Shown here: positions 1 through 64,000 of the stretch, piece after piece | How positions within the stretch are numbered: position 1 is the first letter of the stretch | How the letters are laid out: each line of letters starts with the position of its first letter | Assembly: GCA_018402585.1 (NCBI GenBank) | Contig: JAGYIO010000003.1 | Coordinates: 140,386-204,385, forward strand | Direction of reading: 5' to 3' | DNA length: 64,000 bases | DNA from: Chthoniobacterales bacterium | GTDB lineage: Bacteria > Verrucomicrobiota > Verrucomicrobiia > Chthoniobacterales > JACTMZ01 | Notes under the pieces: model-generated | Told to the model about the DNA's origin: nothing | The model's database searches: none | What the model saw: only the letters and a program-made list of their open reading frames with translations | Made by a program: the position numbers and the translations under genes

Positions 1-2360
1 TCAACTGCCTGGCCAGCGCCACCTTCCCTCCCGGCTATCAGGATCTCCTCAATTACCTCGGCGGCTCCAATCCCAATCTGAGTGCCGGAGCGGCTCGCAA
101 CACCCTGACCCAACTGGCTGAAAGTGTCCGCCTGGCCAACACCGAACCCCGCACTGAAGTCCTGCGCGCCATCTTTACCCAACCGGGCAACCGCGACACC
201 GCCCCTTTTGGATCCGTGCCGACCATCCCGGGAACGATCTATGCCTCCGACTACGATCAGGGCATGAATGGCCACGCCTACGCGGATGCCGGGTGGGAAA
301 ACGTGCTTTACACCACGGGTGATTACACGGCTTGGAACGAGCGCTGGACCTACCGCAACGGCGGGGTGGACATCGAAACCTGCTCGGACCCTGACTCCAA
401 TGGCTACAACGTCTGTTTTTTCAAACCGAACGAGTGGATGAAATACACCGTCGAGGTCGCTTCCCCCGGGACCTACCGCATCGACCTGCGCGTGGCCAAT
501 GGCTCCGGGCAAACCGCCACCCTCGAGATCCAAAGCGGTGACGGAACCAAAACCTTGGCTACCGCCTCGGTGCGCCCTCGAGGTTGGTCGGACTGGGTGA
601 CGGTTTCCGTCAACGGCGGCTTTTCCACCGCCGGCCGCCAGTCGGTCCGCATCGCCAACACGGGCGCGTCCGACTGCAACATCAACTCCCTGCGCTTCAC
701 CAAGACCAGCGACACCGTGGCAGGGACCACTTCGGTCCCGGTGACCGTGACCACCGTTTCCCTCAAAGCGAACAACGGCGGATACCTCACGTGGAAAAGC
801 TCAAGTCCCCACGTTCTGACCTGCGAGGCCACCTCGGAGACGGACAACACGCGGTTCACCTTGGTCGACGCGGGGGACGGACGCACCGCGTTGCTCGCCG
901 GCAATGGCCAATACGTCCGCTACTCGGCCTCCGACAACAAGCTTTATGCCGATGCGACCAGCCTGGGGGCAGACGAGCAATTCACCCTGAACCGGCTCAA
1001 CCGGTCGGTCGCCATCCAGGCGCCCAACTCTCTCTTTGTCTCGCAAAATGCCAATGACCCTGTCCTCTGCGTCAAAAGTGTCCTCGCGGGCTGGGAATAT
1101 TTTCTCATGACCTCCCCTGTCACGACCCGAGGCGCTCCCGCACTCCCCTTGGGCGTCAGCATGAACAACGGGACGATCAGCTGGAGAACCATGCTCGGAG
1201 CCACCCACTACTCCGTGCAACGCCGCACCTCCTCAAGTGACTCGTTCCAAACCATTGCGACTGATCTTACCGGCACCTCCTTCATCGACCCCTCCCCCGC
1301 GAACGGAGCGACGAACACCTATCGCGTTTTGTCCCATGCCGGGACTTATGACAGTCCTCCTTCCGCCGAGGTCGGTTTCCTCGCCGCCGCCCTCCCCGCA
1401 GATTGGCGCGGGCAGGATGTCGGAAGCGTGGGCATTCCGGGCAGCGCCACCTTTCTCGATGGCACCTTCACCCTAAAAGGATCGGGTGCGGATATTTGGG
1501 AGACGGCCGATGGATGCCATTTTATCTCCCAGAGCTTGAGCGGCGATTTTGTCATCACCGCCCGTCTGGCCAGCATGGCCAACACGGACTACTGGGCCAA
1601 AGCCGGACTGATGGTCCGCGAGTCTCATGCCCCGGGCTCCCGGAATGTCTCCCTGCTCGTCACCCCGCAGGGTGGAGGCACCCGCCTGCAGTGGCGCACT
1701 TCCCCGGGCGGCCGCACCTCCGATCAGCAACTCAGCAGAAGCAACGCGCCTTTGTGGCTGCGCATCGTGCGCAGCGGCAACACCTTCACCGGCTGGCAGT
1801 CGGACGATGGACTGACTTGGACCAATACCCATGCGGTGACCCTCGGCCTGACCTCCGCGGTTTTGCTTGGACTGACCGTGACCTCGCACCAGAACAATGC
1901 GCTCAACCCGGCGGTGTTCGACCAGGTCAACGTGACCAGCCTGCCGCCCGGAACTTCCAGTTGGAGCTCCTTTCAAAACCTATGGTTCGCCGCCGGAGAG
2001 CCCAACAGCGCGCCCGAAGCCGATGCCAACAAGGATGACCTGCCCAATCTTCTGGCCTACAGCGCGGGGTTGAGTCCATGGATCCGGGCCACGCCCGACA
2101 ACGGCGGGTCCCCCTTCTTCGGGATCCACGATGGCTTCCTGGCCATGACCTACACCCGCTTGCGCCACCGTTTCGATTTCGACTGCGTGGTCGAGGTCTC
2201 CGGCGACCTCGTCACTTGGAATTCCGGTCCGGGCTTCACCGCGGAAAGCGGAATCGTGCCGCTCGATGACATCCGGGAACAAGTCACGGTGCGCGATGCC
2301 ATGCCGGCTGGCGGCTCCACTCAGCGCTTCATTCGCCTGCGGGGCATCTACCCGCGATGA
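1..2360 (+). CDS. Secreted carbohydrate-binding multidomain protein, 5'-partial (CBM6/35-like, beta-trefoil/fascin-like, FN3-like and DUF1349/LamG-like domains, plus a C-terminal tail module ending FIRLRGIYPR)
   Basis: The track ORF 216..2360 starts at a GTG. Hand translation of the same frame from nt 3 to 215 has no stop (NCLASATFPPGYQDLLNYLGG...), so the gene enters from upstream and the first full codon is at nt 3. Motifs seen: IYASDYDQG...EWMKYTVEV (CBM6-like) and FTLKGSGADIWETADGCHFISQSLSGDFVITARL...AKAGLMVRES (DUF1349/LamG-like). Confidence 0.8.
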   Translation, partial: NCLASATFPPGYQDLLNYLGGSNPNLSAGAARNTLTQLAESVRLANTEPRTEVLRAIFTQPGNRDTAPFGSVPTIPGTIYASDYDQGMNGHAYADAGWENVLYTTGDYTAWNERWTYRNGGVDIETCSDPDSNGYNVCFFKPNEWMKYTVEVASPGTYRIDLRVANGSGQTATLEIQSGDGTKTLATASVRPRGWSDWVTVSVNGGFSTAGRQSVRIANTGASDCNINSLRFTKTSDTVAGTTSVPVTVTTVSLKANNGGYLTWKSSSPHVLTCEATSETDNTRFTLVDAGDGRTALLAGNGQYVRYSASDNKLYADATSLGADEQFTLNRLNRSVAIQAPNSLFVSQNANDPVLCVKSVLAGWEYFLMTSPVTTRGAPALPLGVSMNNGTISWRTMLGATHYSVQRRTSSSDSFQTIATDLTGTSFIDPSPANGATNTYRVLSHAGTYDSPPSAEVGFLAAALPADWRGQDVGSVGIPGSATFLDGTFTLKGSGADIWETADGCHFISQSLSGDFVITARLASMANTDYWAKAGLMVRESHAPGSRNVSLLVTPQGGGTRLQWRTSPGGRTSDQQLSRSNAPLWLRIVRSGNTFTGWQSDDGLTWTNTHAVTLGLTSAVLLGLTVTSHQNNALNPAVFDQVNVTSLPPGTSSWSSFQNLWFAAGEPNSAPEADANKDDLPNLLAYSAGLSPWIRATPDNGGSPFFGIHDGFLAMTYTRLRHRFDFDCVVEVSGDLVTWNSGPGFTAESGIVPLDDIREQVTVRDAMPAGGSTQRFIRLRGIYPR

Positions 2361-2408
2361 ATGGCTCGCGAACCAAGTCGGGCGGGGCGCCGCGACCGTC
2401 CGTGATCG

Positions 2409-3008
2409 TTACGGGCGGAGAACAGACAAGGCATATTGCAGACAAAGTTTGACCGTGGCTGGCTTGACGCCGAGGGCGCGCTGGGAGGCGGCGAGGCCGA
2501 TCTGGGCGTGCAAATATTGAGCCGCGAAATGAGGCTTGATGCGGCCCATCCATTCTTCCTTCCTCCGGCTGCTCCGAAAAAAACGCGTGAAAATCTCCAC
2601 CGTCGCGGCCTCGATCTCCGCCACTTTGGCCCGGGTCTTCGGGCCGAGGTCGAGCTGCGCGCCACGCATTTTCACGAAGAGGCAGCCGTGCTCGTAACGG
2701 GGATCTTCGCTCATGAAGACGATGAGCGCCTCCAACTTCGCGGCAAAGCTCAGCTTGCTCGAAAGCAGCCCCTTCACCTGGCTCTGGACCAAGCCGGCGT
2801 AGTGGTCGAGCGCGGCCAAAGTTAGTCCGTCCTCGCTGCCGAACTCGCGGTAAAGTGACGGCTTGGCCACCCCGGCCCGCTGGCAGATGGCATTGAGGGA
2901 CACCCCGGGGCCCTCGTGCCAATACGCCTCGGTCGCGACTTGGAGCACGGCCTCCGGACGCATCGTCCGGGGCCGGCCTCGGGGCAGTTTGGTTTGGGTC
3001 GCGGGCAT
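2409..3008 (-). CDS. TetR/AcrR family transcriptional regulator
   Basis: 199-aa ORF with an N-terminal HTH (VSLNAICQRAGVAKPSLYREFGSEDGL) typical of TetR. It is divergent from the SDR gene. Confidence 0.85.
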   Translation of the reverse strand: MPATQTKLPRGRPRTMRPEAVLQVATEAYWHEGPGVSLNAICQRAGVAKPSLYREFGSEDGLTLAALDHYAGLVQSQVKGLLSSKLSFAAKLEALIVFMSEDPRYEHGCLFVKMRGAQLDLGPKTRAKVAEIEAATVEIFTRFFRSSRRKEEWMGRIKPHFAAQYLHAQIGLAASQRALGVKPATVKLCLQYALSVLRP

Positions 3009-3060
3009 TTCTATACTGAGCGGTAGTTTTTGTTTGATGGCGCGGGCTGATGAATGTTAC

Positions 3061-3070
3061 TGACTAGTCA
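3061..3070. promoter_or_regulatory. Perfect 10-bp palindrome TGACTAGTCA in the TetR/SDR divergent intergenic region (candidate TetR operator)
   Basis: The sequence tgactagtca reads the same on both strands. It lies 52 nt upstream of the SDR ATG and 53 nt upstream of the TetR ATG. Confidence 0.4.
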
Positions 3071-3121
3071 CTTAATCGAAACCCTAACCCTAAATCAACC
3101 CAGCACTAACCAATTCACACC

Positions 3122-4000
3122 ATGGAAGACCAACCGAAAACAGTCGTCATCACCGGGGCCAGCAGCGGATTCGGCGAGGGCGCGGTCAAATGTTTCGCGG
3201 ACCAAGGCTATCGTGTCTGGGGCACGATGCGGGACACCGCAGGGCGCAACGCCGCGAAGAAAGCCGCGCTGGAAGCCCATTCTCCCGGTATTTCCATCCT
3301 CGAGATGGATGTGGCCCACGACGACTCCGTGGCCGCAGGTTTTGCCCGGATTCTGGCCGCCGGCCCCGTCGACATCCTGATCAACAACGCGGGCATCATG
3401 TATCTCGGCCTCACCGAAGCGTTCAGCGTGGCCCAGGCCCACGAGCAGATGAACACGAACTACTATGGCGTCATCCGCACCACGCAGGCCGTTCTTCCCG
3501 CCATGCGCAAAGCGGGCCGTGGGTTGATCATCAACTGCAGTTCTCTTGTCGGCCGCATCTCGCCGCCTTTTTTCGGGACCTACACCGCGACCAAGCACGC
3601 TTTGGAGGGCTACTCGCAAGCCTTGCGTTACGAGGTGGCCAAGTTCGGGATCGATGTCGCCATCGTCCAGCCGGGCCCTTTCGGTACCGGGCTTCTCGGA
3701 TCCGGCAAGCCTCCCGCCCACAGCGAGGTGCTTGCCTCCTACGGCGAACTCGCCGGCGTCCCGGCCGCCATGGGTGCCAACTTTGCCCAAATGCTGCAGA
3801 GCGAAGGTGCTCCGGACCCGCAATGGGTGGTCGATGCCTATTTGAAGCTGGCGGAAATGCCCGATGGCGAGCGCCCCGTGCGGACGGTTGTCGGGATCGC
3901 CTGGGGCGTCGACGAAATGAACCGCCTGACTCAGCCCATCCAGGACAAGATTCTCCACGAAATGCAACTGAACGGCGTTTTGGGCGGGGTCTCGACCTGA
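3122..4000 (+). CDS. Short-chain dehydrogenase/reductase (classical SDR) family oxidoreductase
   Basis: It has the TGASSGFG cofactor motif near the N-terminus, NNAG, and the YTATKHALEGY catalytic Y-x3-K. Confidence 0.85.
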   Translation: MEDQPKTVVITGASSGFGEGAVKCFADQGYRVWGTMRDTAGRNAAKKAALEAHSPGISILEMDVAHDDSVAAGFARILAAGPVDILINNAGIMYLGLTEAFSVAQAHEQMNTNYYGVIRTTQAVLPAMRKAGRGLIINCSSLVGRISPPFFGTYTATKHALEGYSQALRYEVAKFGIDVAIVQPGPFGTGLLGSGKPPAHSEVLASYGELAGVPAAMGANFAQMLQSEGAPDPQWVVDAYLKLAEMPDGERPVRTVVGIAWGVDEMNRLTQPIQDKILHEMQLNGVLGGVST

Positions 4001-4032
4001 GGACGGCCGAGGTCAAGCCCCACTACAGACCC

Positions 4033-4259
4033 CTTAGCCGTAACCATGCAAAACATTCTGCCACTTCTGGCACGGCCACAGAGGCGCGTCTGGGCGAGAG
4101 TTGACTAACTATTTGGTGAGCGAGTTGGCACGTGGCCAAGGGGGCACGGGCGTCCCGCCCGTCACGACCCGACAACACGGCCGGGACGGCCGTGCCCCCT
4201 GGACAGACCGAGCCAAGCCGCGCTTTTATTGCGTCTTCAACTGCATGGTTACGGCTTAG
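4033..4259 (+). mobile_element. 227-bp MITE-like non-coding element, copy 1
   Basis: Terminal inverted repeats are CCGTAACCATGCA (4038-4050) and TGCATGGTTACGG (4242-4254). CTTAG flanks the element on both sides. A ~23-bp GC hairpin lies inside. Copies of the same length sit at 26144-26370 and 42185-42411. Confidence 0.6.
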
Positions 4260-4344
4260 TCCCTGAACCCGCGCGTTGGCGGGTGTGTGCTGGGAGTATC
4301 CGGGTTTGCGAAGGCTATGAACTTTGGCAGGCCAGAGGTCAGAA

Positions 4345-4562
4345 GGCCACAGCCGAGTCTGAGAGACGGCCCATAGGCAAATGGAAGAGGATGACAGAAG
4401 ATGGTGTTCGCGCCGCTGACACGGCGCAAACACAGTCTCCGGACCGAAGCTTTGAGCGGGGCGCGTGTCAGCGCGCCCCGCTCTGTCCTCTGCTATCTTC
4501 TTCCATTTGACCGCTTCGCTCAGCTCTCCGAGCTGCCTGTCTCGTTGCCCTCGGCTGTGGCC
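4345..4562 (+). repeat. Long composite hairpin element X, related to 10009-10111
   Basis: The outer stem is GGCCACAGCCGAG (4345-4357) with CTCGGCTGTGGCC (4550-4562). The purine arm 4378-4400 pairs with the pyrimidine arm 4487-4509. The inner hairpins are 4404-4433 (loop CTGACA) and 4454-4483 (12-bp perfect stem, loop TGTCAG). Confidence 0.6.
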
Positions 4563-4666
4563 TGTTCTTCTTCGTTTTCAACAGAGTAACTCCCGCAAGT
4601 TAGTCGGGAGTCCCTGAACCCGCGCATTGGCGGGCGTGGTTGGGGAGTAACTGGGGCGGCAAAGCC

Positions 4667-4802
4667 CAGGGGGAACGGGCGTCTCGCCCGTTTTCCGAAA
4701 GACCACCCGGGCGGGACGCCCGCAACCCAAATCATTGGGGTGTGGCATCGGCATCCTGCCGATGGGTTTGGATCGTGACGGGCGGGACGCCCGTGCCCCC
4801 TG
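4667..4802. repeat. Inverted pair of the GGGG(C/A)ACGGGCGTC(C/T)CGCCCGT motif enclosing a CATCGGCATCCTGCCGATG hairpin
   Basis: 4667-4691 (cagggggaacgggcgtctcgcccgt) and 4778-4802 (acgggcgggacgcccgtgccccctg) are near reverse complements. The hairpin CATCGGC-atcct-GCCGATG lies at 4746-4764. The same two modules recur at 49126-49223. Confidence 0.6.
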
Positions 4803-5005
4803 TCCAAAGCAGTAATTGGCGGGTCCGCCATAACCCAAGTTACTCGGGAGCCAATGGCGCGTCGCTAACCACGGGTCTGGAGATCGGCAAAATGGGGGGT
4901 CTCAGCCTCGAAAGGGACCTGTGAGTTTAAGGTTGGGAAGTTGAAAACCGACGACTGTTCAGATCGGCCACTCCACCCTCACGACTTTCCACCACGATTT
5001 CCAAC

Positions 5006-5446
5006 TTAGCGCGCTGCGAAAGCCGCCGGCGCGTCTTGACCGGCACACGGGTCGTCGGCCAGCCACCGCCGGATTTCTTCGAGGGTTTTGTCCCCGCAAT
5101 TGCGTCCGCCTTTGAGCAACTCGAGCACACCGGCTTCGATTGCTGCGGCGCGTGACCGGATGCCGTGGCGGCCGAGGGCATTGACCGCCCGCGGCGAGAG
5201 ACCGGCCAATTCGACCGAACCGCGCAAGGTTTTCAAGACGCGGCGGTGGCGCGAGAGCATGAGCGAGATGGCCTGAGGCGTGACCTGGAATTGCTCGGAA
5301 ATCTCGCGGAAGGTGTAGCCAAGGCCGCGCAGGGTGGCGATATCGCGGACTCGTTGCGGCAGTTTCTCAAGGGTTGCCGCGGCCGGCGGATCGGTCGGGG
5401 TGCTGACCGAACAGTTGTATAGGGTCACGATGTCACTCATAGCCAA
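5006..5446 (-). CDS. Small DNA-binding protein with a sigma-70 region-4-like HTH and an RNA polymerase alpha-CTD-like helix-hairpin-helix
   Basis: LPQRVRDIATLRGLGYTFREISEQFQVTPQAISLMLSRHRRVL resembles sigma region 4. LAGLSPRAVNALGRHGIRSRAAAIEAGVLELLKGGRNCGDKTLEEIRRWL follows the alpha-CTD pattern (L-S-x-R-x-x-N-x-L...N-x-G-x-K-[ST]-L-x-E-I). The start overlaps the GH3 stop by 14 nt. Confidence 0.6.
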   Translation of the reverse strand: MAMSDIVTLYNCSVSTPTDPPAAATLEKLPQRVRDIATLRGLGYTFREISEQFQVTPQAISLMLSRHRRVLKTLRGSVELAGLSPRAVNALGRHGIRSRAAAIEAGVLELLKGGRNCGDKTLEEIRRWLADDPCAGQDAPAAFAAR

Positions 5447-7346
5447 GTCCGAATCCCAAGGGGTAGAGCGGATTTTCGATGGTCTCCCGTTGGTGTCCGA
5501 GGGGGACTTGATCCATCGAACGCGGCCAGGCGAAGGACAACTTTCCGGTGGCCGGCGCGGCTCCGGTCAGCACATCGACCACCCCGGCTCCTTCCGTCCC
5601 GGGAAGCCAGGCGGCCAGGATGGCATACGCCTGATCGGCCACGTCGCCCAGAATCATGGGGCGACCGGACAAGACAACGACCACCACCGGCAGGCCTGCG
5701 GCTTTGAGCGCCGCGACTGCTGCGGTATCCTCCGGAGAAAGGGCCAAGTCATAGCGGTCGCCTTTCATTTCGGCATACGGACCCTCACCCACCACCACGA
5801 TGCCCAAGTCGGCGCCTTCGCACTTCGATCCGTCGGCCGTAAAGTTGACCTCGGTCGTGTTGCCGGCCACTGCTTTGAGCGCGTCAAGAATAGTGGTTCC
5901 GCCCGGCGTGAGGTCGCCGCGATCACCTTGCCAACCGATGGTCCATCCCCCGCACTGCATACCGAGGTCGTCCGCACCGCTGCCCGCCACGTGGATCCGG
6001 CGTGGCAGCTTCTTGACCGGCAGGAGTGCATTGTCGTTCTTCAGCAAGACCACCGACTCGGCCACAGCCTGACGGGCCACTTTGCGGTGGGCCTCGGAGC
6101 CGAACTCCGGTTGCAATTCTTTGTTCGGCCAAAGATCCGGCTCCGCCTCCATCATGCCCATGGCAAATTTGACCCGCAGAATCCGGGTGACCGCATCATC
6201 AATCCGCGCCATGGGAACTTTCCCCTCCTCCACCAATTCCTGCAGCATGGTGATGAACTCCTTGTAGCGGTCGGTCAGCATCACCATGTCCATGCCGGCA
6301 TTGATCGAAATCTCGATGCACTTCTTGTAATCCGCGCTGCGCACCTGCCCCGCCGCATTGTTGCTCTCCGGCGCGGAGTCGTCGGCCTCCGGACTGACCA
6401 ACTGGTCGATGGCATTGTAATCGGAAATGACAAAACCCTCGAAACCCAGTTCCTTCTTCAGGATGTCGGTCAAGAGCTCCTTGCTGCCGGAGCATTTGAC
6501 CCCGTTCCAACTGCTGTAAGACGGCATGATGGTGGCCACGCCGGCCTTGATCGCGTCGGGATAGGCGCCCAAATGAATGGCCCTCAAGGTCTCTTCGTCG
6601 ACCCGCACATCGCCTTGGTCGAGCATGCCCTCTCCCCCACCCGGTTTGAATCCCGTTCCTCCATCACCGATGAAATGCTTGGCGCAGGCCGCGACCGACT
6701 CCCGCCCCGAGAGGTCCGTCCCTTGCAAGCCGCGCACCACCGCGGGGCCGAGCCGGGCCACCACGGCAGGATCCTCCGAGAATCCCTCGTAAGCCCGTCC
6801 CCAGCGGATGTCCCGCGGCACAGCGACCGACGGGGCGAAGGTCCATTGGATCCCCGAAGCCCGCACTTCCCGCGCGGTGATCCGCGCGATTTCCTCGACC
6901 AACTGCGGATTCCGGGCGCACCCCAGGCCGATGTTGTGCGGAAAGATGACCGCCCCGAGGAGATTGTTGTGGCCGTGGACTGCATCCACGCCGTAGATCA
7001 AGGGAATCCCGAGCCGCGATTTGAGCGCACGCTTCTGGCGCTCGGTGTAAAAATCCGCCCAGTCCGAAAGCTTGTTGCCGCTCTCCGGATCCGAACTGCC
7101 CCCGCTGAGCATCGACCCCAGGGCAAGGGTGGTGATGTCCTCGAGGTCCTTGACCGATCCGCTGTCCGGTTGGGTCATCTGCCCGACCTTCTCGGCCAGG
7201 GTCATTTTTTCCACGATGGCTTTGATCTTATCGTCGTTCGCCGTGAGCCATGGCGGGGAGGCGGCCAGCGCACTCTGACAGAGAACAGCGAACGCAGCGC
7301 TCAAGGTGGCCGGGCGGGCAAAGGGGGCAAGTGGCGGTAAAGTCAT
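5433..7346 (-). CDS. bglX: Glycoside hydrolase family 3 beta-glucosidase, secreted
   Basis: GH3 motifs are present: KVGQMTQP, GIPLIYGVDAVHGHNN, and GFEGFVISDYNAIDQ with the nucleophile Asp in context. An N-terminal signal peptide is present. Confidence 0.9.
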   Translation of the reverse strand: MTLPPLAPFARPATLSAAFAVLCQSALAASPPWLTANDDKIKAIVEKMTLAEKVGQMTQPDSGSVKDLEDITTLALGSMLSGGSSDPESGNKLSDWADFYTERQKRALKSRLGIPLIYGVDAVHGHNNLLGAVIFPHNIGLGCARNPQLVEEIARITAREVRASGIQWTFAPSVAVPRDIRWGRAYEGFSEDPAVVARLGPAVVRGLQGTDLSGRESVAACAKHFIGDGGTGFKPGGGEGMLDQGDVRVDEETLRAIHLGAYPDAIKAGVATIMPSYSSWNGVKCSGSKELLTDILKKELGFEGFVISDYNAIDQLVSPEADDSAPESNNAAGQVRSADYKKCIEISINAGMDMVMLTDRYKEFITMLQELVEEGKVPMARIDDAVTRILRVKFAMGMMEAEPDLWPNKELQPEFGSEAHRKVARQAVAESVVLLKNDNALLPVKKLPRRIHVAGSGADDLGMQCGGWTIGWQGDRGDLTPGGTTILDALKAVAGNTTEVNFTADGSKCEGADLGIVVVGEGPYAEMKGDRYDLALSPEDTAAVAALKAAGLPVVVVVLSGRPMILGDVADQAYAILAAWLPGTEGAGVVDVLTGAAPATGKLSFAWPRSMDQVPLGHQRETIENPLYPLGFGLGYE

Positions 7347-7439
7347 GGGTAGAGAGGTTTTGGGAGTTGCGGAGGAAGCCAGCCGAGCATCTAGCCACGC
7401 AGCAGCCCAACTTCACAAGCTCTAGCTCCGATTAGCGCC

Positions 7440-7460
7440 TAGTCACTTCGGACTATAGCG
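7440..7460. promoter_or_regulatory. Conserved 21-nt box TAGTCACTTCGGACTATAGCG (TAGTC-N6-GACTA palindrome), copy 1
   Basis: 19 of 21 nt match 10132-10152. The box lies in the divergent region between GH3 (-) and the beta-helix gene (+), 98 nt before the 7558 ATG. Confidence 0.45.
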
Positions 7461-7557
7461 GCGGTGGATAAACCGGCGTAGTTTCCTCTCGTTCTTTGCG
7501 TCGCGTCCACGCAGCAACAAACAAATCCAAACAACCTCCACAACACCCAGTCCTCCC

Positions 7558-9849
7558 ATGAAGCTCAAAACCAAAACCCCCAAGTTACGTCGCGCCCGCC
7601 TCGGAACTTCCCTCGTCACCGCGGCCCTCGCAGCGATCAGCCTTTCGGCCGCCAGTGCCCAAGACAATTCCTGGACCGGCGGCACGAGCACGGATTGGAA
7701 CACCCCGGGAAATTGGAGTCTCGGAAATGTACCAAGCGGGCAGAACGCCATTGTGGACAACGCGTCGGGAAACATCGCAACCATCTCCGCGGATATTGCC
7801 GCCACGCCCAATGATATCGTCGTGCGCGGGGGAGGCCGCCTCGATCATCTTGCCGGAACCGCCGGCACAGGCGGAGGCAGTTGGATGTTTGTCGGCCAGA
7901 ACGGCACGGCGGGCACCTACAATTTGGCGGACACCGCCACGGCCGCTGCCGGCCTGACCGGTTTTGCCCAGGGAACCGGTTCACTCAACGCCACGGGGAA
8001 TCTAAACGTAGGTGCTGCTGGTGACAATCGGACCGGAACCGTGCGGGTCAACACGGCGGGAACGCTTGCCGTCTCCGGCGAATTCTTCATCGGTGACTCG
8101 CTCAACAGCACGGGCACTTTCAGCCTCGAAAACGGCAGCATGACGGTGAACAACAAGATCTATGTCGGCAACAACCGGGGCACCGGGACGCTGACCATGT
8201 CCGGCGGCACGCTGACCAAGACCGGCGGCGACCAAACTTTTGTCGGCCGCGACAGCGGCACCGGGACCCTCACCCAGAGTGGCGGGACCATCACGCTGAA
8301 CCATGATTTCTACGTGGGACAAGGCGGCGGTGGCAACGGCACTCTCAATCTTAGCGGCAACTCGGTGCTCAACACCGGGCGTGATTTTGTCATCGGCCGC
8401 GAGAGTGGCACGGGCACGCTCAACATGACCGGCGGCACGATCACCAAGACCGGGGATGAGAAGATGATCGTCGGCCACAACAATGGCACAGGCACCGTGG
8501 TGCAGAGCGGCGGAACGATCAACGTGAATCAAAACCAGTTGTATATCGGCAACGAAAATGCCGGGGCTCAGGGAACCTATACCCTCAGCGGGACCGGAGC
8601 GCTCAACGTGGCGGACGAATTGGTCGTCGGCCGCGAGAGCGGCACAGGTATCTTGAACGTCAACGGCGGCACGATCACCACCTCGGGCAACGGCAACATG
8701 TATATCGGGCGCCGTAACGGCACAGGCACCCTCAACCAGACGGACGGGGTAATCAGCGTGATTTACGAATTCGGCGTGGGTACGCGCGATGACAACAAGA
8801 TTGGCACCGGCACCTACAATCTGAGTGGAGGCACCTTGTCGGCGGGTCGTAACATCTTCATCGGCAAAGAACTCGGATCGTCCGGAACGATGGTCATGAC
8901 CGGCGGGGCGATGAGCACGAGCGACAAGTTGCAGATCGGGCACAACCAAGCGACGGGCGTTCTCACCCAGAGCGGCGGCACGGTGAACGTGCAAAACGAA
9001 GTCTTCATCGGCAATGAAAACAATGCCTCATCGGTGGGAACCTACACCCTGAGCGGGACCGGCGTCCTCAACGTGGGCAACGAGGTCATTGTCGGCCGCG
9101 ACAACGGCACGGGAACCTTCAACCTCGACGGAGGCACGGTCAACGCCACCAAGATTTCCGGCGGCAACGGCAGCGCGACGGTGAACTTCAACGGCGGCGT
9201 GCTCAAAGCCAAACGGGACGAGGCCAACCTGATCGAAAACCTGGACACCGCCAACGTCGAAAACGGCGGGATCAAGATCGACAGCAACGGGTTTGCTGTT
9301 GCCACCAGCCAGGCTCTGACCGGCACGGGCGGCTTGGAGAAGCTGGGCGCGGGCAGCCTGACCCTCAACGCAGCCAGCACTTACACCGGGCCGACGCTGG
9401 TCAGTGCCGGCACCTTGACCTTGGCCCTCAACAGCAGCATCACCAGCGCGGTCACTGTGGCCGACGGCGCCGCCCTCGGCGGAGCGGGCGCCATTGCCGG
9501 CGACCTCTCCTTCAACTCCGGCGCCAAGTTTGCCTTTAGTCTCACCCAGACACTTCTCGCCAACGGCGCCACGGTGAGCTTTGCCGACTTCGGCATTGAC
9601 GATCTTGTCGGATTGTCCAGTGCGACCACGGTCGGTCTTTACAACCTCATCGGCGGCACCGCTATCATCAACACGAACGGACTGAGTAATCTGGGTGCCG
9701 CCAACGCCGCCGATCTCGGCGATGGAAAGTCCGCCTACTTCACCGAAGGTAGTTTGCAAGTCAACGTCGTTCCGGAACCCAGCACCTACGCTTTACTCGT
9801 CCTCGCCGGTCTGGGGCTGGCCGGCCACGTCATCCGCCGGCGGCGCTAA
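7558..9849 (+). CDS. Autotransporter-associated beta-strand-repeat surface protein with a C-terminal PEP-CTERM anchor
   Basis: It has a signal peptide and the NSWTGGTSTDWNTPGNWS motif. It carries about 20 repeats of the G-T-G-T-L-x-x-S-G-G-T-I type and GGLEKLGAGSLTLNAASTYTGPTLVSAGTLTL. The C-terminus is VPEPSTYALLVLAGLGLAGHVIRRRR. Confidence 0.9.
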   Translation: MKLKTKTPKLRRARLGTSLVTAALAAISLSAASAQDNSWTGGTSTDWNTPGNWSLGNVPSGQNAIVDNASGNIATISADIAATPNDIVVRGGGRLDHLAGTAGTGGGSWMFVGQNGTAGTYNLADTATAAAGLTGFAQGTGSLNATGNLNVGAAGDNRTGTVRVNTAGTLAVSGEFFIGDSLNSTGTFSLENGSMTVNNKIYVGNNRGTGTLTMSGGTLTKTGGDQTFVGRDSGTGTLTQSGGTITLNHDFYVGQGGGGNGTLNLSGNSVLNTGRDFVIGRESGTGTLNMTGGTITKTGDEKMIVGHNNGTGTVVQSGGTINVNQNQLYIGNENAGAQGTYTLSGTGALNVADELVVGRESGTGILNVNGGTITTSGNGNMYIGRRNGTGTLNQTDGVISVIYEFGVGTRDDNKIGTGTYNLSGGTLSAGRNIFIGKELGSSGTMVMTGGAMSTSDKLQIGHNQATGVLTQSGGTVNVQNEVFIGNENNASSVGTYTLSGTGVLNVGNEVIVGRDNGTGTFNLDGGTVNATKISGGNGSATVNFNGGVLKAKRDEANLIENLDTANVENGGIKIDSNGFAVATSQALTGTGGLEKLGAGSLTLNAASTYTGPTLVSAGTLTLALNSSITSAVTVADGAALGGAGAIAGDLSFNSGAKFAFSLTQTLLANGATVSFADFGIDDLVGLSSATTVGLYNLIGGTAIINTNGLSNLGAANAADLGDGKSAYFTEGSLQVNVVPEPSTYALLVLAGLGLAGHVIRRRR

Positions 9850-9870
9850 AGGAACATAGGCTCTCAAGCA

Positions 9871-9903
9871 GAACGCCCGCCAACCGGCGGGCGTTCTTTT
9901 TTT
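9871..9903 (+). terminator. Rho-independent terminator after the PEP-CTERM protein gene
   Basis: GAACGCCCGCC-aacc-GGCGGGCGTTC is followed by TTTTTTT, 22 nt after the stop codon. Confidence 0.8.
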
Positions 9904-10008
9904 CACCCGGAAGCGGTACGTGCAGGCGGACGGATCCACCGAGCGGACGCAGCCGAGTCAAGGGGCTGAAGCGTCGTCGCCGCCGACTAAACGGTTTCGG
10001 AACAGTCG

Positions 10009-10111
10009 TAGCCACGGATAGAGGAAGATGGAGGAGGATGATTTTGCGCCGGTGTCAGCCGGCACAACTTTCTTCGGCTCATCTTCCCTTATCCTCCCCA
10101 ATCAGTGGCTA
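10009..10111 (+). repeat. Long hairpin element Y, a smaller relative of 4345-4562
   Basis: The outer stem is TAGCCAC (10009-10015) with GTGGCTA (10105-10111). A purine arm (gaggaagatggaggaggatga) faces a pyrimidine arm (tcatcttcccttatcctcccc). The apical hairpin is GCCGG-TGTCAG-CCGGC at 10048-10063. Confidence 0.55.
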
Positions 10112-10131
10112 AATATTTTTTGAAACCGCAC

Positions 10132-10152
10132 TAGTCATTCCGGACTATAGCG
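10132..10152. promoter_or_regulatory. Conserved 21-nt box TAGTCATTCCGGACTATAGCG, copy 2
   Basis: 19 of 21 nt match 7440-7460. The box lies 81 nt upstream of the GH30 ATG. A possible -35 TTGAAA lies at 10120-10125, 17 nt before GACTAT. Confidence 0.45.
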
Positions 10153-10232
10153 AGTTTGCAACTTGGTGGTATCTTAAGGGTGCTCTCTGTCTTGACCTCC
10201 CCGTAAATCTCCCCCCGCAAGCCATCCTGCCC

Positions 10233-11684
10233 ATGTCTCTCCCCACGAGTCCCCGCCGCCTCCTCACCACCCTCCTGCTCGGTGGCTTGTCTCTGACCAT
10301 ACATTCCGCCGATGCCGCCGAGCCGCCCGTTCGTGCCTGGTCGGTGGTCGAAACCGCCAAGGATACCGGACACCGGCTCAGCGCCGTGACGGCTCCGTCC
10401 AAAACCGCAGCCCCTGCCCCCAGCGCCATTGTCTGCCATCCGTCGAAGTCATTTCAGGAAATCGTCGGCTTCGGCGGTGCCCTCAGCGAGTCCTCCGCTT
10501 GGGTTTTGGCCCAGCTTCCACCGGACAAGCGGATGGAAATACTTCGCCGCTACTACGACCCCAAGGAGGGCATCGGCTACACTCTGGCCCGCACGCACCT
10601 CAACTCCTGCGACTTTTCCCTCAGCATGTGGTCGCTTACCCCCACCCCGGGCGACTACGACCTGCATGATTTCACCCTCGAGCCGATGCGCCGCTGGATG
10701 ATGCCGCTCATCCACGATGCCCGCAAGGTGGCCGGGCCCGACCGCTTCAAATTGATGGCCTCACCCTGGAGCCCGCCGGCCTGGATGAAGAACAACAACC
10801 GCATGGACGATGGTGGTTCGCTCCGCTGGGAATACCGTCCGGCCTGGGCGGGTGTTTTTGTCAAATTCGTTCAGGCCATGGCCAAGGAGGAGGGCATTCC
10901 GATCTGGGCCCTTTCCGTGCAAAACGAACCCGGCGCCCATCAGCGGTGGGAATCCTGCACCTACACGCCGGAGCACGAGGCGGAGTTCATCCGCGACTTC
11001 CTCGGGCCCGCCTTGCACGCCGCGGGGCTGGAGGATGTGAAGCTGCTCGGCCATGACCACAACCGGGACTCGATCGAGAAATTCGCCGAGGCCGAACTCG
11101 GAGACCCCGCCACCGCCAAGTATCTTTGGGGCCTCGGGCTGCACTGGTATATGAGCGAGGACTACGCCGCCTCGTCGCGGGTGCACGAGAAATTCCCGGA
11201 CAAACACATTCTCTTCACCGAAGGGTGCGTCGAAGGCGCTCCCGAGTGCATCGGCAAATGGGAGAACGGCGAACGCTACGCGCGCAATATCATCGGCGAC
11301 TTCAGCAACTGGGTCTGCGGCTTCATTGACTGGAATATCGTCCTCGACCAACGCGGCGGTCCGAACCACGTCGGCAATTTCTGTGACGCCCCGGTCATCG
11401 TCGACACCAACACCAAGGAAGTCACCTACGGCCCCTCCTTCTACTACCTCGCCCACTTCAGCAAATTCGTCCAACCCGGCGCCCGCCGCATCCACTCGGA
11501 AGGCGGCCCGCAAGGAATCCAGTCCATTGCGTTCCGCAACCCGGACGGAACCCTCGCCGTCGTCGTCTTCAACCCGACCGAACAGCCCGCCGAGTTCGCC
11601 CTCGGGGTGGCCGAAGAAGCGAACCTGACCTGCCAGATTCCGGCCCGCGGCATCCAGACCTATTTCGAGTCCCCGCAGTCCTAA
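10233..11684 (+). CDS. Glycoside hydrolase family 30 (glucosylceramidase / beta-1,6-glucanase-like), secreted
   Basis: GH30 motifs are present: IVGFGGALSESSA, ASPWSPPAWMKNNN, LSVQNEPG and LFTEGC. A signal peptide is present. Confidence 0.88.
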   Translation: MSLPTSPRRLLTTLLLGGLSLTIHSADAAEPPVRAWSVVETAKDTGHRLSAVTAPSKTAAPAPSAIVCHPSKSFQEIVGFGGALSESSAWVLAQLPPDKRMEILRRYYDPKEGIGYTLARTHLNSCDFSLSMWSLTPTPGDYDLHDFTLEPMRRWMMPLIHDARKVAGPDRFKLMASPWSPPAWMKNNNRMDDGGSLRWEYRPAWAGVFVKFVQAMAKEEGIPIWALSVQNEPGAHQRWESCTYTPEHEAEFIRDFLGPALHAAGLEDVKLLGHDHNRDSIEKFAEAELGDPATAKYLWGLGLHWYMSEDYAASSRVHEKFPDKHILFTEGCVEGAPECIGKWENGERYARNIIGDFSNWVCGFIDWNIVLDQRGGPNHVGNFCDAPVIVDTNTKEVTYGPSFYYLAHFSKFVQPGARRIHSEGGPQGIQSIAFRNPDGTLAVVVFNPTEQPAEFALGVAEEANLTCQIPARGIQTYFESPQS

Positions 11685-11726
11685 ACCACCGAATTCCAAC
11701 CAACCCTCATCCAACCCCCGAAACCC

Positions 11727-14700
11727 ATGAAATCCACCCCCACCCCCCCTATCACCGGAAACTTCCTTCGGGCTACACCCGTTGTCGCCGCCCTTCTCCT
11801 CGGCTTGAGCGCCCCGCTCGGTCACGCCGTCGACAACTTTTGGAGCGGAGCCGTGAGCTCGGATTGGAATGACGGGGCCAACTGGTCGGAAGGCGGGGTG
11901 CCCGATACTCTATTTGACGACAACGCCGTTGTGGCCACAACCACCCCCAACATCGCAACGATCACCGCGGATATTTCCGCGACCCCCAATGACATCATCG
12001 TGAATGGGGGCGGTCGCATCGACCATCTGGCCGGCGTGGCCGGAACCTTCGGGGGTGCCTGGATGAAGGTGGAAGACGGCGTCTACAACCTGGCCGACAC
12101 GTCGATCCCAGAAGTTGGTATCACCGGCTACGCACAAGGCACGGGTTCGCTCGACGCCACGGGAAATCTCCTTGTGGCCGCCTTCGGCGACAATCGGGAG
12201 GGCACGATCAACGTCAACACCGACGGGACCCTCACCGTTTCCAGCGAGCTGTTTGTCGGCGACTCCACGGGCAGTCAAGGCGCCCTCAACCTCGAAGCGG
12301 GCACCATGACGTTGAACAACACGAGCTACATCGGCAACAACCGGGGCACCGGCACGGTAACCATGACCGGCGGCACGATAATCAAAACGGGTGGGGGGCA
12401 GCTTCTCGTCGGGCAAAACAATGGTATTGGCCGCGTGTTGCACAGCGGCGGCACCATAAGCGCGAACAACGAAGCGTACATCGGCAATGCCAATGCCGGT
12501 TCGGGAAGCTACACGCTGAACGGGACCGGATCGCTTAGCATTTCCAACGAGCTCGTCGTGGGGCGCGAACTCGGCACGGGCGTTCTGAACGTCGACGGCG
12601 GTACGATTACGACCGAGGGCAATGGCAACATGTATGTCGGCCGCCGCAACGGCGTGGGAACACTCAACCAAACGGCCGGCACGCTCAACGTGAACCGCGA
12701 GTTCGGCGTGGGAACACGCGACGGCGACCAGGGCGGCATCGGTGCCTACAATCTGAGCGGAGGCGCGCTGGCGGCGACCAACAACATCTTTGTCGGCAAG
12801 GACGAATCCTCCTCGGTCAACGCCACCTCCTTGGTTCGTGGCGTGGCCTACGTCATCACGACGCCGGGCGATACAATTTGGACCGCATTCGGCGCAGCCG
12901 ATAACAACGTGGGAACGGTCTTCACCGCCTCGGCCAGCGGAACCGCGGACAGCGGCACCGGTGTCGCGGTCAAGGTCACCGATGTGTCCGGCAAGTCGTC
13001 CGGCACCATGACGATGACCGGCGGAACCGTGACGGGCAGCGACAAGCTGATCATCGGGGAGAATGGCGCGACAGGCTTCCTTGCGCAAAGCGCCGGCACC
13101 ATGAATGTGCAGAACGAAATCTATGTTGGCAACGGTCTTCCGCCCGCCCAAGGAACAAGGATTCTTTCCAATGCTAATGACGGACAACTCGAGAAGCGTT
13201 CCGAGTGGTCACCTGAAACCGTCATCATTCAAAATATCGACAACTGGAATGTGAGCATCGGCGAATGGTATGGATCCGGCCTGACGACCGCCGTCATCCC
13301 TTTCCAGTTGCCCGACTTCGGCGCGGTGGCTGATCCGTTCACCAGCGCCACCTTCGGGGTGAATCTTTACAACAAAGGAGATGCCACGGTCACCGACCTC
13401 GACCTCTACGCAGTGAGGGTCAGCCCTGCCCCCCAGATTGCCACAACCGACTGGTACAACGGTTCCGCCCCCGACCCGAACGCCACGCTGATCCAAGCGA
13501 GCTTCCTCACCCCCGCCAGCACGACGACGAGCGCAGGTCCCGAGAGTGGGCCCAACAACCTGACGGATGACGCGGGAAGCGCGGCACTCCTCGCCTACCT
13601 CAATGCCGCCTACGACAGCGGGAACGGGGCCGGACAGTTCGTTTTTCTCCGGGTGAGCTACGCCTCGGACACCTTCCCCTCAGGTTGGGATGCTTACAAT
13701 TTTACAACCCGCAACGCCGCTCTCGAGGGCGATGCTCCGGTGATCAGCTTTACTTCTTCCGTCGCAGCGATCCCGCCCGACGCCACCTACACGGTCAGCG
13801 GTTCGGCGGTGGTCAACGTGGGCAACGAAATCATCGTGGGCCGCGAAAACGGCACCGGCACCCTCAATCTTGACGGCGGCACGGTCAACGCGACCAAGAT
13901 CTCGGGTGGCACCGGCAACGCCACGCTGAACTTCAACGGTGGCGTCCTCACCGCGAAACGGGACGAGAGCAACCTGATCGAAAACTTGGATGTGGCCAAT
14001 CTGGCGGGTGGCGGACTCAAAATCGACAGCAACGGGTTCAACGTGACCACCAGCCAGTTCTTCACGGGTACAGGCGGCTTGGAGAAATCGGGTGCAGGCC
14101 AGCTCACCTTGCGCGCACCCAGCACCTACGCAGGCACTACAACGGTGACGGCCGGCGTTCTCCGGGTCGAAAAAACCGGACTTAATGCCATTGTCGACGC
14201 CACCGCCGACACTTTGGTCGCCGAGTTCGCGGCCCCGACGGCTCCCGGGGCTTACCGCATCTTGCCCGGGCCTCTGGCCGGGTCCCAGACCTTCACCGCC
14301 ACCGGTTTGGGCTCGCTCCAGCAGGCGACTTTCGACGCACAGACCAGCACCGTGACGGTCACGGGAGAGCCGGACGGCGACCCTTACGTGGCCTGGATCG
14401 AGAGCTTCACTCCGAATCCCCTGCTCCCGGATGACGCCTCCAAATTACCCACCGCCGACCCGGATGGCGACGGCATCGCCAATCTGATGGAATACGTGCT
14501 GGCCGGCGGCAACCCGGTCGTGCCGTCTCTCTCCATTCTCCCGACCGTGGCCAGCGTGGGTGACGATCTGGTGCTGAGCTACACCCGCAATGACGAATCG
14601 GAAGCGGACACCACCCAAGTGGGCCAGTGGACCACAGACCTGACCGTCTGGAATGACGTCGTGCCTGTGGTGGTCAACGAAAACGGGGCTTTGGCGGATG

Positions 14701-14777
14701 ATATGACAGTCACCGTGCCCAAGAGCAATGCGGTCAACGGAAAACTGTTTCTCCGCTTGAAGGTGACCATGCCGTAA
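11727..14777 (+). CDS. Autotransporter-associated beta-strand-repeat surface protein, paralog of 7558..9849, with insert domains and a non-PEP-CTERM C-terminal module
   Basis: The N-terminal ~430 aa and the [30 protein letters not shown] region are collinear with the 7558 protein. Extra segments lie at ~12796-13000 and ~13159-13785. The C-terminus is [21 protein letters not shown]...[12 protein letters not shown]. Confidence 0.9.
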
Positions 14778-14859
14778 CAGCCACGGCCCAGCGTCTCCCG
14801 GATCCAGATGGGCGGAACACCCCGCCGGGGGTCTCCGGCGACGGGTCCGGAATGCCATC

Positions 14860-15609
14860 GTGAAAAAAAGCCCCGCCACTTCCCACGGCCGCAGCAAAGT
14901 CGCAGGCTTCCCGTCCTTGGTCCCCGCCCCGCCACCGCGGCATTCTTGCCATGGCACGGGCTTCACTTTGATCGAACTTCTCGTCGTGATTGCCATCATC
15001 GGGGTTCTGGCCACCTTGGCCATCCCGGCCTTCTCCTCGGTGAGAGAGAGTGCGGACAAGGCGAAATGTGTCAGCAATCTCAAACAGATGGTGACCCTGA
15101 CCACCACCATGGCCGCGGAAAACAACGGCAAGATACCAAATTGGACGGAAATTACCGGCCCCTGGCACTGGGACGAAATACGTCGCTTCACCGGGACTCC
15201 GACCAACACTCCCCTCAAAAACAGCATCTTCCAGTGCCCGGCGACCTGTCGCAATCCTGTCCTCGCCAAAGAGCTCGATGTGACCGGCGGGGAGTTTCCC
15301 GTTGGTCGCGGTCACTACAGGTTCAATAACTTTTATGCGGCGGGCCAGCGGCCCAAATTCAAAGCAAGCGACGCCCTCTTGTTCTGGGATTTCGCCTACA
15401 CGACCACTCCAAATGCTTCATGGTCCCATTACCGCGGCAGCTCCAACCCGGTCCTCAACCTGGCCTACGCCGACGGGCATGTGGCCACTGTCAGTGCGAC
15501 CGACTTGCGCGCGGGAAGCCGGTCCCAAGGCATTGCCCCGCTTTATCCGCCGGGCGGAAGCGATTACACCGCCCGGCTCTACCGGTTGGGCTGGGTGCTG
15601 GAAAAGTAA
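14860..15609 (+). CDS. Prepilin-type N-terminal cleavage/methylation domain protein (type II secretion pseudopilin-like, H-X9-DG/DUF1559-like)
   Basis: It has the [25 protein letters not shown] motif, and [12 protein letters not shown] near the C-terminus. The start is uncertain. GTG 14860 gives a 33-aa leader. An in-frame TTG at 14917 gives a 14-aa leader. Confidence 0.8.
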
Positions 15610-15688
15610 TCTTTTGCTCATGGCCGCCCTCTCGGATTAAGTCGCATCTCGTGGCACATTTGGTAGAATAACTTACCATAATCCACCC

Positions 15689-17110
15689 GTGACCGCTTCC
15701 CACGTTATGACCACCACCGCCCCCTCCCACCTGCTCCGGGTCTCACTGCTCTCCGCGGTCGCCGCGCTCGGAGGTTTTCTCTTTGGCTATGATAGCGGGG
15801 TGATCAACGGCACGGTCGGGGCGCTGCAAAAGGCTTTCAATGCGGACAACCTTGGCAGCGGCTTCAACGTGGCCTCTATGCTGCTGGGTTGTGCGGCCGG
15901 CGCGTTTCTCGCCGGGCGACTCGCCGACCGCTTCGGCCGCCGCGCCGCGCTTTTTGCCGCAGCGATTTTTTTCGGCATCAGCTCCTGGGGCTCCGGCATC
16001 GCCACCGGATCGTTGGAATTTGTCGTCTACCGGCTGATCGGCGGCTTCGCGGTCGGAGGGGCCAGCGTGATTTGCCCGGCTTACATCAGCGAAATCGCCC
16101 CCGCCGCTTACCGCGGACGCCTCGCCACCCTGCAGCAAATGGCCATCGTGCTCGGACTCTTTTTCGCCTTTCTCATGAACTACCTCATCGCCCTGGGTGC
16201 GGGCGGAGCCTCGGAGCCGTTCTGGTTCGGCTTTCAGGCTTGGCAGTGGATGTTCTGGATGGAACTGGTCCCGGTAACCTTGTTTCTCGTGGGCGTGATT
16301 TTCATCCCCGAATCGCCGCGCTATCTCGTTGCCATCGGCCGCACGGCGCAAGCCGAGGCCGTCTTGGCCGGGCTTTCCCATCCGGCCGATGCCGCGGCCA
16401 AGGTGCAGGAAATCCGGGCCACCCTCGACGAGAATCATCGTCCGAGCATGCAGGATCTTTTCAATCATGCCACCAAACGCCTCCATCCCATCGTCTGGGT
16501 GGGCATTGCCATCGCCGCCCTGCAGCAATTGGTCGGGATCAATGTGGTTTTTTATTACGGCGAAGTGCTCTGGCGGGCGGCCGGCTTCTCCGAGGCCAAC
16601 GCGCTGCTCATCAATGTCATCGGGGGCATCATCAACGTGAGCGCCACCGTGGCGGCCATTCTCCTCATCGACAAAGTCGGACGCAAACCCCTCCTCCTCA
16701 CCGGTTCGCTCGGCATGGCGCTTTTCCTCGGCATCCTTGCCGTGGTCTTCGGCACGGCCGAAGTCGGTGCCGATGGCAACCTTGTCCTCGGGGACGCCGC
16801 CGGGCGCATTGCCTTGGTCAGCGCGAACCTCTACATCGTCTGCTTCGGCATTTCTTGGGGGCCGGTCATGTGGGTACTGCTTGGCGAGATGTTCCCCAAC
16901 CGGATCCGCGGTGCCGCGCTCTCTCTGGCCGGACTCTCCCAGTGGGGCACCAATTTTTTGGTCACCATGACCTTCCCCATCCTGCTTGGCACCATCGGCC
17001 TGGGCGGAGCTTACAGCCTTTACGCCATCTTCGCCGCCATCTCGGGTTTCTGCGCGTGGAAATTTGTCCGCGAAACCAAAGGCCGCAGTCTCGAACAAAT
17101 GGAGCTCTGA
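15689..17110 (+). CDS. Sugar porter family MFS transporter
   Basis: Motifs present: GYDSGVINGT, GRLADRFGRR, PESPRYL and VRETKGRSLEQME. The track start is GTG 15689. An in-frame ATG at 15707 is an equally good start. Confidence 0.9.
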   Translation: MTASHVMTTTAPSHLLRVSLLSAVAALGGFLFGYDSGVINGTVGALQKAFNADNLGSGFNVASMLLGCAAGAFLAGRLADRFGRRAALFAAAIFFGISSWGSGIATGSLEFVVYRLIGGFAVGGASVICPAYISEIAPAAYRGRLATLQQMAIVLGLFFAFLMNYLIALGAGGASEPFWFGFQAWQWMFWMELVPVTLFLVGVIFIPESPRYLVAIGRTAQAEAVLAGLSHPADAAAKVQEIRATLDENHRPSMQDLFNHATKRLHPIVWVGIAIAALQQLVGINVVFYYGEVLWRAAGFSEANALLINVIGGIINVSATVAAILLIDKVGRKPLLLTGSLGMALFLGILAVVFGTAEVGADGNLVLGDAAGRIALVSANLYIVCFGISWGPVMWVLLGEMFPNRIRGAALSLAGLSQWGTNFLVTMTFPILLGTIGLGGAYSLYAIFAAISGFCAWKFVRETKGRSLEQMEL

Positions 17111-17143
17111 ACCAGCTGGCGCCGGCCCGCTGACCTCCGCGGG

Positions 17144-17928
17144 ATGAAGCAGTCCGATACAACTCCTGCCGCGCGACTGCGCCGCACCGCAGTGGTGCGC
17201 ACCGACTACCAGAATTTCGAAATCTGGAAGTCGGCCCTCGCCACCGAGTTCCGGGTGTCCGGCGCCACGCATGCCTTTCATCACCGGCACCGCTTCCTCA
17301 CCGGATTGGCCTGGGATATGTTGGCCGCCGCCGCGCTCCTCGGAAAAAAGGAGGAACCACGTTCCTTGCTCATGCTCGGGCTGGCCGGTGGAACCACCTT
17401 GCGCCTTCTGCGCCACCTGCTACCCGCCTGCCGCTTCACCGCGCTCGACATTGATGCGCAGATGGTCCGTCTGGCCCGCCGGCACATGGCACTCGACGCG
17501 ACCGGGGTCGAAGTCATCGTCGGCGACGCTTATGCTTGGTTGCGCGCGAATCGCCGCACCTTTGACGTGGTCATCGACGACATCTATCTGGCCGGACAGA
17601 CCGACGTCTTTCGGGCAAAGACCATGAACCGGCCGCTCTTGGCCAACCTGCGGCGAGCCATAGCCCCGGGAGGGGCGTGCTCGCGGTGAATCTCGTCACC
17701 GGCCCGGGCCACCGCACCATGCAATCGGCAACTCGCCGCATTCTACTCGCGTCCTTCGCCGAAGTGCGGACGGTCAAGTCGCCCGCGGCCATGAACGAGG
17801 TCCTCGTTGCCGGACAAATCGCGGCCCCGGCTTCCCGCTTGCGGCGCTGCAGGACGCTCTTTGCCGAGGCCGCCGACCGTGCCCACTGGGGTAAAATCAT
17901 GGTGCGCCGCCTCCCCTCGGCGGCCTAA
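17144..17928 (+). pseudogene. Spermidine-synthase-like SAM-dependent methyltransferase split by a +1 frameshift near 17670-17680
   Basis: ORF 17144..17689 (LMLGLAGGTTLRLL...ALDIDAQMVRLARRHM...FDVVIDDIY...LRRAIAPGG) ends ACSR*. ORF 17677..17928, in another frame, continues VLAVNLVTGPG...FAEVRTV...NEVLVAG. Removing one base from ggaggggcgtgctc restores the family-typical PGGVLAVNL. Confidence 0.65.
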
Positions 17929-18109
17929 CTTTGAAGGCTCGAGTCAACAGACTGGGAACCGTCGGGCAGACCCCTCCTGGTTGGCCCGAGGAGCTCACGC
18001 AGCCTCATCACCGTGCGGGGACCTCCCTCTGACCAACGCCGGCCAGCGAAGGCCCGAGATCCGCTCACACCACACTCCCGCACGCCTCCCGCACGCGCTG
18101 AATTCGAGA

Positions 18110-19951
18110 TTACCGCAGGACCACACCGGTGAGCGGCGGCAAGGTGAGCAAGCGGGCACTGCCCTCATCTGCACGCAAAACCGCCCCCATCTCACTACTC
18201 GTGGAAAAAAGAATCTCCCCCTCGCCCTCCGTAAGCTGGACGGTCTGCTCCCGATTCGAACGGTTCAGAGCCACCAGGCGCAGGGCATCACCTGCCCCAC
18301 GGCTGTAGACAAAGACGTTCTTCTCATCCTCGGCCGCCAAAACGGAGAATTCCGGCGTCTTGAAGGCTGCATGATCCGCATGCAGCGCTATGGCCTTGCG
18401 GTAGAAACCATGCACTTCTTGGTCGAAGTTCGGATCGTCTTCCTCGCGTGCGCGTCCGATGGGATCGGTTTTCTCGATTTCCATTTGCAGATCAGGCCAT
18501 GGCATCGGCTTGCGGCAGTCCGGGTCATCCCCACCCCAAATGCCTGCTTCGACGCCATAGTAAAACATCGGCGCGCCGACGTAGGTGAGCTGGAACAGCG
18601 TGATCAAGCGCTGGATGGCACGCTCGTCCTCGGCAGGTGCGCGAACCTGGTACCCGGAATTGCTCCGCGCTGAATTACCCGGTTCGTCATAGTCGAACTT
18701 TTCCACGTTTTTGTATTCGCCGGCAGAGTTGCGGTTGATGATCATTTGCGACAGACGGTCGGTGTCATGCGAATCGGTCAAATTCCACAGCGCCAGCTGC
18801 ACATCATCCGAAAATTGAACACGGCGCTCGTTGAGGAGTGCTCCGAAAGCGGATGGCTTGATGCTGTTGTCGATGAGGAAAGCTTTTACCGGCATGGCAA
18901 AGGCATAGTAGTTCATGGCCGCGGAAAATCCGGTCCGCTTGAGGTAGTCCGCCGCATTGGTCCAGACCTCGGGGATGGTGATGGCCTGGGGGTTGATTTG
19001 GAAAACCAGCGCATTCCACTCGCGCCAGAATTTGTCCGGCACCTCTTCCGACACATCGAGCCGCCAGCCGTCGATGCCGTCGCCCGGATCGCCATCACCA
19101 TCCGGGTCCATCCAACGCTTGGTTGCGTTGAAAATGTACTGCTTCGGCCCGGCATGGAGATCGCTGCCGTCCGCATTATTGCGGAATTCGGGCAAGGTGA
19201 AAAATCCGGCCCAACCCGTGACGCGCAATTCATTGCGGCGCGTCTCCGGATCGTCGAAAGATTGGATCGTGAACCAGTCGGCGTAGCGCGACTTCGCGCC
19301 GTTGATCCGGATATCGCGAAACGCAAAAAAGTCGCGCCCCGTATGGTTGAAAACCCCATCGATCACCACCTTGATCCCGCGGTCGTGCGCTTTTCTGATC
19401 AGCTCGAGGAACAGCTTGTCCGCAGCCGTCCACTTCCAAGTCGCCGGATCATCCGTTTCCCCGCCGTGGCGGATGATCTCCAAGTCACCTTCCGGGTCGG
19501 GGCCAAAATTCGGATCAATATGGTGGAACGAGTTACCATCGTATTTGTGCTGCGAACGCCCGTAAAAAACCGGATTGAGCTTGATCGCCGTGACCCCCAG
19601 ATTTTGCAGATAGTCGAGCTTGTCGATCACACCCTGCAGGTCACCGCCGTAACGCCGGTGGAAGACGCCGTTCTCGTAAAAGCTGTCCCCGATCGCCTTT
19701 TCCCACTCGTCACGGACGAAGTAATCGGCTGTCCACGGGGTGACCCGCCATCCACCCACATTCGGGAAATGCATTTCCAGAGTCTCGCGCGTGGGGTCGT
19801 TGGAGGGATCACCATTGCGGAAACGCTCGGGGAAGATTTGATACCATACAGCCGACTTGCCCCAATCGGGGACATTATTCAGCGAGGGCTTTGCCTCCTC
19901 CACCCGGGCCAGAAGAACAAAAATAAGCAAAGGTAAAAAAGGTATTTTCAT
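18110..19951 (-). CDS. Glycoside hydrolase family 13 alpha-amylase-type enzyme (neopullulanase/cyclomaltodextrinase-like), secreted
   Basis: Motifs present: VWYQIFPERFRNGD, GVTAIKLNPVF, VVIDGVFNHTG, GIDGWRLDVSEEV and LTDSHDTDR. The start is moved to ATG 19951 (MKIPFLPLLIFVLLA signal peptide) from the upstream track start at 20011. Confidence 0.88.
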   Translation of the reverse strand: MKIPFLPLLIFVLLARVEEAKPSLNNVPDWGKSAVWYQIFPERFRNGDPSNDPTRETLEMHFPNVGGWRVTPWTADYFVRDEWEKAIGDSFYENGVFHRRYGGDLQGVIDKLDYLQNLGVTAIKLNPVFYGRSQHKYDGNSFHHIDPNFGPDPEGDLEIIRHGGETDDPATWKWTAADKLFLELIRKAHDRGIKVVIDGVFNHTGRDFFAFRDIRINGAKSRYADWFTIQSFDDPETRRNELRVTGWAGFFTLPEFRNNADGSDLHAGPKQYIFNATKRWMDPDGDGDPGDGIDGWRLDVSEEVPDKFWREWNALVFQINPQAITIPEVWTNAADYLKRTGFSAAMNYYAFAMPVKAFLIDNSIKPSAFGALLNERRVQFSDDVQLALWNLTDSHDTDRLSQMIINRNSAGEYKNVEKFDYDEPGNSARSNSGYQVRAPAEDERAIQRLITLFQLTYVGAPMFYYGVEAGIWGGDDPDCRKPMPWPDLQMEIEKTDPIGRAREEDDPNFDQEVHGFYRKAIALHADHAAFKTPEFSVLAAEDEKNVFVYSRGAGDALRLVALNRSNREQTVQLTEGEGEILFSTSSEMGAVLRADEGSARLLTLPPLTGVVLR

Positions 19952-20056
19952 CAAGAAAACGCTCAGGAGATGCCAAGCAGTCCCTGTCTCCCCGTCCGAG
20001 TCAAGGCACAAACCATTGCGACCCCTGCCAGCCTACCCTAAGATGGGGGATATCCG

Positions 20057-21109
20057 ATGACTGCTCTTGCCTTCGCCGTGGCCTTCACGCTCGGTGTGTC
20101 GTTTTTCTGTTCTCTTCTTGAGGCCATGTTCCTCAGCACGACGACGGCCGAAGTCGAGGCCCTGAAAGAACGTAACCCGCGCCGTGGAAAACTCTTCGAG
20201 GATTCGAGGAATCACATGGAGGAAACCATTTCCTCCATTCTCACCCTCAACACCATCGCGAACACGCTTGGCGCGGTCGTGGTCGGGGGCATCGCCACCC
20301 GCCTCTTCGGCGATGCCTCGCTCGGCCTGATCTCCGCTTTGATGACCCTCGGTATTTTGGTCATCTCGGAGGTCATTCCCAAAAACCTTGGTGTGGTCTA
20401 CCGGACCACTCTGCAAAAACACGCCGCCTTCCCGCTCTACTGGATGCGCCGTACCCTCCGGCCCCTCACCCACCTGTGCAATCTCATCGTCCGCGCCATC
20501 ATCCGGCGGAGACCAGACAAAGGTGCCTCCGACCGCGAAATCGTGCTCCTGGCCGAAAAAGGCGCCCGCGAAGGCACCCTGACCGGTGGCGAGCGTGACC
20601 TCATCCACAACGCGCTAAGCCTCTCGAGCACACGCGTCGTTGACATCCTTACTCCCCGCAATGTGGTCGTTACCCTGGAGGATGACCAGACCGCCTCCGA
20701 CGTCCTCGCCGAGCACCCCTCCATTCGCTTCAGCCGGATGCCCGTCCATTCGGGCACTCTCGACGAAATCACCGGCCTGGCCCGGCGCCGCGACATCCTC
20801 CACAGCATCGCGACCGGGCACGGTGAGCGCAAAATCAAAGACCTCCAACAACCCGTCTCCTTTGTCCCCGAGATGGCCACCGCGGCCAGTGCCCTGCAGA
20901 CCCTCCTCGCCGCCAACCAGCAAATGGCCACCGTGGTCGACGAATACGGCGGCTTCGTCGGCGTTGTCTCGATTGAGGACATCATCGAGCACTTGATCGG
21001 ACGCGAGATTTACGAGAAAGACGATGTGGCTGTCGACATGCGCGCCTTGGCCCGACGCCGCGGACGCCAGCGACACCGCACCCCTGACTTCCCCGCCACC
21101 AAGCCATGA
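20057..21109 (+). CDS. CNNM/DUF21 transmembrane plus CBS-pair protein (HlyC/CorC family)
   Basis: The N-terminal TM region has LTLNTIANTLGAVVVG. It is followed by EKGAREGTLTGGERDLIHNALSLSSTRVVDILTPR and a CBS pair. Confidence 0.8.
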   Translation: MTALAFAVAFTLGVSFFCSLLEAMFLSTTTAEVEALKERNPRRGKLFEDSRNHMEETISSILTLNTIANTLGAVVVGGIATRLFGDASLGLISALMTLGILVISEVIPKNLGVVYRTTLQKHAAFPLYWMRRTLRPLTHLCNLIVRAIIRRRPDKGASDREIVLLAEKGAREGTLTGGERDLIHNALSLSSTRVVDILTPRNVVVTLEDDQTASDVLAEHPSIRFSRMPVHSGTLDEITGLARRRDILHSIATGHGERKIKDLQQPVSFVPEMATAASALQTLLAANQQMATVVDEYGGFVGVVSIEDIIEHLIGREIYEKDDVAVDMRALARRRGRQRHRTPDFPATKP

Positions 21110-21849
21110 AACACACCCGCCTTCTGCCTCTTCTTCTCGCCGCCGCGGCTCCACTCCAGGCGCAAATGCTGCCTCGTCCTGCCACCTCCGAGCCACCCCT
21201 CCTCACCGTGCAAGGCCGCGGCGAGGTCCGTGTCGCGAACACCATCGCCGTCCTCCAACTCGGCTTCGAAGCCGCCGGGCCCGAGGAAGCTCCGGTCCGC
21301 GAGGAAGTCACCCGCCGTTCCCAAGCCGTCCTCACCGCCCTGCAATCGGAGGAAAAAGTCCAACGCCTCGAGACCACCGCGGTCAACATCCGCCCGCAAT
21401 TCACCCAGTCCCAGCCCGAGGCCGGCAAACGCCCGCAACCGCCCAAAATCACCGGCTACATCGGACAAGTCGCGGTCAGCTTCGAGTCTCCGGTCGAGGA
21501 AGCCGGTCGCCTCATTTCGTCCACGATGGAGGCCGGCGCCAACTCCGTCTCGAACATGTTCACCCGCCCGACCGACGCGGCCAGCCGCAGCGCGGAGAAT
21601 GAAGCTCTGACCCTCGCCGCCCAAGATGGCGAAGCTCAAGCCCGCGCCTTGCTCGAAGCGCTCAAGCTCAAATGGAGCGGGGTCCGCACCGTCGACGCAA
21701 CCGGTGGACGCTTCGACCCGCGCCCCATGCCGCGAGCCGCCATGATGATGAGCGCCGACGCGGCCCCTTTGCCCGAGCTTGATATCCAAGGGGGAGAAAC
21801 TGTCATCGCCCGCGAAGTCACTCTCCAAGTCGAGTTCGCCCCGCAGTAG
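21106..21849 (+). CDS. SIMPL (DUF541) domain periplasmic protein
   Basis: It has a signal peptide, and LLTVQGRGEVRVANTIAVLQLGF opens the domain in the SIMPL pattern. ATGA overlap with the upstream gene. Confidence 0.7.
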   Translation: MKHTRLLPLLLAAAAPLQAQMLPRPATSEPPLLTVQGRGEVRVANTIAVLQLGFEAAGPEEAPVREEVTRRSQAVLTALQSEEKVQRLETTAVNIRPQFTQSQPEAGKRPQPPKITGYIGQVAVSFESPVEEAGRLISSTMEAGANSVSNMFTRPTDAASRSAENEALTLAAQDGEAQARALLEALKLKWSGVRTVDATGGRFDPRPMPRAAMMMSADAAPLPELDIQGGETVIAREVTLQVEFAPQ

Positions 21850-22041
21850 CGGCCCGCAACCCCGATGACGCGCGCTGTCCCCATCGCGGCGTAGTCCTAT
21901 CACGACGGCGCAGCCTCGCTCTCCGCCGAAAACACGCCCCTGTAGCGGTGCCGTCCCCGGCTCGGGCCGTTCCCTCCGGCCGGGTCGGTCGCCGGGCGAC
22001 CGGCCACACCACTCTCCACTCAGTCCTCAAGTTTCTCACCC

Positions 22042-23526
22042 TCATCCAAATACCCACGCCGCCACCGTGAGCACCGCCACCGGAATCAAGACCGCAAAAA
22101 GCAGATTCACCAAAATCCCCACCCGCGCCATCCGCGGCACGGGCACTAAGCCGCTGGCGTAAACAATCGCATTCGGCGGCGTCGCCACCGGCAGCATGAA
22201 TGCGCAACTCGCCGCCATGACCGCCGGGAGCACGAGCAACAACGGAACCTGACCCATCCCGACCGCCACCGCCGCCACCACCGGTAAAAACGTGGCGGTC
22301 GTCGCCGTGTTGCTCGTCAACTCGGTCAAAAACAAAATCCCCACCGTCACGAGCACCACCACCAGCACGATCGGCAAGCCCTGCCACGCGGCAGTCAATG
22401 TCCCCAACCACGCCGCCAGCCCCGTCTGGTCCACCATCTCCGCCATACTCAATCCGCCCCCGAGCAAAATAAGCACCCCATAAGGCAGGTCACGTAAATC
22501 CCGCCCCGACAAAACAAACTCCCCGCGCCGCCAGTTCACCGGAATCAAAAACAGCGCGACTGCCGCCGTCATGGCAATCCCCGCGTCGGACACCCCCGGC
22601 AGCCACGGCTTGAGCCAAGGCTGCACCATCCACAGCACCGCAGTGGAGCAAAACACCACCGCCACCAAGATCTCCCCGCGCGACCAACTACCCAGCTTCG
22701 CCAGCTCCCCCAGCACCTCCTCACGCAAGCCGGCTAACTCCATCTTCCGATCCGTCAAACAAACACGCGCCAAAATGGCGTGGGTCAGAAAAATGCCCAC
22801 CACCACCAACGGAACCCCGACCAGCATCCACTGACCGAACCCGATCTGCAGCCCGTAAGTCTCCCGCAGAAATCCCGCCATGAACGCATTCGGCGCCGTC
22901 CCGATCAAAGTCCCGACGCCCCCGATACTCGCCGCATAAGCCACCCCGAGCATCAACGCCAACCCCACCCCCTCCTGCCCCTTTTCATCGCCGCCCATCC
23001 GCGCGCGAAAGAGCGCCGCCACCGAAATCGCCATGGGCAACATCATCACCGTCGTCGCGCTGTTGTTGATCCACATACTTACAAATGCCGTCGCCACCAT
23101 AAACCCCGCCAGAACACGACTGGCCCGCGACCCGGTCCGCCCGACAATCCAAAACGCCACCCGCTCATGCAGTCGCCACCGCTGCAAACCCAGCGCGAGC
23201 ACGAAGCCGCCGAGAAAAAGATAAATCACCGGATTGGCAAAGGGCGCCGCCGCATCCTTGAACGGCGCCACATCAAGCAGCGGAAACAAAACGAGCGGCA
23301 GCAACGCCGTGACCGGAATCGGAATCGCCTCCGTCATCCAAAGAACCGCCATCATCCCGACCACCCCCGCCGTCCGCCATCCGGCCACACTCAACCCTTC
23401 CGGCGGTTCAGTCAGCAGAACAAAAGCCAGCAACACCGGCGCCGCCATCAACCCCACTCTCCCCGCCACACTGATGCCATGTTCCTGCACCCCCACACCC
23501 TGCCAAATCAGGAACCCCAAGTCCAT
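22042..23526 (-). CDS. DASS/SLC13 family anion:sodium symporter
   Basis: It is polytopic and has the duplicated hairpin motifs NNSATTVMMLPM and SNTATTATFLPV. Confidence 0.85.
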   Translation of the reverse strand: MDLGFLIWQGVGVQEHGISVAGRVGLMAAPVLLAFVLLTEPPEGLSVAGWRTAGVVGMMAVLWMTEAIPIPVTALLPLVLFPLLDVAPFKDAAAPFANPVIYLFLGGFVLALGLQRWRLHERVAFWIVGRTGSRASRVLAGFMVATAFVSMWINNSATTVMMLPMAISVAALFRARMGGDEKGQEGVGLALMLGVAYAASIGGVGTLIGTAPNAFMAGFLRETYGLQIGFGQWMLVGVPLVVVGIFLTHAILARVCLTDRKMELAGLREEVLGELAKLGSWSRGEILVAVVFCSTAVLWMVQPWLKPWLPGVSDAGIAMTAAVALFLIPVNWRRGEFVLSGRDLRDLPYGVLILLGGGLSMAEMVDQTGLAAWLGTLTAAWQGLPIVLVVVLVTVGILFLTELTSNTATTATFLPVVAAVAVGMGQVPLLLVLPAVMAASCAFMLPVATPPNAIVYASGLVPVPRMARVGILVNLLFAVLIPVAVLTVAAWVFG

Positions 23527-23676
23527 GCGGTGCCGAGGGCCTTGTGCTCGCGGACCGCACCAGGCCGCTGCCTGTCGTGGCGTTGCCGCCCCGACGAAGG
23601 CCGTTAATCCCCGGTCACCCCCTCACTCAGCTTTCCGGTTTCCGCTTTTCGCCTTCCGGTCTTATAAGAACAACCG

Positions 23677-26148
23677 ATGTCCGCCCCCAAGCTCACTCCC
23701 ATGATGCGCCAATACCAGGACATCCGCCGCGAGCTTCCCCCCAACACCCTCCTCTTCTTCCGCCTCGGGGACTTTTACGAAATGTTTTTCGACGACGCCC
23801 GCGAAGCGTCTGCCCTCCTCAATGTCGCCCTGACCAAACGCGGCGACACCCCCATGTGCGGCGTCCCCTACCACAGCGCCCGCGCCTACGTGGCCAAACT
23901 GGTCGAAGCCGGCAAACGCGTCGCGATCTGCGACCAAGTCGGCGAAGTCACTCCCGGCCAACTCGTCCGTCGCCAAATCGCCCGCATCCTCAGTGCCGGC
24001 ACGCTCGACGACTTCGGCCTCGAGGAAAACCGCCACAACTACCTCGCCGCGGTCTGCCCGGAGAAAAAATCCTCCGGCCTCGCCTGGCTCGATCTCAGCA
24101 CCGGCGAATTCCGCCTCGCCGAAATCGAATCGCCCGCCCAACTCGCCGACCAACTCGCCCGCCTCCAACCAAGCGAACTCCTCATCCCCGACCACCTCGA
24201 GACCACCCCCGACCTCCCGCTGCCCCCCACCCCGCACGACGCCTTCGCCTTCGACCTGACCCAGGCCACCGACCTCCTCTGCGACCACTTCCGCGTGCAA
24301 TCCCTCGACGGCCTGGGCTGCACCGATCTCCCGCACGGCACCCGTGCCGCCGGCGCCCTCCTCCATTACATCACCCGCAGCCTCCGCCGCGACGCACAAC
24401 ACCTCGCGCCCCCGAAACCCTGGCACGCCACATCCTACCTCCTCCTCGACGCCGTCACCCAAACCAACCTCGAACTCGTCGAATCCCGCAGCCCCGAAGG
24501 CACCAGCCTTCGCGGCGCCATCGACCGCACCCTCACTCCGATGGGCGCCCGCCTGCTCCGCGAATGGATCCTCCACCCGCTCCGCGATCTCGCCGCCATC
24601 ACCCACCGCCAAGACCTCGTCGCCGCTTTCCATGATGACCCCACCCGCCTCGCCGCGATACGCGACATCCTCCGCGACATCCGCGACATGGAACGCGCCG
24701 TCTCCCGCCTCAGCCTCGCCTCCGGCAACGCCCGCGATCTCGTCGCGCTGAAAACCTCCCTTGCCCTCCTCCCGTCCCTCCGCGCCACCCTCGCCGAAAA
24801 CGACACCTCCCCGCTCCTCGCCCTCGCCGCCGACCTCCGCACCTTCGACCCGCTCGTCGTCCTCCTCGAATCCGCCGTGGTCGACGAACCCCCGCCGACC
24901 CTCCGCGACGGCGGCATGATCCGCGAGGGCTACAACCCCGACCTCGACGAACTCCGCCGCGCCGGCACCGAAGGACGCCGCTGGATCGCCGAACTGCAAG
25001 ACCGCGAAATCGCCCGCACCGGCATCAAGTCGCTCAAAATCCGCTACAACTCCGTCTTCGGCTACTACCTCGAAGTGACCAAATCCAATCTCGCCTCCGT
25101 CCCCCACGACTACACCCGCAAACAAACCACCGCCAACTCGGAGCGCTTCATCACCCAGGAGCTGAAAGAAATGGAAGGCCGCATCCTCGGCGGCGAAGAA
25201 CGCGCCCGCGCCCTCGAGTCGGAAATCTTCGGCCAACTCCGCACCGCCGTCCTCGCCGAATTGGCCTCGCTCCAACACACCGCCCGCGCCGTGGCCCAGA
25301 TCGACACCCTTGCCGGACTCGCCGAAACCGCCCGCACCTTCCGCTACATCCGCCCGAAACTCACCGCCACCGGCGCGATCAAAATCACCGACGGACGCCA
25401 CCCCGTCCTCGACCAAACCATGCCCGCCGGGCGCTTCGTGCCCAACGACACCGCGCTCGACACCGACGCCCCCCGCCTCGTCATCCTCACCGGCCCCAAC
25501 ATGGCCGGCAAAAGCACCTACATCCGCCAGGTCGCCCTCCTCGTCCTCCTCGCCCAGACCGGCAGTTTCATTCCCGCGGCCGAAGCCGAGATCGGACTGG
25601 TCGACCGCATCTTCACCCGCGTCGGCGCGAGCGACGACCTGGCGCGCGGACAATCCACCTTCATGGTCGAGATGAACGAAACCGCCGCCATCCTCAACAA
25701 CGCCACCGACCGCAGCCTCGTCATCCTCGACGAAATCGGCCGCGGCACCTCCACCTTCGACGGCCTCTCCATCGCCTGGAGCGTGGCCGAGCACCTCCAC
25801 GACGTCACCGCCTGCCGCACCCTTTTCGCCACGCATTACCACGAACTCACCGACCTGGCCCGCACCCGCCGCGGCGTGACCAACTGCAACATCGCGGTCC
25901 GCGAATGGAACGACGACATCATCTTCCTCCGCAAAATCATCCCCGGCCCCGCCGACCAAAGCTACGGCATCCAAGTTGCCCGCCTCGCCGGCCTGCCCGA
26001 ACCGATCCTCAAACGCGCCCGCGAAATCCTGACCAACCTGGAAAACTCCGAACTCACCGCCGAAGGCAAACCGGCGCTAGCCGAAAAACGCCCCCGCGCC
26101 CACAAACTCCGCGCCTTCACCGACCAACTCGACCTCTTCGAGTCCTAG
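23677..26148 (+). CDS. mutS: DNA mismatch repair protein MutS
   Basis: Motifs present: TPMMRQYQDIRRELPPNTLLFFRLGDFYEMFFDDA, GPNMAGKSTY Walker A, and DEIGRGTSTFDG. The stop TAG (26146-26148) lies inside the terminal CCTAG of the MITE-like element. Confidence 0.97.
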   Translation: MSAPKLTPMMRQYQDIRRELPPNTLLFFRLGDFYEMFFDDAREASALLNVALTKRGDTPMCGVPYHSARAYVAKLVEAGKRVAICDQVGEVTPGQLVRRQIARILSAGTLDDFGLEENRHNYLAAVCPEKKSSGLAWLDLSTGEFRLAEIESPAQLADQLARLQPSELLIPDHLETTPDLPLPPTPHDAFAFDLTQATDLLCDHFRVQSLDGLGCTDLPHGTRAAGALLHYITRSLRRDAQHLAPPKPWHATSYLLLDAVTQTNLELVESRSPEGTSLRGAIDRTLTPMGARLLREWILHPLRDLAAITHRQDLVAAFHDDPTRLAAIRDILRDIRDMERAVSRLSLASGNARDLVALKTSLALLPSLRATLAENDTSPLLALAADLRTFDPLVVLLESAVVDEPPPTLRDGGMIREGYNPDLDELRRAGTEGRRWIAELQDREIARTGIKSLKIRYNSVFGYYLEVTKSNLASVPHDYTRKQTTANSERFITQELKEMEGRILGGEERARALESEIFGQLRTAVLAELASLQHTARAVAQIDTLAGLAETARTFRYIRPKLTATGAIKITDGRHPVLDQTMPAGRFVPNDTALDTDAPRLVILTGPNMAGKSTYIRQVALLVLLAQTGSFIPAAEAEIGLVDRIFTRVGASDDLARGQSTFMVEMNETAAILNNATDRSLVILDEIGRGTSTFDGLSIAWSVAEHLHDVTACRTLFATHYHELTDLARTRRGVTNCNIAVREWNDDIIFLRKIIPGPADQSYGIQVARLAGLPEPILKRAREILTNLENSELTAEGKPALAEKRPRAHKLRAFTDQLDLFES

Positions 26149-26370
26149 CCGTAACAATGCAAAACAATCTGCCTTTTCCGGCGCTGCCACAGAGGCGCGC
26201 CTGGGCGAGAGTTGACTAACTGTTTGGCGAGCGAGTTGGTACGTAGCCAAGGGGCACGGGCGTCCCGCCCGTCACGATCAGACAGCACGGCCGGGGACGG
26301 CCGTGCCCCCTGGAAAAACCGAGCCAAGCCGCGCTTTTATTGCGTCTCCGACTGCATGGATACGGCTTAG
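26144..26370 (+). mobile_element. 227-bp MITE-like element, copy 2 (the most diverged copy)
   Basis: The TIRs are CCGTAACAATGCA (26149-26161) and TGCATGGATACGG (26353-26365). The flanks are CCTAG and CTTAG. The core GGGGCACGGGCGTCCCGCCCGTCACG...CCGTGCCCCC is conserved. Confidence 0.6.
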
Positions 26371-26384
26371 CGTCTTAAACATCT

Positions 26385-26448
26385 GTAGCGGCGCCGTCCC
26401 CGGCGCCGGCCGTTAACCTAAGCTTGTAGCGGCGGTCTACGACCGCCG
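26385..26448. repeat. Two tandem TGTAGCGGCG-type hairpins (REP-like)
   Basis: The first is tgtag-CGGCGCCG-tccc-CGGCGCCG at 26385-26408. The second is tgtag-CGGCGGTC-tac-GACCGCCG at 26426-26448. Related GTAGCG/GTAGGG-led hairpins lie at 21941, 29734 and 54608. Confidence 0.6.
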
Positions 26449-26452
26449 GAAC

Positions 26453-26836
26453 CTATCCCTCCAACCCAGAGCAAAACTCCCGAAAAGCCCTCTCCTCTTC
26501 CGCCGTCGCTACCCCCGCCACAATGTGCCCCGCGAGACTCCTCACAACCAGTTTCCGCGCCGCCGGCAAGTCCAACTGATTGATCACGTCACGGATGATC
26601 GCCGCAAAAGTGTTTCCATTGTAAAAACAGAAAGCAGCGCCGCGATGACAACGCCTGCACAATTCGACAGCTTCATTGAGCGTTGTCTCTTGAAGGTAAT
26701 GACTCTCCCAGAGCTGCCGCGTGACTTCGTGCCCGTCCGATGTCGGCTTATGCAGAGCACTCTTTGCCGAGCATAGCATCGCATTTTGCGCGGTCACAAA
26801 CTCCCAAGAGTAGTCGCGCAGCCACACCCGCTTCAT
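26453..26836 (-). CDS. Hypothetical protein (127 aa), second gene of a low-GC orphan pair
   Basis: It is the only long ORF here, and no family was recognised. Its start lies 3 nt after the stop of the 62-aa ORF. A hand count gives ~48% G+C for 26581-26700, against visibly GC-richer flanks. Confidence 0.55.
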   Translation of the reverse strand: MKRVWLRDYSWEFVTAQNAMLCSAKSALHKPTSDGHEVTRQLWESHYLQETTLNEAVELCRRCHRGAAFCFYNGNTFAAIIRDVINQLDLPAARKLVVRSLAGHIVAGVATAEEERAFREFCSGLEG

Positions 26837-26839
26837 GGC

Positions 26840-27028
26840 TCAGCTTTTGTACGGTTGCTTCTTCTTGATTTCCTGCAACTCCGCAACGCCGCGGCTCTTC
26901 AAATAGCCTTTGCCCGTCTTGGCGTAAACGGGCTCCGCGCTGAATTGATCCTGAATCGCCAAACCCTCGCGCAGGACCCGCTGAAATACCGGATTCTCCA
27001 ACATCTCCGGATTGATCACCGGCTTCAT
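26840..27028 (-). CDS. Hypothetical small protein (62 aa), first gene of the orphan pair
   Basis: MKPVINPEMLENPVFQRVLREGLAIQDQFSAEPVYAKTGKGYLKSRGVAELQEIKKKQPYKS. It is tightly coupled to the downstream ORF, and no family was recognised. Confidence 0.45.
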   Translation of the reverse strand: MKPVINPEMLENPVFQRVLREGLAIQDQFSAEPVYAKTGKGYLKSRGVAELQEIKKKQPYKS

Positions 27029-27158
27029 GGCTGAACTATACCATCACTCCATCCTCCACGCAAAGCCCCCATCCGTCTCCTCTCCGCGCCATCCGCAGTT
27101 CCCCTCCCAACCCCACCCGCGATTGACACCCCTCTCACTCCTCAAAGACACTCCCCCG

Positions 27159-27971
27159 ATGCCCATCCTGCATTTCCAAAAGATGAACGGCGCCGGCAAT
27201 GACTTCGTCCTGCTCGACAACCGCGACGGTTCACTCTCCCTCACCGACACTCAAATCGCCCGCCTTTGCCACCGCCACCGCGGCGTCGGGGCCGACGGAC
27301 TCCTCCTCGTGGAAAAGCCCGAAGCCCAAGCCGACTTCCGCATGCGTTATTACAACGCCGACGGCCGCGAAGCCGAGATGTGCGGCAACGGCGCCCGCTG
27401 CTTTGCCCGATTCGTCCACCAACTCGCGCCCGCCAAGAACGGCACCGTCACCTTTGAAACCCCGGCCGGCCTCATCTCCGCCACCCTGCGCGGCGACCAA
27501 GTCTCCCTCGGCATGAGTCAACCCGGTCCCTGCGCCCCTGGCGTGGAACTCGACGCTGCCGGAAAAGCACTCACCGTCTACTCGATCCATACCGGCGTCC
27601 CGCACGCCGTGGTCCTGGTCGACGACCTGGACGGCACCGACGTCCATCCGCTCGGCGCCGCCCTCCGCCATCACCATCACTTCCAACCCCGCGGGACCAA
27701 CGTCAATTTTGTCCGCCAGCTCGGACCCCAAGACCTCGCCATCCGCACCTACGAGCGCGGCGTCGAAGCCGAAACCCTGGCCTGCGGCACCGGCGTGGTC
27801 GCCGCCGCCCTGACCATCGCCACCCTCACCGGCGCCGAGTCCCCCCTCCGCGTGCTGGTCAAAGGCGGCGACACCCTGAGCGTTGATTTCCTCCCCGCCA
27901 AGGAAGGCTTCTCCCACGTCATCCTGACCGGCCCCGCCGATTTCGTCTTCAAAGGCGAGATACCAGTCTGA
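27159..27971 (+). CDS. dapF: Diaminopimelate epimerase
   Basis: MPILHFQKMNGAGNDFVLLDNR, EMCGNGARC and ETLACGTG provide the two catalytic Cys contexts. The start is moved to ATG 27159, because the track extension from 27012 is P/S-rich and unlike DapF. Confidence 0.93.
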   Translation: MPILHFQKMNGAGNDFVLLDNRDGSLSLTDTQIARLCHRHRGVGADGLLLVEKPEAQADFRMRYYNADGREAEMCGNGARCFARFVHQLAPAKNGTVTFETPAGLISATLRGDQVSLGMSQPGPCAPGVELDAAGKALTVYSIHTGVPHAVVLVDDLDGTDVHPLGAALRHHHHFQPRGTNVNFVRQLGPQDLAIRTYERGVEAETLACGTGVVAAALTIATLTGAESPLRVLVKGGDTLSVDFLPAKEGFSHVILTGPADFVFKGEIPV

Positions 27972-28111
27972 GCCTGAAGTGGCCTCGGCATCCTGCCGAT
28001 CATCCCCAAAACCACACACCTCCCCCTCCCCGAGGACACGGGCAAACTCCCCAAACCCGAACCTTGCCGCTTGTCATCAACTCCATGGTTAAGGTTTAGT
28101 TTCCTTCCACC

Positions 28112-28990
28112 ATGTTCGCCGGAACCTACACCGCCCTCGTTACCCCCTTCCGCCACGGCCAAGTCGATTACCACGGCTTCCGCCAACTGATCGAAGCCCA
28201 AATCGCCGGCGGGGTGGACGGCATCGTTCCGGTCGGCACGACCGGCGAATCCCCCACCCTTTCCCACGACGAACACCGCGAGGTGATCAAAGCCGCCGTG
28301 GAGATCGCCGCCGGACGGATCAAAGTCGTCGGCGGCACCGGCTCCAACGCCACGGACGAAGCCATCGCCCTGACCCAAGACGCCGAAAATGCCGGTGCGG
28401 ACGGCGCCCTCGTCGTTGCCCCCTATTACAACAAACCCACGCCCGAAGGCCTTTACCGCCACTTCTGCGCCATCGCCGAAGCCACCAAACTCCCGATCAT
28501 TCTCTACAGCATTCCCGGCCGCTGCGGCGTGGAGATCGGCGTGCCCGTGGTGGCCCGCCTTGCCCAAGATTGCCCGAACATCGTGGCGATCAAAGAAGCC
28601 GGCGGCACGGTCGAACGCGTCAGCCAGCTCCGCCAGGCCGTCCCCGACGTTTTCGAAATCATCTCCGGTGACGACTCGCTCACCCTCCCCTTTATCTCGG
28701 TCGGTGCGGTCGGCGTGATCAGCGTGGCCTCCAATCTCGCCCCCGCCCAAGTCAGCGAACTCGTCCGCGCCGCGCGTGACGGACAAATGACCCGCGCCGA
28801 ACAACTCCACCGCCGCCTCTACCCGCTCTTCAAAAACCTTTTTATCGAAAGCAATCCCTCCCCCAGCAAATACGCCCTCTCCCTCACCCTGGGCCTCTCG
28901 CCCGAAGTGCGTCTCCCGCTGGTCGAAATGACCGAAGAAAACCGCCAACTCATCCGCGCCACCCTCGCCGATCTCGACCTCCTGCCATGA
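28112..28990 (+). CDS. dapA: 4-hydroxy-tetrahydrodipicolinate synthase
   Basis: Motifs present: GTYTALVTPF, VPVGTTGESPTLSHDEH, YNKPTPEGLYRHF and AIKEAGG (with the Schiff-base Lys). Confidence 0.95.
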   Translation: MFAGTYTALVTPFRHGQVDYHGFRQLIEAQIAGGVDGIVPVGTTGESPTLSHDEHREVIKAAVEIAAGRIKVVGGTGSNATDEAIALTQDAENAGADGALVVAPYYNKPTPEGLYRHFCAIAEATKLPIILYSIPGRCGVEIGVPVVARLAQDCPNIVAIKEAGGTVERVSQLRQAVPDVFEIISGDDSLTLPFISVGAVGVISVASNLAPAQVSELVRAARDGQMTRAEQLHRRLYPLFKNLFIESNPSPSKYALSLTLGLSPEVRLPLVEMTEENRQLIRATLADLDLLP

Positions 28991-29730
28991 GCACCCCTCT
29001 TCGCCTCTGCATCCACGGCGCCCAAGGCCGCATGGGCCAAGCCCTCATCCGCTGCGCGGCCGAAGATCCGGAACTTGAAGTGACCGCCACGGTCGACACG
29101 GACGATAATTTCTCCGCCGCGCTCACGGAGTGCGATGCGGTGATCGACTTCTCCGCCATCCAGATCACCAGTCAGGTGGCCAAAGCCTGCGCCGAGGCCG
29201 GCAAAGTCCTCGTCATCGGCACGACCGGACACGAACTCGCCGAGCGTGAGCTGATCAAGCAAGCCGCAGCCAAGATCCCGCTCGTCTTTTCCCCGAACTA
29301 CAGCGTCGGCGTGAACACCCTTTTCTGGCTCACCCGCAAAGCCGCCGAAATCCTTGGCTCCGACTTCGACCTTGAAGTGGTCGAAATGCATCACCGCCTG
29401 AAAAAAGATGCCCCCTCCGGCACCGCCCGCCACCTCGCCGAGATCCTCGCCGAAGTCCGCCAACTCGACTACGCCGAGTCCGCCCGCCACGGCCGCGCCG
29501 GCCTGGTCGGCGAACGCGCGAACGACGAAATCGGCGTCCACGCCATCCGCGGCGGCGACGTGGTCGGAGACCACACCGTGATCTACGCCGCCCCCGGCGA
29601 ACGCCTCGAACTCACCCACAAAGCCTCCAGCCGCGACACCTTCGCCCGCGGCGCCCTCCGCGCGGCCAAGTGGGCCAGCAAGCAACCGGCCGGTCTTTAT
29701 GACATGCAGGATGTGCTCGGCCTCAAGTAA
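28987..29730 (+). CDS. dapB: 4-hydroxy-tetrahydrodipicolinate reductase
   Basis: Motifs present: GAQGRMGQAL, VIGTTG, FSPNYSVGVN, EMHHRLKKDAPSGTA and IRGGDVVGDHTV. ATGA overlap with dapA. Confidence 0.93.
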   Translation: MSTPLRLCIHGAQGRMGQALIRCAAEDPELEVTATVDTDDNFSAALTECDAVIDFSAIQITSQVAKACAEAGKVLVIGTTGHELAERELIKQAAAKIPLVFSPNYSVGVNTLFWLTRKAAEILGSDFDLEVVEMHHRLKKDAPSGTARHLAEILAEVRQLDYAESARHGRAGLVGERANDEIGVHAIRGGDVVGDHTVIYAAPGERLELTHKASSRDTFARGALRAAKWASKQPAGLYDMQDVLGLK

Positions 29731-29751
29731 CCCGTAGCGTCGCCTTCCCCA

Positions 29752-29923
29752 GCGACAACCACTTCAGATCAGACTTGGTGGATCGCGATGTCCCACTCGC
29801 GATTTTCTTCACTTCACCTCGCGCCGGGGACGGCGCGATCCACCTTCCGCAACTACTCCTCCCGAACTTCCAAGCGCAGGAACTTCTGCGCTTCTCCCGG
29901 CAAGACCGGCACTGTCGCGCGGC
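29752..29923. repeat. ~171-bp direct repeat, copy A, containing a relic protein C-terminus
   Basis: It aligns by eye at roughly 80% with 31132-31302. The minus strand of 29853-29918 encodes ATVPVLPGEAQKFLRLEVREE*. The S8 protease C-terminus is ATAPVLPGERQKFLRLEVGEN*. Confidence 0.7.
29782..29810 (+). terminator. Candidate intrinsic terminator downstream of dapB
   Basis: ATCGCGA-tgtcccac-TCGCGAT is followed by TTTTCTTC. The same hairpin with a T-run occurs in repeat copy B at 31163-31188. Confidence 0.4.
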
Positions 29924-29936
29924 CGCAGATCGCGGA

Positions 29937-30926
29937 CTACCCTTTCTCCGGTTCTTTGCGTTTGAGAAAATCGAGGGCCGCGCGGAAACGCTCTTCGTTC
30001 TCCGGCGACGAAGCAGCCAAGGCTTCGTGCGCCTCGACCATGGTGCCTCGCTTGTATTCTTTGGTGGCGGCGAGAGCCAAGTTCTCCATTTCGTCCCGGG
30101 CCGGCGGAGCCGCTTCGAAGCCTTGGAAAGCCAGCACCCGGTCCAAGCCGTAGCGACTGAAAAGCGCTTCGACCTTGGCGTTGACCCGCGTGAAACCGAT
30201 GCGACCGCGCGGATCCTCACGCAGACGCAGGGCCAAACCGGTCAGGATGCCGAGGAAGGTCGAGTCCATCATCTCGCACCCCTGCAGATCGAAAGCAAAC
30301 GACCGGTGGCCGGCCTCGAACATCTGTTCGGTATGGGCGCGCAGGGTCGCACCGTTCTGAAAGGTGCCGTGACCGTCGACCCGCAGCCAAACCGTGCCAC
30401 GAGTGACCAGTGTCCGCGTTTCGGCGGCCCGCAGCGCAGGACGGAATGTGGCCAGCGCTTGCTGACGCAGGACTTCACGGTCGTATTCCTTCCTCGGCTC
30501 AACCCGGAGCACCGGCAAGTCCGCCTTGGCCAGTGCCATATCGAAAAACTCGGCATCCACATGGTGACGCGGTTCGCCACGGTCAAACTCAATCACGCCG
30601 ACGATTTGTCCGTTGTCCGGCGTGCAGACCACGAAGTCGGCATGCTCCAAGCGGAGGCGGGCCAGTGCGCCGTGACGCCAGGCCGCGAAGGCGGCAGGGG
30701 AAGGGCGGACCACGTCAGCCAGACTGACCTTGGCAAATATTTCAAACTCGGGAGAGAGTGCGCGCCGCGCCGTGGCCACAAAACGCTTCTCCTCCTCATC
30801 CAAAAGCGCAGCAGCCTTGCTGTAAGACACCGACTTTGTCCCGCGCCGCCGCCATCCACGCAGCCCCCAGATCAACCCTGCGGTGATGGCCGCGCCGAGC
30901 AGGAGACCTAAAGCAAAAAACGTCAC
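29937..30926 (-). CDS. Membrane-anchored DUF2726 (PD-(D/E)xK/NERD-like) plus STAS domain fusion protein
   Basis: There is an N-terminal TM (FFALGLLLGAAITAGLIWGL). The DUF2726-like pattern is LLDEEEKRFVATARRAL...FAKVSLADVV...ADFVVCTPDNGQIVGVIEFD...ADLPVLRV. The STAS-like part is FAFDLQGCEMMDSTFLGILTGLALRL...VNAKVEALFSRYGLDRVL. Confidence 0.7.
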   Translation of the reverse strand: MTFFALGLLLGAAITAGLIWGLRGWRRRGTKSVSYSKAAALLDEEEKRFVATARRALSPEFEIFAKVSLADVVRPSPAAFAAWRHGALARLRLEHADFVVCTPDNGQIVGVIEFDRGEPRHHVDAEFFDMALAKADLPVLRVEPRKEYDREVLRQQALATFRPALRAAETRTLVTRGTVWLRVDGHGTFQNGATLRAHTEQMFEAGHRSFAFDLQGCEMMDSTFLGILTGLALRLREDPRGRIGFTRVNAKVEALFSRYGLDRVLAFQGFEAAPPARDEMENLALAATKEYKRGTMVEAHEALAASSPENEERFRAALDFLKRKEPEKG

Positions 30927-31131
30927 AACAGTTTGCTAACTCCCCGTATAACCCCTTATCAAGGCCCGAATACGCCCCTGCGGCGGGAGTGCCTTTCCCC
31001 TTCCCTGCCTCTCCGCGCAGCAGACCTGCCCTCGGGCACCACCCCCGTAATCTCCGGGCCCCCCGGCGGCTCGCCTCGAACGCCCCGACAAAGCATCGAG
31101 CCGCGACACCTCCGCGCAAGACACCCTCCTC

Positions 31132-31302
31132 GGCAACAACCGTTTCAGATCAGACCTGATGGATCGCGATGTCCCGCTCGCGATTTTTCCACTTTACTCC
31201 CGCGGGGGACAGCATGATCCACCTTCAGCAACTAGTTTTCCCCAACTTCCAAACGCAGGAACTTTTGCCGCTCCCCAGGCAAGACCGGCGCAGTGGCGCG
31301 GC
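31132..31302. repeat. ~171-bp direct repeat, copy B (the 3' end of the S8 protease gene plus downstream sequence)
   Basis: See 29752-29923. This copy includes the last ~22 codons and the stop codon (31232-31234) of the 1872-aa gene. Confidence 0.7.
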
Positions 31303-34300
31303 GTATTTCATAGTCACCGTGATCGCTGACCAACTCATCGGTCACACCGTCGGCCGACCAATTGCTCGTGTTGAGATCATTCTTCCAGACTACACGTCCG
31401 CTCACGCCGTTGAGTGATTTGCTGCGACGATAATCCAGATGGAAGCTCGTTGCGGTCGGCGCACCAATGACCATGGCTCCCGCCGCATTGCCGCCCGGTT
31501 GCAGGCCAAAGAAATATTCCGCCAAATTCACCAGACCGTTGCCGTCCGGATCCGCACCCGGAGATGCGTCAGACAAGCCGGCCGACCAATCCCCGAAGCT
31601 GACTCCCTGCACGGTCAACGTCCCGGGGAAATAGAAAATCGAGTAATTCGCCGGATTGAACGCCCCGCCGGCGGCAGCTGATGGCGTGAGCGTGTAGACA
31701 CCCGCCGCATCATTGGCCGCCGTGCCGCCATTGGCGGCCAGAGTGACCGAACCAATCGTCTCCCCGTCGGCCAAACCCGAGGCGCTGAAGGCGGTCTGCC
31801 CGGGCCCAAGCGGTAATGACTCGCCGAACGGTTTACTTTGATCAAGAGCGGTGATGTTCAGCCCGCGCGGCCGCACTTCGCTTTCGGGCATGGCCATGAC
31901 CGCCGGAGCGGCTCCCGCCGTGGTACACGTGATGTCACCCGAGTAAAACCCGACTGGCATGCCTGCCGCCAAACGGATGAAAACCACGGTCGGCGCCAGT
32001 TCACCCGCCCCACCGAGTGCCGCAGTCGGCGCATAGCCCGTCGTGCCATCCTCGCTGAGCGACAACTCAAAGCCGGTGGGTGGGGTGATGGTGATGCTTT
32101 CTTGCAAATCACTGCCGGCCACGAGGAACGAGGTCTGCGTCAGCGAGGGAAGCCCATAGGTGGCAATCTGGACGGAGGGCTGGCCGGAAAGCGCAATTTC
32201 CGGAGCCGGTCCCGCGGCGGCATCGGTAATGAGCAGATTGTCGATGTTGGCGCGGCGGTTACTAGAACCGGAGCTACCCGCTCTGATACGCACGCGCGCT
32301 GGGCCAGAAATATTCACAGCGGCGGAGAAAGTGGCTACCTCGGCACCGGCCGTGAATCGTCCGGCTTCGGTCCATACCCCACCTGCATTGGTGCTGTATT
32401 CCACGATCCACGGGATCTGCGTGTCCGACCCATAGCGCCGATGCTGAAAACTGATAGTCCCGATACCTCCTAGTTTGTCGTTCAGCATGACCATCTCGGA
32501 GGTGCCATAGCCTCGCAGGCGGGCGGATCTCAGGCCGTTTTTGAATTCGGTCTGCTCCGTGCCGATCAGCACCTCCGTCATGCTCCACGTCAACCCGTTG
32601 AGCATATCGGTTCCAGCGGCATAACCAGCTTTGCTCCCATCCTCAAAATCGACGAGGTAGCTCGTCCCCCCGGATGCGTTAATCGTCAAATTCAGCACCG
32701 CTTGTCCACTGCCAGCGGCATTGGAAGCCGTGAGAGTGACCGCAAAGCCTCCCGTTTGCGCGGGCACGCCGGAGATCAATCCGGTCGCGGGCACAATGTT
32801 CAATCCCGATGGCAGCCCGGTGGCGGCAAAAGTGTTGGGGTTGTTGCTGGCCGTGATCTGGTAATTGAAGGACTGACCCACCACAGCAACTGCCGTCGAT
32901 GCGCTGTCAATGACGGGAGTTGCCGCCGAGCTGGCGGAATTGCGCGGCGCGGGCGGCCCGGCCGAAAAATCCGCACCGTTGTCTCCCGTGTCCATGGCTC
33001 CGCCTCCGGCACGGAAGATAGCAGTGGTCGCCGAAGGCGACGGAGCCGCCGCCGATCCTTCGTAAGCATTAGCCGCCCCGAAACCAACAAAGTCCTGCAG
33101 CCCGCTTTGTCCGACCGGCGAGGAACCCATGAAGAGCGCCGTGGTGTTGCGCAGGGCGACCTTGCCCTGCGTGGCACTCATCCTAATGGCACCAGTTAGG
33201 TCGGGTGTGGGCAACGCGGCACCCGTGGATCCGCCCGAGAGCCTGACGAGGAAATACCCACCGGGCGCGATCGTGCCGACCAGATCCACCTTCGTGCTCC
33301 AACTGGTTCCCGAAGCCGAGGAGTATTGCAGGCTCCAGCCCGCGAGATTGACGGCTGATCCGCTCCGGTTGTGCAGTTCGACATAGTCCGCATTGTAAAC
33401 CGCCCCGTTGTTGCCACCCGCGCCATAGATCTGGCTGATTAAAACCGGTGACTCCACGATCGTGAAACTCGTTGAACTGGTCGCCACACCGAGTGGAGTG
33501 ACGACACTTAGCGGACCGGAAGTGGTGCCCGCGGGCGCGACCGCGGTGATTTGCGTGGCGGAGTCCAAAGTGTAAGCAGTGGCATTCACACCGTTGAATC
33601 GCACGGCGGACACATTGGCGAAGTTGACTCCAGTAATGGTCACGCTCTCGCCCGCCGCCCCACTGGCGGGGCTGAACGCTGCAATCGATGGCGCACCATT
33701 CCCGACGAGCACGGCTACGGTCGACGGCACCGTGGTCGTCGAAAGATTGCCGTTGTCCCACGCCCGCGCGGCCAGCGCATAGGTCCCGGCCGCGGGCGGT
33801 GTCCACGTTGCGGTATAAGGCGAGACGCTGCCGGCGGCCACAATCTGTCCGTCGACGAGAAATTCCACGCGGTCGATGACCCGCGGCGATCCGTCCTCGA
33901 GTTCGCCAGAGGCGGTGGCGGTGGCGGACAAAGTCAGCGGCTGCCCGGAGGCGACCACGGTGCCGCCTGTTGGCGTATTGAGCGTGACCACAGGCGGTTG
34001 GCCGCCGTCGCCACAGCAACTCGACTGCACCGTGGTTATATCCAGCCGCCACCCGCCGGAGATCGAGCCAGCGTCTTGGGCGGCACGATCCACGACATAG
34101 AGCGCCCAGTTTCCGTTGGCTGAACCACCGTTGAAGGGGGAAAGAGCCGCGCCGTAGGGCACTGCAGGGGCCGGAGACGGCAAACTGCTGGACACACCTG
34201 TGGGCCGGAAAATGCCCGAAGTGATCGACGAACCGACAGACGCTGTCGCTTCGTCATCGAAGGTGATGGTGGCATTGACCGCATCCGTTCCTCCGCCAAC

Positions 34301-36850
34301 CCTGCCCAGCAAACCGACGCGCGCACCGTCTGGTCCGACAAGCAGGACATCCAAGTCACCCGGATAGGTGTGCGACAGACCGACGAGAGTCACCGCGACT
34401 TTGCTGACCACCCCGGACCGGCCTGCGACATTGATGATCGACGGATAAGGCGTCGACGCACCGCTGTCCGGTATGGTCATGCTCGCCGGATTGGACGCTT
34501 GGGCGGATTCCGTGGCCGCGATGCCGAGCACGAACTCGAAAGCCACCGTGCCGAGACTGGTCGCGCCGTCCTGCAGAGCCAGCACAGCGCTGACCGTTGC
34601 CCCGCACTCACCTTCGGTAACGAATTCGAAACTCCGCGCCACCGCCGCACCACCCGCCGGCAGCACGCCGTAGGATTGCGGACCGCTCGTCAACGCGGTT
34701 ACGCCGTTGCCATCGAGCAAGGTGGCGGTCAGATTGGTCGTGCTAGCCGTGCCGTTGTTCTTCAAGGCCAGGGCCATGGTGACAATCTCACCCGGATCCG
34801 GCACTCCATTGCCCGCACCGCAACTCTCGGCCACCAACGTGCCACCGTCCGCAACGACCACCGGCACCGAGGCGGTCGCCCCGCCGGTGACCACTAAGGA
34901 GTAGGCCTGCGCCGAGGTGGTCAACGAGCCATCCAAAGATACGGTCACCGTGTAGGAACCGGCCTGCACCGGCGACGCCAGCAGCACCTGCTCGGTGTTA
35001 TCAACGTTGTTTTTGCCGCGCGTGGCCGCCAGCGCCATAGAGGCGTCCGACCACGTGCCGACAAAGGGCATAACAAAAGGTTGGTAAACCGTCGTGCCGT
35101 CCGGCGCAGTGATCTTGAGATCGAGATTGTGGACCAGATTCGGCACGCGGCTGTTGTCGGCCTGCGCCGTGCCGGCGGGATCGGTCCAACTCAGCGTGGC
35201 ACGAATCGGACTGACCCCATCCCACTGGAAGACGTGGGATCGCGAGCGCACGGACGAAGTGAGGGTGTTTTCGATCAGCTTCGGGGTGCCGGGAAATTGC
35301 TTCTGCGACAGGATAACATCGGCCGCTGCCTTCACGTTGATCAGGCCCCAGCCGAATTTGTAATCCGGTCCCGGCGTGCCGAGGTCGTCGGCCGTGTGGA
35401 TGAGCAAGGCTTTGAGTAGACTGGCTGGCAGACGCCGGCCGCCGAACTCGCGCGCGTAAAGCTGGGACAACAGGGCGGCCGAGCCGGCAGCGGATGGCGT
35501 GGACATGCTCGTGCCGCCGTAGGACGAGTAAGCCGAGTCGCTCGTGTCGATCGGCGAATAGACGGTCACGCCATTGGCCACCACATCGGGCTTGATCCGG
35601 CCGTCGTCGCACGGGCCCCAACTCGAGAAGGTCGACATCGTGCCGGCCGCCGGTGAGCGCGCACCGCCGCTGACCGCATCGTTGACCGCGCCGACTGTCA
35701 TAATATTTTTGGCCAAGCCGTTGAAGGTGATCGACTGGTAGCCGTTCTTGGCCGTCAACTCATCCTGCTCGTTGCCCGCCGCCCAGAAGATCAGGAAATA
35801 AGGCATACTCACGGCGAGCGTGTCCGTCGTGCGCGACTCCGCATTGTAGCGGCCCATGTCCGAGATCGTCGCGTTGTAGCCGTAGGAGTGGTTGGAAATA
35901 GGAATTTTCGACGAGTCACCGGTAGCGGTAGCCGCTCCGGAGGAGGTCATTTCCGCGTAGTCGCTGTTCCAATCCCACGAATCGATCGCCACGTTCGGCG
36001 CCATGCCCTTGGCCAGATTGGTGAAGCCGAGTGCACCGACCGTGCCGGCCACGTGGGTGGCGTGATCGTCGAGGGCTACGTTGTTGCGCTTGATGACCCG
36101 CGTGGTGTTGAACTCGCGGTGGGTGTTGCGCACCGCGCCGGCATCCCACACCCCGACCTTCACTCCCGTGCCGTCGAGATTGTAGGGCGCCGGATAAAGC
36201 AGATTGGCCGCGCTGGAGATGGCCGCGTTGCGATTCTGGGTCACCCGATAAAGCGGCTCGGTGCCCCGGATGTCGTGCAAGATAGCCACCCGTTGGCCCG
36301 GACCCTCGACCCGCACCGGAATATCAAGTTCTTGCGCCTTGGCCAACACGGCCTCGTAGCGCACTTCCTCGGCCTCCGCCATTTCCCCCACGGCCAGCGC
36401 CCGCTGGGCCGGATCCGCCAAATCCTTGCCAGCCAAAATTTCCGCCGGCGTGCGGTAAACCGTGAATCCGTCCGGCCAAGCCGGCCCACGCACCGGATCC
36501 GGCACCACCCCCTCGCCCGCGGAGGCCGCCGCACTGACCACGCGGGCTTGCTTGGGCTCCGATCGCTGGACAGGCGAAGCTGGCGGAGAGGTCTGCGCCG
36601 GGGCATTGGTTGCCGCGGGCATCGCTGGGGCCGTGCTGCTCTGGTCAACGGCGGCGGCCATCGCGGGAGACGATGATACCATATCGGCAAGGGCCAAGTC
36701 CGGAGCCGACGGCGCAGAAAGCGGAGCGTCATTGCCGACTTCATCGACCAGGGGGACCGGCAGAAAACCCGGGCCAAAGAAAACTCCTACCCCGAGCAAC
36801 GCGGCCCCCAGAATGATGGTGGCCAGAAACAGGCGTGGACGGGTGTTCAT
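31232..36850 (-). CDS. Giant secreted subtilisin-like (S8) serine protease with P-domain, IPT/TIG, lamin-tail (LTD), Ig-like and C-terminal DPDG...FLRLEV modules
   Basis: The catalytic triad contexts are VGVWDAG, DDHATHVAGTV and GGTSMSTPSAAGSAALL. SHTYPGDLDVLLVGPDG marks a proprotein-convertase P-domain. LISQIYGAGGNNGAVYNADYVELHN marks an LTD. PVIDSAS...FNYQITASNNP...GLPSGL is a putative Ig domain. The tail is ADPDGNGLVNLAEYFFG. Confidence 0.9.
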   Translation of the reverse strand: MNTRPRLFLATIILGAALLGVGVFFGPGFLPVPLVDEVGNDAPLSAPSAPDLALADMVSSSPAMAAAVDQSSTAPAMPAATNAPAQTSPPASPVQRSEPKQARVVSAAASAGEGVVPDPVRGPAWPDGFTVYRTPAEILAGKDLADPAQRALAVGEMAEAEEVRYEAVLAKAQELDIPVRVEGPGQRVAILHDIRGTEPLYRVTQNRNAAISSAANLLYPAPYNLDGTGVKVGVWDAGAVRNTHREFNTTRVIKRNNVALDDHATHVAGTVGALGFTNLAKGMAPNVAIDSWDWNSDYAEMTSSGAATATGDSSKIPISNHSYGYNATISDMGRYNAESRTTDTLAVSMPYFLIFWAAGNEQDELTAKNGYQSITFNGLAKNIMTVGAVNDAVSGGARSPAAGTMSTFSSWGPCDDGRIKPDVVANGVTVYSPIDTSDSAYSSYGGTSMSTPSAAGSAALLSQLYAREFGGRRLPASLLKALLIHTADDLGTPGPDYKFGWGLINVKAAADVILSQKQFPGTPKLIENTLTSSVRSRSHVFQWDGVSPIRATLSWTDPAGTAQADNSRVPNLVHNLDLKITAPDGTTVYQPFVMPFVGTWSDASMALAATRGKNNVDNTEQVLLASPVQAGSYTVTVSLDGSLTTSAQAYSLVVTGGATASVPVVVADGGTLVAESCGAGNGVPDPGEIVTMALALKNNGTASTTNLTATLLDGNGVTALTSGPQSYGVLPAGGAAVARSFEFVTEGECGATVSAVLALQDGATSLGTVAFEFVLGIAATESAQASNPASMTIPDSGASTPYPSIINVAGRSGVVSKVAVTLVGLSHTYPGDLDVLLVGPDGARVGLLGRVGGGTDAVNATITFDDEATASVGSSITSGIFRPTGVSSSLPSPAPAVPYGAALSPFNGGSANGNWALYVVDRAAQDAGSISGGWRLDITTVQSSCCGDGGQPPVVTLNTPTGGTVVASGQPLTLSATATASGELEDGSPRVIDRVEFLVDGQIVAAGSVSPYTATWTPPAAGTYALAARAWDNGNLSTTTVPSTVAVLVGNGAPSIAAFSPASGAAGESVTITGVNFANVSAVRFNGVNATAYTLDSATQITAVAPAGTTSGPLSVVTPLGVATSSTSFTIVESPVLISQIYGAGGNNGAVYNADYVELHNRSGSAVNLAGWSLQYSSASGTSWSTKVDLVGTIAPGGYFLVRLSGGSTGAALPTPDLTGAIRMSATQGKVALRNTTALFMGSSPVGQSGLQDFVGFGAANAYEGSAAAPSPSATTAIFRAGGGAMDTGDNGADFSAGPPAPRNSASSAATPVIDSASTAVAVVGQSFNYQITASNNPNTFAATGLPSGLNIVPATGLISGVPAQTGGFAVTLTASNAAGSGQAVLNLTINASGGTSYLVDFEDGSKAGYAAGTDMLNGLTWSMTEVLIGTEQTEFKNGLRSARLRGYGTSEMVMLNDKLGGIGTISFQHRRYGSDTQIPWIVEYSTNAGGVWTEAGRFTAGAEVATFSAAVNISGPARVRIRAGSSGSSNRRANIDNLLITDAAAGPAPEIALSGQPSVQIATYGLPSLTQTSFLVAGSDLQESITITPPTGFELSLSEDGTTGYAPTAALGGAGELAPTVVFIRLAAGMPVGFYSGDITCTTAGAAPAVMAMPESEVRPRGLNITALDQSKPFGESLPLGPGQTAFSASGLADGETIGSVTLAANGGTAANDAAGVYTLTPSAAAGGAFNPANYSIFYFPGTLTVQGVSFGDWSAGLSDASPGADPDGNGLVNLAEYFFGLQPGGNAAGAMVIGAPTATSFHLDYRRSKSLNGVSGRVVWKNDLNTSNWSADGVTDELVSDHGDYEIRRATAPVLPGERQKFLRLEVGEN

Positions 36851-36942
36851 GCAGGCCCGGCCGTTGATGCCAAGCTGGGTAAATCAACACCCGAAGGGCA
36901 GAATCCGCAACCAGTATTTTGCCTCGAAAAGGACTCGGGGGC

Positions 36943-38523
36943 TCAGTCGATCAACTCGTAGGCCGGCAGGGTCAAAAATTCCTCGAATTCGTCGCTCTTC
37001 GACATCTTGGTGAAGAGGTCCGCGGCTTCGCGGTAATGACCGCCGGCAAAACGCTCGTTCCCGACTTCCTCTTCGATTTTGGCCATCACTTGCGGCAGAA
37101 GTTCATCATAAACCGCCGGAGTGACCACGCGACCGTTATCGAGCTTCGCCCCGTAGCGCATCCACTGCCATAATTGCGTGCGCGAAATCTCCGCCGTGGC
37201 CGCATCTTCCATCAGGTTGTAGAGGGGCACGCAGCCGTTGCCGCCCAACCACGCCGCCAAGTATTGGATGCCGACACTCATATTGCCGCGCAACCCCGTC
37301 TCGGTGATCGTTCCTTCCGGCACCGCGACCAGTTGGCCCGCGGTGACCTTGACCTCGTCGCGCTGACGATAAATCTGGTTCGGGGCCGGCATGTGCCGGT
37401 CGAAGGCCTGCAGCGCGACCGGCACGAGGCCCGGGTGCGCCACCCAGGTGCCATCGTGGCCATCGGAGGCTTCGCGCTCCTTGTCGGCCAGCACCTTGGC
37501 CATCGCCGCCTCATTGGCCGCCGGATCGTTCTTGATCGGAATCTGTGCGGCCATTCCGCCCATGGCGTGTGCCCCGCGACGGTGGCAGTTCTTGATCACT
37601 TCGAGAGAATAGGCCCGCATGAACGGCACGGTCATGGTGATCTGCGCGCGCTCGGGCATGACAAATCCCGGGCGGTTGCGGAACTTTTTGATGAAGCTGA
37701 AAATATAGTCCCACCGGCCGCAGTTGAGTCCCGCCGAGTGGTCCTTCAACTCATAAAGAATTTCATCCGTCTCGAATGCCGCCAAAATTGTCTCGATCAG
37801 CACGGTAGCCTTGATCGTCCCGCGGGGTATCCCGAGCGCATCCTGCGCGTGCTCGAACACCCGGTTCCACAACCGCGCCTCGAGGTGGCTTTCCATTTTC
37901 GGGAGGTAGAAATACGGACCCGTCCCGTGCCCGAGCGCCGCTTGGGCATTGTGAAAGAAATGCAGACCGAAATCGAAGAGGCCGCCGCTCATACGCTCGC
38001 CGTCGACCAGGAAATGCTTCTCGTCGAGATGCCAGCCGCGCGGACGCACCATGAGCGTGGCCGTCTTGTCCTTGAGCCGGTAGCTCTTGCCCCCGCCCTC
38101 AAAGGTGATCGTGCGGCGCACCGCATCCTGCATGTTGACCTGACCGGCCATGAGGTTGGCCCAGATTGGCGCAGTCGCGTCCTCGAAATCCGCCATGAAA
38201 ACCTTGGCGCCGGAATTGAGCGCATTGATCACCATCTTGCGGTCGACCGGACCGGTGATTTCCGTCCGCCGGTCCTGCAAGTCCTCCGGCAGGGGCGCCA
38301 CCTTCCACGAATGATCCGACCGGACGTGCGCCGTCTCGCTCAGAAAATCCGGCATCTCACCACCATCGATCCGCTTTTGCCGCTCGACCCGCGCGGCGAG
38401 CAGACGCTGGCGCTCGCCATTGAATTCACGGTGCAGTCCCGCGAGGAATTCGACCGCTTCCGGTGTGAGCACACGTTCCTGCCCGGGTTGCGGTTGACCT
38501 CTGACTTCGATGACTTTGCTCAT
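36943..38523 (-). CDS. aceB: Malate synthase A
   Basis: The 526-aa ORF has [29 protein letters not shown], and [12 protein letters not shown] and the rest are collinear with malate synthase A. Confidence 0.93.
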
Positions 38524-38619
38524 GCTGAATTATTTAAGCGCAGAGAGCGCCGCGGACACAGAGAAATCCGGAAAGTTTCTTACCGTCTGTGCTCTCTGCG
38601 TCCTTTGCGGTTTTCTTGA

Positions 38620-39879
38620 TTACAACGGTTCATGAGAGAGCCGCGCCAGCGTCCCGGCCAGCACGCGCGCGCCGGCCGCGATGTGCGCCGGATCGCTGTG
38701 CTCTTCCGGCCGGTGGCTGTAGCCATTCCGGCACGGAATAAAAATCATCGTCGTCGGACACACCCGCGCCATGAACAACGAATCGTGATAAGCGCGGCTG
38801 ACCATCCGTTTGGTGGCCAAGTCGAGTTGGAGCGCGACATTCTCGGTGATGGTAATGGTACGAGGATCGCCGTCGGCCGGCGGATCGCAATTGATTTCCT
38901 CCCACTTGATTTCAACCCCGCGGCGCGCCGCAATTTCCACGGAGGCTTCACGCATGAGCATCAAGGCGCGCTCTCTTGTTTCCAAGCAGGTGTCGCGCAA
39001 GTCGATCTCCAGCATCGCATCGCACGGAACGCTGTTGATCGCGTTGGGGAAAATTTCCCATTTGCCCGTAGTCGCCACGGTGTCCGGACTGCCCGAGGCC
39101 AGTGCGGCCTTCTCGACGGCCAGGGCTAACTCCGCGGCGGCGAGCGACGCGTCCTGCCGTCCGGGCATGAGCAGGGCTCCGGCGTGTCCGCCCTCTCCGG
39201 CGATCTTCACCCGGTAGGCGCTCGGACCGGCGATGGCCTGCACGATACCGATGGGAATGTTCTCCTTTTCCAACAGCGGCCCCTGCTCGATGTGCAGCTC
39301 GACAAAGGCCGAGTAAAAATTCTCCGGCAACGCCACCGTCTCCAGCGGCTCGGTCAAATCGGCACGGCGGCGCAGGTCCTCGAGCGATTGTCCCTCCGGA
39401 TCCCGCAAGGCGCGTGCTTCGTCCAAGGACAACGCCCCGGCCAGCATCCGCGAGCCGAGGCAACCGATGCCGAAGCGCGTCGGTTCTTCGGCCGTGAAGA
39501 CGACAACTTCGATCGAGCGCCTCGGCTTGAAGCCCGCCTTCTGCAGCGCTTCGATCGCGCTGATTCCGCCCAGCACCCCGACCACGCCGTCGAATTTTCC
39601 CGCATTGGGGATGGCGTCGATGTGCGATCCCGTCGCCACGGCGGGAGCCTCCGGCGCGCTGCCCACCCAGCGGGCGAACATATTGCCGACCGCATCGACC
39701 CGCAGGGAAAGACCGGCCCTCTGACACAATCCCGCCACATAATCGCGCCCGCGCAAATCGGCATCCGAAAAAAGCACGCGGGTCACCGCCGGCGGCTCCG
39801 CCTCAGTGATCAAAGACAACTCGTCAATCCGCTTCTGCAAAAGCGCGCCGTCGATTTCCGGAAGCCCCGCCGACATCAC
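38620..39879 (-). CDS. allC: M20-family Zn-dependent amidase, probable allantoate amidohydrolase
   Basis: It belongs to the hydantoinase/carbamoylase-type amidase family (GSHIDAIPNAGKFDGVVGV, EEPTRFG, IAGEGGHAG). The assignment to allantoate is inferred from the 4-nt overlap with the ureidoglycine aminohydrolase gene. Confidence 0.75.
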   Translation of the reverse strand: MMSAGLPEIDGALLQKRIDELSLITEAEPPAVTRVLFSDADLRGRDYVAGLCQRAGLSLRVDAVGNMFARWVGSAPEAPAVATGSHIDAIPNAGKFDGVVGVLGGISAIEALQKAGFKPRRSIEVVVFTAEEPTRFGIGCLGSRMLAGALSLDEARALRDPEGQSLEDLRRRADLTEPLETVALPENFYSAFVELHIEQGPLLEKENIPIGIVQAIAGPSAYRVKIAGEGGHAGALLMPGRQDASLAAAELALAVEKAALASGSPDTVATTGKWEIFPNAINSVPCDAMLEIDLRDTCLETRERALMLMREASVEIAARRGVEIKWEEINCDPPADGDPRTITITENVALQLDLATKRMVSRAYHDSLFMARVCPTTMIFIPCRNGYSHRPEEHSDPAHIAAGARVLAGTLARLSHEPL

Positions 39880-40613
39880 CCCAAGCGCGGTGCGCGGTTC
39901 ACGTCCTTGTAGTAAATGTAGCGCGCCCGCGTTTTACCCATGGCAACAAACCACTGCGGACAATACGGCGCCAACCACAGCGCGTCGCCCTTCGCCACCG
40001 GATGCCAGTCCTCGCCGAGTTTGTAAACTCCGGCTCCCTCGAGGATGAACATGCCGTGCTCCATGATGTGACACTCGACGAAGGGAAGCGTCCCACCCGG
40101 ATCATAGGTAAATAGATTCACCGCCAGATCGAACTCCGGCCGGTCCGGCAGCAAGGCTTGCAACTGCGCCGCCGGATCGCCGAGGAATGGCTCGGACTTC
40201 ACCTGCTTCTCGTCCCCGAAAATCACCTCCGGCGCCGCCGCGCCGGGCAGCACTTCGTATTTCTTGGCAAAAAGCAAAACCCGCGCCCCGGCCTTGCTCG
40301 TCAGCTCGACAGTCCCGCCCGCCGGGATGTAAGCAAAGCCCCCGGCCTTCAACTCGTGGCCGTTCACCGCGCACGCCCCCTCGACCACATAATAGAAATG
40401 CTCGTCGTCCTGCGTGTGACCCGCCCCGCGCCCGCCGGGCTCCATGACATAAAGCGTCTGAGTCAACCGCGCCCCCAGTCCCGCGGACACCAGAACGTAA
40501 GCCGCGGTCTGCGTCCAGGCAGGCTCCACGCTGGGGACATGGCTGTCCGGCGCGATGAGCGCGTAAAGCGGGCGCACCACCGTGCGCGACGTGCCGAGAG
40601 GAGTGGGTATCAT
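39876..40613 (-). CDS. allE: (S)-ureidoglycine aminohydrolase (bicupin)
   Basis: ECHIMEHGMFILEGAGVYKLGEDWHPVAKGDALWLAPYCPQWF...YIYYKDVNR matches the AllE/YlbA C-terminal cupin pattern. ATG 40613 is preferred. The track start at 40658 would add 15 aa. Confidence 0.8.
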   Translation of the reverse strand: MIPTPLGTSRTVVRPLYALIAPDSHVPSVEPAWTQTAAYVLVSAGLGARLTQTLYVMEPGGRGAGHTQDDEHFYYVVEGACAVNGHELKAGGFAYIPAGGTVELTSKAGARVLLFAKKYEVLPGAAAPEVIFGDEKQVKSEPFLGDPAAQLQALLPDRPEFDLAVNLFTYDPGGTLPFVECHIMEHGMFILEGAGVYKLGEDWHPVAKGDALWLAPYCPQWFVAMGKTRARYIYYKDVNRAPRLG

Positions 40614-40665
40614 GGAGCTGTAAAAACTGCCTCCTCGCCCTGTCTCTGACGAGCACAAAGCTGCA

Positions 40666-41445
40666 TCAACCCAGCATCCGCCGGAACTCCTTCGGCTTGG
40701 GCCCGAGCAAGACCGGAGCCAAGCGCAAGGCCCCGCGCCGCAAGGCTTCTTTGCTCCGCGGCAAATCCGGCGGAACCTTGCACACCCGCTGTTTTTTCAG
40801 CCATGCCTCGGCCATGCACACGTCTTGGATGTCGCCCAGCGTCTCACCGAGCCGATCCACCCGCCGCGTGAAACGCACCAGCCTGGCCCGGCCGCCGAGA
40901 TACTCGCATTGGTAAAGCAACCGTTTCACCCTCCGCCGCCAATTGTGAAACAACTCATCCGGCGCATTGCGGCGTTGGGCTTCTTGCCAAGCTCCCCGCG
41001 CTGCTCGGTAAGTGCCGACCGCACGGTCCGCGATGTCCCCCCACTCGATCGCGCCCCAGTCTGGATAGTCCGCGAGCAAACCATCGGCAAAATCCACCAG
41101 ATGCCTCGCCCTGCTCAGATCCGGGGGCCTCGCCACGCGCAAATGATGCGCCTCCCCCGGCGCATACTTGTCAGCCAAACCCTGCACGATCGTCGCATCA
41201 CGCGTCTCGGCAAAAAGATCCTTCAGGTCCCCGCACGGAGGCAAAAACATCTCCCGCCATGCCGCCCCGCGCGGAACCAGACGACTGAGCGACTGCAGAC
41301 GCTTGACGCGGGTGCGGAGAAAATGCGCCTGCTCCGCCGGATCGTCCGGAAACTTTCCCAGCGCCCCACCCGCCTCGCGCAGCAACTTCCGCAACGCCGC
41401 CCGCAAAGCCGGGCCCGGGGCCAACTTGCGGGGGGCAGAAAGCAT
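40666..41445 (-). CDS. CHAD domain-containing protein
   Basis: It has repeated H-x2-R-x3-KR-L motifs (AHFLRTRVKRLQSL, FHNWRRRVKRLLYQCEYL) plus LGETLGDIQDV. An in-frame stop at 41470-41472 prevents any upstream extension. Confidence 0.75.
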   Translation of the reverse strand: MLSAPRKLAPGPALRAALRKLLREAGGALGKFPDDPAEQAHFLRTRVKRLQSLSRLVPRGAAWREMFLPPCGDLKDLFAETRDATIVQGLADKYAPGEAHHLRVARPPDLSRARHLVDFADGLLADYPDWGAIEWGDIADRAVGTYRAARGAWQEAQRRNAPDELFHNWRRRVKRLLYQCEYLGGRARLVRFTRRVDRLGETLGDIQDVCMAEAWLKKQRVCKVPPDLPRSKEALRRGALRLAPVLLGPKPKEFRRMLG

Positions 41446-41774
41446 GATGGGAAGTCTCGCCCCCGCCGCTCAGGCCAGCAAGCGAATGCAGGGGACAGCT
41501 CAAACTCTTCCCACACCGCCTGCACCGCCAGGGGAAACTCCCGACCAACGTCAGCACTCCCCGCATGCTGCGGGAGCAGATTCTCCAGTCGGCACCACTG
41601 CCCCCGCCGCGGGTCGACCAAGACCAGATCGGCATCCAGGGCCGTGGCAATAGACTCTTTCTCAGCCAAGACCCCAAAACGCGCCACCGCTTGCCGCGGC
41701 GTCAGGCGGGCGATTTCACGGGCTGAAAGTCCGACCGACCGCCAGACCGGCAAAAACTGCTCCGCCCTCCTCAT
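41223..41774 (-). CDS. Hypothetical protein with an unreliable 3' end
   Basis: The N-terminal ~105 aa look protein-like (MRRAEQFLPVWRSVGLSAREIARLTPRQAV...). The last 223 nt overlap the CHAD gene in another frame and translate as R/C/S-rich junk. The start forms an ATGA overlap with the upstream ORF. Confidence 0.3.
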   Translation of the reverse strand: MRRAEQFLPVWRSVGLSAREIARLTPRQAVARFGVLAEKESIATALDADLVLVDPRRGQWCRLENLLPQHAGSADVGREFPLAVQAVWEEFELSPAFACWPERRGRDFPSCFLPPASWPRARLCGRRCGSCCARRVGRWESFRTIRRSRRIFSAPASSVCSRSVVWFRAGRHGGRCFCLRAGT

Positions 41775-42208
41775 CCCGCCCCAACATCGAAAAAATCCCC
41801 GCCTCTCCGCTGCCCCGGCGGACCAGATTCATGGTCCGTGCCGAGCGTGTCGACGGACTCGACCCGCACCCACCGCACCATTTCCACCCAGGTCGCCTCG
41901 CCGCGCAACGGCGGCGCACACTCGGCCGTTGCCCGGATGCGCACCGCGTCATTTCGGTTGAAGACCACATAACGCGGGCAGATTTCCGCCGAGACATCGG
42001 CCCCACCTTCGCTCAAACCGGCAATTTCACTCCACTCTTCGGCACGGTTCACAGGCACCACCTGCAGACGACACCGGGTCTCGCCCGCCAACCCGCAGCG
42101 CCGCATGATTTCAGGAGCGGAAAAGGAACCCGCAAACGGCGCGGAGGGCCCGGAGAAATTTTTCTGAAGCACCAACTTTATGGTCTTAGCCGTAACCAGG
42201 CAAAACAT
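41771..42208 (-). CDS. Hypothetical protein with an uncertain start
   Basis: It is a 145-aa ORF. The first 8 codons lie inside the MITE-like element (42185-42411). Alternative starts are GTG 42172, TTG 42175 and ATG 42106. No family was recognised. Confidence 0.4.
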   Translation of the reverse strand: MFCLVTAKTIKLVLQKNFSGPSAPFAGSFSAPEIMRRCGLAGETRCRLQVVPVNRAEEWSEIAGLSEGGADVSAEICPRYVVFNRNDAVRIRATAECAPPLRGEATWVEMVRWVRVESVDTLGTDHESGPPGQRRGGDFFDVGAG

Positions 42209-42411
42209 TCTGCCATTTCTGGCACGGCCACAGAGTCGCGTCTGGGCGAGAGTTGACTAACTATTTGGTGAGCGAGGTGGCACGTCGCCAAGGGGGCACG
42301 GGCGTCCCGCCCGTCACGACCCGACAACACGGCCGGGACGGCCGTGCCCCCTGGACAAACCGAACCAAGCCGCGCTTTTATTGCGTCTTCAATTGCATGG
42401 TTACGGCTTAG
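42185..42411 (+). mobile_element. 227-bp MITE-like element, copy 3
   Basis: The TIRs are CCGTAACCAGGCA (42190-42202) and TGCATGGTTACGG (42394-42406). CTTAG lies on both flanks. A hand alignment finds 8 mismatches against copy 1. Confidence 0.6.
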
Positions 42412-42485
42412 CGGTGGGGACAGCTTGGTCCAGCCGTCCCGACCAATCCTTTTCGCCAATATTCCCGCTCTTAAACCTCAGCGAC

Positions 42486-42812
42486 TCAGCTCCCCCGGTA
42501 AGTCGCATAACTCCAAGGCGTGCAAAGCAGCGGCACATGATACCCCTGCGCCACATCGCTGATCCGGAACCGCACCGGCACCACATCAAGGAATTTGCTC
42601 TCCCCAAAATACGCGCCGAGATGAAAACTCAACTCATACTCCCCTTCGCGCATCTCCTCCGGGCCGAGCATCAACTCGTCCGTGCGCCCGTCGGCATTGG
42701 TCGCCAACGTCTTGACCAGCTCGTGGCCCGGCACCCGCCGCAACTCGATTTTCATTCCGGCAGCCGGACGCCCCCGCATCGTGTCCAGAACGTGTGTGCT
42801 TAGTTTGCCCAT
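42486..42812 (-). CDS. uraH: 5-hydroxyisourate hydrolase (transthyretin-like)
   Basis: It is 108 aa, begins MGKLSTHVLDTMRGRPAAGM, and ends with the family signature YRGS. Confidence 0.93.
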   Translation of the reverse strand: MGKLSTHVLDTMRGRPAAGMKIELRRVPGHELVKTLATNADGRTDELMLGPEEMREGEYELSFHLGAYFGESKFLDVVPVRFRISDVAQGYHVPLLCTPWSYATYRGS

Positions 42813-43303
42813 AAGATATCATGCAGCCGCAGCGCGGCGATTTTGTGGATCTCGGCCAACGCGGCTTTTTTCTCCGACGCCGCGTCATTCTGCAAGCGCT
42901 GCGGGAAGGCCTCCAGAATTGTCTCCTTTCTGTTCATCCGCGCACAAATGATGAGGGGAAAGCCGAACTTCTCGCGGTAAGCCGCATTGTGACGACGAAA
43001 GGCGTCGACTTCGTCCGCCGAGAGATCGGTCAATCCCGCCGACGCCTGCTCGCCCTGCGACTCGGCCGTGAGCACCGCGCGCCCGACCAGATCGGGGTGC
43101 GCCTCGATCAGTGCGATTTTTTCCTCCTCGGGCGCATGGTTCACTTCCTGCTGCAGCGCATGACGCAAGTGGTCGACGTCCGCGAACGGACGCTTCCCCG
43201 CCGCGCGACGCGCAAAATGCGGCGAGTGTTCATAGACCGGACCAAGGGCCGCCACGAACTCCTCTTCCGTCCCGGCGTTCAGCTTTGCCAGTTTGGGACT
43301 CAT
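42800..43303 (-). CDS. uraD: 2-oxo-4-hydroxy-4-carboxy-5-ureidoimidazoline (OHCU) decarboxylase
   Basis: FVAALGPVYEHSPHFA and IEAHPDLVGRA...SQGEQASAGL are typical of the family. It overlaps uraH by 13 nt. Confidence 0.88.
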   Translation of the reverse strand: MSPKLAKLNAGTEEEFVAALGPVYEHSPHFARRAAGKRPFADVDHLRHALQQEVNHAPEEEKIALIEAHPDLVGRAVLTAESQGEQASAGLTDLSADEVDAFRRHNAAYREKFGFPLIICARMNRKETILEAFPQRLQNDAASEKKAALAEIHKIAALRLHDILWAN

Positions 43304-44550
43304 GACTTCGCCTCAATCCAGGCCATCGTTTTGCCAGCCAGCCTGTCCAGAGCCTCGACGCTCATCGCGAGGTGTTCCTCTTTGGTGTCCTCGATTTTGT
43401 TGTGACTGATCCCGTGCAGGCTTTGCGTGAACATCATCACGGTCGGAATGCCGGCCATGCAGACCTCGGCCGCGTCATGCAACGGACCGGACGGCAAACG
43501 GTGCGACACGCCGCAAGTTTCCTTGATCGCATCATCGCAGAAATTCACCAGGTCCGGATCAAACGGCGCCGGCGCGATGTGCCACAAGCGCTCCCACGAA
43601 ACGGTGCAGCCCGCCTCCTTGGCGAATCGCTCACTGGCCGCCTTCGCCTCCGCATGCATCGTGGCCAACTTCGTCGCATCAAGATGCCGCTGGTCGAGCG
43701 TGATGCGGCAATCGGCCACCACACTCGTCACGATCCCCGGCTTCGTCGTGCAGGAACCGATCGTGCAAACCCCCATCCCGCTGCGCTTGGCGATCTCGTA
43801 AATCTCCGGACTCATCCGTGCCGCGGCGAAGAAAGCGTCCTTGCGCCGGTCCATCGGCGTGCTGCCCGAGTGCGCGGCCTGACCATGAAACGTGATGGCA
43901 TGACGCTCCACGCCGAACGTCCCGAGCACCGCCCCGAGCGCAAGGCCCTTGTCCAACAACACCGGCCCTTGCTCAATGTGCAGTTCAAGGTAAGCCGCCG
44001 CATTTTGCAGCTCTTTCCCGCAATCCTTGACCCTCTCGAAATCGATCCCCACCTCCCGCAAGGCCTCCGGCAACGTGATGCCGTCCTTGTCGACCAACCC
44101 CCGCGCTTCGTCCATGTCGAGGTTCCCGGAGCAAGCCGACGAGCCGAACAAACTCTTGCCGAAACGCGCCCCCTCTTCGTCCGCCCAATCAACCACCCGC
44201 ACGGTCACCGGCGGCCTGCCGTCGTATTGCGCGCTGATGCGGCGCAGCACCTCGACGCCCGCCAATGTGTTGAGACAGCCATCGAGCCATCCGCCGTGCG
44301 GTACCGAGTCGATATGGCCGCCGATGAGCAATTCTTTTGCGCTCTCGCCCGGCAACGTCGCCCAGAAATTCCCCGCCGCATCGTCATGCATCTCGACCGG
44401 CAACCCCTCGAAACGCTTGCGCAGATAATCCCGCGCCGCCACCCACTCTGGCGTGAACGCCACCCGCTGTGCGCCGTCCGCATTGCCGGTCAACGCGCGC
44501 AACCCTTTGAGTTCATCAATTGTTCGTTGGGGGGAAAGCACCTTGCTCAT
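43300..44550 (-). CDS. M20-family Zn-dependent amidase (hydantoinase/carbamoylase type), candidate beta-ureidopropionase
   Basis: It is a paralog of 38620..39879 (GGHIDSVPHGGWLDGCLN, EEGARFG, FHGQAAHSG). Its position next to preT/preA suggests the N-carbamoyl-beta-alanine step, which is an inference. ATG 44550 is preferred over the TTG at 44565. Confidence 0.75.
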   Translation of the reverse strand: MSKVLSPQRTIDELKGLRALTGNADGAQRVAFTPEWVAARDYLRKRFEGLPVEMHDDAAGNFWATLPGESAKELLIGGHIDSVPHGGWLDGCLNTLAGVEVLRRISAQYDGRPPVTVRVVDWADEEGARFGKSLFGSSACSGNLDMDEARGLVDKDGITLPEALREVGIDFERVKDCGKELQNAAAYLELHIEQGPVLLDKGLALGAVLGTFGVERHAITFHGQAAHSGSTPMDRRKDAFFAAARMSPEIYEIAKRSGMGVCTIGSCTTKPGIVTSVVADCRITLDQRHLDATKLATMHAEAKAASERFAKEAGCTVSWERLWHIAPAPFDPDLVNFCDDAIKETCGVSHRLPSGPLHDAAEVCMAGIPTVMMFTQSLHGISHNKIEDTKEEHLAMSVEALDRLAGKTMAWIEAKS

Positions 44551-44583
44551 GCCGCAATTGTGCAAGGAAAGTCTTTACCGAAC

Positions 44584-44608
44584 CACTGAAAACTGAACAC
44601 TGGAAAAT
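44584..44608 (+). promoter_or_regulatory. AT-rich box CACTGAAAACTGAACACTG(GAAAAT), copy 1, upstream of preT
   Basis: 19 of 19 nt match 49473-49491. It ends 7 nt before the preT ATG and lies in the 64-nt divergent spacer shared with the M20 amidase gene. Confidence 0.5.
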
Positions 44609-44614
44609 CCCCTT

Positions 44615-46060
44615 ATGCCTATTCAGCCGCTCCTCGATGCCGAGACCGCCGCCCGCAACATGGCGGAGAAACAACCCCGCTACAGCCCGCAGGAGGCGCT
44701 GATCGAAGCCAACCGCTGCCTCTTCTGCTTCGACGCCCCCTGCATCATGGCCTGCCCCACCGGCATCGACATCCCGTCGTTCATCAAAAAAATCGCCAAC
44801 GAAAATCCGACCGGCTCCGCCCGCACCATCCTCACCGCCAATGTCCTCGGCGCCAGTTGCGCCCGCGTCTGCCCGACCGAGGTCCTTTGCGAAGGTGCGT
44901 GCGTTGTCCTCGATCTGGAAGGCGATCCCGTCAAAATCGGACGCCTCCAGCGCTACGCCACCGACTACGTTTTCGACCACCACATCGACGTCCTCCACGC
45001 CCCCGCGAAAAAGAACGGCAAACGCGTCGCCATCCTCGGCGCCGGCCCGGCCGGGCTCGGCTGCGCCGCCGAACTGGCCCAACTCGGCTACGAAGTCACC
45101 GTCTTCGACAAAAAGAAGGAAGGCGGCGGCCTCAATACCTACGGCATTGCCTACTACAAAATGCCACCCCAGATCAGTCTCGACGAAGTCAAAATGATCG
45201 AGCGCCTCGGTGTGAAATTTCACTACGGCGTGGAGATCGGCCAGGACCTCACCATGGCCGAACTCGAAAAAAACTACGACGCCATCTTCCTCGCCCTCGG
45301 ACTCGGCGGGGCCAACCGCCTCGGCATTCCCGGCGAAGATCTCCTCGAGGTGGTCGACGCCCTCGAATTCATCGAGTGGATCCACACCAAACCGCTCCAC
45401 GAAGTCCCCGTCGGCCGCCGCGTCGCCGTCCTCGGCTGCGGCAACACCGCCATCGACGCGGTCAGCCAAGCCAAACGCCTCGGGGCCGATCTCGCCACCA
45501 TCATCTACCGCCGCGGCGCGGACGACATGCCCGCCTACGGCTTCGAATACGAACTGGCCAAAAACGACGGAGCCACTTTCCACTTCCACACCATCCCGAC
45601 CGAAGTCCTCGCCGAAAACGGACACGTCAAAGCCCTCCGCCTGGCCAAGACCGAAACCCGCGAGGGCAAAGTGCAAATCATCCCCGGCAGCGAATGGACC
45701 GAGGAATTTGACCTCGTGCTCAAAGCCGTCGGACAAGAAAAGCAATCCCGCGCCTTCGAAAAACTCTTCCCCGGCCTCAAACTCGACCGCAAAGGACGGG
45801 TCGAACACAATCCCGAGACCATGGCGACCAGCGTGCCGAAACTTTTCGTCGGCGGCGACTGCGCCAATGGCGGACGCGAAGTCGTCAACGCCGTGGCCGA
45901 AGGCAAAAAAGCCGCCCGCGGGATCAACGCCCTGCTCACCAAGCAAAAAGTCACCGGCCCCGTCCAACCCTCCCGCCACGGCACCAAAGACGGCGCCCTC
46001 GGCTCCGGCTTCAACCACCCCATCCGCGTCCCCGAACTTCTCGCCGCGATGAATTCCTAA
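44615..46060 (+). CDS. preT: NAD-dependent dihydropyrimidine dehydrogenase subunit PreT (glutamate synthase small-subunit-like)
   Basis: The N-terminal Fe-S Cys clusters are CLFCFDAPCIMACP and CARVCPTEVLCEGAC. The dinucleotide folds are VAILGAGPAGLGCA and VAVLGCGNTAID. Confidence 0.88.
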   Translation: MPIQPLLDAETAARNMAEKQPRYSPQEALIEANRCLFCFDAPCIMACPTGIDIPSFIKKIANENPTGSARTILTANVLGASCARVCPTEVLCEGACVVLDLEGDPVKIGRLQRYATDYVFDHHIDVLHAPAKKNGKRVAILGAGPAGLGCAAELAQLGYEVTVFDKKKEGGGLNTYGIAYYKMPPQISLDEVKMIERLGVKFHYGVEIGQDLTMAELEKNYDAIFLALGLGGANRLGIPGEDLLEVVDALEFIEWIHTKPLHEVPVGRRVAVLGCGNTAIDAVSQAKRLGADLATIIYRRGADDMPAYGFEYELAKNDGATFHFHTIPTEVLAENGHVKALRLAKTETREGKVQIIPGSEWTEEFDLVLKAVGQEKQSRAFEKLFPGLKLDRKGRVEHNPETMATSVPKLFVGGDCANGGREVVNAVAEGKKAARGINALLTKQKVTGPVQPSRHGTKDGALGSGFNHPIRVPELLAAMNS

Positions 46061-46098
46061 TCGCGTCACACGTCACAAGTCACACCTCACTTCCTCCC

Positions 46099-47409
46099 AT
46101 GGCCGATCTCTCCATCAACTTCGCCGGAATCAAATCCCCCAACCCGTTCTGGATCGCGAGCGGCCCTCCCTCCAACACCGCCTACCAATCCCACCGCGCC
46201 TTTGAAGCCGGTTGGGGCGGCATCGTCTGGAAAACCATCGGTGACCCCATTGTCAACGTCTCCTCCCGCTACTCCGCGCTCAACCTCGGCGGACAGCGCA
46301 TGGTCGGCTTCAACAACATCGAACTGATCAGCGACCGCTCGCCCGAAACCAACTTCCGCGAAATCAAGGAAGTCAAAGACCGCTGGCCGAATCACGCGGT
46401 CATCGCCTCCCTCATGGTCGACACCCGCGAGCGCTGGCACGAATTCGTCAAACGCTCCGCCGACTGCGGCGCCGACGGTATCGAACTCAACTTCGGCTGC
46501 CCGCACGGCATGTGCGAACGCGGCATGGGTTCCGCCGTCGGACAAAACCCCGACGTGGCCGAAACCATTGTCGGGTGGGTCATGGAAGCCACCGAAATTC
46601 CGGTCATCGTCAAACTCACCCCGAACATCACCAACGTCGTCTACGCCGCCCGCGCGGCCAAACGCGCCGGGGCCGACGCCATCTCGCTGATCAACACGAT
46701 CAACAGCATCACCAACGTCAACCTCGACACCCTCACCCCCGAGCCCGCCGTGCGCGGACTCAGCTCGCACGGCGGCTATTGCGGCCCCGCGGTCAAACCG
46801 ATCGCCCTCAACATGGTGCAAAGCTGTGCCGCCGACCCCGAGGTTAATCTTCCCATCTCCGGCATCGGCGGCATCGGCAACTGGCGGGACGCCGCCGAGT
46901 TCCTCGCCCTCGGTTCCCTCAGCCTCCAAGTCTGCACCGCCGTGATGCACTACGGCTTCCGCATCGTCGAGGACATGAACGAGGGCCTCTCGGATTACCT
47001 CGACTCAAAAGGCTACAAAAGCGTCGCCGACTTCTCCGGCGCCGCCGTCAAAAGCCTCTCCGACTGGCAATACCTCGACCTTAATTACAAACGCGTCGCC
47101 CGCATCGACTATGACAAATGCATCGGGTGCAATCTCTGCTACATCGCCTGCGAGGACGGCGCCCACCAATGCATCGACCTGGTCGACAGCGCCCCCTACG
47201 GACTCGGCCCCGGCCGGGTCCCCGGCAAGCCCGTCCCCAAAGTCCGCGAAGAAGACTGCGTCGGTTGCAATCTCTGCTCCATCGTCTGTCCCGTCGACGA
47301 CTGCATCACCATGGTCGAAATCGAAACCGGCCGCGAAAGGTTCAGCTGGAACGACTACCAGACCCGCCTGGCCAAAGGCGAAATGGAACCCCTCCCGGCC
47401 CACCCGTAG
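46099..47409 (+). CDS. preA: NAD-dependent dihydropyrimidine dehydrogenase subunit PreA (DHOD-like TIM barrel plus 2x[4Fe-4S])
   Basis: Motifs present: FAGIKSPNPFWIASGPP and ELNFGCPHGM. The C-terminal ferredoxin motifs are CIGCNLCYIAC and CVGCNLCSIVCP. Confidence 0.9.
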   Translation: MADLSINFAGIKSPNPFWIASGPPSNTAYQSHRAFEAGWGGIVWKTIGDPIVNVSSRYSALNLGGQRMVGFNNIELISDRSPETNFREIKEVKDRWPNHAVIASLMVDTRERWHEFVKRSADCGADGIELNFGCPHGMCERGMGSAVGQNPDVAETIVGWVMEATEIPVIVKLTPNITNVVYAARAAKRAGADAISLINTINSITNVNLDTLTPEPAVRGLSSHGGYCGPAVKPIALNMVQSCAADPEVNLPISGIGGIGNWRDAAEFLALGSLSLQVCTAVMHYGFRIVEDMNEGLSDYLDSKGYKSVADFSGAAVKSLSDWQYLDLNYKRVARIDYDKCIGCNLCYIACEDGAHQCIDLVDSAPYGLGPGRVPGKPVPKVREEDCVGCNLCSIVCPVDDCITMVEIETGRERFSWNDYQTRLAKGEMEPLPAHP

Positions 47410-47615
47410 GAGTTCGGTCACGGCGGCACCCTAATCGAACAGCCGTGTCGTGGGCAGTAACGCCACCTCCGCCTTCCACCTTCCACTGCAGAGTTGCCGC
47501 AGAGCACCCGTCCCGCCCGCCGGTCAGCAGCACCCGCCCGCCAATTGCTTTGCCCTTGATCCAGATCAACATCGGACGGACAAACCAGATCACCCGAAAC
47601 TACGAACTAACCAAC

Positions 47616-49109
47616 ATGAGTAAACTTCTCCCCTGCCCGCTCTTCATCGGCGGCGAATGGACCAACGTCTCCGGCGTCGCCACCACCCCCGTGCACAACC
47701 CCTCGGTCGGCGAAGTCATCGCCGAAACCCCGCTCTGCGGCGCCGCAGTGGTCGACCAAGCTGCCCGTGCCGCCGCCGACGCCTTCCCCGCTTGGATGGA
47801 AACCCCGCCGGTCGAGCGCGCCCGCGTTCTCATGAGGCTCAAGGTCCTCCTCGAGGAACATTTCGAGGAGTTGGCCCAAGGCGTGACCCGCGAGCACGGC
47901 AAAACCCTCGCCGAAGCGCGGGGCGACGTCCGCCGCGGACTGGAAAACATCGAGTTCGCCTGCGGTGCCCCGACCCTCCTCATGGGCGAGTCGCTCGAAA
48001 ACGTGGCCCGCGGCATCGACTGCGATTCCATCCGCCAGCCCCTCGGTGTTGTGGCCGGCATCACCCCCTTCAACTTCCCCGCCATGGTCCCTCTCTGGAT
48101 GTGGCCCATGGCCATCGCCTGCGGCAACACTTTCATCCTCAAACCGAGCGAAAAAGTCCCGCTCACCTCGGTCCGCATCGCGCAACTCGCGCAAAAAGCC
48201 GGACTCCCCGACGGCGTGCTCAACCTCGTGCACGGCGGACGCGAAGCCGTCGACGCCATCCTGCGGCACCCGACGATCAAAGCGATTTCCTTCGTCGGCT
48301 CCACGCCCATCGCGAAATACATCTTCGAAACCGGCACCGCCCACGGCAAACGCGTGCAAGCCGCCGGCGGGGCGAAAAATTTCGTCCTCATCATGCCCGA
48401 TGCCGACGTGGCCAACTCCGCCACCGGCCTGGTCGAATCCGCCTTTGGGTGCGCCGGCGAACGCTGCATGGCCAGTTCCACCGCCATCGCCATCGGTGAC
48501 GCCGCGCACACCGTGCTTCCCGCGCTGGTCAATGTCGTCTCGAAAATCCGTGTCGGCCCGACCGACCGCGACCCGCAAGCCCAGATGGGCGCCGTCATTT
48601 CCCGCGAACACGCCGACCGCGTCTGCAACCTCATCACCCAAGCGGCCGACGAGGGCGCCAAGCCGCTGACCGACGGACGCCAGACTAAAGTCGCCGCCGC
48701 CCCGAAAGGCTTCTACGTCGGTCCCACCGTCCTCGACCACGTCCTCCCCGACATGATCACCATGCGGGAAGAAGTTTTCGGTCCCGTGCTCAACGTCGTC
48801 CGTATGGAAGACCTCGACAGCGCGATCAACCTGGCCAATGCCTCGATCTACGGCAACGGTGCCGCCATCTTCACCCGCAGCGGCAAAGCAGCCCGCGAGT
48901 TCCGCCACCGCATCCAAGCCGGCATGGTCGGCGTCAACATCGGCGTCCCCGCTCCCATGGCCTTCTTCCCCTTCAGCGGATGGAACCAATCCTTCTTCGG
49001 CGACCTCCACATCCAAGGCCGCGAAAGCGTCGCCTTCTACACCCAACACAAAGTCACCACCACCCGCTGGTTCAGCTACGGGGAAGGTTCTATTTGGAGT
49101 GACAAGTGA
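47616..49109 (+). CDS. mmsA: CoA-acylating methylmalonate/malonate-semialdehyde dehydrogenase
   Basis: Motifs present: FIGGEWT, FNFPAMVPLWMWPMAIACGNTFILKPSE and FGCAGERCMA (the catalytic Cys). The start is moved to ATG 47616, because the track extension from 47118 is R/P-rich shadow sequence overlapping preA. Confidence 0.9.
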   Translation: MSKLLPCPLFIGGEWTNVSGVATTPVHNPSVGEVIAETPLCGAAVVDQAARAAADAFPAWMETPPVERARVLMRLKVLLEEHFEELAQGVTREHGKTLAEARGDVRRGLENIEFACGAPTLLMGESLENVARGIDCDSIRQPLGVVAGITPFNFPAMVPLWMWPMAIACGNTFILKPSEKVPLTSVRIAQLAQKAGLPDGVLNLVHGGREAVDAILRHPTIKAISFVGSTPIAKYIFETGTAHGKRVQAAGGAKNFVLIMPDADVANSATGLVESAFGCAGERCMASSTAIAIGDAAHTVLPALVNVVSKIRVGPTDRDPQAQMGAVISREHADRVCNLITQAADEGAKPLTDGRQTKVAAAPKGFYVGPTVLDHVLPDMITMREEVFGPVLNVVRMEDLDSAINLANASIYGNGAAIFTRSGKAAREFRHRIQAGMVGVNIGVPAPMAFFPFSGWNQSFFGDLHIQGRESVAFYTQHKVTTTRWFSYGEGSIWSDK

Positions 49110-49125
49110 CGCAGGCATTCGGGCC

Positions 49126-49223
49126 CAGGGGGCACGGGCGTCCCGCCCGTCACGAAATTCACCAACGTGGCATCGGCTTCCAGCCGATGGTCTTCCTTCA
49201 ACATCGGCTGGAAGCCGATGCCA
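49126..49223. repeat. GGGGCACGGGCGTCCCGCCCGTCACG motif followed by a perfect 22-bp inverted repeat of CATCGGC-type hairpins
   Basis: 49126-49154 is cagggggcacgggcgtcccgcccgtcacg. 49168-49189 (tggcatcggcttccagccgatg) and 49202-49223 (catcggctggaagccgatgcca) are exact reverse complements separated by 12 nt. Each arm is also self-complementary. Confidence 0.7.
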
Positions 49224-49472
49224 CTAAACGGCGAAGCCCAGCGTGCTCATTCATTGAAAGCCATGTTGTCACTCTTTCGGACAATTTTCATCAGGCCGCT
49301 GGCAATCTCCGCACGAGCTCTTGCAACCGCCTCAATCACTTCCTCGCACACCAAAAGCTCGTCTTCAACTTTACCATCAGGTAACGCGTCAGCATGGGTT
49401 TGCCTCAGGTTATTCCAGCACTGCAGCTTCGTGCGGATTCCTCTCCAAGTAAACATCTGAGCAAACTCCCTT

Positions 49473-49498
49473 CACTGAAAACTGAACACTGAAAACTG
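49473..49498 (+). promoter_or_regulatory. AT-rich box CACTGAAAACTGAACACTG(AAAACTG), copy 2, upstream of the dihydropyrimidinase gene
   Basis: 19 of 19 nt match 44584-44602. It ends 9 nt before the ATG at 49507. Confidence 0.5.
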
Positions 49499-49506
49499 TC
49501 CCCGCT

Positions 49507-50889
49507 ATGCCCCTTCTCATCAAATCCGCCGACATCATCAACGCCGACACCCGCTACACCGCCGACATCCTCTGCCAAGGCGAAACCATCACGCGGATCG
49601 ACCGGAACATCACCCCGCCCGCCGGCGCCGAAGTGATCGACGCAACCGGCAAATACGTTTTCCCCGGCTTCATCGACCCGCACACCCACATCTACCTGCC
49701 GTTTATGGGCACGGTTTCGAAAGACAACTACGAAACCGGCAGCAAAGCCGCCCTGGTCGGGGGCACCACCACGATTTTTGAAATGGTCTGTCCGTCGCGC
49801 GACATGTCGCCCGCCGACGGCTTCGCCACCTGGCAGGCCCAAGCCGAAGCGAAAGCCTGCTGCGATTACACCTTCCACATGGGAGTGACCCGCTTCGATG
49901 CGGACTCCGCCCGGCAGTTGCGCGAGATCGTCCAACAAGGCGTGGGCAGCTTCAAAATCTTTCTCGCTTACCAAGGCGCCTTCGGAGTCGATGACACCGA
50001 ACTCTGGCACACCCTCAAACTGGCCAAAGAACTCGGCGTCATCGTCACCGCGCACTGCGAAAACGAATCCCTCGTCGCCCAACTGCAGGCCGAGTTGCTC
50101 GCCGCCGGACGCACCGGACCCGAGGCCCACCATGACAGCCGCCCGCCCCGGGTCGAAGCCGAAGGCGTGCACCACTTGATGTCCTTCGCCGCCCTGACCG
50201 GCGCGCACACCTACATCGTCCATCTCAGCTGCCAGGAAGCCCTCCACGCAGCCATCGCCGCCCGCGAGCGCGGCGTCCATGTCTTCATCGAAACGCTCAT
50301 CCAATACCTCGTGCTCGACAAAACCTACGCCGAAAAACCCGACTTCGAAGGCGCCAAGTTCGTTATGTCCCCGCCCCTGCGCGACATCTCGAACCAAAAC
50401 ATCATGTGGGACGGCTTGGCCAACGGACTGATCAACACCGTGGGCACCGACCACGCCCCTTTCGATTTCAAGGACCAGAAACCGATGGGCAAGGACGACT
50501 TCACCAAAATCCCCAACGGCATCCCCTCGATCGAAGACCGCATCAACCTCCTCTACACCCACGGGGTGAAAAAGGGACGTCTCACCCTCCAACAACTGGT
50601 CGCCGTGGCCAGCACCAACGCCGCGAAAATTTTCGACCTTTACCCGCGCAAAGGCGTGATCCAACCCGGCGCCGACGCCGACCTCGTCATCTACGACCCG
50701 TCCTACCGCGGCAAACTCTCTGTGAAAACCCAGACTCAAAACGTCGACTACAACGCGTTCGAAGGCTGGGAAATCGAAGGCCGCCCGTCCCTCGTCACGG
50801 TCCGCGGCGAAGTCGCCGTGCGCGACGGCAAATTCGTCGGCACGGTCGGCCGCGGACGCTTCCTCCAGCGGACCCCGACTCACTTCTGA
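49507..50889 (+). CDS. hydA: Dihydropyrimidinase / D-hydantoinase (cyclic amidohydrolase)
   Basis: GFIDPHTHIYLPFMGT provides the HxH metal site, and GVGSFKIFLAY provides the carboxylated Lys context. The full length is collinear with the family. Confidence 0.9.
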   Translation: MPLLIKSADIINADTRYTADILCQGETITRIDRNITPPAGAEVIDATGKYVFPGFIDPHTHIYLPFMGTVSKDNYETGSKAALVGGTTTIFEMVCPSRDMSPADGFATWQAQAEAKACCDYTFHMGVTRFDADSARQLREIVQQGVGSFKIFLAYQGAFGVDDTELWHTLKLAKELGVIVTAHCENESLVAQLQAELLAAGRTGPEAHHDSRPPRVEAEGVHHLMSFAALTGAHTYIVHLSCQEALHAAIAARERGVHVFIETLIQYLVLDKTYAEKPDFEGAKFVMSPPLRDISNQNIMWDGLANGLINTVGTDHAPFDFKDQKPMGKDDFTKIPNGIPSIEDRINLLYTHGVKKGRLTLQQLVAVASTNAAKIFDLYPRKGVIQPGADADLVIYDPSYRGKLSVKTQTQNVDYNAFEGWEIEGRPSLVTVRGEVAVRDGKFVGTVGRGRFLQRTPTHF

Positions 50890-50941
50890 ACGCGCACGCT
50901 TGCCCGTCGCGTAGCAGAGGTCCATGACATAATTTTCCGAC

Positions 50942-52399
50942 ATGCACCCCGCCCCCGAATCCCACGATCCGCGCCTCTGGAACGAGGACCTCGCACCCGT
51001 CCCGCCGGAGCGGCGCACTTGGACCACGTGGAACGTGGCCGCCTTGTGGGTCGGCATGGCTGTCTGCATTCCCACCTACATGCTCGCTGCCGGCCTGATC
51101 CAGCAGGGTATGAACTGGAGCCAGGCCATCTTGGTCATTCTGCTCGGCAACCTCATCGTTTTGGTGCCCATGACCCTCAACGCGCACCCGGGCACCAAAT
51201 ACGGCATCCCGTTTCCCGTGCTCTTGCGCGCCTCCTTCGGCCCGTGGGGCTCGAATATCCCCGCCCTCATGCGCGGCACCGTGGCCTGCGGATGGTTCGG
51301 CATCCAAACATGGGTCGGCGGCACCGCGATCTACGCCACCTCTGCCGTCATGCTCGGCTTCGATCCTGCGCAGCGCGTCCCCCTGCCGGTCCTCGGTATC
51401 GCCGCCGGCGAGTTCGCCTGCTTCCTGATTTTCTGGGCCGTCAATGTCTACTTCATCTTCCGCGGGATGGATTCGATCAAATGGCTCGAGGCTTTGAGCG
51501 CGCCGTTCCTCCTCCTGGTCGGACTCCTCCTCGTCTGGTGGGCCTGGACCGCGGCGGATGGTTTCGGTCCGATCTTTTCGCAACCGAGCCGCCTCGGCAC
51601 CGATGCCGCCTTCTGGCCGGTCTTCGGTGCCGGACTCACCGCCATGGTCGGCTACTGGGCCACGCTCTCGCTCAATATCCCCGACTTCTCCCGCTACGCT
51701 CGCTCGCAGCGGGACCAGGTCGTCGGACAAGCCGTCGGACTGCCGGCCACCATGACCCTCTACTCGTTCGTCGGCATCATCGTGACCAGCGCGACGGTGG
51801 TCATTTTCGGCGAAGCCCTCTGGGATCCGGTCAAGCTTATCGCCCGCTTCGGCAATCCGTTCATCTCCGCCCTCGCCCTCCTCACCCTTGCCGTGGCCAC
51901 GCTCTCGACCAACATCGCGGCCAATGTCGTCTCTCCGGCCAACGATTTCTCGAACCTCAACCCCGGCCGCATCAGCTTCCGCACCGGTGGACTCATCACC
52001 GCCTTCATCGGCATCCTCATGTTCCCGTGGAAACTCTACGAGGATCCGAGCGGCTACATTTTCGTCTGGCTCATCGGCTACAGTGCGTTGCTCGGACCAA
52101 TCGCCGGCATCATGATCTCCGATTATTTTCTCATCCGGCGCAGGACTCTCGACGTGCCACAACTCTACCAGCCGCAGGGTGCCTACCATTATACCCGCGG
52201 CTTCAGCCTGGTCGGCTTCGCCGCACTCTTCCTCTCGATTCTCCCCAACCTCCCCGGCTTCCTCGTCCAAGTGAACCTGGCGCCGGCGGAAAACTTCCCC
52301 GCATGGCTGGTTGCCGGCTATCATTATGCGTGGTTTGTAGGCTTCGCCTTGGCTTTTCTCTTGTATAGTGTTCTGCGGAAATTGTTCCCAAACCGATGA
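50942..52399 (+). CDS. NCS1 family nucleobase/allantoin/hydantoin:cation symporter
   Basis: [36 protein letters not shown] is a typical NCS1 N-terminus, and the protein has 12 predicted TM-like segments. Confidence 0.88.
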
Positions 52400-53736
52400 A
52401 AACGCCCAACCTGCCCCCCACCGACCATCAACCGCTGCCCTACAGCGGGCCGTCTGCCGACGACGTGCTCGCCCTGCGCAAGCAGTTCATGAACCCGGGC
52501 ATTTTCCTCTATTACAAAAAGCCCCTCATGGTGGTGGAAGGCCACCGGCAATACGTGTGGGATGAACAGGGCAAACGCTACCTCGACGGCCTCGGCGGCA
52601 TTGTCACGATCAGCGTCGGTCACTGCCACCCGCACGTCATTTCCGCGGGCAACAAACAGAGCGAACTCTACCAGCACTCCACCACGATCTACCTGCATCC
52701 CAACGTGGCGCAATACGCGGAGAAACTCATTTCGAAAATGCCCCGCAATTTGCAGATGTGCTACTTCGTCAATTCCGGTTCCGAGGCCAATGACCTCGCC
52801 CTCATGATGGCGCGGGCCTACACCGGCAACTTTGACATCATCGCCCTGCGCAACGCCTACCACGGCGGCAACCAGTCGACCATGGGCATCACCGCCCACA
52901 GCACCTGGAAATACAACGTGCCCCACAGCTTCGGTTTCCACCACGCCCTCGCACCCTATCCCTACCGCGGAACCTTCGGCTACGACGATCCCGAGGCCGG
53001 TCCGAAATACGCCAACGACGTCAAAGAACTGATCGAATACGCCACCCCGGGGAAAATCGCCGGGTTCATCGCCGAGTCGATCCAAGGAGTGGGCGGGTTC
53101 GTCGAATTCCCGCCGGGCTACCTCAAAGACGTCTACGGCTATGTTCGCGCCGCCGGCGGGGTCTGCATCGCCGACGAAGTGCAAACCGGCTTCGGCCGCA
53201 CCGGCACGCACTTCTGGGGCTTCGACACGCAGGACGTCATCCCGGACATCGTGACCATGGCCAAGGGCATCGGCAACGGCTGCCCGCTCGCCGCCGTCGT
53301 CACCACCCCGGAAATCGCCCATGCCCTGGTCGGCAAAGTCCACTTCAACACCTTCGGGGGCAACCCCGTGGTCAGCGCCATGGGCAAAGCCGTGCTCGAG
53401 GTCATCGAAAAAGAAAACCTCCAGGAGAACTGCCGCAAAATGGGCGATTACATCCTGGCCGGACTGAACAAGCTGAAGGAGAAGCACCCGGTCATTGGCG
53501 ACGTTCGCGGCAAAGGCCTCATGCTCGGCATCGAACTGGTCAAAGACCGCAAAACCAAAGAGCCCGCCACGGCCGAATGCGCCCAAGTGCTCGAGACCGC
53601 CCGCGACCTCGGTCTCCTCCTTGGCAAAGGCGGACTGCGCGGACAAGTCATCCGCTTCGCCCCGCCCATGTGCATCAACCAAGCCGACGCCGACTTCCTC
53701 CTCGAAGTCCTCGACGAAAGTTTCAGCCGCCTGTGA
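52396..53736 (+). CDS. Class-III (AGXT2-like) aminotransferase, candidate beta-alanine/3-aminoisobutyrate:pyruvate aminotransferase
   Basis: Motifs present: [26 protein letters not shown] and [12 protein letters not shown] (the PLP Lys). The substrate is inferred from the pathway context. Confidence 0.85.
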
Positions 53737-53806
53737 AACACCATGGACACGCGCCCCGCGTGTCCCTGCCTGCGGGAGGGACGAGCGGCCCGCTCGTCCG
53801 CCAACC

Positions 53807-54598
53807 ATGAGCGACATCCTTCAGGAATTGCTCGAAGCCCGCCGCGCCGGCCACCCCTGCGCCCTCGCCACCGTCGCCGCCACCACCGGCTCCGTCCCGC
53901 GCCACCCCGGCGCGAAAATGATCGTCTACGCGGACGGCTCTATCGCCGGCACCATCGGCGGTGGAAAATTCGAGTCCCTCGTCATCGCCGAAGCCCTCGA
54001 CTGCCTCGGCAAAAACGAAACCACCTTGAAAACCTGGCCCCTCCGCGAGGACCAACCCGATTCCTTCGGCGCGATCTGCGGCGGCGAAGTCACCGTGCTC
54101 ATCGAGCCCCAAGTCCCCGCCCACACCATGCTCCTCATTGGTGGCGGACACTGCGCGCAATCCATCGCCAAGCTTGCCGCTGAATGTGGTTTCCACGTCA
54201 CCGTGGTCGAAGACCGTGCCGACATCCTCGCGCAGTGCACCGCCGCCCATCAGCGATTCACCGACTCCGCCCCGACCTACATCGCCTCGCGCGATTGGAA
54301 CAAAAACGAAGCCATCGTCATCGTCAGCCGCCACTACGACATCGACCGCGCCGCCCTCGCCGCCGCCCTGGCCCAAGGCGGCATGGGCTACCTCGGCATG
54401 ATCGGCAGCCGCCGCAAAGTCCTGCAAGTTTACGACCAGATGAAAGCCGACGGCTTCACCAGCGAGCAACTCGCCGCGGTCTACGCCCCCCTCGGCCTCG
54501 ACATCGGCGCCGACTCCCCCGCCGAAATCGCGGTGAGCATCGTGGCCGAAATCCTCATGGTCCTGCGCGAAAAATCCGGCCGCCCGCTGAAACTCTGA
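53807..54598 (+). CDS. xdhC: XdhC/CoxI family molybdoenzyme maturation (accessory) protein
   Basis: ALATVAATTGSVPRHPGAKMIVYADGSIAGTIGGG is the N-terminal XdhC_CoxI part, and LLIGGGHCAQSIAKLAAECGFHVTVVEDR is the Rossmann part. The start is moved to ATG 53807 (MSDILQELL). Confidence 0.85.
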   Translation: MSDILQELLEARRAGHPCALATVAATTGSVPRHPGAKMIVYADGSIAGTIGGGKFESLVIAEALDCLGKNETTLKTWPLREDQPDSFGAICGGEVTVLIEPQVPAHTMLLIGGGHCAQSIAKLAAECGFHVTVVEDRADILAQCTAAHQRFTDSAPTYIASRDWNKNEAIVIVSRHYDIDRAALAAALAQGGMGYLGMIGSRRKVLQVYDQMKADGFTSEQLAAVYAPLGLDIGADSPAEIAVSIVAEILMVLREKSGRPLKL

Positions 54599-54683
54599 CA
54601 GGACAAAGTAGGGCGCGGCGTCCCCGACGCGCCGGGCCCGCGCTCCGGCGGGTCCAGAAGCCCCGTCCCACCTTTCCCGGCAT

Positions 54684-54712
54684 TTGCCAACGCCGGGACA
54701 CCACGCTAATAT
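54684..54712 (+). promoter_or_regulatory. Near-consensus sigma-70-type promoter TTGCCA-N17-TAATAT
   Basis: The -35 element is at 54684-54689 and the -10 element at 54707-54712, with a 17-nt spacer. The -10 ends 4 and 7 nt before the tandem ATGs at 54717 and 54720. This implies a leaderless or near-leaderless mRNA. Confidence 0.4.
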
Positions 54713-54716
54713 CCTT

Positions 54717-54860
54717 ATGATGAGACTGGCTTTTATCCTCCTCGGCCTTCTGACGCTTGCCATCTCTCCCGCCCAAGCCCAATGCAAGGACTGCGGCTGC
54801 AAAGAAAAATGCTCGCCCAAGTGCACCTGCCAGCACGATGAGAAGCCGCAACCCCGATGA
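54717..54860 (+). CDS. Secreted 47-aa Cys-rich (metallothionein-like) mini-protein, absent from the ORF track
   Basis: Hand translation gives MMRLAFILLGLLTLAISPAQA|QCKDCGCKEKCSPKCTCQHDEKPQPR*. It has a Sec-type signal peptide with an AQA cleavage motif. The ~26-aa mature part has 6 Cys arranged C-x2-C-x-C-x3-C-x3-C-x-C. Third codon positions are GC-rich. The TGA stop overlaps the next ATG as ATGA. Confidence 0.55.
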   Translation: MMRLAFILLGLLTLAISPAQAQCKDCGCKEKCSPKCTCQHDEKPQPR

Positions 54861-55087
54861 ACTCCCTCGACCCGCGCACCAAACGCTTCCGCGCGGCCGA
54901 CAAATCCCTCCAGCAGGCCAAGGCCTCCCTCCAGGGTGCGCAACTCGCCCTGGCCGACCTGCCCCGCTCCAACCTCTCGCCGGTCACCGCCGCCCTCGAC
55001 TCGATCGACCACGCCCTTTCGCACATTGCGGCTGCCGGCGCGCAGATTGACGAAGCCCGCTTGGACGACAGCGAGCAGTTGGCTTGA
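54857..55087 (+). CDS. Hypothetical 76-aa helical protein, translationally coupled to the Cys-rich peptide gene
   Basis: MNSLDPRTKRFRAADKSLQQAKASLQGAQLALADL... has strongly GC-biased third positions and no signal peptide. No family was recognised. Confidence 0.5.
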   Translation: MNSLDPRTKRFRAADKSLQQAKASLQGAQLALADLPRSNLSPVTAALDSIDHALSHIAAAGAQIDEARLDDSEQLA

Positions 55088-55144
55088 CCCAGACCGGCGT
55101 TGCCTTTTGCCGGCGGCCGGAGAAAATGCAGGTTTCCCGACGGC

Positions 55145-56266
55145 ATGCTTTTCCTCACTCCGCGTTACCGCAAAGAAGCCAAGGTCGTCCTGCGCGCCGC
55201 GCGTAAACTCCTGCGCTACCGCCGCGACATCCTTCCCGACAAGCAGATCGTCGGACTCCGCGAAGCGAGCACCCGCCTCGAGGTGGCCCTCCGTAAAAAC
55301 AACCGCGAGGACATCATCATGGCCACGGAGAAACTCCACGGCCTCTTCGACCAAGCCGCCCCCGCACCGCCTCTCGCCGGGCTCCGCGAAAACACGGAGG
55401 TCATCCTCGTCGCTCTGGTCATCGCCCTCGGCGTGCGCGCCTACTTCCTTCAGCCTTTCAAAATCCCCACCGGCTCGATGCAGCCTACGCTCTACGGCGT
55501 GACCGGCACCCAGACCGTCGAGCCCCTGCCCTCGTGGCCGGTCCGTGCGGCCGAATTCGTGCTGCGCGGACGCACCTACTTCGATGTCACGGCTGATAAT
55601 GATGATTCCGTCATCGGCCTCCGCGAGGTCACCCGCTTCCACTTCTTCACCTCAACCGAAATCATCACCCGCACCCGCACCTACGACGTGCCCGCGCCGC
55701 TCAACGTGGTCCGCACCGATTTTAAAATCTACCCCGGCCGCCCGCTCCGCGCCGGACAACCCATCGTCCGCGGTTATGCCGAGAGCGGCGATCAACTCTT
55801 TGTCGACAAGGTCTCCTACAACTTCGTCCGGCCGAAACCGGGCGATGTCTTCGTCTTCCGCACCACCGGAATCCGCCGGATCGAAGCAGGCATCGCCCCC
55901 GGCATGGGCTCGCAATATTACATCAAACGTCTCGCCGCCGTCGGCGGGCAAACCTTGCAAATCCGGCCACCCGACCTGCTCGTGAACGGTACCGTCTCTT
56001 CGCTCCCCGCCTTCCGGCGGGTCATGTCCAACCAAGACGGCTATGCCGGGTATTCCAACACCAGCGCAGGCGGAGGCACCTTTCCCATCCTCGGCTCACC
56101 CGAGGCGGAATACACTGTGCCGCGCAGGTCCTATTTCGCCCTGGGCGACAACAGCTATCACAGCAGCGACAGCCGCTACTTCGGTCCGATTCCCGAACGA
56201 AACGTGGTCGGACGCGCTCTGGTCGTTTACTGGCCGTTCGTCGGGCGCTGGGGACTGATCAACTGA
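55145..56266 (+). CDS. lepB: Signal peptidase I
   Basis: PTGSMQPTL carries the catalytic Ser, and GDQLFVDKVSY, YIKRLAAVGGQTL and GDNSYHSSDSRYFGPIPERNVVGRA are also present. ATG 55145 is preferred over the TTG at 55100. Confidence 0.9.
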   Translation: MLFLTPRYRKEAKVVLRAARKLLRYRRDILPDKQIVGLREASTRLEVALRKNNREDIIMATEKLHGLFDQAAPAPPLAGLRENTEVILVALVIALGVRAYFLQPFKIPTGSMQPTLYGVTGTQTVEPLPSWPVRAAEFVLRGRTYFDVTADNDDSVIGLREVTRFHFFTSTEIITRTRTYDVPAPLNVVRTDFKIYPGRPLRAGQPIVRGYAESGDQLFVDKVSYNFVRPKPGDVFVFRTTGIRRIEAGIAPGMGSQYYIKRLAAVGGQTLQIRPPDLLVNGTVSSLPAFRRVMSNQDGYAGYSNTSAGGGTFPILGSPEAEYTVPRRSYFALGDNSYHSSDSRYFGPIPERNVVGRALVVYWPFVGRWGLIN

Positions 56267-57032
56267 CCGCGGAGAAATGACGGATGGCGTCCGCCACGCC
56301 CTCGCCCCAAGGGTGCGGAGAAATGTATCCGCCCTCGCGCCGGACCAGTTCCTGCACCTCACGCACCGCGTTCGCAGGACAGGCGACCATGGCGGCGGAT
56401 GAACCGTCGAGCATCGGAATGTCATTATGGTGGTCGCCGATCGCGAGCACGTCTGCGCGCGGGATACCGGTCAAGCGGGACAACTCGGCCAGCGAAGATC
56501 CTTTGTGGATCGCGCGATGCGCAAAGCGCATCCATACGTGGTTGCGGTTGAAGGAAAACTCGGGGACCGCAACGGCCAATTCCCGCACCGCATCCGCCAC
56601 TTGGTCCATCGTCCCAGGGTCGGCGGTCATCAATCCGGCCAGACGGCCATTTTCATACAGCAGCTCGATGCCATCGCGCGTCGCGACCATCTTCTCGATC
56701 GCCGTGAAGACCTGAGCCGCCCGGTCAAACAGCTCGAGCGTCTGGCGCTCGGTTTGCGCATTCCAGTCGCCAAATGCCTCCCAACTCCCTTCTTCAATAC
56801 GGCGGTAAATATCTTTTTCGCTGGTCAGGACAAACTCGGGATCATGCGGTAGAGCCGCCTGCTCGAGCCCCTCAAGGGCAAACCACAATTGCCTGCCCGT
56901 ATTGACCGCCCAGACCGCACCTTGCCGCCGCAACCCGGTGAGCGCTCCGGACAATGACCTTACGGTGTGCGCGTCGGGGTGGTGGCCGATCAGGGTCCCG
57001 TCGAAATCGGTGCTCAACAAACGGATAGGCAT
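56259..57032 (-). CDS. HAD-IIB (Cof-type) family phosphatase
   Basis: LLSTDFDGTLIGH is HAD motif I, and AIGDHHNDIPMLDGS is motif IV. Confidence 0.8.
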   Translation of the reverse strand: MPIRLLSTDFDGTLIGHHPDAHTVRSLSGALTGLRRQGAVWAVNTGRQLWFALEGLEQAALPHDPEFVLTSEKDIYRRIEEGSWEAFGDWNAQTERQTLELFDRAAQVFTAIEKMVATRDGIELLYENGRLAGLMTADPGTMDQVADAVRELAVAVPEFSFNRNHVWMRFAHRAIHKGSSLAELSRLTGIPRADVLAIGDHHNDIPMLDGSSAAMVACPANAVREVQELVRREGGYISPHPWGEGVADAIRHFSAVS

Positions 57033-57075
57033 CGGTTAGAAATAAGCCGAATCTTTCTTCAAATCCAGCCGACTG

Positions 57076-57366
57076 ATGAAATCCGCCTACGAACTTGCCA
57101 TGGAACGGCTCGCCGCCAAGGAGCCGGTCGTGCAGCTCAGCGCCGACCAAAAACAACGCATCTCGGCCATCGAGGCGAAGTGCAAAGCGGACATCGCGGC
57201 GAAGGAACTTCTCCTGCAAAGCGAATTGGCCAAGACCCTCGCGACCGGGGCCAGAGACGAAGCGGCAAAAATCCAAGGCCAGTTGACCGACGAGATCCGG
57301 CGTTTCGAGGAGAAGCGCGAGCGCGCCAAGGACGCGGTGCGGGGCGAAACTTCATCGGAGAGATGA
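57076..57366 (+). CDS. Hypothetical 96-aa coiled-coil protein
   Basis: MKSAYELAMERLAAKEPVVQLSADQKQRISAIEAKCKADIAAKELL... has charged heptad-like composition. ATGA overlap with the deaminase gene. Confidence 0.6.
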   Translation: MKSAYELAMERLAAKEPVVQLSADQKQRISAIEAKCKADIAAKELLLQSELAKTLATGARDEAAKIQGQLTDEIRRFEEKRERAKDAVRGETSSER

Positions 57367-57860
57367 ACCCTCGCCTGTCTACGGCCGAGGATGAGCTCTT
57401 TATGCGCGCGGCCATCAAGTTGGGCGAAAAGGCCGCACTGGTTGAGGGCACCGGCGGCCCTTTCGGCTGCGTGGTCGTCATGGACGGAAAAATCATTGCC
57501 GAGGGCGCAAATCACGTGGTCAGCGAGAACGACCCCACTTGGCACGGCGAAATGGAGGCCATCCGCGCCGCGGCGAAGAAACTCGGTAATTTTGATTTGT
57601 CCGGCGCCACGCTTTATACCACGGGCGAACCTTGCCCGATGTGCGCCGGCGCCATCTCTTGGGCCCGCATCGACCGCGTGGTCTACGCGTCGACCCTGGC
57701 CGACGCCCTGCGTTACGGTCAGTTCGACGACCAGCCTTTTTACGAGGATCTGGCCAAGCCGATCGCCGAGCGACGGATTCCCGCCACGCAGTGTTTGCGA
57801 CCCGAGATGCTCGAGCTCTGGCGGCGTTACGAGGCGAGGCCGGACCGCATCCGCTATTGA
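57363..57860 (+). CDS. CDA-fold nucleoside/guanine deaminase (TadA/GuaD-like)
   Basis: WHGEMEAIRAA is the H-A-E zinc motif and TTGEPCPMCAGAISWARI is the PC-x2-C motif. The start is moved to ATG 57363 (MNPRLS). The length of 165 aa and the terminal Y fit the guanine-deaminase type, which is an inference. Confidence 0.85.
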   Translation: MNPRLSTAEDELFMRAAIKLGEKAALVEGTGGPFGCVVVMDGKIIAEGANHVVSENDPTWHGEMEAIRAAAKKLGNFDLSGATLYTTGEPCPMCAGAISWARIDRVVYASTLADALRYGQFDDQPFYEDLAKPIAERRIPATQCLRPEMLELWRRYEARPDRIRY

Positions 57861-59764
57861 GCGCCGGCCAGTCCGGCCTCCATCTCGTGGAACTCGCGCG
57901 CGAGGATGCTGCCGGCCTCGAATTTCATGACCCGTCCGGCCAGGTCGAGGGCGCGCCGTGCATCCTTCTCCCGCCCGGCCGCTTTCATTTGCTGGACGAA
58001 GGGCCGGACCACTTCGTAGAAAAAATTACCCCCGCCGGTCGGGCCGAGTTTTCCGCTCAACGAGCGGTACTCCCGCATGGCCCCGGCATAATTTCCCTCC
58101 TGCACCAGCCTTGAGAGCACTTCGGCCCCGGTTGCCGCGCTCAGATCGGTGCGCAGGCGGCGGTTTTCCCGGATCATGCGCGCTTCAATTTTGCGCGCCA
58201 CGAATCCATCGCCCCCCGCCCGCTCCAACTCGGCCAACCGCGCTTGAAAGCGCACGCGCAGATCTTCCTCCCGGCGGAATTGGTCGATACCCGCCACGTA
58301 GTGCGCGCGCAACGCTGCCGTGTCCTTTGACGCGGCGAGCACATTCTCCTTGGCCTCCCATGCCGCAAAAAAGTCAGGCGAATAAAAGCGGGCGCTATCC
58401 GCCGCCGCCCCGGCCGAGGCCAAATCGCCGCGCCGCTGGTAAACTTCCGCCATGGCCAAGTCACCCAGTGCCCCGTCATGTCGGGTCAAACGCGTGGCCC
58501 GACTCGAAAGAGAGAGCAGTTCATGATCCGTGATGGGCATCCAGGTTTGCGGATCAAGCGCCTGCCCGACCGTATATCGCTGGTCAAGGAATCGGCCGGC
58601 ATCCAACTCCCACTGGCCGTCACCGCGCAAATAGCCGAACCAAGCATGGCCCCCATCTTGTCCTTGGCCGGCAAAGTAAAGGGTCGGGATACCCTTGGCT
58701 TTGCCCGCCAGGCAGGCGAAATAAGCCTGATCGGTGCAAATTCCGCCCGTCATCTTGATTTTACCCAGCCGGTAATCGCCGTGTGGCCATTTGAAAATAC
58801 CGCGGTCGGCCCGTTGTTGATCGTAGCGGACCAAATCAAGCACCCGGCCAAAGGTGTCCGCTCCCATCCGGACGTTCTGCGTCGCCCACTCCAGTTCCGA
58901 GTGCTCGACCGGGGCATCAACCAGAAATTTCATCTCCGCCGCCGAGAGTCGGCGCAAATCGTATTGGAGTTTTCGCGCTTCGTTGGCGCGGTAAAAATAC
59001 TCAAACCGACCGGCCACATCTTGCCTCGACCGGGGCACCGCTTCCGGCGGCACCTGATGATGCGGCCAGAAGCGCGGCTCCCGTTGGTCATAGACCAAAG
59101 CAAAGGCCAGCATGAGACTGCGGTAAGCGGGCCATGCGGCCGGGTGGGCGCGCCGCAACTGCTCGAGACGCGTCAAAACCACCGGAGTAAAATCATCCGG
59201 CTTCAATTCGCGGAAAAACTCTTGGAGGAACTCTTGGTCATTGGCCAGGCCGGCGAGAAAGTCCTCGTTGGCCCGCGCCGCGACTGGTCCGTTGCTCGGC
59301 GTGTAGTCATCAGGCAGAAGCTCCTGCAGAATTTCCGCCGGCACCTGAACCGCTTCAAATGCCTCCAATGCGGTTGGCAAGGGCCGTCCGGATGAATCGC
59401 TCGGCAAGGGCGCACCGGACGGAACGACCAGCAGTGCATCCTCTTTCTCCGGATTGCGCAGCACGCGACGTCCGAGCCAAGCCTGCAAAGCTTCCGGTTC
59501 CGGCCTGCCGAGGAGGCGGCACCATTGGTATAGACGCTGCCACTGACGAAAGATGCCATTCCCGGCACTCCCGGCCTGTGCGGAGTGCGAGGGTATCCAT
59601 TGATCCACCAATTGGACTTCCAGCGCATCGGCGGCGGCCGACCAGCCCATGGCGCGAACGGCGACCACATCTTGTGCGGTCGGCACATGCTGCAGATCAA
59701 ATTCGGCACGCACCAAAGCGACAGAGAGAAACCCGAGAACTGAAGCCGACCAAGCACGACGCAT
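57854..59764 (-). CDS. Secreted transglutaminase-like cysteine-protease-core protein with helical-repeat regions
   Basis: It has a signal peptide. GGICTDQAYFACLAGKAKGIPTLYFAGQGQDGGHAWFGYL matches the transglutaminase-like Cys...His core pattern. Confidence 0.7.
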   Translation of the reverse strand: MRRAWSASVLGFLSVALVRAEFDLQHVPTAQDVVAVRAMGWSAAADALEVQLVDQWIPSHSAQAGSAGNGIFRQWQRLYQWCRLLGRPEPEALQAWLGRRVLRNPEKEDALLVVPSGAPLPSDSSGRPLPTALEAFEAVQVPAEILQELLPDDYTPSNGPVAARANEDFLAGLANDQEFLQEFFRELKPDDFTPVVLTRLEQLRRAHPAAWPAYRSLMLAFALVYDQREPRFWPHHQVPPEAVPRSRQDVAGRFEYFYRANEARKLQYDLRRLSAAEMKFLVDAPVEHSELEWATQNVRMGADTFGRVLDLVRYDQQRADRGIFKWPHGDYRLGKIKMTGGICTDQAYFACLAGKAKGIPTLYFAGQGQDGGHAWFGYLRGDGQWELDAGRFLDQRYTVGQALDPQTWMPITDHELLSLSSRATRLTRHDGALGDLAMAEVYQRRGDLASAGAAADSARFYSPDFFAAWEAKENVLAASKDTAALRAHYVAGIDQFRREEDLRVRFQARLAELERAGGDGFVARKIEARMIRENRRLRTDLSAATGAEVLSRLVQEGNYAGAMREYRSLSGKLGPTGGGNFFYEVVRPFVQQMKAAGREKDARRALDLAGRVMKFEAGSILAREFHEMEAGLAGAQ

Positions 59765-59853
59765 ACCCTAGCATATCCACCCCGGCCCCCTTGCCAAGGG
59801 GCACAATCCGCCTTTATGCAACGAGACAACCGCTCTAAACTTCTCCGTTACGC

Positions 59854-62757
59854 ATGTTGCCTTCCTCCGAACCCAGCGCCATCCGCGTCAAAGGTGCCCG
59901 CCAGCACAACCTGAAAAATATCGACGTGGTCATACCGCGCAACCGGTTTGTCGTCCTCACCGGCCCGAGCGGCTCGGGAAAATCCTCCCTCGCCTTCGAC
60001 ACCCTCTATGCCGAGGGGCAGCGGAAATATGTCGAAAGCCTCTCGGCCTACGCGCGCCAATTTCTCGACCGCCTCGAGCGTCCCGACGTGGATTTTGTCG
60101 AAGGACTTTCCCCTGCCATCGCGATCGAACAACGCACCGCCTCGGCCGGCCCGCGTTCGACCATCGCGACGACCACGGAAATCTACGACTACCTCCGCAT
60201 CCTCTACTCCGCCCTCGGTGTGCCGCACGATCCGGAAACAGGGGAGTTGGTCCGCCGCCAGACTCCGCAGGAAATCACCGATGCCATCCTCGCCTTTCCC
60301 CCCGAAAGTAAACTCGTCCTCCTTGCCCCCGTGGTACGCAACCAAACCGGAGAGTTCCGCGACATCATCGAAAAACTCCGCCGCGAGGGTTTCGTCCGCG
60401 CCCGCATCGACGGTGAGATCACCGACCTCGGCGGGGAGACCCGCATCCGCCTGGAAAAAAAACGCCGGCATCGAATCGAAGCCGTGGTCGACCGGCTCAT
60501 ACTCAAACCCGGTCTCCGCCAACGCCTCGCCGATTCGGTCGAAACCGCTTTGCGCTGGGGCGAAGGACAGCTCGTGGCCTCAGTCCAATCTCCGGGTGTC
60601 AAGAAATTCAGCGACCACCCTTTTTCCACCGCCTTTTGCAATCCCCGCACCGGGTTCACTTTGCCGCGCCTGACCCCGCAGCATTTCTCCTTCAACAGCC
60701 ACCTCGGGGCCTGCCCGGGATGCCAGGGGCTCGGGACCGAACCTTACTTTGATCCGGACCTCATCCTTGATCTGGACAAATCCCTTGAGGACGGCGCCAT
60801 CGTGGCTTGGCGCAAGGGCACCCCGAAAATGGAGTCCTACTACGCGGCCTTGACCGCTGCCCTCGCGGCCGATGCCGGCGTGCGCACCGACTTGCCCTTG
60901 GGCAAACTGCCGCCAGCTTTCCGCGAACTTCTCCTCCACGGTTCCGGCGACCGCGCCCTTGGCCTCCAGTTCGGCACCGGGGCGGCGGGCCAAAAGATGG
61001 CCAAGCCCTTTGAAGGCCTGCTCGCGCAGCTCGCACATTTGCTCGCCCGGGCCAAAGGCGAATCGCTCAAGCAGCGCCTCAAAGCCCTGCAGAACCGCCG
61101 GCCCTGCGCCCGCTGCCACGGAGCCCGTCTCCGCCCCGAAATTCTCGGCGTCACCTTGATCACTTCGACCGGGGAGGAATATGCCATTGATACCCTTTGC
61201 AACCTGACCATCGCCCGCGCGTCCCAGGTCATCGGACAGCTCCGCTTGGCGGGTCAGGATGAAGCGATCGCGGGCGAAGTCGTGACCGAAATCGCCCGCC
61301 GCCTCGCCTTTCTCCAAGAAGTCGGCCTTGACTACCTCACCCTGACGCGCGAAAGCGGCACCCTCTCCGGCGGCGAAGCCCAGCGCATCCGCCTCGCCAC
61401 CCAAATCGGCAGCGGCTTGGCCGGCGTCCTCTACGTTCTGGACGAACCCAGCATCGGGCTGCACCAACGCGACAACGAACGCCTCATCGCCACCCTCAAA
61501 CGCCTCCGCGACCTCGGCAACTCGGTCCTTGTGGTCGAGCACGACCACGACACCATCGCGGCGGCGGACCACATCATCGACATCGGTCCGGGGGCCGGAC
61601 CGCTCGGCGGACGGATTGTGGCCCAAGGCACTCTGGCCGAAGTGACCGCCTCGCCGCAGTCCCTGACCGGACGCTATTTGGGGGGAGAACTCCGCATCCG
61701 CGTGCCGACCAAGCGCAACCAGCCCCTTACCCCCCGCGCGCTGGTCGCCGGCACATCCGACGGCTGGCTCAGCGTGACCGGGGCGCGCGAGAACAACCTG
61801 CAGAATGTGGACGCCCATTTTCCGCTCGGCACCTTTGTCTGCGTCACCGGCGTCTCCGGGAGCGGCAAATCGACCTTGGTCAATGACATCCTCCGCGCCG
61901 CCCTGGCCCGCGATCTTTACCGGGCCAAGGACACCCCCGGCGCCCACGACGCCATGCTCGGCGCCGGGCAAGTCCACCGCTTGGTGGTCGTGGACCAGTC
62001 GCCGATCGGCCGCACCCCGCGCTCCAATCCCGCGACCTACACCGGCGCTTTCGGCCCGATCCGCGAACTCTTCGCCCAAGTCCCCTCCGCCCGCGTGCGC
62101 GGCTACAGTGCGGGACGATTCAGCTTCAACGTCAAAGGTGGACGCTGCGAGCACTGTCAGGGGGACGGCTCGCTCAAGATTGAAATGCATTTTCTGGCCG
62201 ATGTCTTTGTTACCTGCGACGTCTGCCGCGGACGCCGCTACAACCGCGAAACCCTTGAAATCACTTACAAGGGAAAAAATATCGCCGACGTGCTCGCCCT
62301 CACCGTCGACCAAGCGCTCTCCTTTTTTCGCGCTGTCCCCAAGGTGGCCGACAAGCTAGCCACCATGCAGGAGGTCGGCCTCGGTTACCTTACCCTCGGA
62401 CAATCGGCCAGTACCCTCTCCGGCGGGGAGGCCCAGCGGATCAAACTTTCCACGGAGCTGAGCAAACGCGGGGGGTCCAAGACCCTCTACATTCTTGACG
62501 AACCGACCACCGGCCTCCATGTCTCGGACGTCGACACCTTAATGCAAGTGCTCATGAAACTGCGGAATGCAGGCAACACTCTCATCGTGATCGAGCACAA
62601 CATGGACGTGATCAAATGCGCCGACTGGATCCTCGACCTCGGGCCGGGCGGAGGCGAACATGGGGGTCTGCTCGTTGCCGAGGGAACACCCGAAGCAGTG
62701 GCCAAAGTAAAAGCCAGCCACACCGGCTACTACCTCGGTAAAGTTCTCGGAAGATGA
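59854..62757 (+). CDS. uvrA: Excinuclease ABC subunit A
   Basis: Motifs present: IRVKGARQHNLKNIDV, GPSGSGKSSLAFDTLYAEGQRKYVESLSAYARQF, two ABC modules and zinc-finger Cys motifs. Confidence 0.97.
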   Translation: MLPSSEPSAIRVKGARQHNLKNIDVVIPRNRFVVLTGPSGSGKSSLAFDTLYAEGQRKYVESLSAYARQFLDRLERPDVDFVEGLSPAIAIEQRTASAGPRSTIATTTEIYDYLRILYSALGVPHDPETGELVRRQTPQEITDAILAFPPESKLVLLAPVVRNQTGEFRDIIEKLRREGFVRARIDGEITDLGGETRIRLEKKRRHRIEAVVDRLILKPGLRQRLADSVETALRWGEGQLVASVQSPGVKKFSDHPFSTAFCNPRTGFTLPRLTPQHFSFNSHLGACPGCQGLGTEPYFDPDLILDLDKSLEDGAIVAWRKGTPKMESYYAALTAALAADAGVRTDLPLGKLPPAFRELLLHGSGDRALGLQFGTGAAGQKMAKPFEGLLAQLAHLLARAKGESLKQRLKALQNRRPCARCHGARLRPEILGVTLITSTGEEYAIDTLCNLTIARASQVIGQLRLAGQDEAIAGEVVTEIARRLAFLQEVGLDYLTLTRESGTLSGGEAQRIRLATQIGSGLAGVLYVLDEPSIGLHQRDNERLIATLKRLRDLGNSVLVVEHDHDTIAAADHIIDIGPGAGPLGGRIVAQGTLAEVTASPQSLTGRYLGGELRIRVPTKRNQPLTPRALVAGTSDGWLSVTGARENNLQNVDAHFPLGTFVCVTGVSGSGKSTLVNDILRAALARDLYRAKDTPGAHDAMLGAGQVHRLVVVDQSPIGRTPRSNPATYTGAFGPIRELFAQVPSARVRGYSAGRFSFNVKGGRCEHCQGDGSLKIEMHFLADVFVTCDVCRGRRYNRETLEITYKGKNIADVLALTVDQALSFFRAVPKVADKLATMQEVGLGYLTLGQSASTLSGGEAQRIKLSTELSKRGGSKTLYILDEPTTGLHVSDVDTLMQVLMKLRNAGNTLIVIEHNMDVIKCADWILDLGPGGGEHGGLLVAEGTPEAVAKVKASHTGYYLGKVLGR

Positions 62758-64000
62758 AATCCGCCGTCTTACTCTGGCTCGCGCTCTCCGCCGCCTCGCT
62801 CGCAGCCGCTCCGTCTGCCGCGGACAAAGCCGGCGCCGCGCTCCGCGAGGGAATGCCGCAAGCTGCCCTGGCCCCGCTCGAAGAGGCACTGGGCAAAGCT
62901 CCCGCCGGGGAAAAAAATGCCCTCGGATTGCTCCTCGCGCGGGTGCAACTGGCCGCTGGCCGCCCAGAAGATGCGCTTAAGACACTCGACGGTCCCTGCG
63001 ACCGGGGTTCAGGCGAAGCAATTTTCCTCCGGGCTGCCGCTTTTGCGGCGCAAGGCAGCCTTGAAATGGCCGCCAAATTGGCCGCCCCGCAGGCCGCGGA
63101 GAACCCTGAGGCCGCCCTCCTCCTCGCCCGCATTCGCGCCGAACAGGGCAACACCGAGGCCGCTCGCGCCCTTCTGCCCCCGCCCGCGGAGCCCTTGCCC
63201 ACCGACCCCAATACCTTGCGTTTACTTCTCGACCTGCAACTTTCGGCCGGCGATCCCGCCACGGCCGAGTCCCTGATCAACTCCGCCCGCCAAGAGCAAC
63301 TCCTGCCCGCGCCCGAACTTGAGGTCGCCCTCGGCCGCGTCCGCCTGGCCGAAAACCGGCCCTCCGAAGCCTCAGAAATCTTCCGCAACATTCTCGCCAC
63401 GGGGCAGCCCCCAGCACCCGTCCGGGAGAATGCGCGGCTCGGATTAGCCCGGTCTCTGCTCGTGCTCGGCGTCGACGCCCGGGCCCGCGAGGTCCTGCGT
63501 GAAGGTCTCGGCGAGGCACCCGATGCTTTGACCACTCGCGAGAGCATGGAGCGATGGGTCGCCTTGGAAGGCCAGCTGGGCGCCGATCCCTCGGCGGACC
63601 TGAAGAGGTGGGCCGAAAACACCGGGAGCCGCCGCGCCTTGGAGGCCCGCCTGCAACTGGCCCGCCTCGACCTTGATCTCAAACGCCCCGACGCCGCCAT
63701 CAGTGTCTTGGCCGAAGTCGCCGCGGATCCGAACCTCGGACCCGACGAAGCCCTGCGCGCGCGTCTCCTTCTAGCCGAGGCTCGCATCGCCGCCGGTCAG
63801 ACTAAGGAAGCACTGGAACTGCTTGAGACCATCCCCCCGGTGGAAACCGGCCCGGCATCCGCTTACCGGCTGGCCGACCTGCGCGGGCGCGCCCTGGCCG
63901 CCACCGCAGCGCACCGCCGCGCTTACGATTCGTTCACCGCGGCGGTCCAAGCCGCCCGCTCACCGGAGGAAAAATCCGCCGCCGCGGCGAACTGCCTCGT
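62754..64000 (+). CDS. Secreted TPR-like helical-repeat protein, 3'-partial, absent from the ORF track
   Basis: ATG 62754 forms an ATGA overlap with the uvrA stop. Hand translation gives MKSAVLLWLALSAASLAAAPSAADKAGAALREGMPQAALAPLEEALGK..., which stays open to the window end. It has a signal peptide and A/L/R-rich helical repeats. The listed minus ORF 62612..63787 is its shadow. Confidence 0.7.
   Translation, partial: MKSAVLLWLALSAASLAAAPSAADKAGAALREGMPQAALAPLEEALGKAPAGEKNALGLLLARVQLAAGRPEDALKTLDGPCDRGSGEAIFLRAAAFAAQGSLEMAAKLAAPQAAENPEAALLLARIRAEQGNTEAARALLPPPAEPLPTDPNTLRLLLDLQLSAGDPATAESLINSARQEQLLPAPELEVALGRVRLAENRPSEASEIFRNILATGQPPAPVRENARLGLARSLLVLGVDARAREVLREGLGEAPDALTTRESMERWVALEGQLGADPSADLKRWAENTGSRRALEARLQLARLDLDLKRPDAAISVLAEVAADPNLGPDEALRARLLLAEARIAAGQTKEALELLETIPPVETGPASAYRLADLRGRALAATAAHRRAYDSFTAAVQAARSPEEKSAAAANCL

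Follow-up and report, generated by a model that had tools for sequence, protein, structure and literature searches.

Two copies of a convergent dapB/protease junction flank a single DUF2726-STAS gene in a Chthoniobacterales bacterium

The direct repeats that bracket a DUF2726-STAS gene in the window (the whole 64,000-nt stretch of DNA that we analysed) are two copies of the convergent dapB/protease junction, each containing a dapB 3' end, a shared hairpin-rich intergenic stretch and a protease 3' end. We consider the locus to be a rearrangement scar that was assembled in steps, first by illegitimate and later by homologous recombination, without dedicated mobile machinery, and assign this reading a probability of roughly 0.45. 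The present structure is not a working device: each of the three genes is left with a complete 3' end and with a hairpin module, and nothing further. The type of event is ordinary and the locus reveals no new system or mechanism. It is instead a natural, well-resolved example of bacterial gene-order change without mobile elements, for which related metagenome contigs preserve the ancestral neighbourhood, the empty junction, a one-fossil site and a two-repeat site.

Comparison of the window with itself (blastn) aligned copy A (29743-29923) with copy B (31124-31302) in direct orientation at 81.8% identity over 181 nt (E 4.6e-44), in good agreement with the original prediction of direct repeats of ~171 bp at ~80%. 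A gapped local alignment joined the same intervals at ~83% with three 1-nt gaps, and a direct-repeat search returned the pairs 29818-29923/31197-31302 (81%) and 29743-29806/31124-31187 (86%). No third copy was found by blastn within the 64-kb window, leaving the predicted pair as the only one there. Copy B had been taken for the authentic 3' end of the protease gene, and its right end (31232-31302) indeed holds the stop and the last 23 codons of the 1872-aa S8 ORF. Copy A was correctly described as lacking a gene body; it translates to ...GRATVPVLPGEAQKFLRLEVREE followed by a stop, and its last aligned base, 29923, lies the reported 13 nt from the DUF2726-STAS stop codon (29937-29939). Copies A and B both contain the ATCGCGA/TCGCGAT stem with its T-run, and the stem forms a hairpin in the predicted fold; in the copy A module the order is a small hairpin, this ATCGCGA...TCGCGAT stem with the T-run, and a second stem, TCGCGCC...GGCGCGA (inverted repeat I1; predicted fold). 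The longest identical run between the copies is 16 nt (TGGATCGCGATGTCCC), inside a hairpin and away from the repeat boundaries.

Although both reported copies are real, their continuation to the left into dapB had been missed. A second collinear block pairs 29564-29662, inside the dapB coding sequence, with 31032-31132 (76% over 101 nt, E 4e-13, blastn). Since copy B also holds a decayed dapB 3' end, the repeated unit is the entire convergent dapB/protease junction, which measures ~360 nt as copy A and ~271 nt as copy B. About 80 nt (29663-29742) occur in copy A only and are missing from copy B, and the endpoints of this gap share a GCC(C/T)TCC...CG microhomology that can be read from the sequence. 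The chance that the repeats reflect coincidental similarity or an assembly artefact is negligible: short chance matches are frequent in this G+C-rich genome (two-copy families D4-D13), but two collinear blocks at E 5e-44 and 4e-13 are of another order, and independent assemblies from other samples (L089, L090) carry the same structure. The features of the interval are summarized in Table 1.

Table 1. Features of the dapB/protease interval, in window coordinates.
Feature	Coordinates	Strand	Description and basis
dapB	28987..29730	+	Intact, 247 aa; Pfam DapB_N and DapB_C; copy A has the last ~55 codons (29564 onwards) as its left part
Copy A portion inside dapB	29564..29662	+	Functional counterpart of the copy B dapB fossil; 95-98% to the L094, L093 and L001 dapB tails
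Copy-A-only stretch	29663..29742	+	Last 23 dapB codons, stop, left arm of small hairpin; from alignments
Copy A intergenic hairpin module	29743..29852	.	83% to copy B, 80% to the empty-site L093 intergenic
Stranded protease C-terminal fragment, …ATVPVLPGEAQKFLRLEVREE and stop	29853..29923	-	No gene body; translation
13-nt spacer, DUF2726-STAS stop to copy A	29924..29936	-	Alignment of orthologue downstream regions
DUF2726-STAS gene	29937..30926	-	329 aa, N-terminal hydrophobic segment; Pfam DUF2726 7e-17, STAS_2 1.7e-7
DUF2726-STAS upstream region, carried along	30927..31031	-	Conserved ATTCGG..CTTGATA...TAGCAA motif; aligned with the ancestral locus of L091, L002, L006
dapB 3' fossil, decayed, part of copy B	31032..31132	+	76% to 29564-29662
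Copy B intergenic hairpin module	31124..31231	.	94% identical to L092
S8 protease	31232..36850	-	1872 aa; Pfam Peptidase_S8, P_proprotein, Big_7, TIG, LTD, He_PIG
Recombination tract, protease 3' end and copy B intergenic	31126..31880	-	Sliding-window identity vs L092

The intergenic hairpins gave folding z-scores of only about -1.5 to -1.9 and were unflagged by a consensus promoter/terminator scan, so the hairpin modules are putative rather than proven terminators. An Rfam gathering scan of the entire window returned nothing, and the window holds no tRNA or tmRNA gene, which excludes an RNA gene as the integration target.

We compared the locus with relatives in the Chthoniobacterales; L001 and L089-L093 are short metagenome contigs, any single one of which could be chimeric. 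The L001 type is represented by ENA ERZ1283903, L093 stems from JGI 3300028559, and GCA_945897015.1 is a further empty-site assembly. The window itself comes from a soil/freshwater verrucomicrobium. Three states were observed. The site is occupied, with both repeats, in L089 and L090 (DUF2726-STAS 96% and 95% identical to that of the window at the amino acid level). In L001 it is occupied with the dapB fossil only, and the 111-nt spacer of that contig contains no trace of copy A. In L093 and L094/L095 it is empty, dapB lying tail-to-tail with the protease gene, and here dapB is 92% identical to that of the window (aa). Overall, the window dapB is 88-92% identical (aa) to those of L009, L094 and L001. 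That L001 has the gene in place and a dapB fossil, yet lacks copy A, speaks for more than a single event. Nucleotide distances over dapA and dapB (window-L094 0.072, window-L001 0.084, L001-L094 0.077) amount to a near trichotomy relative to the outgroup L009 (~0.14). A GTDB scan with dapB found neither the protease nor DUF2726-STAS downstream in any of 80 loci; the nearest of these (L009-L011) have a Peripla_BP_2 gene downstream instead. Given that none of these 80 loci has the protease downstream, the dapB/protease junction is itself lineage-specific. Metagenome contigs scanned with the last 600 aa of the protease yielded no relatives.

Comparison of the dapB-protease interval thus bears out the view that a single gene sits between the repeats in a lineage-specific position, the interval being empty in L093 and L094 at similar distance. 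The proposal that this gene was inserted into, or captured by duplication at, the 3' region of the protease gene fares less evenly: the single gene and the empty sites agree with it, but the target was the whole convergent junction, with a dapB fossil at the opposite end. Direct repeats also make DUF2726-STAS deletable by recombination, which could explain empty sites at similar distance. The empty sites may be ancestral or pop-outs, and DUF2726-STAS may have been copied or may never have moved.

We next consider the origin of the two fossils. Copy A had been interpreted as a decayed copy of the resident protease C-terminus, an interpretation that its allele-like sequence contradicts. Its protease tail matches the real tail of L093 at 65/71 positions and the resident tail of the window at 57/71. 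The differences from copy B are mostly synonymous (8 synonymous vs 5 replacement codons, an excess that is not significant on its own), with the amino acid core ATxPVLPGExQKFLRLEV kept. It looks like a recently stranded functional allele rather than an old decayed copy. Between the window and L089/L090 the same tail shows 1 synonymous vs 3 replacement changes, which is neutral drift; in keeping with the earlier view, selection is not maintaining the repeats as parts of two real genes. What seems a "decayed pseudogene fragment" can thus be a foreign allele that was stranded recently, and for this reason the identity of such repeats does not serve as a clock.

The dapB fossil differs in this respect. 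It is 72-79% identical, with indels, to the functional dapB tails of L009, L094, L001 and L010, and judged by this divergence it is old. A foreign donor for it was considered and rejected, given the about equal distance (72-79%) from the nearest dapB tails tested. L089 carries the fossil too (92% identical to that of the window), and L001 has a shorter form of it (local score 37 vs 20.8±2.6 for shuffles). Apparent ages are consequently unequal, the dapB fossil being 75-77% identical to functional dapB tails and the stranded protease tail 92% identical to its nearest functional allele, in small samples. The order of events rests on 71-110 nt per segment, and the difference in substitutions (7/72 vs ~22/93) is modestly significant only.

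Homologous recombination between strains at the dapB/protease junction is demonstrated by comparison with L092. Identity of the window to this contig is 61-82% upstream of ~31880, and then jumps to 92-100% (per 100-nt window) for ~750 nt, to 31126. This observed tract is direct evidence that recombination between strains keeps rewriting the scar. Because the resident protease 3' end and intergenic stretch form a recombinant tract common to L092, the 82% identity between copies A and B is not an age estimate. A further sign that copy A is young is that the A and B intergenic modules are 83% identical whereas the orthologous modules of copy B and L001 (L001_B) are only 64% identical; the similarity of A to B could also come from hairpin constraint or from gene conversion between the copies. 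A flank of L092 that we considered as a third arrangement actually belongs to a hairpin-rich repeat with another copy at ~4.6 kb in the window, and L092 is thus uninformative on occupancy.

The insert (29924-31031, 1108 nt) comprises one ORF (DUF2726 plus STAS) and a 105-nt promoter region. Its ORFs and Pfam matches include no integrase, excisionase or transposase, no terminal inverted repeats were found at 29924/31031, and its composition is indistinguishable from the surroundings, with no sign of foreign origin. Homologues of the gene numbered 42, all in Verrucomicrobiota (60-96% identical, ~326-337 aa), and the contexts of the nine that we examined were of two types only: HerA-like/LssY_C, or, in the window's own lineage, dapB/protease. 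From these contexts the gene appears to behave as a vertically inherited one. In distant relatives it adjoins a HerA-like ATPase gene; the order HerA-like, DUF2726-STAS, LssY_C, secretin recurs in L002-L008 and L096-L099, and in L091 DUF2726-STAS has a HerA-like start on its upstream side. The insert begins and ends where this ancestral transcription unit does. On one side, the upstream region (30927-31031) reaches to about the first codon of the divergent HerA-like gene at the ancestral locus, as seen in alignment with L091, L002 and L006. On the other, a CCGCGCCC...GGGCGCGG hairpin occupies, in L002 and L006, the position matching the spacer at 29924-29936, and this spacer is probably the left half of the ancestral DUF2726-STAS terminator hairpin. 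The right junction is CGCG-rich and resembles both the ancestral terminator arm and the protease tail, while the left junction has decayed beyond reading. In L097 the order is protease, a convergent HerA-like gene and then DUF2726-STAS in the protease's orientation, the pair lying directly downstream of the same protease (the window tail, ATAPVLPGERQKFLRLEV, is identical to that of L097 in amino acid sequence). Since protease and DUF2726-STAS were already near neighbours there, with the HerA-like gene alone between them, DUF2726-STAS may never have jumped in. None of the contigs examined contained the HerA/LssY locus of a window-type or empty-type genome.

A site-specific integrative element that brings a replacement 3' end, like prophage e14 in icd or the islands in tRNA genes, leaves the same outward signature. 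At cryptic prophage e14 of E. coli K-12 the insert lies between direct repeats of the host gene's 3' end, one copy completing the gene and the other (icdC) being a stranded C-terminal pseudogene, with allele-like differences between them; loss of e14 by recombination recreates a chimeric intact gene (PMC13626634). The locus resembles e14/icd in all of the former respects, that is, in an insert between 3'-end repeats, of which one completes the gene and one is a stranded pseudogene with allele-like substitutions. DUF2726 is moreover a member of the PD-(D/E)XK nuclease superfamily, and in Fusobacteria mobile elements surround it (PMC3424549). Unlike at e14/icd, however, there is no integrase or other element gene here and the insert is one ordinary chromosomal gene, while the repeat spans the ends of two convergent genes, with a fossil at both ends. 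The 1108 nt are filled by one DUF2726-STAS ORF, predicted to be membrane-anchored, and its promoter, leaving no recombinase; the identical run of 16 nt is the longest that the repeats offer; only the two genomic contexts were seen among the 9/42 homologues, and PADLOC gave no match for DUF2726-STAS. An integrative element is therefore largely refuted and very improbable. Direct target repeats also flank insertion sequences and transposons, but those are 2-14 bp long as opposed to ~180-360 nt here, and neither terminal inverted repeats nor a transposase accompany the insert. The earlier argument that the repeat is too long for a transposase target duplication stands, at 181-360 nt, and a recombinase would not fit in the insert.

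We also considered a reading close to the original one, in which a single duplicative insertion placed a 1.1-kb piece, made up of DUF2726-STAS with its promoter and half of its terminator, in an empty dapB/protease junction, ~360 nt of which would have been duplicated. Such an insertion could have come about by replication with MMBIR-like template switching, by end joining that captured the piece at a staggered break, or by a Campbell-type single crossover of a circularised fragment. A direct target duplication surrounds the insert and both flanks are intact, as in a one-step duplication-insertion. The arrangement is symmetric, each copy being a contiguous dapB tail, intergenic stretch and protease tail beside intact flanking genes; empty sites exist in relatives; and the insert ends match the limits of the ancestral transcription unit. 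Replicative mechanisms are known to yield insertions in which the insertion site is duplicated (PMC5120786), and FoSTeS/MMBIR products share with this locus the duplication-insertion-duplication order and an insert from the same genome, and may share junctions in short GC-rich microhomology (PMC5120786; see also PMC8421209). Those cases, however, come mainly from human and yeast at the kb-Mb scale, and a single switch does not predict junctions whose ages appear to differ. Both junctions should be of the same age, yet the fossils stand at 76% vs 92%, a contrast from small samples that is not decisive. Extra events are required as well: L001, with its 111-nt spacer free of any copy A trace, would later have lost copy A, and conversion or recombination would have refreshed copy A and replaced copy B. 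Copies A and B are more alike than the orthologous B and L001_B, and the inserted gene would by coincidence be the one that, ancestrally, lay close to the protease and shared its orientation (L097). We regard a single event as unlikely, if still worth weighing.

A large tandem duplication followed by loss is more doubtful still. Here a duplicated segment of 30 kb or more, with the DUF2726-STAS terminator at one end and the protease tail at the other, would have created the protease tail/DUF2726-STAS join; a deletion of most of one copy, from the HerA-like start to ~29564 in dapB, would have followed, and the ~360-nt repeats would be what is left of a far larger duplication. Both junctions would then stem from simple, frequent event types, DUF2726-STAS would keep the protease's orientation as in L097, and the position of each fossil would be accounted for. 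Nevertheless, such a history predicts a protease-tail fossil at least as old as the dapB fossil, the opposite of what was seen, and needs an unobserved ancestor in which the entire dap block had HerA-like and DUF2726-STAS genes on its left. The 64-kb window, which extends 29 kb leftwards and 27 kb rightwards of the locus, contains neither a HerA-like or LssY_C gene nor a second copy of DUF2726-STAS. Two related schemes that we worked through on paper, an inversion with staggered breaks and a tandem duplication including DUF2726-STAS, failed to reproduce the observed fossil order.

The anatomy, the fossils, the three states of the site, the recombinant tract and the allele-like character of copy A are observations; for the stepwise history that we favour, we infer from them the following order and enzymology. 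In an older step, common to L001, DUF2726-STAS would have been placed with its promoter and half terminator between protease and dapB, and the protease side would have been left with a second copy of the dapB 3' end, ~100 nt or more in length and starting at 29564. This duplicate would then have decayed to 76% and lost 80 nt via a microhomology deletion. A weak point of the model is that this step would have had the dapB fragment replace the HerA-like gene. In a younger step, confined to the window/L089/L090 lineage, the stretch downstream of dapB would have been swapped for an L093-like "empty-junction" allele that supplied the intergenic module and 71 nt of a then-functional protease tail. 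Homology in dapB would have anchored this exchange, with an illegitimate join in CGCG-rich microhomology 13 nt past the DUF2726-STAS stop. Separately, the resident protease 3' end and intergenic stretch would have been exchanged with an L092-like lineage by homologous recombination.

In Campbell-type integration and homology-facilitated illegitimate recombination, a homologous segment gives rise to direct repeats flanking the incoming DNA. The younger step would resemble these in having one end anchored in dapB homology and the other closed at microhomology, and in the differing donor allele. Unlike in Campbell-type integration, no circular intermediate or transformation is seen here, and the donor is a putative one, proposed from its similarity to L093.

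It is also conceivable, though we think it very far-fetched, that DUF2726-STAS with its promoter and half-terminator forms a self-contained relocatable cassette, in which the PD-(D/E)XK-type DUF2726 would cut terminator hairpins between convergent genes and repair would produce long target duplications. If true, this would be a new recombinase-free form of gene movement that spares the neighbours and leaves target duplications of hundreds of nt. Finally, read-through of the DUF2726-STAS TAG stop into an in-frame 27-codon tail was rejected as a candidate: L089 and L090 carry non-conservative changes in this tail, and L001 is without it.

Alignment of the two repeats confirmed the ~171-bp direct repeat that the original prediction had placed on either side of the DUF2726-STAS gene, and gave 181 aligned nt, ~82% identical and interrupted by three 1-nt gaps (blastn E 4.6e-44, query against the whole 64-kb window; blastn detected no third copy in the 64 kb). 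As had been proposed, the copy at the protease 3' end (copy B) contained the genuine protease stop and final 23 codons, and the copy between dapB and DUF2726-STAS (copy A) translated as GRATVPVLPGEAQKFLRLEVREE*, with no gene body upstream and an end 13 nt from the DUF2726-STAS stop. The ATCGCGA/TCGCGAT stem with its T-run was likewise present, in both copies alike. What had been overlooked was a second collinear block within dapB coding sequence (76% over 101 nt, blastn E 4e-13); the repeated unit is therefore larger than described, and is the whole convergent junction: dapB 3' end, hairpin-rich spacer and protease 3' end. About 80 nt were missing from copy B: the stop codon of dapB, the 23 codons before it and a small hairpin's left arm. 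The endpoints of this gap have a short GCC(C/T)TCC microhomology in common. In the left copy dapB is intact and the protease tail is stranded; in the right copy the protease is intact and the dapB tail is stranded (the dapB fossil). The interval between the repeats comprised one gene, the 105 nt natively upstream of it and 13 nt past its stop, and the G+C of this interval equalled that of its surroundings.

Coordinates of features at the junction and of related elements (window positions unless a relative's locus is named)
Feature	Coordinates	Strand	Remarks
dapF, dapA		plus	
dapB	28987-29730	plus	
DUF2726-STAS gene	29937-30926	minus	329 aa
S8 protease gene	31232-36850	minus	1872 aa
Malate synthase gene	beyond protease	minus	
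Direct repeat, copy A	29743-29923		
Direct repeat, copy B	31124-31302		
Second block, dapB and fossil	29564-29662 and 31032-31132		
Segment missing from copy B	29663-29742		
Interval between repeats	29924-31031		
Tract shared with L092	31126-31880		
Small hairpin past dapB stop	29737-29757 and 31124-31135; L092:2990-3002		GTCGCC-TTCCCC-AGCGAC
In-frame stretch	29853-29939	minus	
Synteny breakpoint 3' of dapB	29731 onwards; L009:10742-11579; L010:5084 onwards		
Protease homologue by dapB	L094:425-2041		GCA_945897015.1
Hairpin-rich repeated element	4105-4840		within a 1.2-kb non-coding stretch
Element cores	4259-4273 and 4610-4624		
Element hairpin arms	4139-4200 and 4667-4802		
Element copy in L092	L092:3002-3259		flank beyond module; repeat also at 4596-4840

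Comparison of related genomes at the junction revealed four locus states, with the 1.2-kb segment present in the relatives L089, L090 and L001 and absent from L093 and L094/L095. L089 and L090 (DUF2726-STAS 96% and 95% identical in amino acids) shared the window-like structure, both with copy A, and L089 additionally displayed the dapB fossil. Chance similarity and assembly artefact were excluded by the blastn E-values and by the same structure in these two relatives. L001 (91%) had the window's order of protease, DUF2726-STAS and dapB, with a shorter dapB fossil on the side of the protease, next to the intergenic module (local score 37 versus 20.8±2.6 for shuffles); its 111-nt DUF2726-STAS/dapB spacer held no trace of copy A. 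L093 and L094/L095 were empty sites, the protease tail converging directly on dapB, and in L093 the same hairpin module separated the two. In L009-L011 a Peripla_BP_2 gene followed dapB, and there was no protease. Since the window, L001 and L094 were nearly equidistant in dapA+dapB nucleotide distance (0.072-0.084, with L009 outside at ~0.14), similarly related lineages hold both occupied and empty states. A synteny breakpoint lies directly 3' of dapB: the mutS-dapF-dapA-dapB block is kept, and the next gene varies among close lineages between Peripla_BP_2, protease and DUF2726-STAS. The L094 protease homologue was called as a 467-aa MBG-domain ORF with similarity running upstream of its start, and may be fragmented, frameshifted or an assembly problem.

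The view of copy A as a decayed copy of the resident protease tail was contradicted by its sequence, which over the 71-nt tail matched the functional tail of L093 at 65/71 positions versus 57/71 for the window's own. Copies A and B differed by 8 synonymous and 5 replacement codons, the same pattern as among functional tails across lineages (B versus L093, for example, 9 synonymous and 4 replacement). Copy A retained the conserved core ATxPVLPGExQKFLRLEV; since its split from L089/L090 it has drifted neutrally (1 synonymous change and 3 replacements, all non-conservative). The dapB fossil, with indels, stood at 75-77% identity to all functional dapB tails. Between A and B the intergenic modules shared 83% identity, versus only ~64% for B and the orthologous L001 module. 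Taken together, these comparisons, drawn from small samples with individually modest significance, suggest that copy A is of later date than the dapB fossil and that, until fairly recently, it still formed part of a functional protease gene. A history of large-scale tandem duplication and subsequent deletion would predict the wrong relative ages, and we consider it improbable. Recombination is directly visible across copy B: identity between the window protease and that of L092 was 61-82% over ~2.2 kb, then jumped to 92-100% across the final ~750 nt of the protease and the intergenic module, a sharp breakpoint within a fast-evolving surface protease. The 82% identity of A and B is therefore that of two alleles and does not measure elapsed time.

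DUF2726 is a PD-(D/E)XK superfamily member of no known function (PMC3424549). The 42 DUF2726-STAS homologues were 60-96% identical and of near-constant length, and those with a source name were annotated as Verrucomicrobiota or Chthoniobacterales; the closest dapB genes in the species-representative genome set were from Chthoniobacterales MAGs (88%, 83% and 82% in amino acids). In the distant orthologues' contexts examined (L002-L008, L096-L099), DUF2726-STAS lay divergent beside a 789-aa HerA-like ATPase, upstream of an LssY_C and secretin cluster; in L091 only the HerA-like start was visible upstream. In L097 (1-12557) the same multi-domain S8 protease, with tail ATAPVLPGERQKFLRLEVQQQ*, ended convergently on the HerA-like gene, and there protease and DUF2726-STAS were already co-oriented neighbours, separated by 2.5 kb; in L002 the protease orthologue lay ~8 kb away. 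Upstream-region alignment showed that the window retains the DUF2726-STAS promoter motif and the spacer as far as approximately the start codon of the HerA-like gene; downstream, roughly one half of the ancestral terminator hairpin survives. An integrase-type element is very improbable, since a recombinase gene would not fit in the insert and DUF2726-STAS behaves as vertically inherited. The Chthoniobacterales neighbourhood (L097, L002, L006, L096-L099) is conserved as HerA-like, divergent DUF2726-STAS, LssY_C, secretin and T2SSE-type ATPase genes; the HerA-like protein matched PADLOC mad8 (1e-16) and HerA models. Within 27-29 kb in the window's lineage, all of these DUF2726-STAS partners were absent.

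The feature is a rearrangement and recombination scar. The observation behind the original prediction was confirmed and extended, and its interpretation, an insertion or duplication-mediated capture at the protease 3' region, is supported only in part. We tentatively favour a stepwise history (probability roughly 45%). In an older event, common to L001, DUF2726-STAS would have come to lie, or have remained, between protease and dapB, and the protease side would have carried a second copy of the dapB 3' end; recombination between the dapB repeats could then delete DUF2726-STAS to give the empty junction, or the empty junction may be ancestral. Later, in the window/L089/L090 lineage, an L093-like empty-junction allele would have been brought in downstream of dapB by recombination to yield copy A, an exchange anchored in dapB and closed at a CGCG microhomology 13 nt beyond the DUF2726-STAS stop, and the protease 3' end would have been swapped separately with an L092-like lineage. 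The main rival, a one-step insertion that duplicated ~360 nt of target, accounts elegantly for the symmetry, and in humans replicative template switching is known to produce insertions with duplication at the insertion site (PMC5120786); we nevertheless judge it less likely, as L001 must then have lost copy A, the two fossils must have decayed unequally, and the captured gene must by coincidence have been the protease's old neighbour. Among textbook cases, prophage e14 comes closest: it lies between the live icd gene and icdC, a stranded C-terminal fragment, and the substitutions that distinguish the two are allele-like (PMC13626634); unlike e14, the window insert is without element machinery. 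The type of event is ordinary, but the intermediates document the scar unusually well.

The small hairpin just past the dapB stop forms the shared edge of three independent events, namely the 80-nt copy B deletion, the larger L001 deletion and the repeat-element insertion point in L092, and may be a local breakage hotspot. That inserted element, ~230-250 nt and hairpin-rich, starts GTCCCTGAACCCGCG; the window carries one full and one partial copy, and the L092 copy, ~75% identical, directly follows the protease intergenic module. As no Rfam family was found for it, the element could be MITE-like or an undescribed structured RNA. The DUF2726-STAS TAG shares its reading frame with the stranded protease tail; from it, 27 codons (SAICGRATVPVLPGEAQKFLRLEVREE) lead to the next TAG. 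This link is probably a coincidence; the stretch carries non-conservative changes in L089/L090, and the tail is absent from L001.

Follow-up and report, generated by a model that had tools for sequence, protein, structure and literature searches.

A membrane-anchored DUF2726-STAS fusion protein of freshwater Verrucomicrobia, a candidate partner-switching protein with a nuclease-fold domain

Introduction

Partner-switching STAS modules are best known for the control of sigma factors, and their other outputs, among them transport ATPases, secretion systems and polysaccharide synthesis, are still being catalogued. SpoIIAA and RsbV are the closest described proteins to the C-terminal half of the protein analyzed here. 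They share its STAS fold, and their D-S-(S/T)-x-L-G phospho-acceptor motif aligns with the corresponding segment. SpoIIAA and RsbV are single-domain proteins, whereas the fusion has a membrane anchor and two domains, with STAS in the C-terminal half and a conserved two-helix tail after it, and no kinase, phosphatase or sigma factor gene adjoins the fusion gene. A second relative is RssC, a Pseudomonas anti-sigma-factor antagonist and rsbV homologue that is needed for the function of the RssB adaptor in RpoS turnover (PMC12143880). The RssC profile runs from the STAS core of the protein through its C-terminal extension (positions 19–157 of 159) and matches the stand-alone STAS-tail relatives P0048 and P0051 with E = 1.9e-13 and 2.3e-10. 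With 23–50 bits, these RssC matches fall far short of the cutoff of 250 and are very weak. RssC also comes from a different phylum, and the protein is fused to a transmembrane (TM) helix and DUF2726 with no RssB-like gene adjoining. A literature search linking RssC with "anti-sigma factor antagonist" found no paper.

DUF2726, the domain in the N-terminal half, was grouped with Vsr and DUF559 within the PD-(D/E)XK superfamily (PMC3424549). A literature search found 8 papers in which DUF2726 is mentioned, with no functional study of a family member among them. The closest proteins are stand-alone TM-anchored DUF2726 proteins of about 185–240 aa (PF10881), which have the TM helix and the fold in common with the fusion, as well as its conserved E, K, D and E residues and its P/Y motifs. 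Unlike the fusion, their canonical members have a tight ELDDxSH...RxxRD signature and lack a STAS domain.

HerA-associated nuclease defense systems (DUF4297-HerA and Sir2-HerA) resemble most members of the fusion family in placing a restriction-endonuclease-fold protein beside a HerA-like ATPase. In contrast to these systems, the fusion and its HerA-like neighbor are divergent rather than operonic, the ATPase matches in its core only, the synteny is with housekeeping genes, no PADLOC nuclease model matches the fusion, and the copy analyzed here has no HerA-like neighbor.

This copy lies in a 64-kb stretch of Chthoniobacterales DNA (the window). It is read here, with a probability of roughly 0.5, as a partner-switching protein that is tethered to the membrane, regulated by phosphorylation and joined to a nuclease-fold partner domain.

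Results

Gene and protein architecture

The open reading frame at 29937..30926 on the minus strand encodes a complete 329-aa protein. It starts with GTG at 30926 and stops at 29937–29939. The GTG start is backed by an alignment in which 24 homologs begin at the same position, and full-length homologs (n = 37) share 60–96% identity. The open reading frame is a real gene. The domain order of the original prediction, an N-terminal TM helix followed by DUF2726, STAS and a helical tail, agrees with the AlphaFold model and with Pfam, where DUF2726, STAS and STAS_2 all score above their gathering cutoffs. The strand that it quoted, ADFVVCTPDNGQIVGVIEFD, is present and includes D97 and E113. Its suggestion of a NERD-like domain (PF08378) was rejected, as no Pfam match was obtained even at E <= 10. 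It knew of no description of this architecture, and a literature search likewise gave no publication on a TM-DUF2726-STAS protein. The fusion is best read as an undescribed variant built from known protein types.

The TM anchor comprises residues about 3–22 (30861..30920, minus strand) and corresponds to a helix at residues 2–31 in the model. The basic stretch RGWRRRGTK directly follows the hydrophobic residues, and the remainder of the protein is predicted to be cytoplasmic by the positive-inside rule. The anchor is the least conserved segment of the family alignment, with a mean pairwise identity of 48%. The full-length model has a pTM of 0.49, and the linker between the domains (residues 155–166) has pLDDT values below 50. 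The geometry between the two domains is thus poorly predicted, and their coupling in cis is put forward as a proposal only.

The two halves differ in their rates of evolution. Mean pairwise identity is 80–82% for STAS and tail (82% for the STAS domain, 80% for the tail) versus 61% for DUF2726. The dN/dS ratios are 0.06–0.14 for STAS and 0.12–0.28 for DUF2726, and the DUF2726 half evolves about three times faster than the STAS half at the protein level. By these alignment-based measures, the STAS domain and tail are the most constrained part of the protein.

The C-terminal half is an anti-sigma-antagonist module

The STAS domain (residues 174–265; 30132..30407, minus strand) is of the SpoIIAA/RsbV type. 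Pfam assigns STAS to residues 174–265 (26.7 bits; cutoff 22.6) and STAS_2 to residues 181–262 (31.8 bits; cutoff 29.2). The top Foldseek matches are SpoIIAA and RsbV in kinase complexes (1thn_B, 6m36, 1th8_B) with a probability of 1.00, TMt values of 0.76–0.83 and rmsd values of 1.4–2.1 Å. MlaB-MlaF structures are also among the fold matches. The phmmer alignment to SpoIIAA (1auz) places 'mmDSTflG' over 'fmDSSGlG', and D221-S222-T223 (codons at 30258..30266, minus strand) is the counterpart of the SpoIIAA 'DSS' phospho-serine motif. All three residues are invariant in 25/25 family members, and the motif is also visible in distant full-length members and in stand-alone relatives. S222 presumably corresponds to native SpoIIAA Ser58, given that the 116-residue chain lacks Met1.

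A C-terminal extension follows the STAS domain (residues 267–326; 29949..30128, minus strand). It is modeled as two helices (residues 289–306 and 308–323) and contains the motif EAHEALAASSPENEERF..FLKRKEP. This tail recurs in STAS proteins that stand alone and in fusions of histidine kinases to STAS, and the RssC profile includes it. The NCBIfam scores lie far under the curated cutoffs (TIGR02886, 24.6 against 114.75; TIGR00377, 21.1 against 53.45; NF045506 RssC, 23.1 against 250). The C-terminal half is an RsbV/SpoIIAA/RssC-like anti-sigma-antagonist module.

Stand-alone relatives and the proposed partner-switching mechanism

A GAF-SpoIIE (PP2C) phosphatase gene lies downstream of the stand-alone STAS-tail gene, after a gap of about 70–170 bp, in all 17 Chthoniobacterales/Verrucomicrobiota loci that have enough sequence. 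Other proteins join the STAS-tail module to histidine kinases or to a response-regulator-PP2C protein. The original prediction had considered a stand-alone sensor-effector such as a defense or stress module. The broader idea of a stress or signaling switch fits a STAS half that comes from a partner-switching family and is paired with PP2C when it stands alone; a role in defense is not supported. No kinase, phosphatase, sigma or anti-sigma gene was found beside any fusion gene examined or within the window, where a search for PP2C phosphatases and histidine kinases was also negative; the partners of the fusion are therefore hypothetical. A Rosetta-stone comparison was negative, with stand-alone TM-DUF2726 genes and stand-alone STAS-tail genes never adjacent in the loci examined. 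P0070, which looks like a stand-alone DUF2726 protein, lies at a contig end, shares its S9-peptidase context with P0043 and probably represents a fusion cut short.

The proposed mechanism starts with the joining of a TM-anchored DUF2726 protein to an RsbV/SpoIIAA/RssC-type STAS domain with its helical tail, each type being common alone. The product would be anchored in the inner membrane and face the cytoplasm. An RsbW-type kinase and a PP2C phosphatase, the latter of the type regularly encoded beside the stand-alone relatives, would control whether Ser222 in the D-S-T motif is phosphorylated, and the phospho-state would decide the binding partner of the STAS module. The switch would thus be membrane-bound, with the nuclease-fold domain coupled to it in cis; that domain would bind or cleave nucleic acid or otherwise dock a partner. 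The covalent linkage of a STAS switch to a membrane-anchored restriction-endonuclease-fold domain would be a new output class, and it would offer a handle on DUF2726, which is widespread on chromosomes and plasmids.

The N-terminal half has a nuclease fold

The DUF2726 domain (residues 40–156; 30459..30809, minus strand) matches PF10881 with 61.8 bits against a cutoff of 24.7 (E = 7e-17; profile positions 3–122 of 126). A domain-only model has a pLDDT of 94 and the element order α-β-(insert)-β-β-α-β. The best fold matches in the PDB are BstEII, Bax1, FAN1, TnsA and AgeI, none of them at E < 1e-3, and the best in BFVD are a phage DUF2726 protein (E = 2.4e-4), a VSR homing endonuclease, DUF559 and VRR-NUC. 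Every meaningful structural match is to a restriction-endonuclease-fold or Vsr-like nuclease, and the domain models confidently as a Vsr-like restriction-endonuclease fold. Searches of other collections were uninformative. The family profile gave only chance CBS-domain matches against PDB sequences (E > 0.1), and PHROGs gave a weak match to a family of unknown function (E = 2.7e-4) and a chance spanin match on the TM helix only.

The family alignment shows which parts of the DUF2726 signature are kept. E46, K66, D97, P138 and Y148 do not vary, and position 113 holds either E or D throughout; E46, K66, D97 and the acidic residue 113 are kept even in members of only 32–39% identity. Relative to the canonical signature, E...KV...DF...ELDDxSH...RxxRD, the fusion has lost the second D and has a 2-residue insertion before the His. 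D115 is kept in 19/25 members and H122 in 20/25, and H121 is also variable in the fusion clade. Nuclease catalysis is uncertain because the ELDDxSH...RxxRD part of the signature is loosened in this way. The purifying selection on this half and its conserved E-K-D-E core indicate a functional domain, and nucleic-acid binding or cleavage, or the docking of a partner, is proposed as its role.

The loosened signature would also fit a domain without nuclease activity, a membrane-proximal platform for dimerization or docking that would localize the anti-sigma-antagonist module, for example by sequestering a partner. The faster protein evolution of this half is consistent with such a platform, as is the tethering of the same STAS-tail module to other membrane proteins such as the histidine kinases. 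The four invariant positions are hard to explain without a metal or an active site, and dN/dS values of 0.12–0.28 represent real constraint remaining on the domain. A purely structural role is thus considered unlikely, and the partner-switching protein with a nuclease-fold partner domain is preferred.

Distribution and ancestral neighborhood

The full-length fusion forms only 4 clusters among 1.84 billion (1.84e9) representatives and is carried by 4 GTDB species, all of them Chthoniobacterales or 'Spartobacteria' MAGs. It is rare and confined to one group of freshwater Verrucomicrobia (Chthoniobacterales-type). Gene order in the main clade is HerA-like ATPase, fusion, LssY_C, secretin, N_methyl protein and PilT-family ATPase, with the HerA-like gene conserved and divergent in orientation to the fusion. 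This order is kept across species whose proteins are 63–75% identical, and in the case of P0045, a member of only 32% identity, the same secretin operon begins 97 bp downstream of the fusion. The ancestral site would thus have been at the head of a secretin/prepilin-type protein/PilT-family ATPase operon, opposite a HerA-like ATPase, and this position makes a task linked to that envelope machine likely. Gaps of 100–500 bp and the LssY_C gene separate the fusion from the operon. The fusion is absent from the pilus-like operon in the window lineage and in the two distant lineages P0043 and P0044, and none of the usual neighbors (HerA-like ATPase, LssY_C, secretin, PilT, RNase HII and others) is found elsewhere in the window. 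Gene order retained by descent, rather than a functional link, may account for the association with the pilus-like operon. Small, clade-restricted and syntenic with this operon, the family lends itself to clean comparisons in freshwater Verrucomicrobia, which are poorly studied.

The operon raises the alternative of an active DUF2726 nuclease close to the membrane, which would process DNA on the cytoplasmic side of a type IV pilus or type II secretion-like machine, for example in uptake or export, together with the HerA/FtsK-like ATPase; the STAS domain would gate this activity or dock it to the PilT-family ATPase. The persistence of the secretin/N_methyl/PilT linkage at 32% identity, the conserved divergent ATPase and the invariant E46/K66/D97/E113 core of a domain under purifying selection are consistent with this alternative. 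STAS domains bind transport ATPases, as in the MlaB-MlaF structures matched here, and a STAS partner-switching system was reportedly described by Riley et al. in 2018 (cited in PMC9239167) as controlling the development of hormogonia in Nostoc, a state that depends on type IV pili. The three lineages in which the gene lies away from the operon speak against this alternative, and tight co-translation is hard to reconcile with the gaps and the intervening gene. Incoming double-stranded DNA would not first be met in the cytoplasm, where the domain is predicted to lie, the HerA-like protein resembles HerA or YjgR in its ATPase core only, and no competence genes were identified. An accessory of the pilus or of DNA handling is therefore judged as doubtful as the inactive platform.

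A bolder version is a long shot. The protein would be a phosphorylation-gated membrane-bound nuclease in a new Chthoniobacterales DNA-handling route in which the secretin/PilT machine and the HerA/FtsK-like ATPase move DNA and the STAS domain licenses cleavage. If true, it would assign a function to the widespread TM-anchored DUF2726 proteins for the first time and make the direct control of a nuclease, rather than of a sigma factor, a new partner-switching output.

Fusions of DUF2726 to Abi-type N-terminal domains, and its occurrence near mobile elements, are on record for some phyla (PMC3710099, PMC3424549), and the original prediction suggested a stand-alone sensor-effector such as a defense or stress module. 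In a defense or toxin module of this kind, the STAS domain would take up a signal and release the membrane-anchored nuclease against invading or self DNA. This reading is very improbable even though the fold retains its acidic and lysine core, the usual HerA-like neighbor scores against the PADLOC HerA and mad8 models and the gene has demonstrably moved within the genome, because PADLOC-DB 2.0 returned no family for either the window protein or its 68%-identical L001 homolog, searches for relatives found none in phages or IMG/VR and only 4 distant DUF2726-only matches on plasmids, the flanks are housekeeping genes (dapFAB, mutS, malate synthase and a subtilase in the window; hom-thrC-lysC-RNase HII elsewhere), the synteny is unlike defense-island turnover, the most constrained half is the regulatory one rather than the effector, and composition shows no anomaly. 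The HerA-like ATPase is the sole defense-like element nearby in the family, and it is highly conserved, with 84–92% identity, more than the fusion protein itself. With their housekeeping neighborhoods and vertical, syntenic inheritance within one order, the homologs come close to being uniformly core-genome housekeeping genes. Under purifying selection as well, the gene is best read as a stably inherited chromosomal signaling gene.

Relocation into the dapB/S8-protease junction

The gene lies in the junction between dapB and an S8-protease gene in the window and in a 91% relative (L007), and elsewhere in most family members. The flanks of the window copy contain a duplication of this junction. 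Copy A (29743..29923) consists of an S8-protease tail remnant and a hairpin spacer and sits between the stop codons of the gene and dapB; it is non-functional and still reads RATVPVLPGEAQKFLRLEVREE*. Copy B (31124..31302) is the functional S8-protease 3' end with its downstream spacer. The copies are 81.8% identical over 181 nt by blastn (E = 9e-45), with a mean column identity of 85% in the alignment. A decayed remnant of the dapB 3' end (31032..31132) lies upstream of the gene; it is 76% identical to 29564–29662 (blastn E = 8e-14) and also matches dapB of L007. A genome-wide repeat element was rejected as the source of the flanking repeat, of which the window holds only two copies.

The relative retains less of this structure. 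The first blastn search found no duplication in L007; sensitive local alignment detected a relic of the dapB fragment (z = 7.5) and no S8-tail relic (z about 0). These comparisons indicate a relocation of the gene into the dapB/S8-protease junction, in the lineage of the window and its 91% relative, with a duplicated junction left behind. No mobile gene was found near the relocated gene, and the duplicated junction is a natural record of single-gene relocation without a recognizable mobile element. The gene had been described as a single-gene islet in an inserted segment. The duplicated junction and the different site in most of the family bear out an insertion or relocation, and the flat GC profile (about 0.62–0.64) rejects a compositional islet.

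The conserved block between the window (31016..29918) and L007 (1612–2710) is 88% identical and extends 90 bp past the start codon (z = 21.7 by local alignment). This upstream region of about 90 bp (30927..31016, minus strand) is presumed to have moved along with the gene as its promoter or leader. Scans for sigma-70 promoters and intrinsic terminators gave nothing above chance and no sigma-70 consensus. The spacer between the convergent gene and dapB contains an imperfect hairpin (29777..29844) with 26-nt arms that are 81% complementary. The simple terminator scan did not call this hairpin, which is possibly a bidirectional terminator for the two genes.

Architecture of the fusion protein

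The fusion gene is an open reading frame of 329 codons with a GTG start that lies exactly at 29937-30926 on the minus strand of the window; an opposite-strand frame of 378 aa (29775-30911) was rejected as a high-GC artefact. Pfam places DUF2726 at residues 40-156 (E = 7e-17, 61.8 bits against a gathering cutoff of 24.7) and a STAS domain behind it, matched by STAS_2 (residues 181-262, 31.8 against 29.2) and by STAS (residues 174-265, 26.7 against 22.6). Both domains named in the original prediction score above their cutoffs, and the NERD-like region it also proposed is unsupported, with no Pfam NERD match to the protein even at E ≤ 10. The full-length AlphaFold model (mean pLDDT 74.7) consists of an N-terminal helix (residues 2-31), an α/β domain (residues 35-142), a low-confidence linker (residues 155-166), the STAS domain (residues 169-265) and two terminal helices (residues 289-306 and 308-323). 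The hydrophobic stretch comprises residues 3-22 and is followed by RGWRRRGTK, which by the positive-inside rule would leave the remainder of the protein in the cytoplasm. The dN/dS ratios of 0.12-0.28 in DUF2726 and 0.06-0.14 in STAS indicate that both halves are under purifying selection. Mean pairwise identity is 80-82% over the STAS domain and tail, 61% over DUF2726 and 48% over the transmembrane (TM) segment, which marks the first of these as clearly the most constrained.

The STAS half resembles anti-sigma factor antagonists

A Foldseek search of the PDB with the STAS half put SpoIIAA and RsbV on top (probability 1.00, TMt 0.76-0.83, rmsd 1.4-2.1 Å), and several of the top structures are complexes of these proteins with the kinases SpoIIAB and RsbW. 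The DSS motif of SpoIIAA is matched by D-S-T in the fusion protein: phmmer aligns 'mmDSTflG' with 'fmDSSGlG' of Bacillus subtilis SpoIIAA (1auz) and pairs S222 with chain index 57, which we take to be native Ser58, provided that the 116-residue chain lacks Met1. D221, S222 and T223 are invariant in the aligned family (25/25) and are also visible in the distant fusion members and the stand-alone relatives. The NCBIfam profile for RssC, an rsbV homologue required for RssB adaptor function in Pseudomonas aeruginosa (PMC12143880), covers both the STAS core and the helical tail of the window protein (positions 19-157 of 159). Stand-alone STAS-tail relatives match this profile with E values of 1.9e-13 and 2.3e-10. 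None of these scores, that of the fusion protein included, comes near the curated cutoff of 250; the profile points to resemblance to RssC, not membership.

The fusion is rare and clade-restricted

A word-indexed search recovered about 37 full-length homologs (60-96% identity), and every one comes from a metagenome or a MAG under the name Verrucomicrobiota or Chthoniobacterales. When 1.84 billion cluster representatives were screened exhaustively with HMMER, only four clusters proved to be full length, namely the query's own and those of three distant members, P0043 (39%), P0044 (35%) and P0045 (32%). Most of the other ~2,600 matches consist of one half alone, either STAS plus tail (~160-185 aa) or TM-DUF2726 (~185-240 aa); in a few the STAS-tail module is fused to a histidine kinase, and in a single protein STAS is fused to a response regulator with PP2C. 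Of 185,579 species genomes four carry the fusion, all of them Chthoniobacterales or 'Spartobacteria' MAGs, and 18 further loci of the same order carry the stand-alone STAS-tail gene only. The fusion protein is thus a rare, clade-restricted join of two common building blocks. Membrane histidine kinases and a response-regulator-PP2C protein (P0040, P0052 and P0042) likewise carry the STAS-plus-tail module at the C terminus, so its tethering to signalling or membrane proteins recurs within the phylum.

Gene neighbourhoods in relatives

Gene order is strongly conserved in the main clade, whose members are 63-75% identical to the window protein. One side holds hom, thrC, lysC, DUF805, META, RNase HII and a divergent 789-aa HerA-like ATPase; LssY_C, a GspD/PilQ-type secretin, a protein of ~800 aa with a prepilin-type N terminus, a PilT/PilU-family ATPase (TIGR01420, 4.7e-83) and several unknown genes follow the fusion gene. 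P0045, the most distant member, has this secretin operon 97 bp downstream, which makes the linkage an old one; neither P0043 nor P0044 is linked to it. This type IV pilus/type II secretion-like operon spans 9292-16984 in L001 and 3490-11393 in L035, two relatives' loci; its secretin has a weak Amuc_1098-family match, and it also encodes three or four small proteins that match no family.

The HerA/YjgR-like P-loop ATPase (L001 5528-7897; orthologs in L004, L008, L009 and L013-L015) is transcribed divergently from the fusion gene and is 84-92% conserved, above the fusion protein itself. It matches HerA, YjgR and mad8, the PADLOC mad8 and HerA models included, in the ATPase core only; its long C-terminal half is low-complexity and coiled-coil.

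The stand-alone STAS-tail genes are located elsewhere. In all 17 loci with enough sequence, a gene for a GAF-SpoIIE PP2C phosphatase comes next, ~70-170 bp downstream, an adjacency characteristic of partner-switching pairs. Such a pair occurs without exception in the Chthoniobacterales/Verrucomicrobiota loci L016-L031 and L041 (for example L041 6001-8043), where neither a kinase nor an output is evident. In L041 grpE-dnaJ also follow the pair, and a prepilin peptidase gene lies ~3 kb upstream.

The DUF2726 half and the proposed function

Modelled alone from a more diverse alignment, the DUF2726 domain reached a pLDDT of 94 and a pTM of 0.86. No solved structure is close to the model (best BstEII, E = 5.7e-3; none at 1e-3), and the informative matches, BstEII, Bax1, FAN1, TnsA, AgeI, BsaWI and 3ijm, are all restriction-endonuclease-fold nucleases. 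Among viral models the best were a phage DUF2726 protein (2.4e-4), a VSR homing endonuclease, DUF559, VRR-NUC and a mismatch endonuclease. These predicted similarities are in line with the literature, which groups DUF2726 with Vsr and DUF559 in the PD-(D/E)XK superfamily (PMC3424549). The signature of canonical stand-alone TM-DUF2726 proteins is E...KV...DF...ELDDxSH...RxxRD. In the fusion clade E46, K66 and D97 are invariant and residue 113 is always acidic, whereas the rest is loosened (D115 in 19/25, H122 in 20/25) and a two-residue insertion is present. Of the eight papers on record in our literature search as naming DUF2726, none is a functional study and none describes a STAS fusion.

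The original prediction was right about the gene and its DUF2726 and STAS architecture; its interpretation is supported in part only. The best-supported picture, with a probability of roughly 0.5, is a membrane-tethered partner-switching protein whose RsbV/RssC-like STAS-tail module would be toggled by phosphorylation at S222, through a kinase and a PP2C phosphatase whose genes would lie elsewhere; the 64-kb window encodes neither a PP2C nor a histidine kinase. In cis, the module would be coupled to a nuclease-fold domain that still functions, and the ancestral task of the protein may have been tied to the type IV pilus-like envelope machine. Of this picture, the analysis shows the architecture, both fold classes, the pattern of conservation, the phyletic range, the synteny and the scar of relocation; phosphorylation, the identity of the partners, topology, catalysis and a functional tie to the pilus-like operon are inferred. 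Such a protein is a previously undescribed variant, of narrow distribution, in which a STAS partner-switching module is covalently linked to an unusual domain.

We consider it unlikely that DUF2726 is an active nuclease that STAS gates in pilus or DNA handling, and equally unlikely that it is a catalytically dead scaffold domain. A phospho-gated membrane nuclease acting with a pilus/HerA DNA-handling route is less probable again. A defence or toxin module, a reading close to the defence role envisaged originally, is the least probable: no PADLOC model matches the fusion protein or its homolog, phage records and IMG/VR hold no relative, the only plasmid relatives are four distant (25-28%) DUF2726-only proteins, flanking genes are housekeeping everywhere, and the sole defence-flavoured element, the HerA-like neighbour, behaves like a core gene.

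A duplicated junction marks relocation of the gene in the window

On one side of the fusion gene in the window is dapF-dapA-dapB (+), on the other the gene (-) for a secreted subtilase of 1,872 aa; mutS and genes for malate synthase, an M20 peptidase and transporters are more distant, and none of the usual main-clade neighbours occurs within the 64 kb. The dapB/subtilase junction is duplicated, with one copy on each side of the fusion gene (29564-29923 and 31032-31302). Positions 29743-29923 and 31124-31302 are 82% identical (E = 9e-45), and a decayed copy of the dapB 3' end (31032-31132) is 76% identical to 29564-29662. The subtilase-tail remnant in the copy downstream of the fusion gene (29743-29923) is still open over 22 codons and reads RATVPVLPGEAQKFLRLEVREE followed by a stop; the genuine subtilase ends in RATAPVLPGERQKFLRLEVGEN and a stop. 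The unit between the repeats (~29924-31031) matches the block (29918-31016) that is 88% conserved with L007, the locus of a 91% relative. L007 and L012 share the subtilase/fusion gene/dapB order, and L007 keeps the dapB-fragment relic (z = 7.5) and no longer has the subtilase-tail remnant. The junction event therefore predates the split of the window and L007 lineages. The pattern fits either Campbell-type single-crossover integration of a circular intermediate carrying the gene and junction homology, or duplication-mediated transposition. The segment is therefore inserted, as first proposed, in that a duplicated junction brackets it; it is a lineage gene moved within the genome, not a foreign islet, and GC content is flat across the region.

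Within the window the two subtilase-tail copies are 82% alike, above the 79% reached when the window tail is compared with its L007 ortholog, a hint of gene conversion between the repeats. In L009 (357-8830), which encodes a 63%-identical member, the order is S8, convergent HerA-like gene, fusion gene, which puts the orthologous giant S8 subtilase gene two genes upstream. Proximity to the subtilase thus seems older than the dapB-junction event, and this position is at odds with a simple insertion model. The repeated spacer between the convergent genes contains an imperfect hairpin with 26-nt arms (29777-29844 and 31160-31183) that may be a bidirectional terminator, although a simple terminator scan did not call it.

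The subtilase (31232-36850, minus strand) carries P-domain, Big_7, TIG, LTD and He_PIG domains and ends in a '...DPDGNG...FLRLEV' tail, a type of ending common among Verrucomicrobial surface proteins. Read from its first start, a TTG at 27012, dapF (27012-27971, plus strand) has ~50 extra N-terminal residues, with DAP_epimerase beginning at residue 55; translation probably starts instead at the ATG near 27159 (MPILHFQKMNGAGNDF...). Plus-strand GC skew is strongly negative (-0.2 to -0.42) over mutS and dapFAB (+) at 24000-29700 and near zero over the minus-strand genes at 30000-36500. Cumulative skew falls throughout 24000-36500, which suggests a replication-strand bias on top of a coding-strand bias.

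Follow-up and report, generated by a model that had tools for sequence, protein, structure and literature searches.

The locus

The window, by which we mean the whole 64-kb stretch of DNA that was analysed, contains two very short genes between an XdhC-family gene and the gene for signal peptidase I (lepB). The first encodes a cysteine-rich peptide with a predicted signal peptide (henceforth the Cys peptide), the second a protein of 76 residues (p76). The features are as follows:

53807..54598, forward strand: XdhC-family gene (xdhC); upstream context, outside the unit
54684..54689, forward strand: -35 hexamer TTGCCA (TTGCCA or TTGnnn in register at most genome and metagenome loci)
54707..54712, forward strand: -10 hexamer TAATAT; from its end it is 7 nt to the ATG at 54720 and 4 nt to that at 54717
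54720..54860, forward strand: Cys-peptide gene, 46 codons plus stop; the alternative ATG at 54717 would give 47 aa
54720..54779, forward strand: signal peptide MRLAFILLGLLTLAISPAQA, with a predicted signal peptidase I cut after AQA
54780..54857, forward strand: mature 26-aa peptide QCKDCGCKEKCSPKCTCQHDEKPQPR, with the array C-x2-C-x-C-x3-C-x3-C-x-C
54857..54860, forward strand: ATGA stop-start overlap of 4 nt, a candidate translational coupling junction found at all peptide-bearing loci checked
54857..55087, forward strand: p76, a conserved 76-aa cytoplasmic helical-hairpin protein (from homologues and AlphaFold2)
55145..56266, forward strand: signal peptidase I (lepB), matching Pfam S26 (E = 4e-33) and TIGR02227; context only

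The original prediction placed a 47-codon ORF at 54717-54860. That ORF is present in the window and translates as MMRLAFILLGLLTLAISPAQA followed by QCKDCGCKEKCSPKCTCQHDEKPQPR, but its start requires correction: in homologues the start lies 21 codons ahead of the first cysteine, which matches the second ATG of the window (54720) and favours a product of 46 aa.

The Cys peptide is encoded by a gene under selection

Spurious ORFs are plentiful in high-GC genomes and the peptide ORF has been skipped by gene callers on three contigs, both of which would suit the view that it is a chance open frame, located in a GC-rich intergenic region or in the 5′ UTR of lepB. The comparative data refute this view. 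The peptide frame has a pN/pS of 0.32 in a set of 23 loci, as against 0.95 and 1.31 for the other two frames. When the codons of 21 loci are aligned without gaps, codon positions 1, 2 and 3 of the mature core have entropies of 0.51, 0.39 and 0.96, respectively. Purifying selection is specific to the peptide frame, in keeping with the earlier claim of a real gene. The pattern C-x2-C-x-C-x3-C-x3-C-x-C occurs once in the six frames of the 64-kb window and not at all in 100 shuffles; its absence from shuffled sequence, together with its conservation in relatives, excludes a chance origin of the cysteine array. Conservation in relatives was the point on which the original prediction had staked itself, and it is extensive: about 60 relatives of the peptide and more than 100 homologues of p76 were found. 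The promoter and the overlap with p76, described below, are conserved as well. No Rfam family matches the locus, and the spacer between p76 and lepB folds no better than shuffled sequence, on which grounds an RNA element was rejected as an explanation. We consider a chance frame so improbable that it can be set aside; the interval 54720-54860 is very probably a genuine protein-coding gene.

The N-terminus of the peptide has the basic n-region, hydrophobic h-region and small residues at -3 and -1 that characterize substrates of Sec and signal peptidase I. Position 2 is Lys or Arg in most members of the family, the sequence of the hydrophobic core varies freely among about 60 members with its hydrophobicity kept, and Ala is found at -1 in 61 of 62 members, with Ala or Val at -3 in 57 of the 62. 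The -1/-3 rules are satisfied across the family, in line with the Sec-type signal peptide that had been proposed, and we are highly confident that these features define a signal for Sec-dependent export and cleavage by signal peptidase I. A bacterial lipoprotein was also considered. The lipobox [LVI][ASTVI][GAS]C is absent; the residue ahead of Cys1 is Gln in 50 of 62 members and the residue at -3 relative to the Cys is not aliphatic. The motif does not fit and the lipoprotein reading was rejected.

A conserved promoter, probably placed for leaderless transcription

Upstream regions were compared after anchoring on the start codon of the peptide gene. The near-consensus promoter claimed for the window, TTGCCA-N17-TAATAT, is found at 54684-54712 and is the sole promoter-like match in 54300-55400 (0.1 expected from shuffles). 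Its geometry is shared among loci: a TTGCCA-like hexamer, a spacer of 16-18 nt (19 in one clade), TAnnnT, and then 5-8 nt to the start codon. This arrangement is present in 20 of 23 loci in a first set and in 16 of 17 in a second (about 36/40), and it is with this conserved distance from -10 element to start that the description of the transcript as leaderless or nearly so finds its support. A transcription start ~7 nt past the -10 element would coincide with the A of the ATG or lie beside it. From the sequence alone we regard it as very likely that the geometry is that of a leaderless promoter; because TAnnnT ends 5-8 nt before the start codon, the peptide mRNA is probably leaderless. Transcription from such a sigma-70-type promoter would begin with the ATG itself or no more than one or two bases from it.

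There is no SD-like motif ahead of the peptide gene. This was dropped as evidence of leaderless transcription, SD motifs being scarce throughout the genome: of 39 large genes in the window, only 16 show an SD-like sequence close to one of the first four candidate starts. A scarcity of SD motifs is already known for some Verrucomicrobia (PMC10783764).

The peptide gene is joined to p76 by a stop-start overlap

More than 100 homologues of p76 were found, 56-100% identical and apparently of the same order; 25 alignment columns do not vary, and these cluster in the basic N-terminus MNSLDPRAKRFRAADKSLQQAR. The protein is predicted by AlphaFold2 to form a hairpin of two helices (pLDDT 87.7; helices 6-33 and 42-75) and has no signal peptide, which agrees with its earlier description as helical and non-secreted. 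A Foldseek search of the PDB returned only generic helical hairpins (best E = 0.68), and comparison with the N-terminal extension of LepB showed the two to be unrelated.

Using p76, 25 genome loci were retrieved from Chthoniobacterales MAGs; in 20 of these the peptide gene lies directly upstream of p76. A reciprocal test was based on 17 metagenome loci retrieved with the peptide motif, plus one further locus (L029): in 18 of 18 the next gene downstream is p76, and the two overlap as GTGA. In the most divergent lineage of the peptide (P0147, loci L026-L028) the order is holA-like gene, peptide, p76, again with the overlap. The ATGA that the original prediction noted in the window is thus one instance of a general rule: a 4-nt overlap of peptide stop and p76 start, as ATGA or GTGA, is found in 42 of 42 peptide-bearing loci (the window, 20 genome loci, L026-L028 and L029-L046). 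In the loci examined the peptide gene never occurs apart from p76.

The reverse is not the case, since p76 stands without the peptide in 5 of the 25 genome loci. On a tree of p76 the peptide-less loci fall among peptide-bearing lineages in no fewer than three distinct groups, which implies at least three independent losses of the peptide. Since p76 exists without the peptide, and is better conserved than the peptide, a dedicated role beside it, as its immunity protein or chaperone for instance, is improbable. The constant pairing could be a product of vertical descent at one fixed site, with no functional tie between the two genes.

The start codon of p76 varies with the presence of the peptide. 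Within the genome set, with the window counted in, 17 of the 21 loci that have the peptide use GTG, as do L026 and every one of the 18 metagenome loci; the five genome loci that lack the peptide all use ATG. Such a difference is expected if ribosomes that terminate on the peptide ORF go on to translate p76. Given this pattern of start codons and the invariant overlap, coupling between the two genes appears very probable: ribosomes ending the peptide ORF would re-initiate on p76, and the peptide ORF would double as its translational entry point.

Taken further, the same observations might mean that the ORF is chiefly a leaderless 'launch-pad' that loads ribosomes onto p76 (and lepB), the peptide itself being secondary or unimportant. 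The overlap is universal among the loci checked, and p76 has a weak GTG start where the ORF is present but ATG in all five loci where it is not. Two individual loci point the same way: L010 has lost the Cys motif to a ~40-nt deletion, yet its -10 element and ATGAAA start survive, as does a degenerate, overlapping ORF of 30 codons; and in L023 another gene lies upstream, whose stop overlaps the p76 start as ATGA. A device for loading ribosomes would not, however, preserve a signal peptide, an A-x-A cleavage site, an invariant CKDCGCKxKC and a pN/pS of 0.32; moreover, regulatory or arrest motifs would be looked for at the C-terminus, and that is the part of the family sequence that varies most. 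We consider it quite unlikely that the peptide is dispensable in this sense.

Whatever the function of the peptide, the locus provides a clean natural example of a small gene, predicted to be leaderless and apparently coupled in translation to the gene downstream. It also shows switching of a start codon between GTG and ATG in step with the presence of the peptide, and is an example of a lineage-restricted small gene fixed at one genomic site.

Neighbouring genes vary

In the window the signal peptidase I gene follows p76, as originally stated, and probably shares a transcript with the peptide gene and p76; the arrangement is, however, not conserved, about half of the loci being without it. 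Downstream lepB was found in 10 of 25 genome loci, in the window, and in L026 and L028, where dnaK comes after lepB (L027 ends inside the gene after p76). Loci without lepB carry genes for a DeoC-type aldolase and a 6-phosphogluconate-dehydrogenase-like (6PGD-like) protein after p76. Upstream, xdhC is intact in 9 of 25 genome loci and elsewhere deleted or replaced. Because synteny varies, lepB and xdhC were rejected as functional partners: they are lineage-specific neighbours only.

Secretion monitors such as SecM, MifM and VemP consist of a small ORF with an export signal upstream of a gene for secretion machinery. The window resembles these in having an export-signal small ORF upstream of lepB. 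It differs in that the Cys peptide has no conserved C-terminal arrest motif, the conserved part being the mature Cys array; in that p76 intervenes; in that the junction is a simple stop-start overlap; and in the absence of downstream lepB from about half of the loci.

The original prediction saw no modifying enzyme nearby, and the wider survey agrees. Genes for radical SAM, MNIO/DUF692 and DUF2063 proteins, or for any other maturase, are absent within about 2-4 kb at more than 40 loci, and neither these nor metal-homeostasis genes occur among the 30 large window ORFs scanned, which include pyrimidine/purine catabolism, glycoside hydrolases, MutS, DapB and DapF. Nor is there a metal-homeostasis gene in the conserved neighbourhood, in flanks with identified genes.

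These results bear on the possibility that the peptide is a RiPP precursor, similar to bufferins or to SCIFF peptides, whose cysteines are modified, ahead of Sec export or in the course of it, by the product of a gene located elsewhere in the genome. Bufferins, among them BufA1/DUF2282 and BUF_6/12Cys, are Sec-exported RiPPs that chelate excess periplasmic copper, with six conserved Cys in one subfamily; an adjacent MNIO (DUF692) enzyme and its DUF2063 partner turn Cys into 5-thiooxazoles, and the cores, of 61-68 aa, are predicted to fold (PMC11626156). Some bufferin-type precursor genes are located apart from MNIO genes (PMC12452194), so that a distant maturase has precedent. The Cys peptide, too, is a small protein combining a predicted Sec signal peptide with conserved Cys. 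It nonetheless differs from bufferins in its far shorter core (24-28 aa), in having no linked MNIO or DUF2063 gene, in the lack of sequence similarity and in being joined by an overlap to p76. DUF2282 and the NCBIfam RiPP-precursor models gave no match, and a HMMER profile search found only family members of 43-79 aa. With 46 aa and six Cys the peptide also has what we take to be a superficial resemblance to the SCIFF format, but its N-terminus is a hydrophobic signal peptide and not a hydrophilic leader; a test for SCIFF/ranthipeptides (TIGR03973-type) gave no NCBIfam match, and no radical SAM gene was present in the flanks examined. A modified precursor of either kind seems to us improbable.

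A family confined to one order

Searching with the single peptide sequence turned up six homologues already called as genes, 44-46 aa long; 47 protein clusters matched a profile made from 23 sequences. An exhaustive HMMER scan of 1.84 billion representative proteins returned only seven peptide clusters at 50% identity, and found no distant or multi-domain relatives beyond this same 43-79-aa family. Miscalled starts aside, the members of both sets are 43-52 aa in length; the exception in the scan is one 79-aa fusion product (P0108). On the sequences so recovered, the Cys-peptide family is confined to Chthoniobacterales (Verrucomicrobiota). In the metagenomes from which these loci came, lake metagenomes among them, carriers are abundant.

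Searches of Pfam and NCBIfam with the peptide and p76 matched no family, a PDB sequence search with the peptide profile gave a chance signal-peptide match only, and the motif string CKDCGC is without occurrence in the papers searched, where nothing specific was found on periplasmic or exported metallothioneins or on cysteine-rich small proteins in Chthoniobacterales. The earlier statement that this is not a described family holds: the Cys peptide represents an uncharacterised small-protein family. The kinds of element involved are already known – small exported Cys-rich peptides, metallothionein-like ligands, and leaderless operons coupled by stop-start overlaps. What is new is the combination of an unmodified 26-residue, Sec-exported, metallothionein-like peptide with an unfailing overlap to one conserved gene.

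Possible roles: metal-thiolate ligand or disulfide-bonded mini-protein

Across the family the mature peptides are 24-28 aa in length, with a median net charge of +2. The original prediction had six Cys in 17 residues; the six Cys and their array stand, but the span is 16 residues. In about 60 relatives the array takes the form C-K-D-C-G-C-K-x-K-C-x3-C-x-C, the Cys together with K23, D24, G26, K28 and K30 being invariant or nearly so. Among 59 distinct mature peptides 55 have six Cys at strictly conserved spacing, and the overall composition is 22.9% Cys, 20.3% Lys, 0.1% aromatic residues and 1.2% L/I/V/M. Four independent variants with five Cys were found. C1 is replaced by G in one and by R in another, C2 by R in a third and C5 by Y in the fourth; the C5 variant occurs on 14 contigs, which come from four sources. 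AlphaFold2 gives no fold for the Cys part (pLDDT 51-63), a low confidence that could merely reflect a shallow alignment. Two cofactor motifs were rejected on inspection: neither the c-type haem motif (CxxCH) nor the ferredoxin-type motif (CxxCxxCxxxCP) matches.

The composition, rich in Cys and Lys with hardly any aromatics, agrees with the claim that the peptide is metallothionein-like. The predicted peptide shows the operational marks of a metallothionein: low molecular weight, high Cys content, C-x-C and C-x-x-C motifs and a scarcity of aromatics. With SmtA/BmtA, MymT and the small fungal Cu-MTs (that of Neurospora crassa has 25 aa) it shares tiny size, 23% Cys, the C-x-C and C-x-x-C motifs, Lys beside Cys, a virtual absence of aromatic and aliphatic residues and the lack of a predicted fold without metal. 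It differs from them in being predicted to be exported by Sec and in having no detectable homology to any MT family: no metallothionein Pfam model matched the precursor (E ≤ 1) or any of five mature peptides (E ≤ 10).

We tentatively favour the view that the mature peptide is a periplasmic metal-thiolate buffer. Several features point this way: the Cys/Lys-rich composition, with its C-x-C and C-x-x-C motifs and its juxtaposition of Lys and Cys; the nearly invariant C-K-D-C-G-C-K, which is like a C-x-x-C-G metal knuckle; the lack of an AlphaFold2 structure for the Cys part; and the 5-Cys variants, which a thiolate cluster would tolerate better than would a knot of three disulfides. The first half of the array, C-x-x-C-G, presumably resembles the turns of rubredoxin and zinc knuckles. 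There is also the precedent of the bufferins, as Sec-exported Cys peptides that buffer periplasmic copper (PMC11626156). Once exported and cleaved, the peptide would bind soft metals in the periplasm through its thiolates, in the manner of a metallothionein: the six thiolates could hold a cluster of the Cu(I)4S6 or M(II)2S6 type, and it would buffer or sequester Cu, Zn or Cd without enzymatic modification.

Against a metal role stand the lack of linked metal genes and of sequence similarity to metallothioneins. The periplasm is, moreover, oxidising, and six cysteines there would by default form three disulfides, which counts against a metal-thiolate ligand, as does the fact that known bacterial metallothioneins (SmtA, MymT) are cytosolic (PMC7558416). 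A thiolate protein that does reach the periplasm is Csp1, which is Cys-rich and binds Cu(I) through thiolates, but it is exported by Tat as a pre-folded four-helix bundle tetramer with 13 Cu(I) per monomer (PMC7558416), whereas the Cys peptide has 26 residues and a Sec-type signal.

Oxidation in the periplasm could instead yield a compact mini-protein with three disulfides and no metal, serving as a signal, inhibitor, toxin or envelope-associated factor. The strict spacing of six Cys in 55 of the 59 mature peptides would suit such a product, as would Sec export, which delivers the Cys to an oxidising compartment, and an even number of Cys with small hydrophilic loops. Peptides like the heat-stable enterotoxin STa are made in this way, by Sec export into an oxidising compartment; STa has a Sec signal peptide, about 20 mature residues and six Cys, and the size and Cys density of STa and conotoxins are comparable to those of the Cys peptide. 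STa also has a pro-region, a Cys framework with CC pairs and hydrophobic receptor-binding residues. The framework of the Cys peptide is a different one, and it has neither hydrophobic nor aromatic residues from which to build a binding surface. The residues between the Cys of the first half (K, D, G, K, K), which in toxins are usually variable, are nearly invariant here; four independent 5-Cys variants persist; no Pfam toxin family matches and AlphaFold2 predicts no confident knot; and no outer-membrane export system is linked. A disulfide-bonded product is in our judgement somewhat less likely than a metal-thiolate buffer.

The conclusions at the level of the gene are strong, those on metal binding tentative. 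Should the metal-thiolate reading be correct, a gene product of just 26 residues, left unmodified, would be enough for bacteria to buffer periplasmic soft metals, a simpler route than that of the bufferins, with their modifying enzymes, or of Csp1, with its Tat export of a folded bundle. We would go further only with some doubt, and propose as a speculative possibility that this is the first natural family of unmodified, Sec-exported, metallothionein-type peptides in bacteria: a 26-residue periplasmic buffer for Cu, Zn or Cd that arose in place as the leaderless upstream ORF of a conserved housekeeping gene, for which it would also be the translational entry point.

Annotation of the locus

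The gene had been described as unlisted. This is true of three public contigs with identical p76, on which the peptide ORF is present yet uncalled, but in some MAG records relatives are called as 'hypothetical protein'. The locus exposes a systematic annotation error, in that either the peptide is skipped or p76 is lengthened by 16-25 codons through the wrong frame. Many p76 entries in the databases are accordingly 92-101 aa in length, the callers having extended them upstream via the wrong frame of the peptide gene. In the window these 'long' forms of p76 are ruled out by an in-frame TGA at 54839-54841, which stems from the use of GAT, rather than the synonymous GAC, as an Asp codon in the peptide frame.

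Public gene calls and the Cys-peptide gene

In public gene calls the conserved 76-aa helical-hairpin protein, p76, is often given a length of 92-101 aa (for example in the database homologues P0007, P0011, P0028, P0082 and P0104). In these instances the caller has extended p76 upstream into the Cys-peptide gene, which it reads in the +1 frame (the equivalent of window positions 54782-54856); in the window itself the same extension is blocked by a TGA at 54839-54841. The overlong calls are a systematic mis-annotation that conceals the Cys-peptide gene.

Altered and missing Cys-peptide genes in relatives

Among the Chthoniobacterales loci retrieved via p76, one (L010:3815-3975) holds a degenerate remnant of the Cys-peptide gene. 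It retains the ATGAAA start as well as the -10 element, but the Cys motif is gone through a deletion of ∼40 nt, and what is left is a 30-codon ORF that still ends in the ATGA overlap with p76. A second altered form is P0108, a fusion product of 79 aa present in both NCBI and JGI, which begins with the signal peptide, runs through most of the Cys motif and continues in-frame into the second (C-terminal) half of p76. Either a deletion arose naturally or the sequence is a chimera of the assembly. At a further locus (L006:3855-3866) the conserved start-codon position is occupied by ATA, and the sole ATG available to the Cys-peptide gene overlaps the -10 element; the start may have been mutated, or an unusual start may be in use.

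In the peptide-less lineage represented by L023 (1700-1730), the ATGA overlap of p76 is with the stop codon of another gene upstream, whose end carries an ABC-ATPase-like stretch and which may be uvrA. Because the overlap is here formed with another gene, it is possible that p76 depends generally on translational coupling.

Flanking genes

The upstream side was compared in L001, L002, L003, L005, L007, L008 and L025. In L001 (3578-3733) xdhC, which precedes the Cys-peptide gene, is cut down to its two ends (residues 1-20 and 228-263 only). Several close relatives lack xdhC entirely, and there an aminotransferase gene abuts the Cys-peptide promoter. In the window the XdhC-family gene follows a long nucleobase-catabolism cluster, and no xanthine-dehydrogenase subunits were seen adjoining it.

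Features upstream of xdhC in the window
7459-9849 and 11685-14777, + strand: two large proteins, each with a PATR autotransporter-type repeat
31232-36850, - strand: giant ORF of 1872 aa
36943-53736: long nucleobase-catabolism cluster, with genes for malate synthase, a cupin, OHCU decarboxylase and two M20 amidohydrolases among its members, along with PreT/PreA-like dihydropyrimidine dehydrogenase, aldehyde dehydrogenase, a dihydropyrimidinase-like amidohydrolase, a cytosine/uracil permease and a class III aminotransferase

On the downstream side, LepB (signal peptidase I) has a basic N-terminal extension of ∼85 residues (window 55145-55420), apparently cytoplasmic, ahead of the transmembrane segment and catalytic Ser; in relatives all 373 aa align, at 77-91% identity. 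Further along, an ORF of 96 aa (57076-57366) that belongs to no Pfam family is conserved next to the HAD hydrolase gene, at 60-90% identity, in those related loci that keep lepB.
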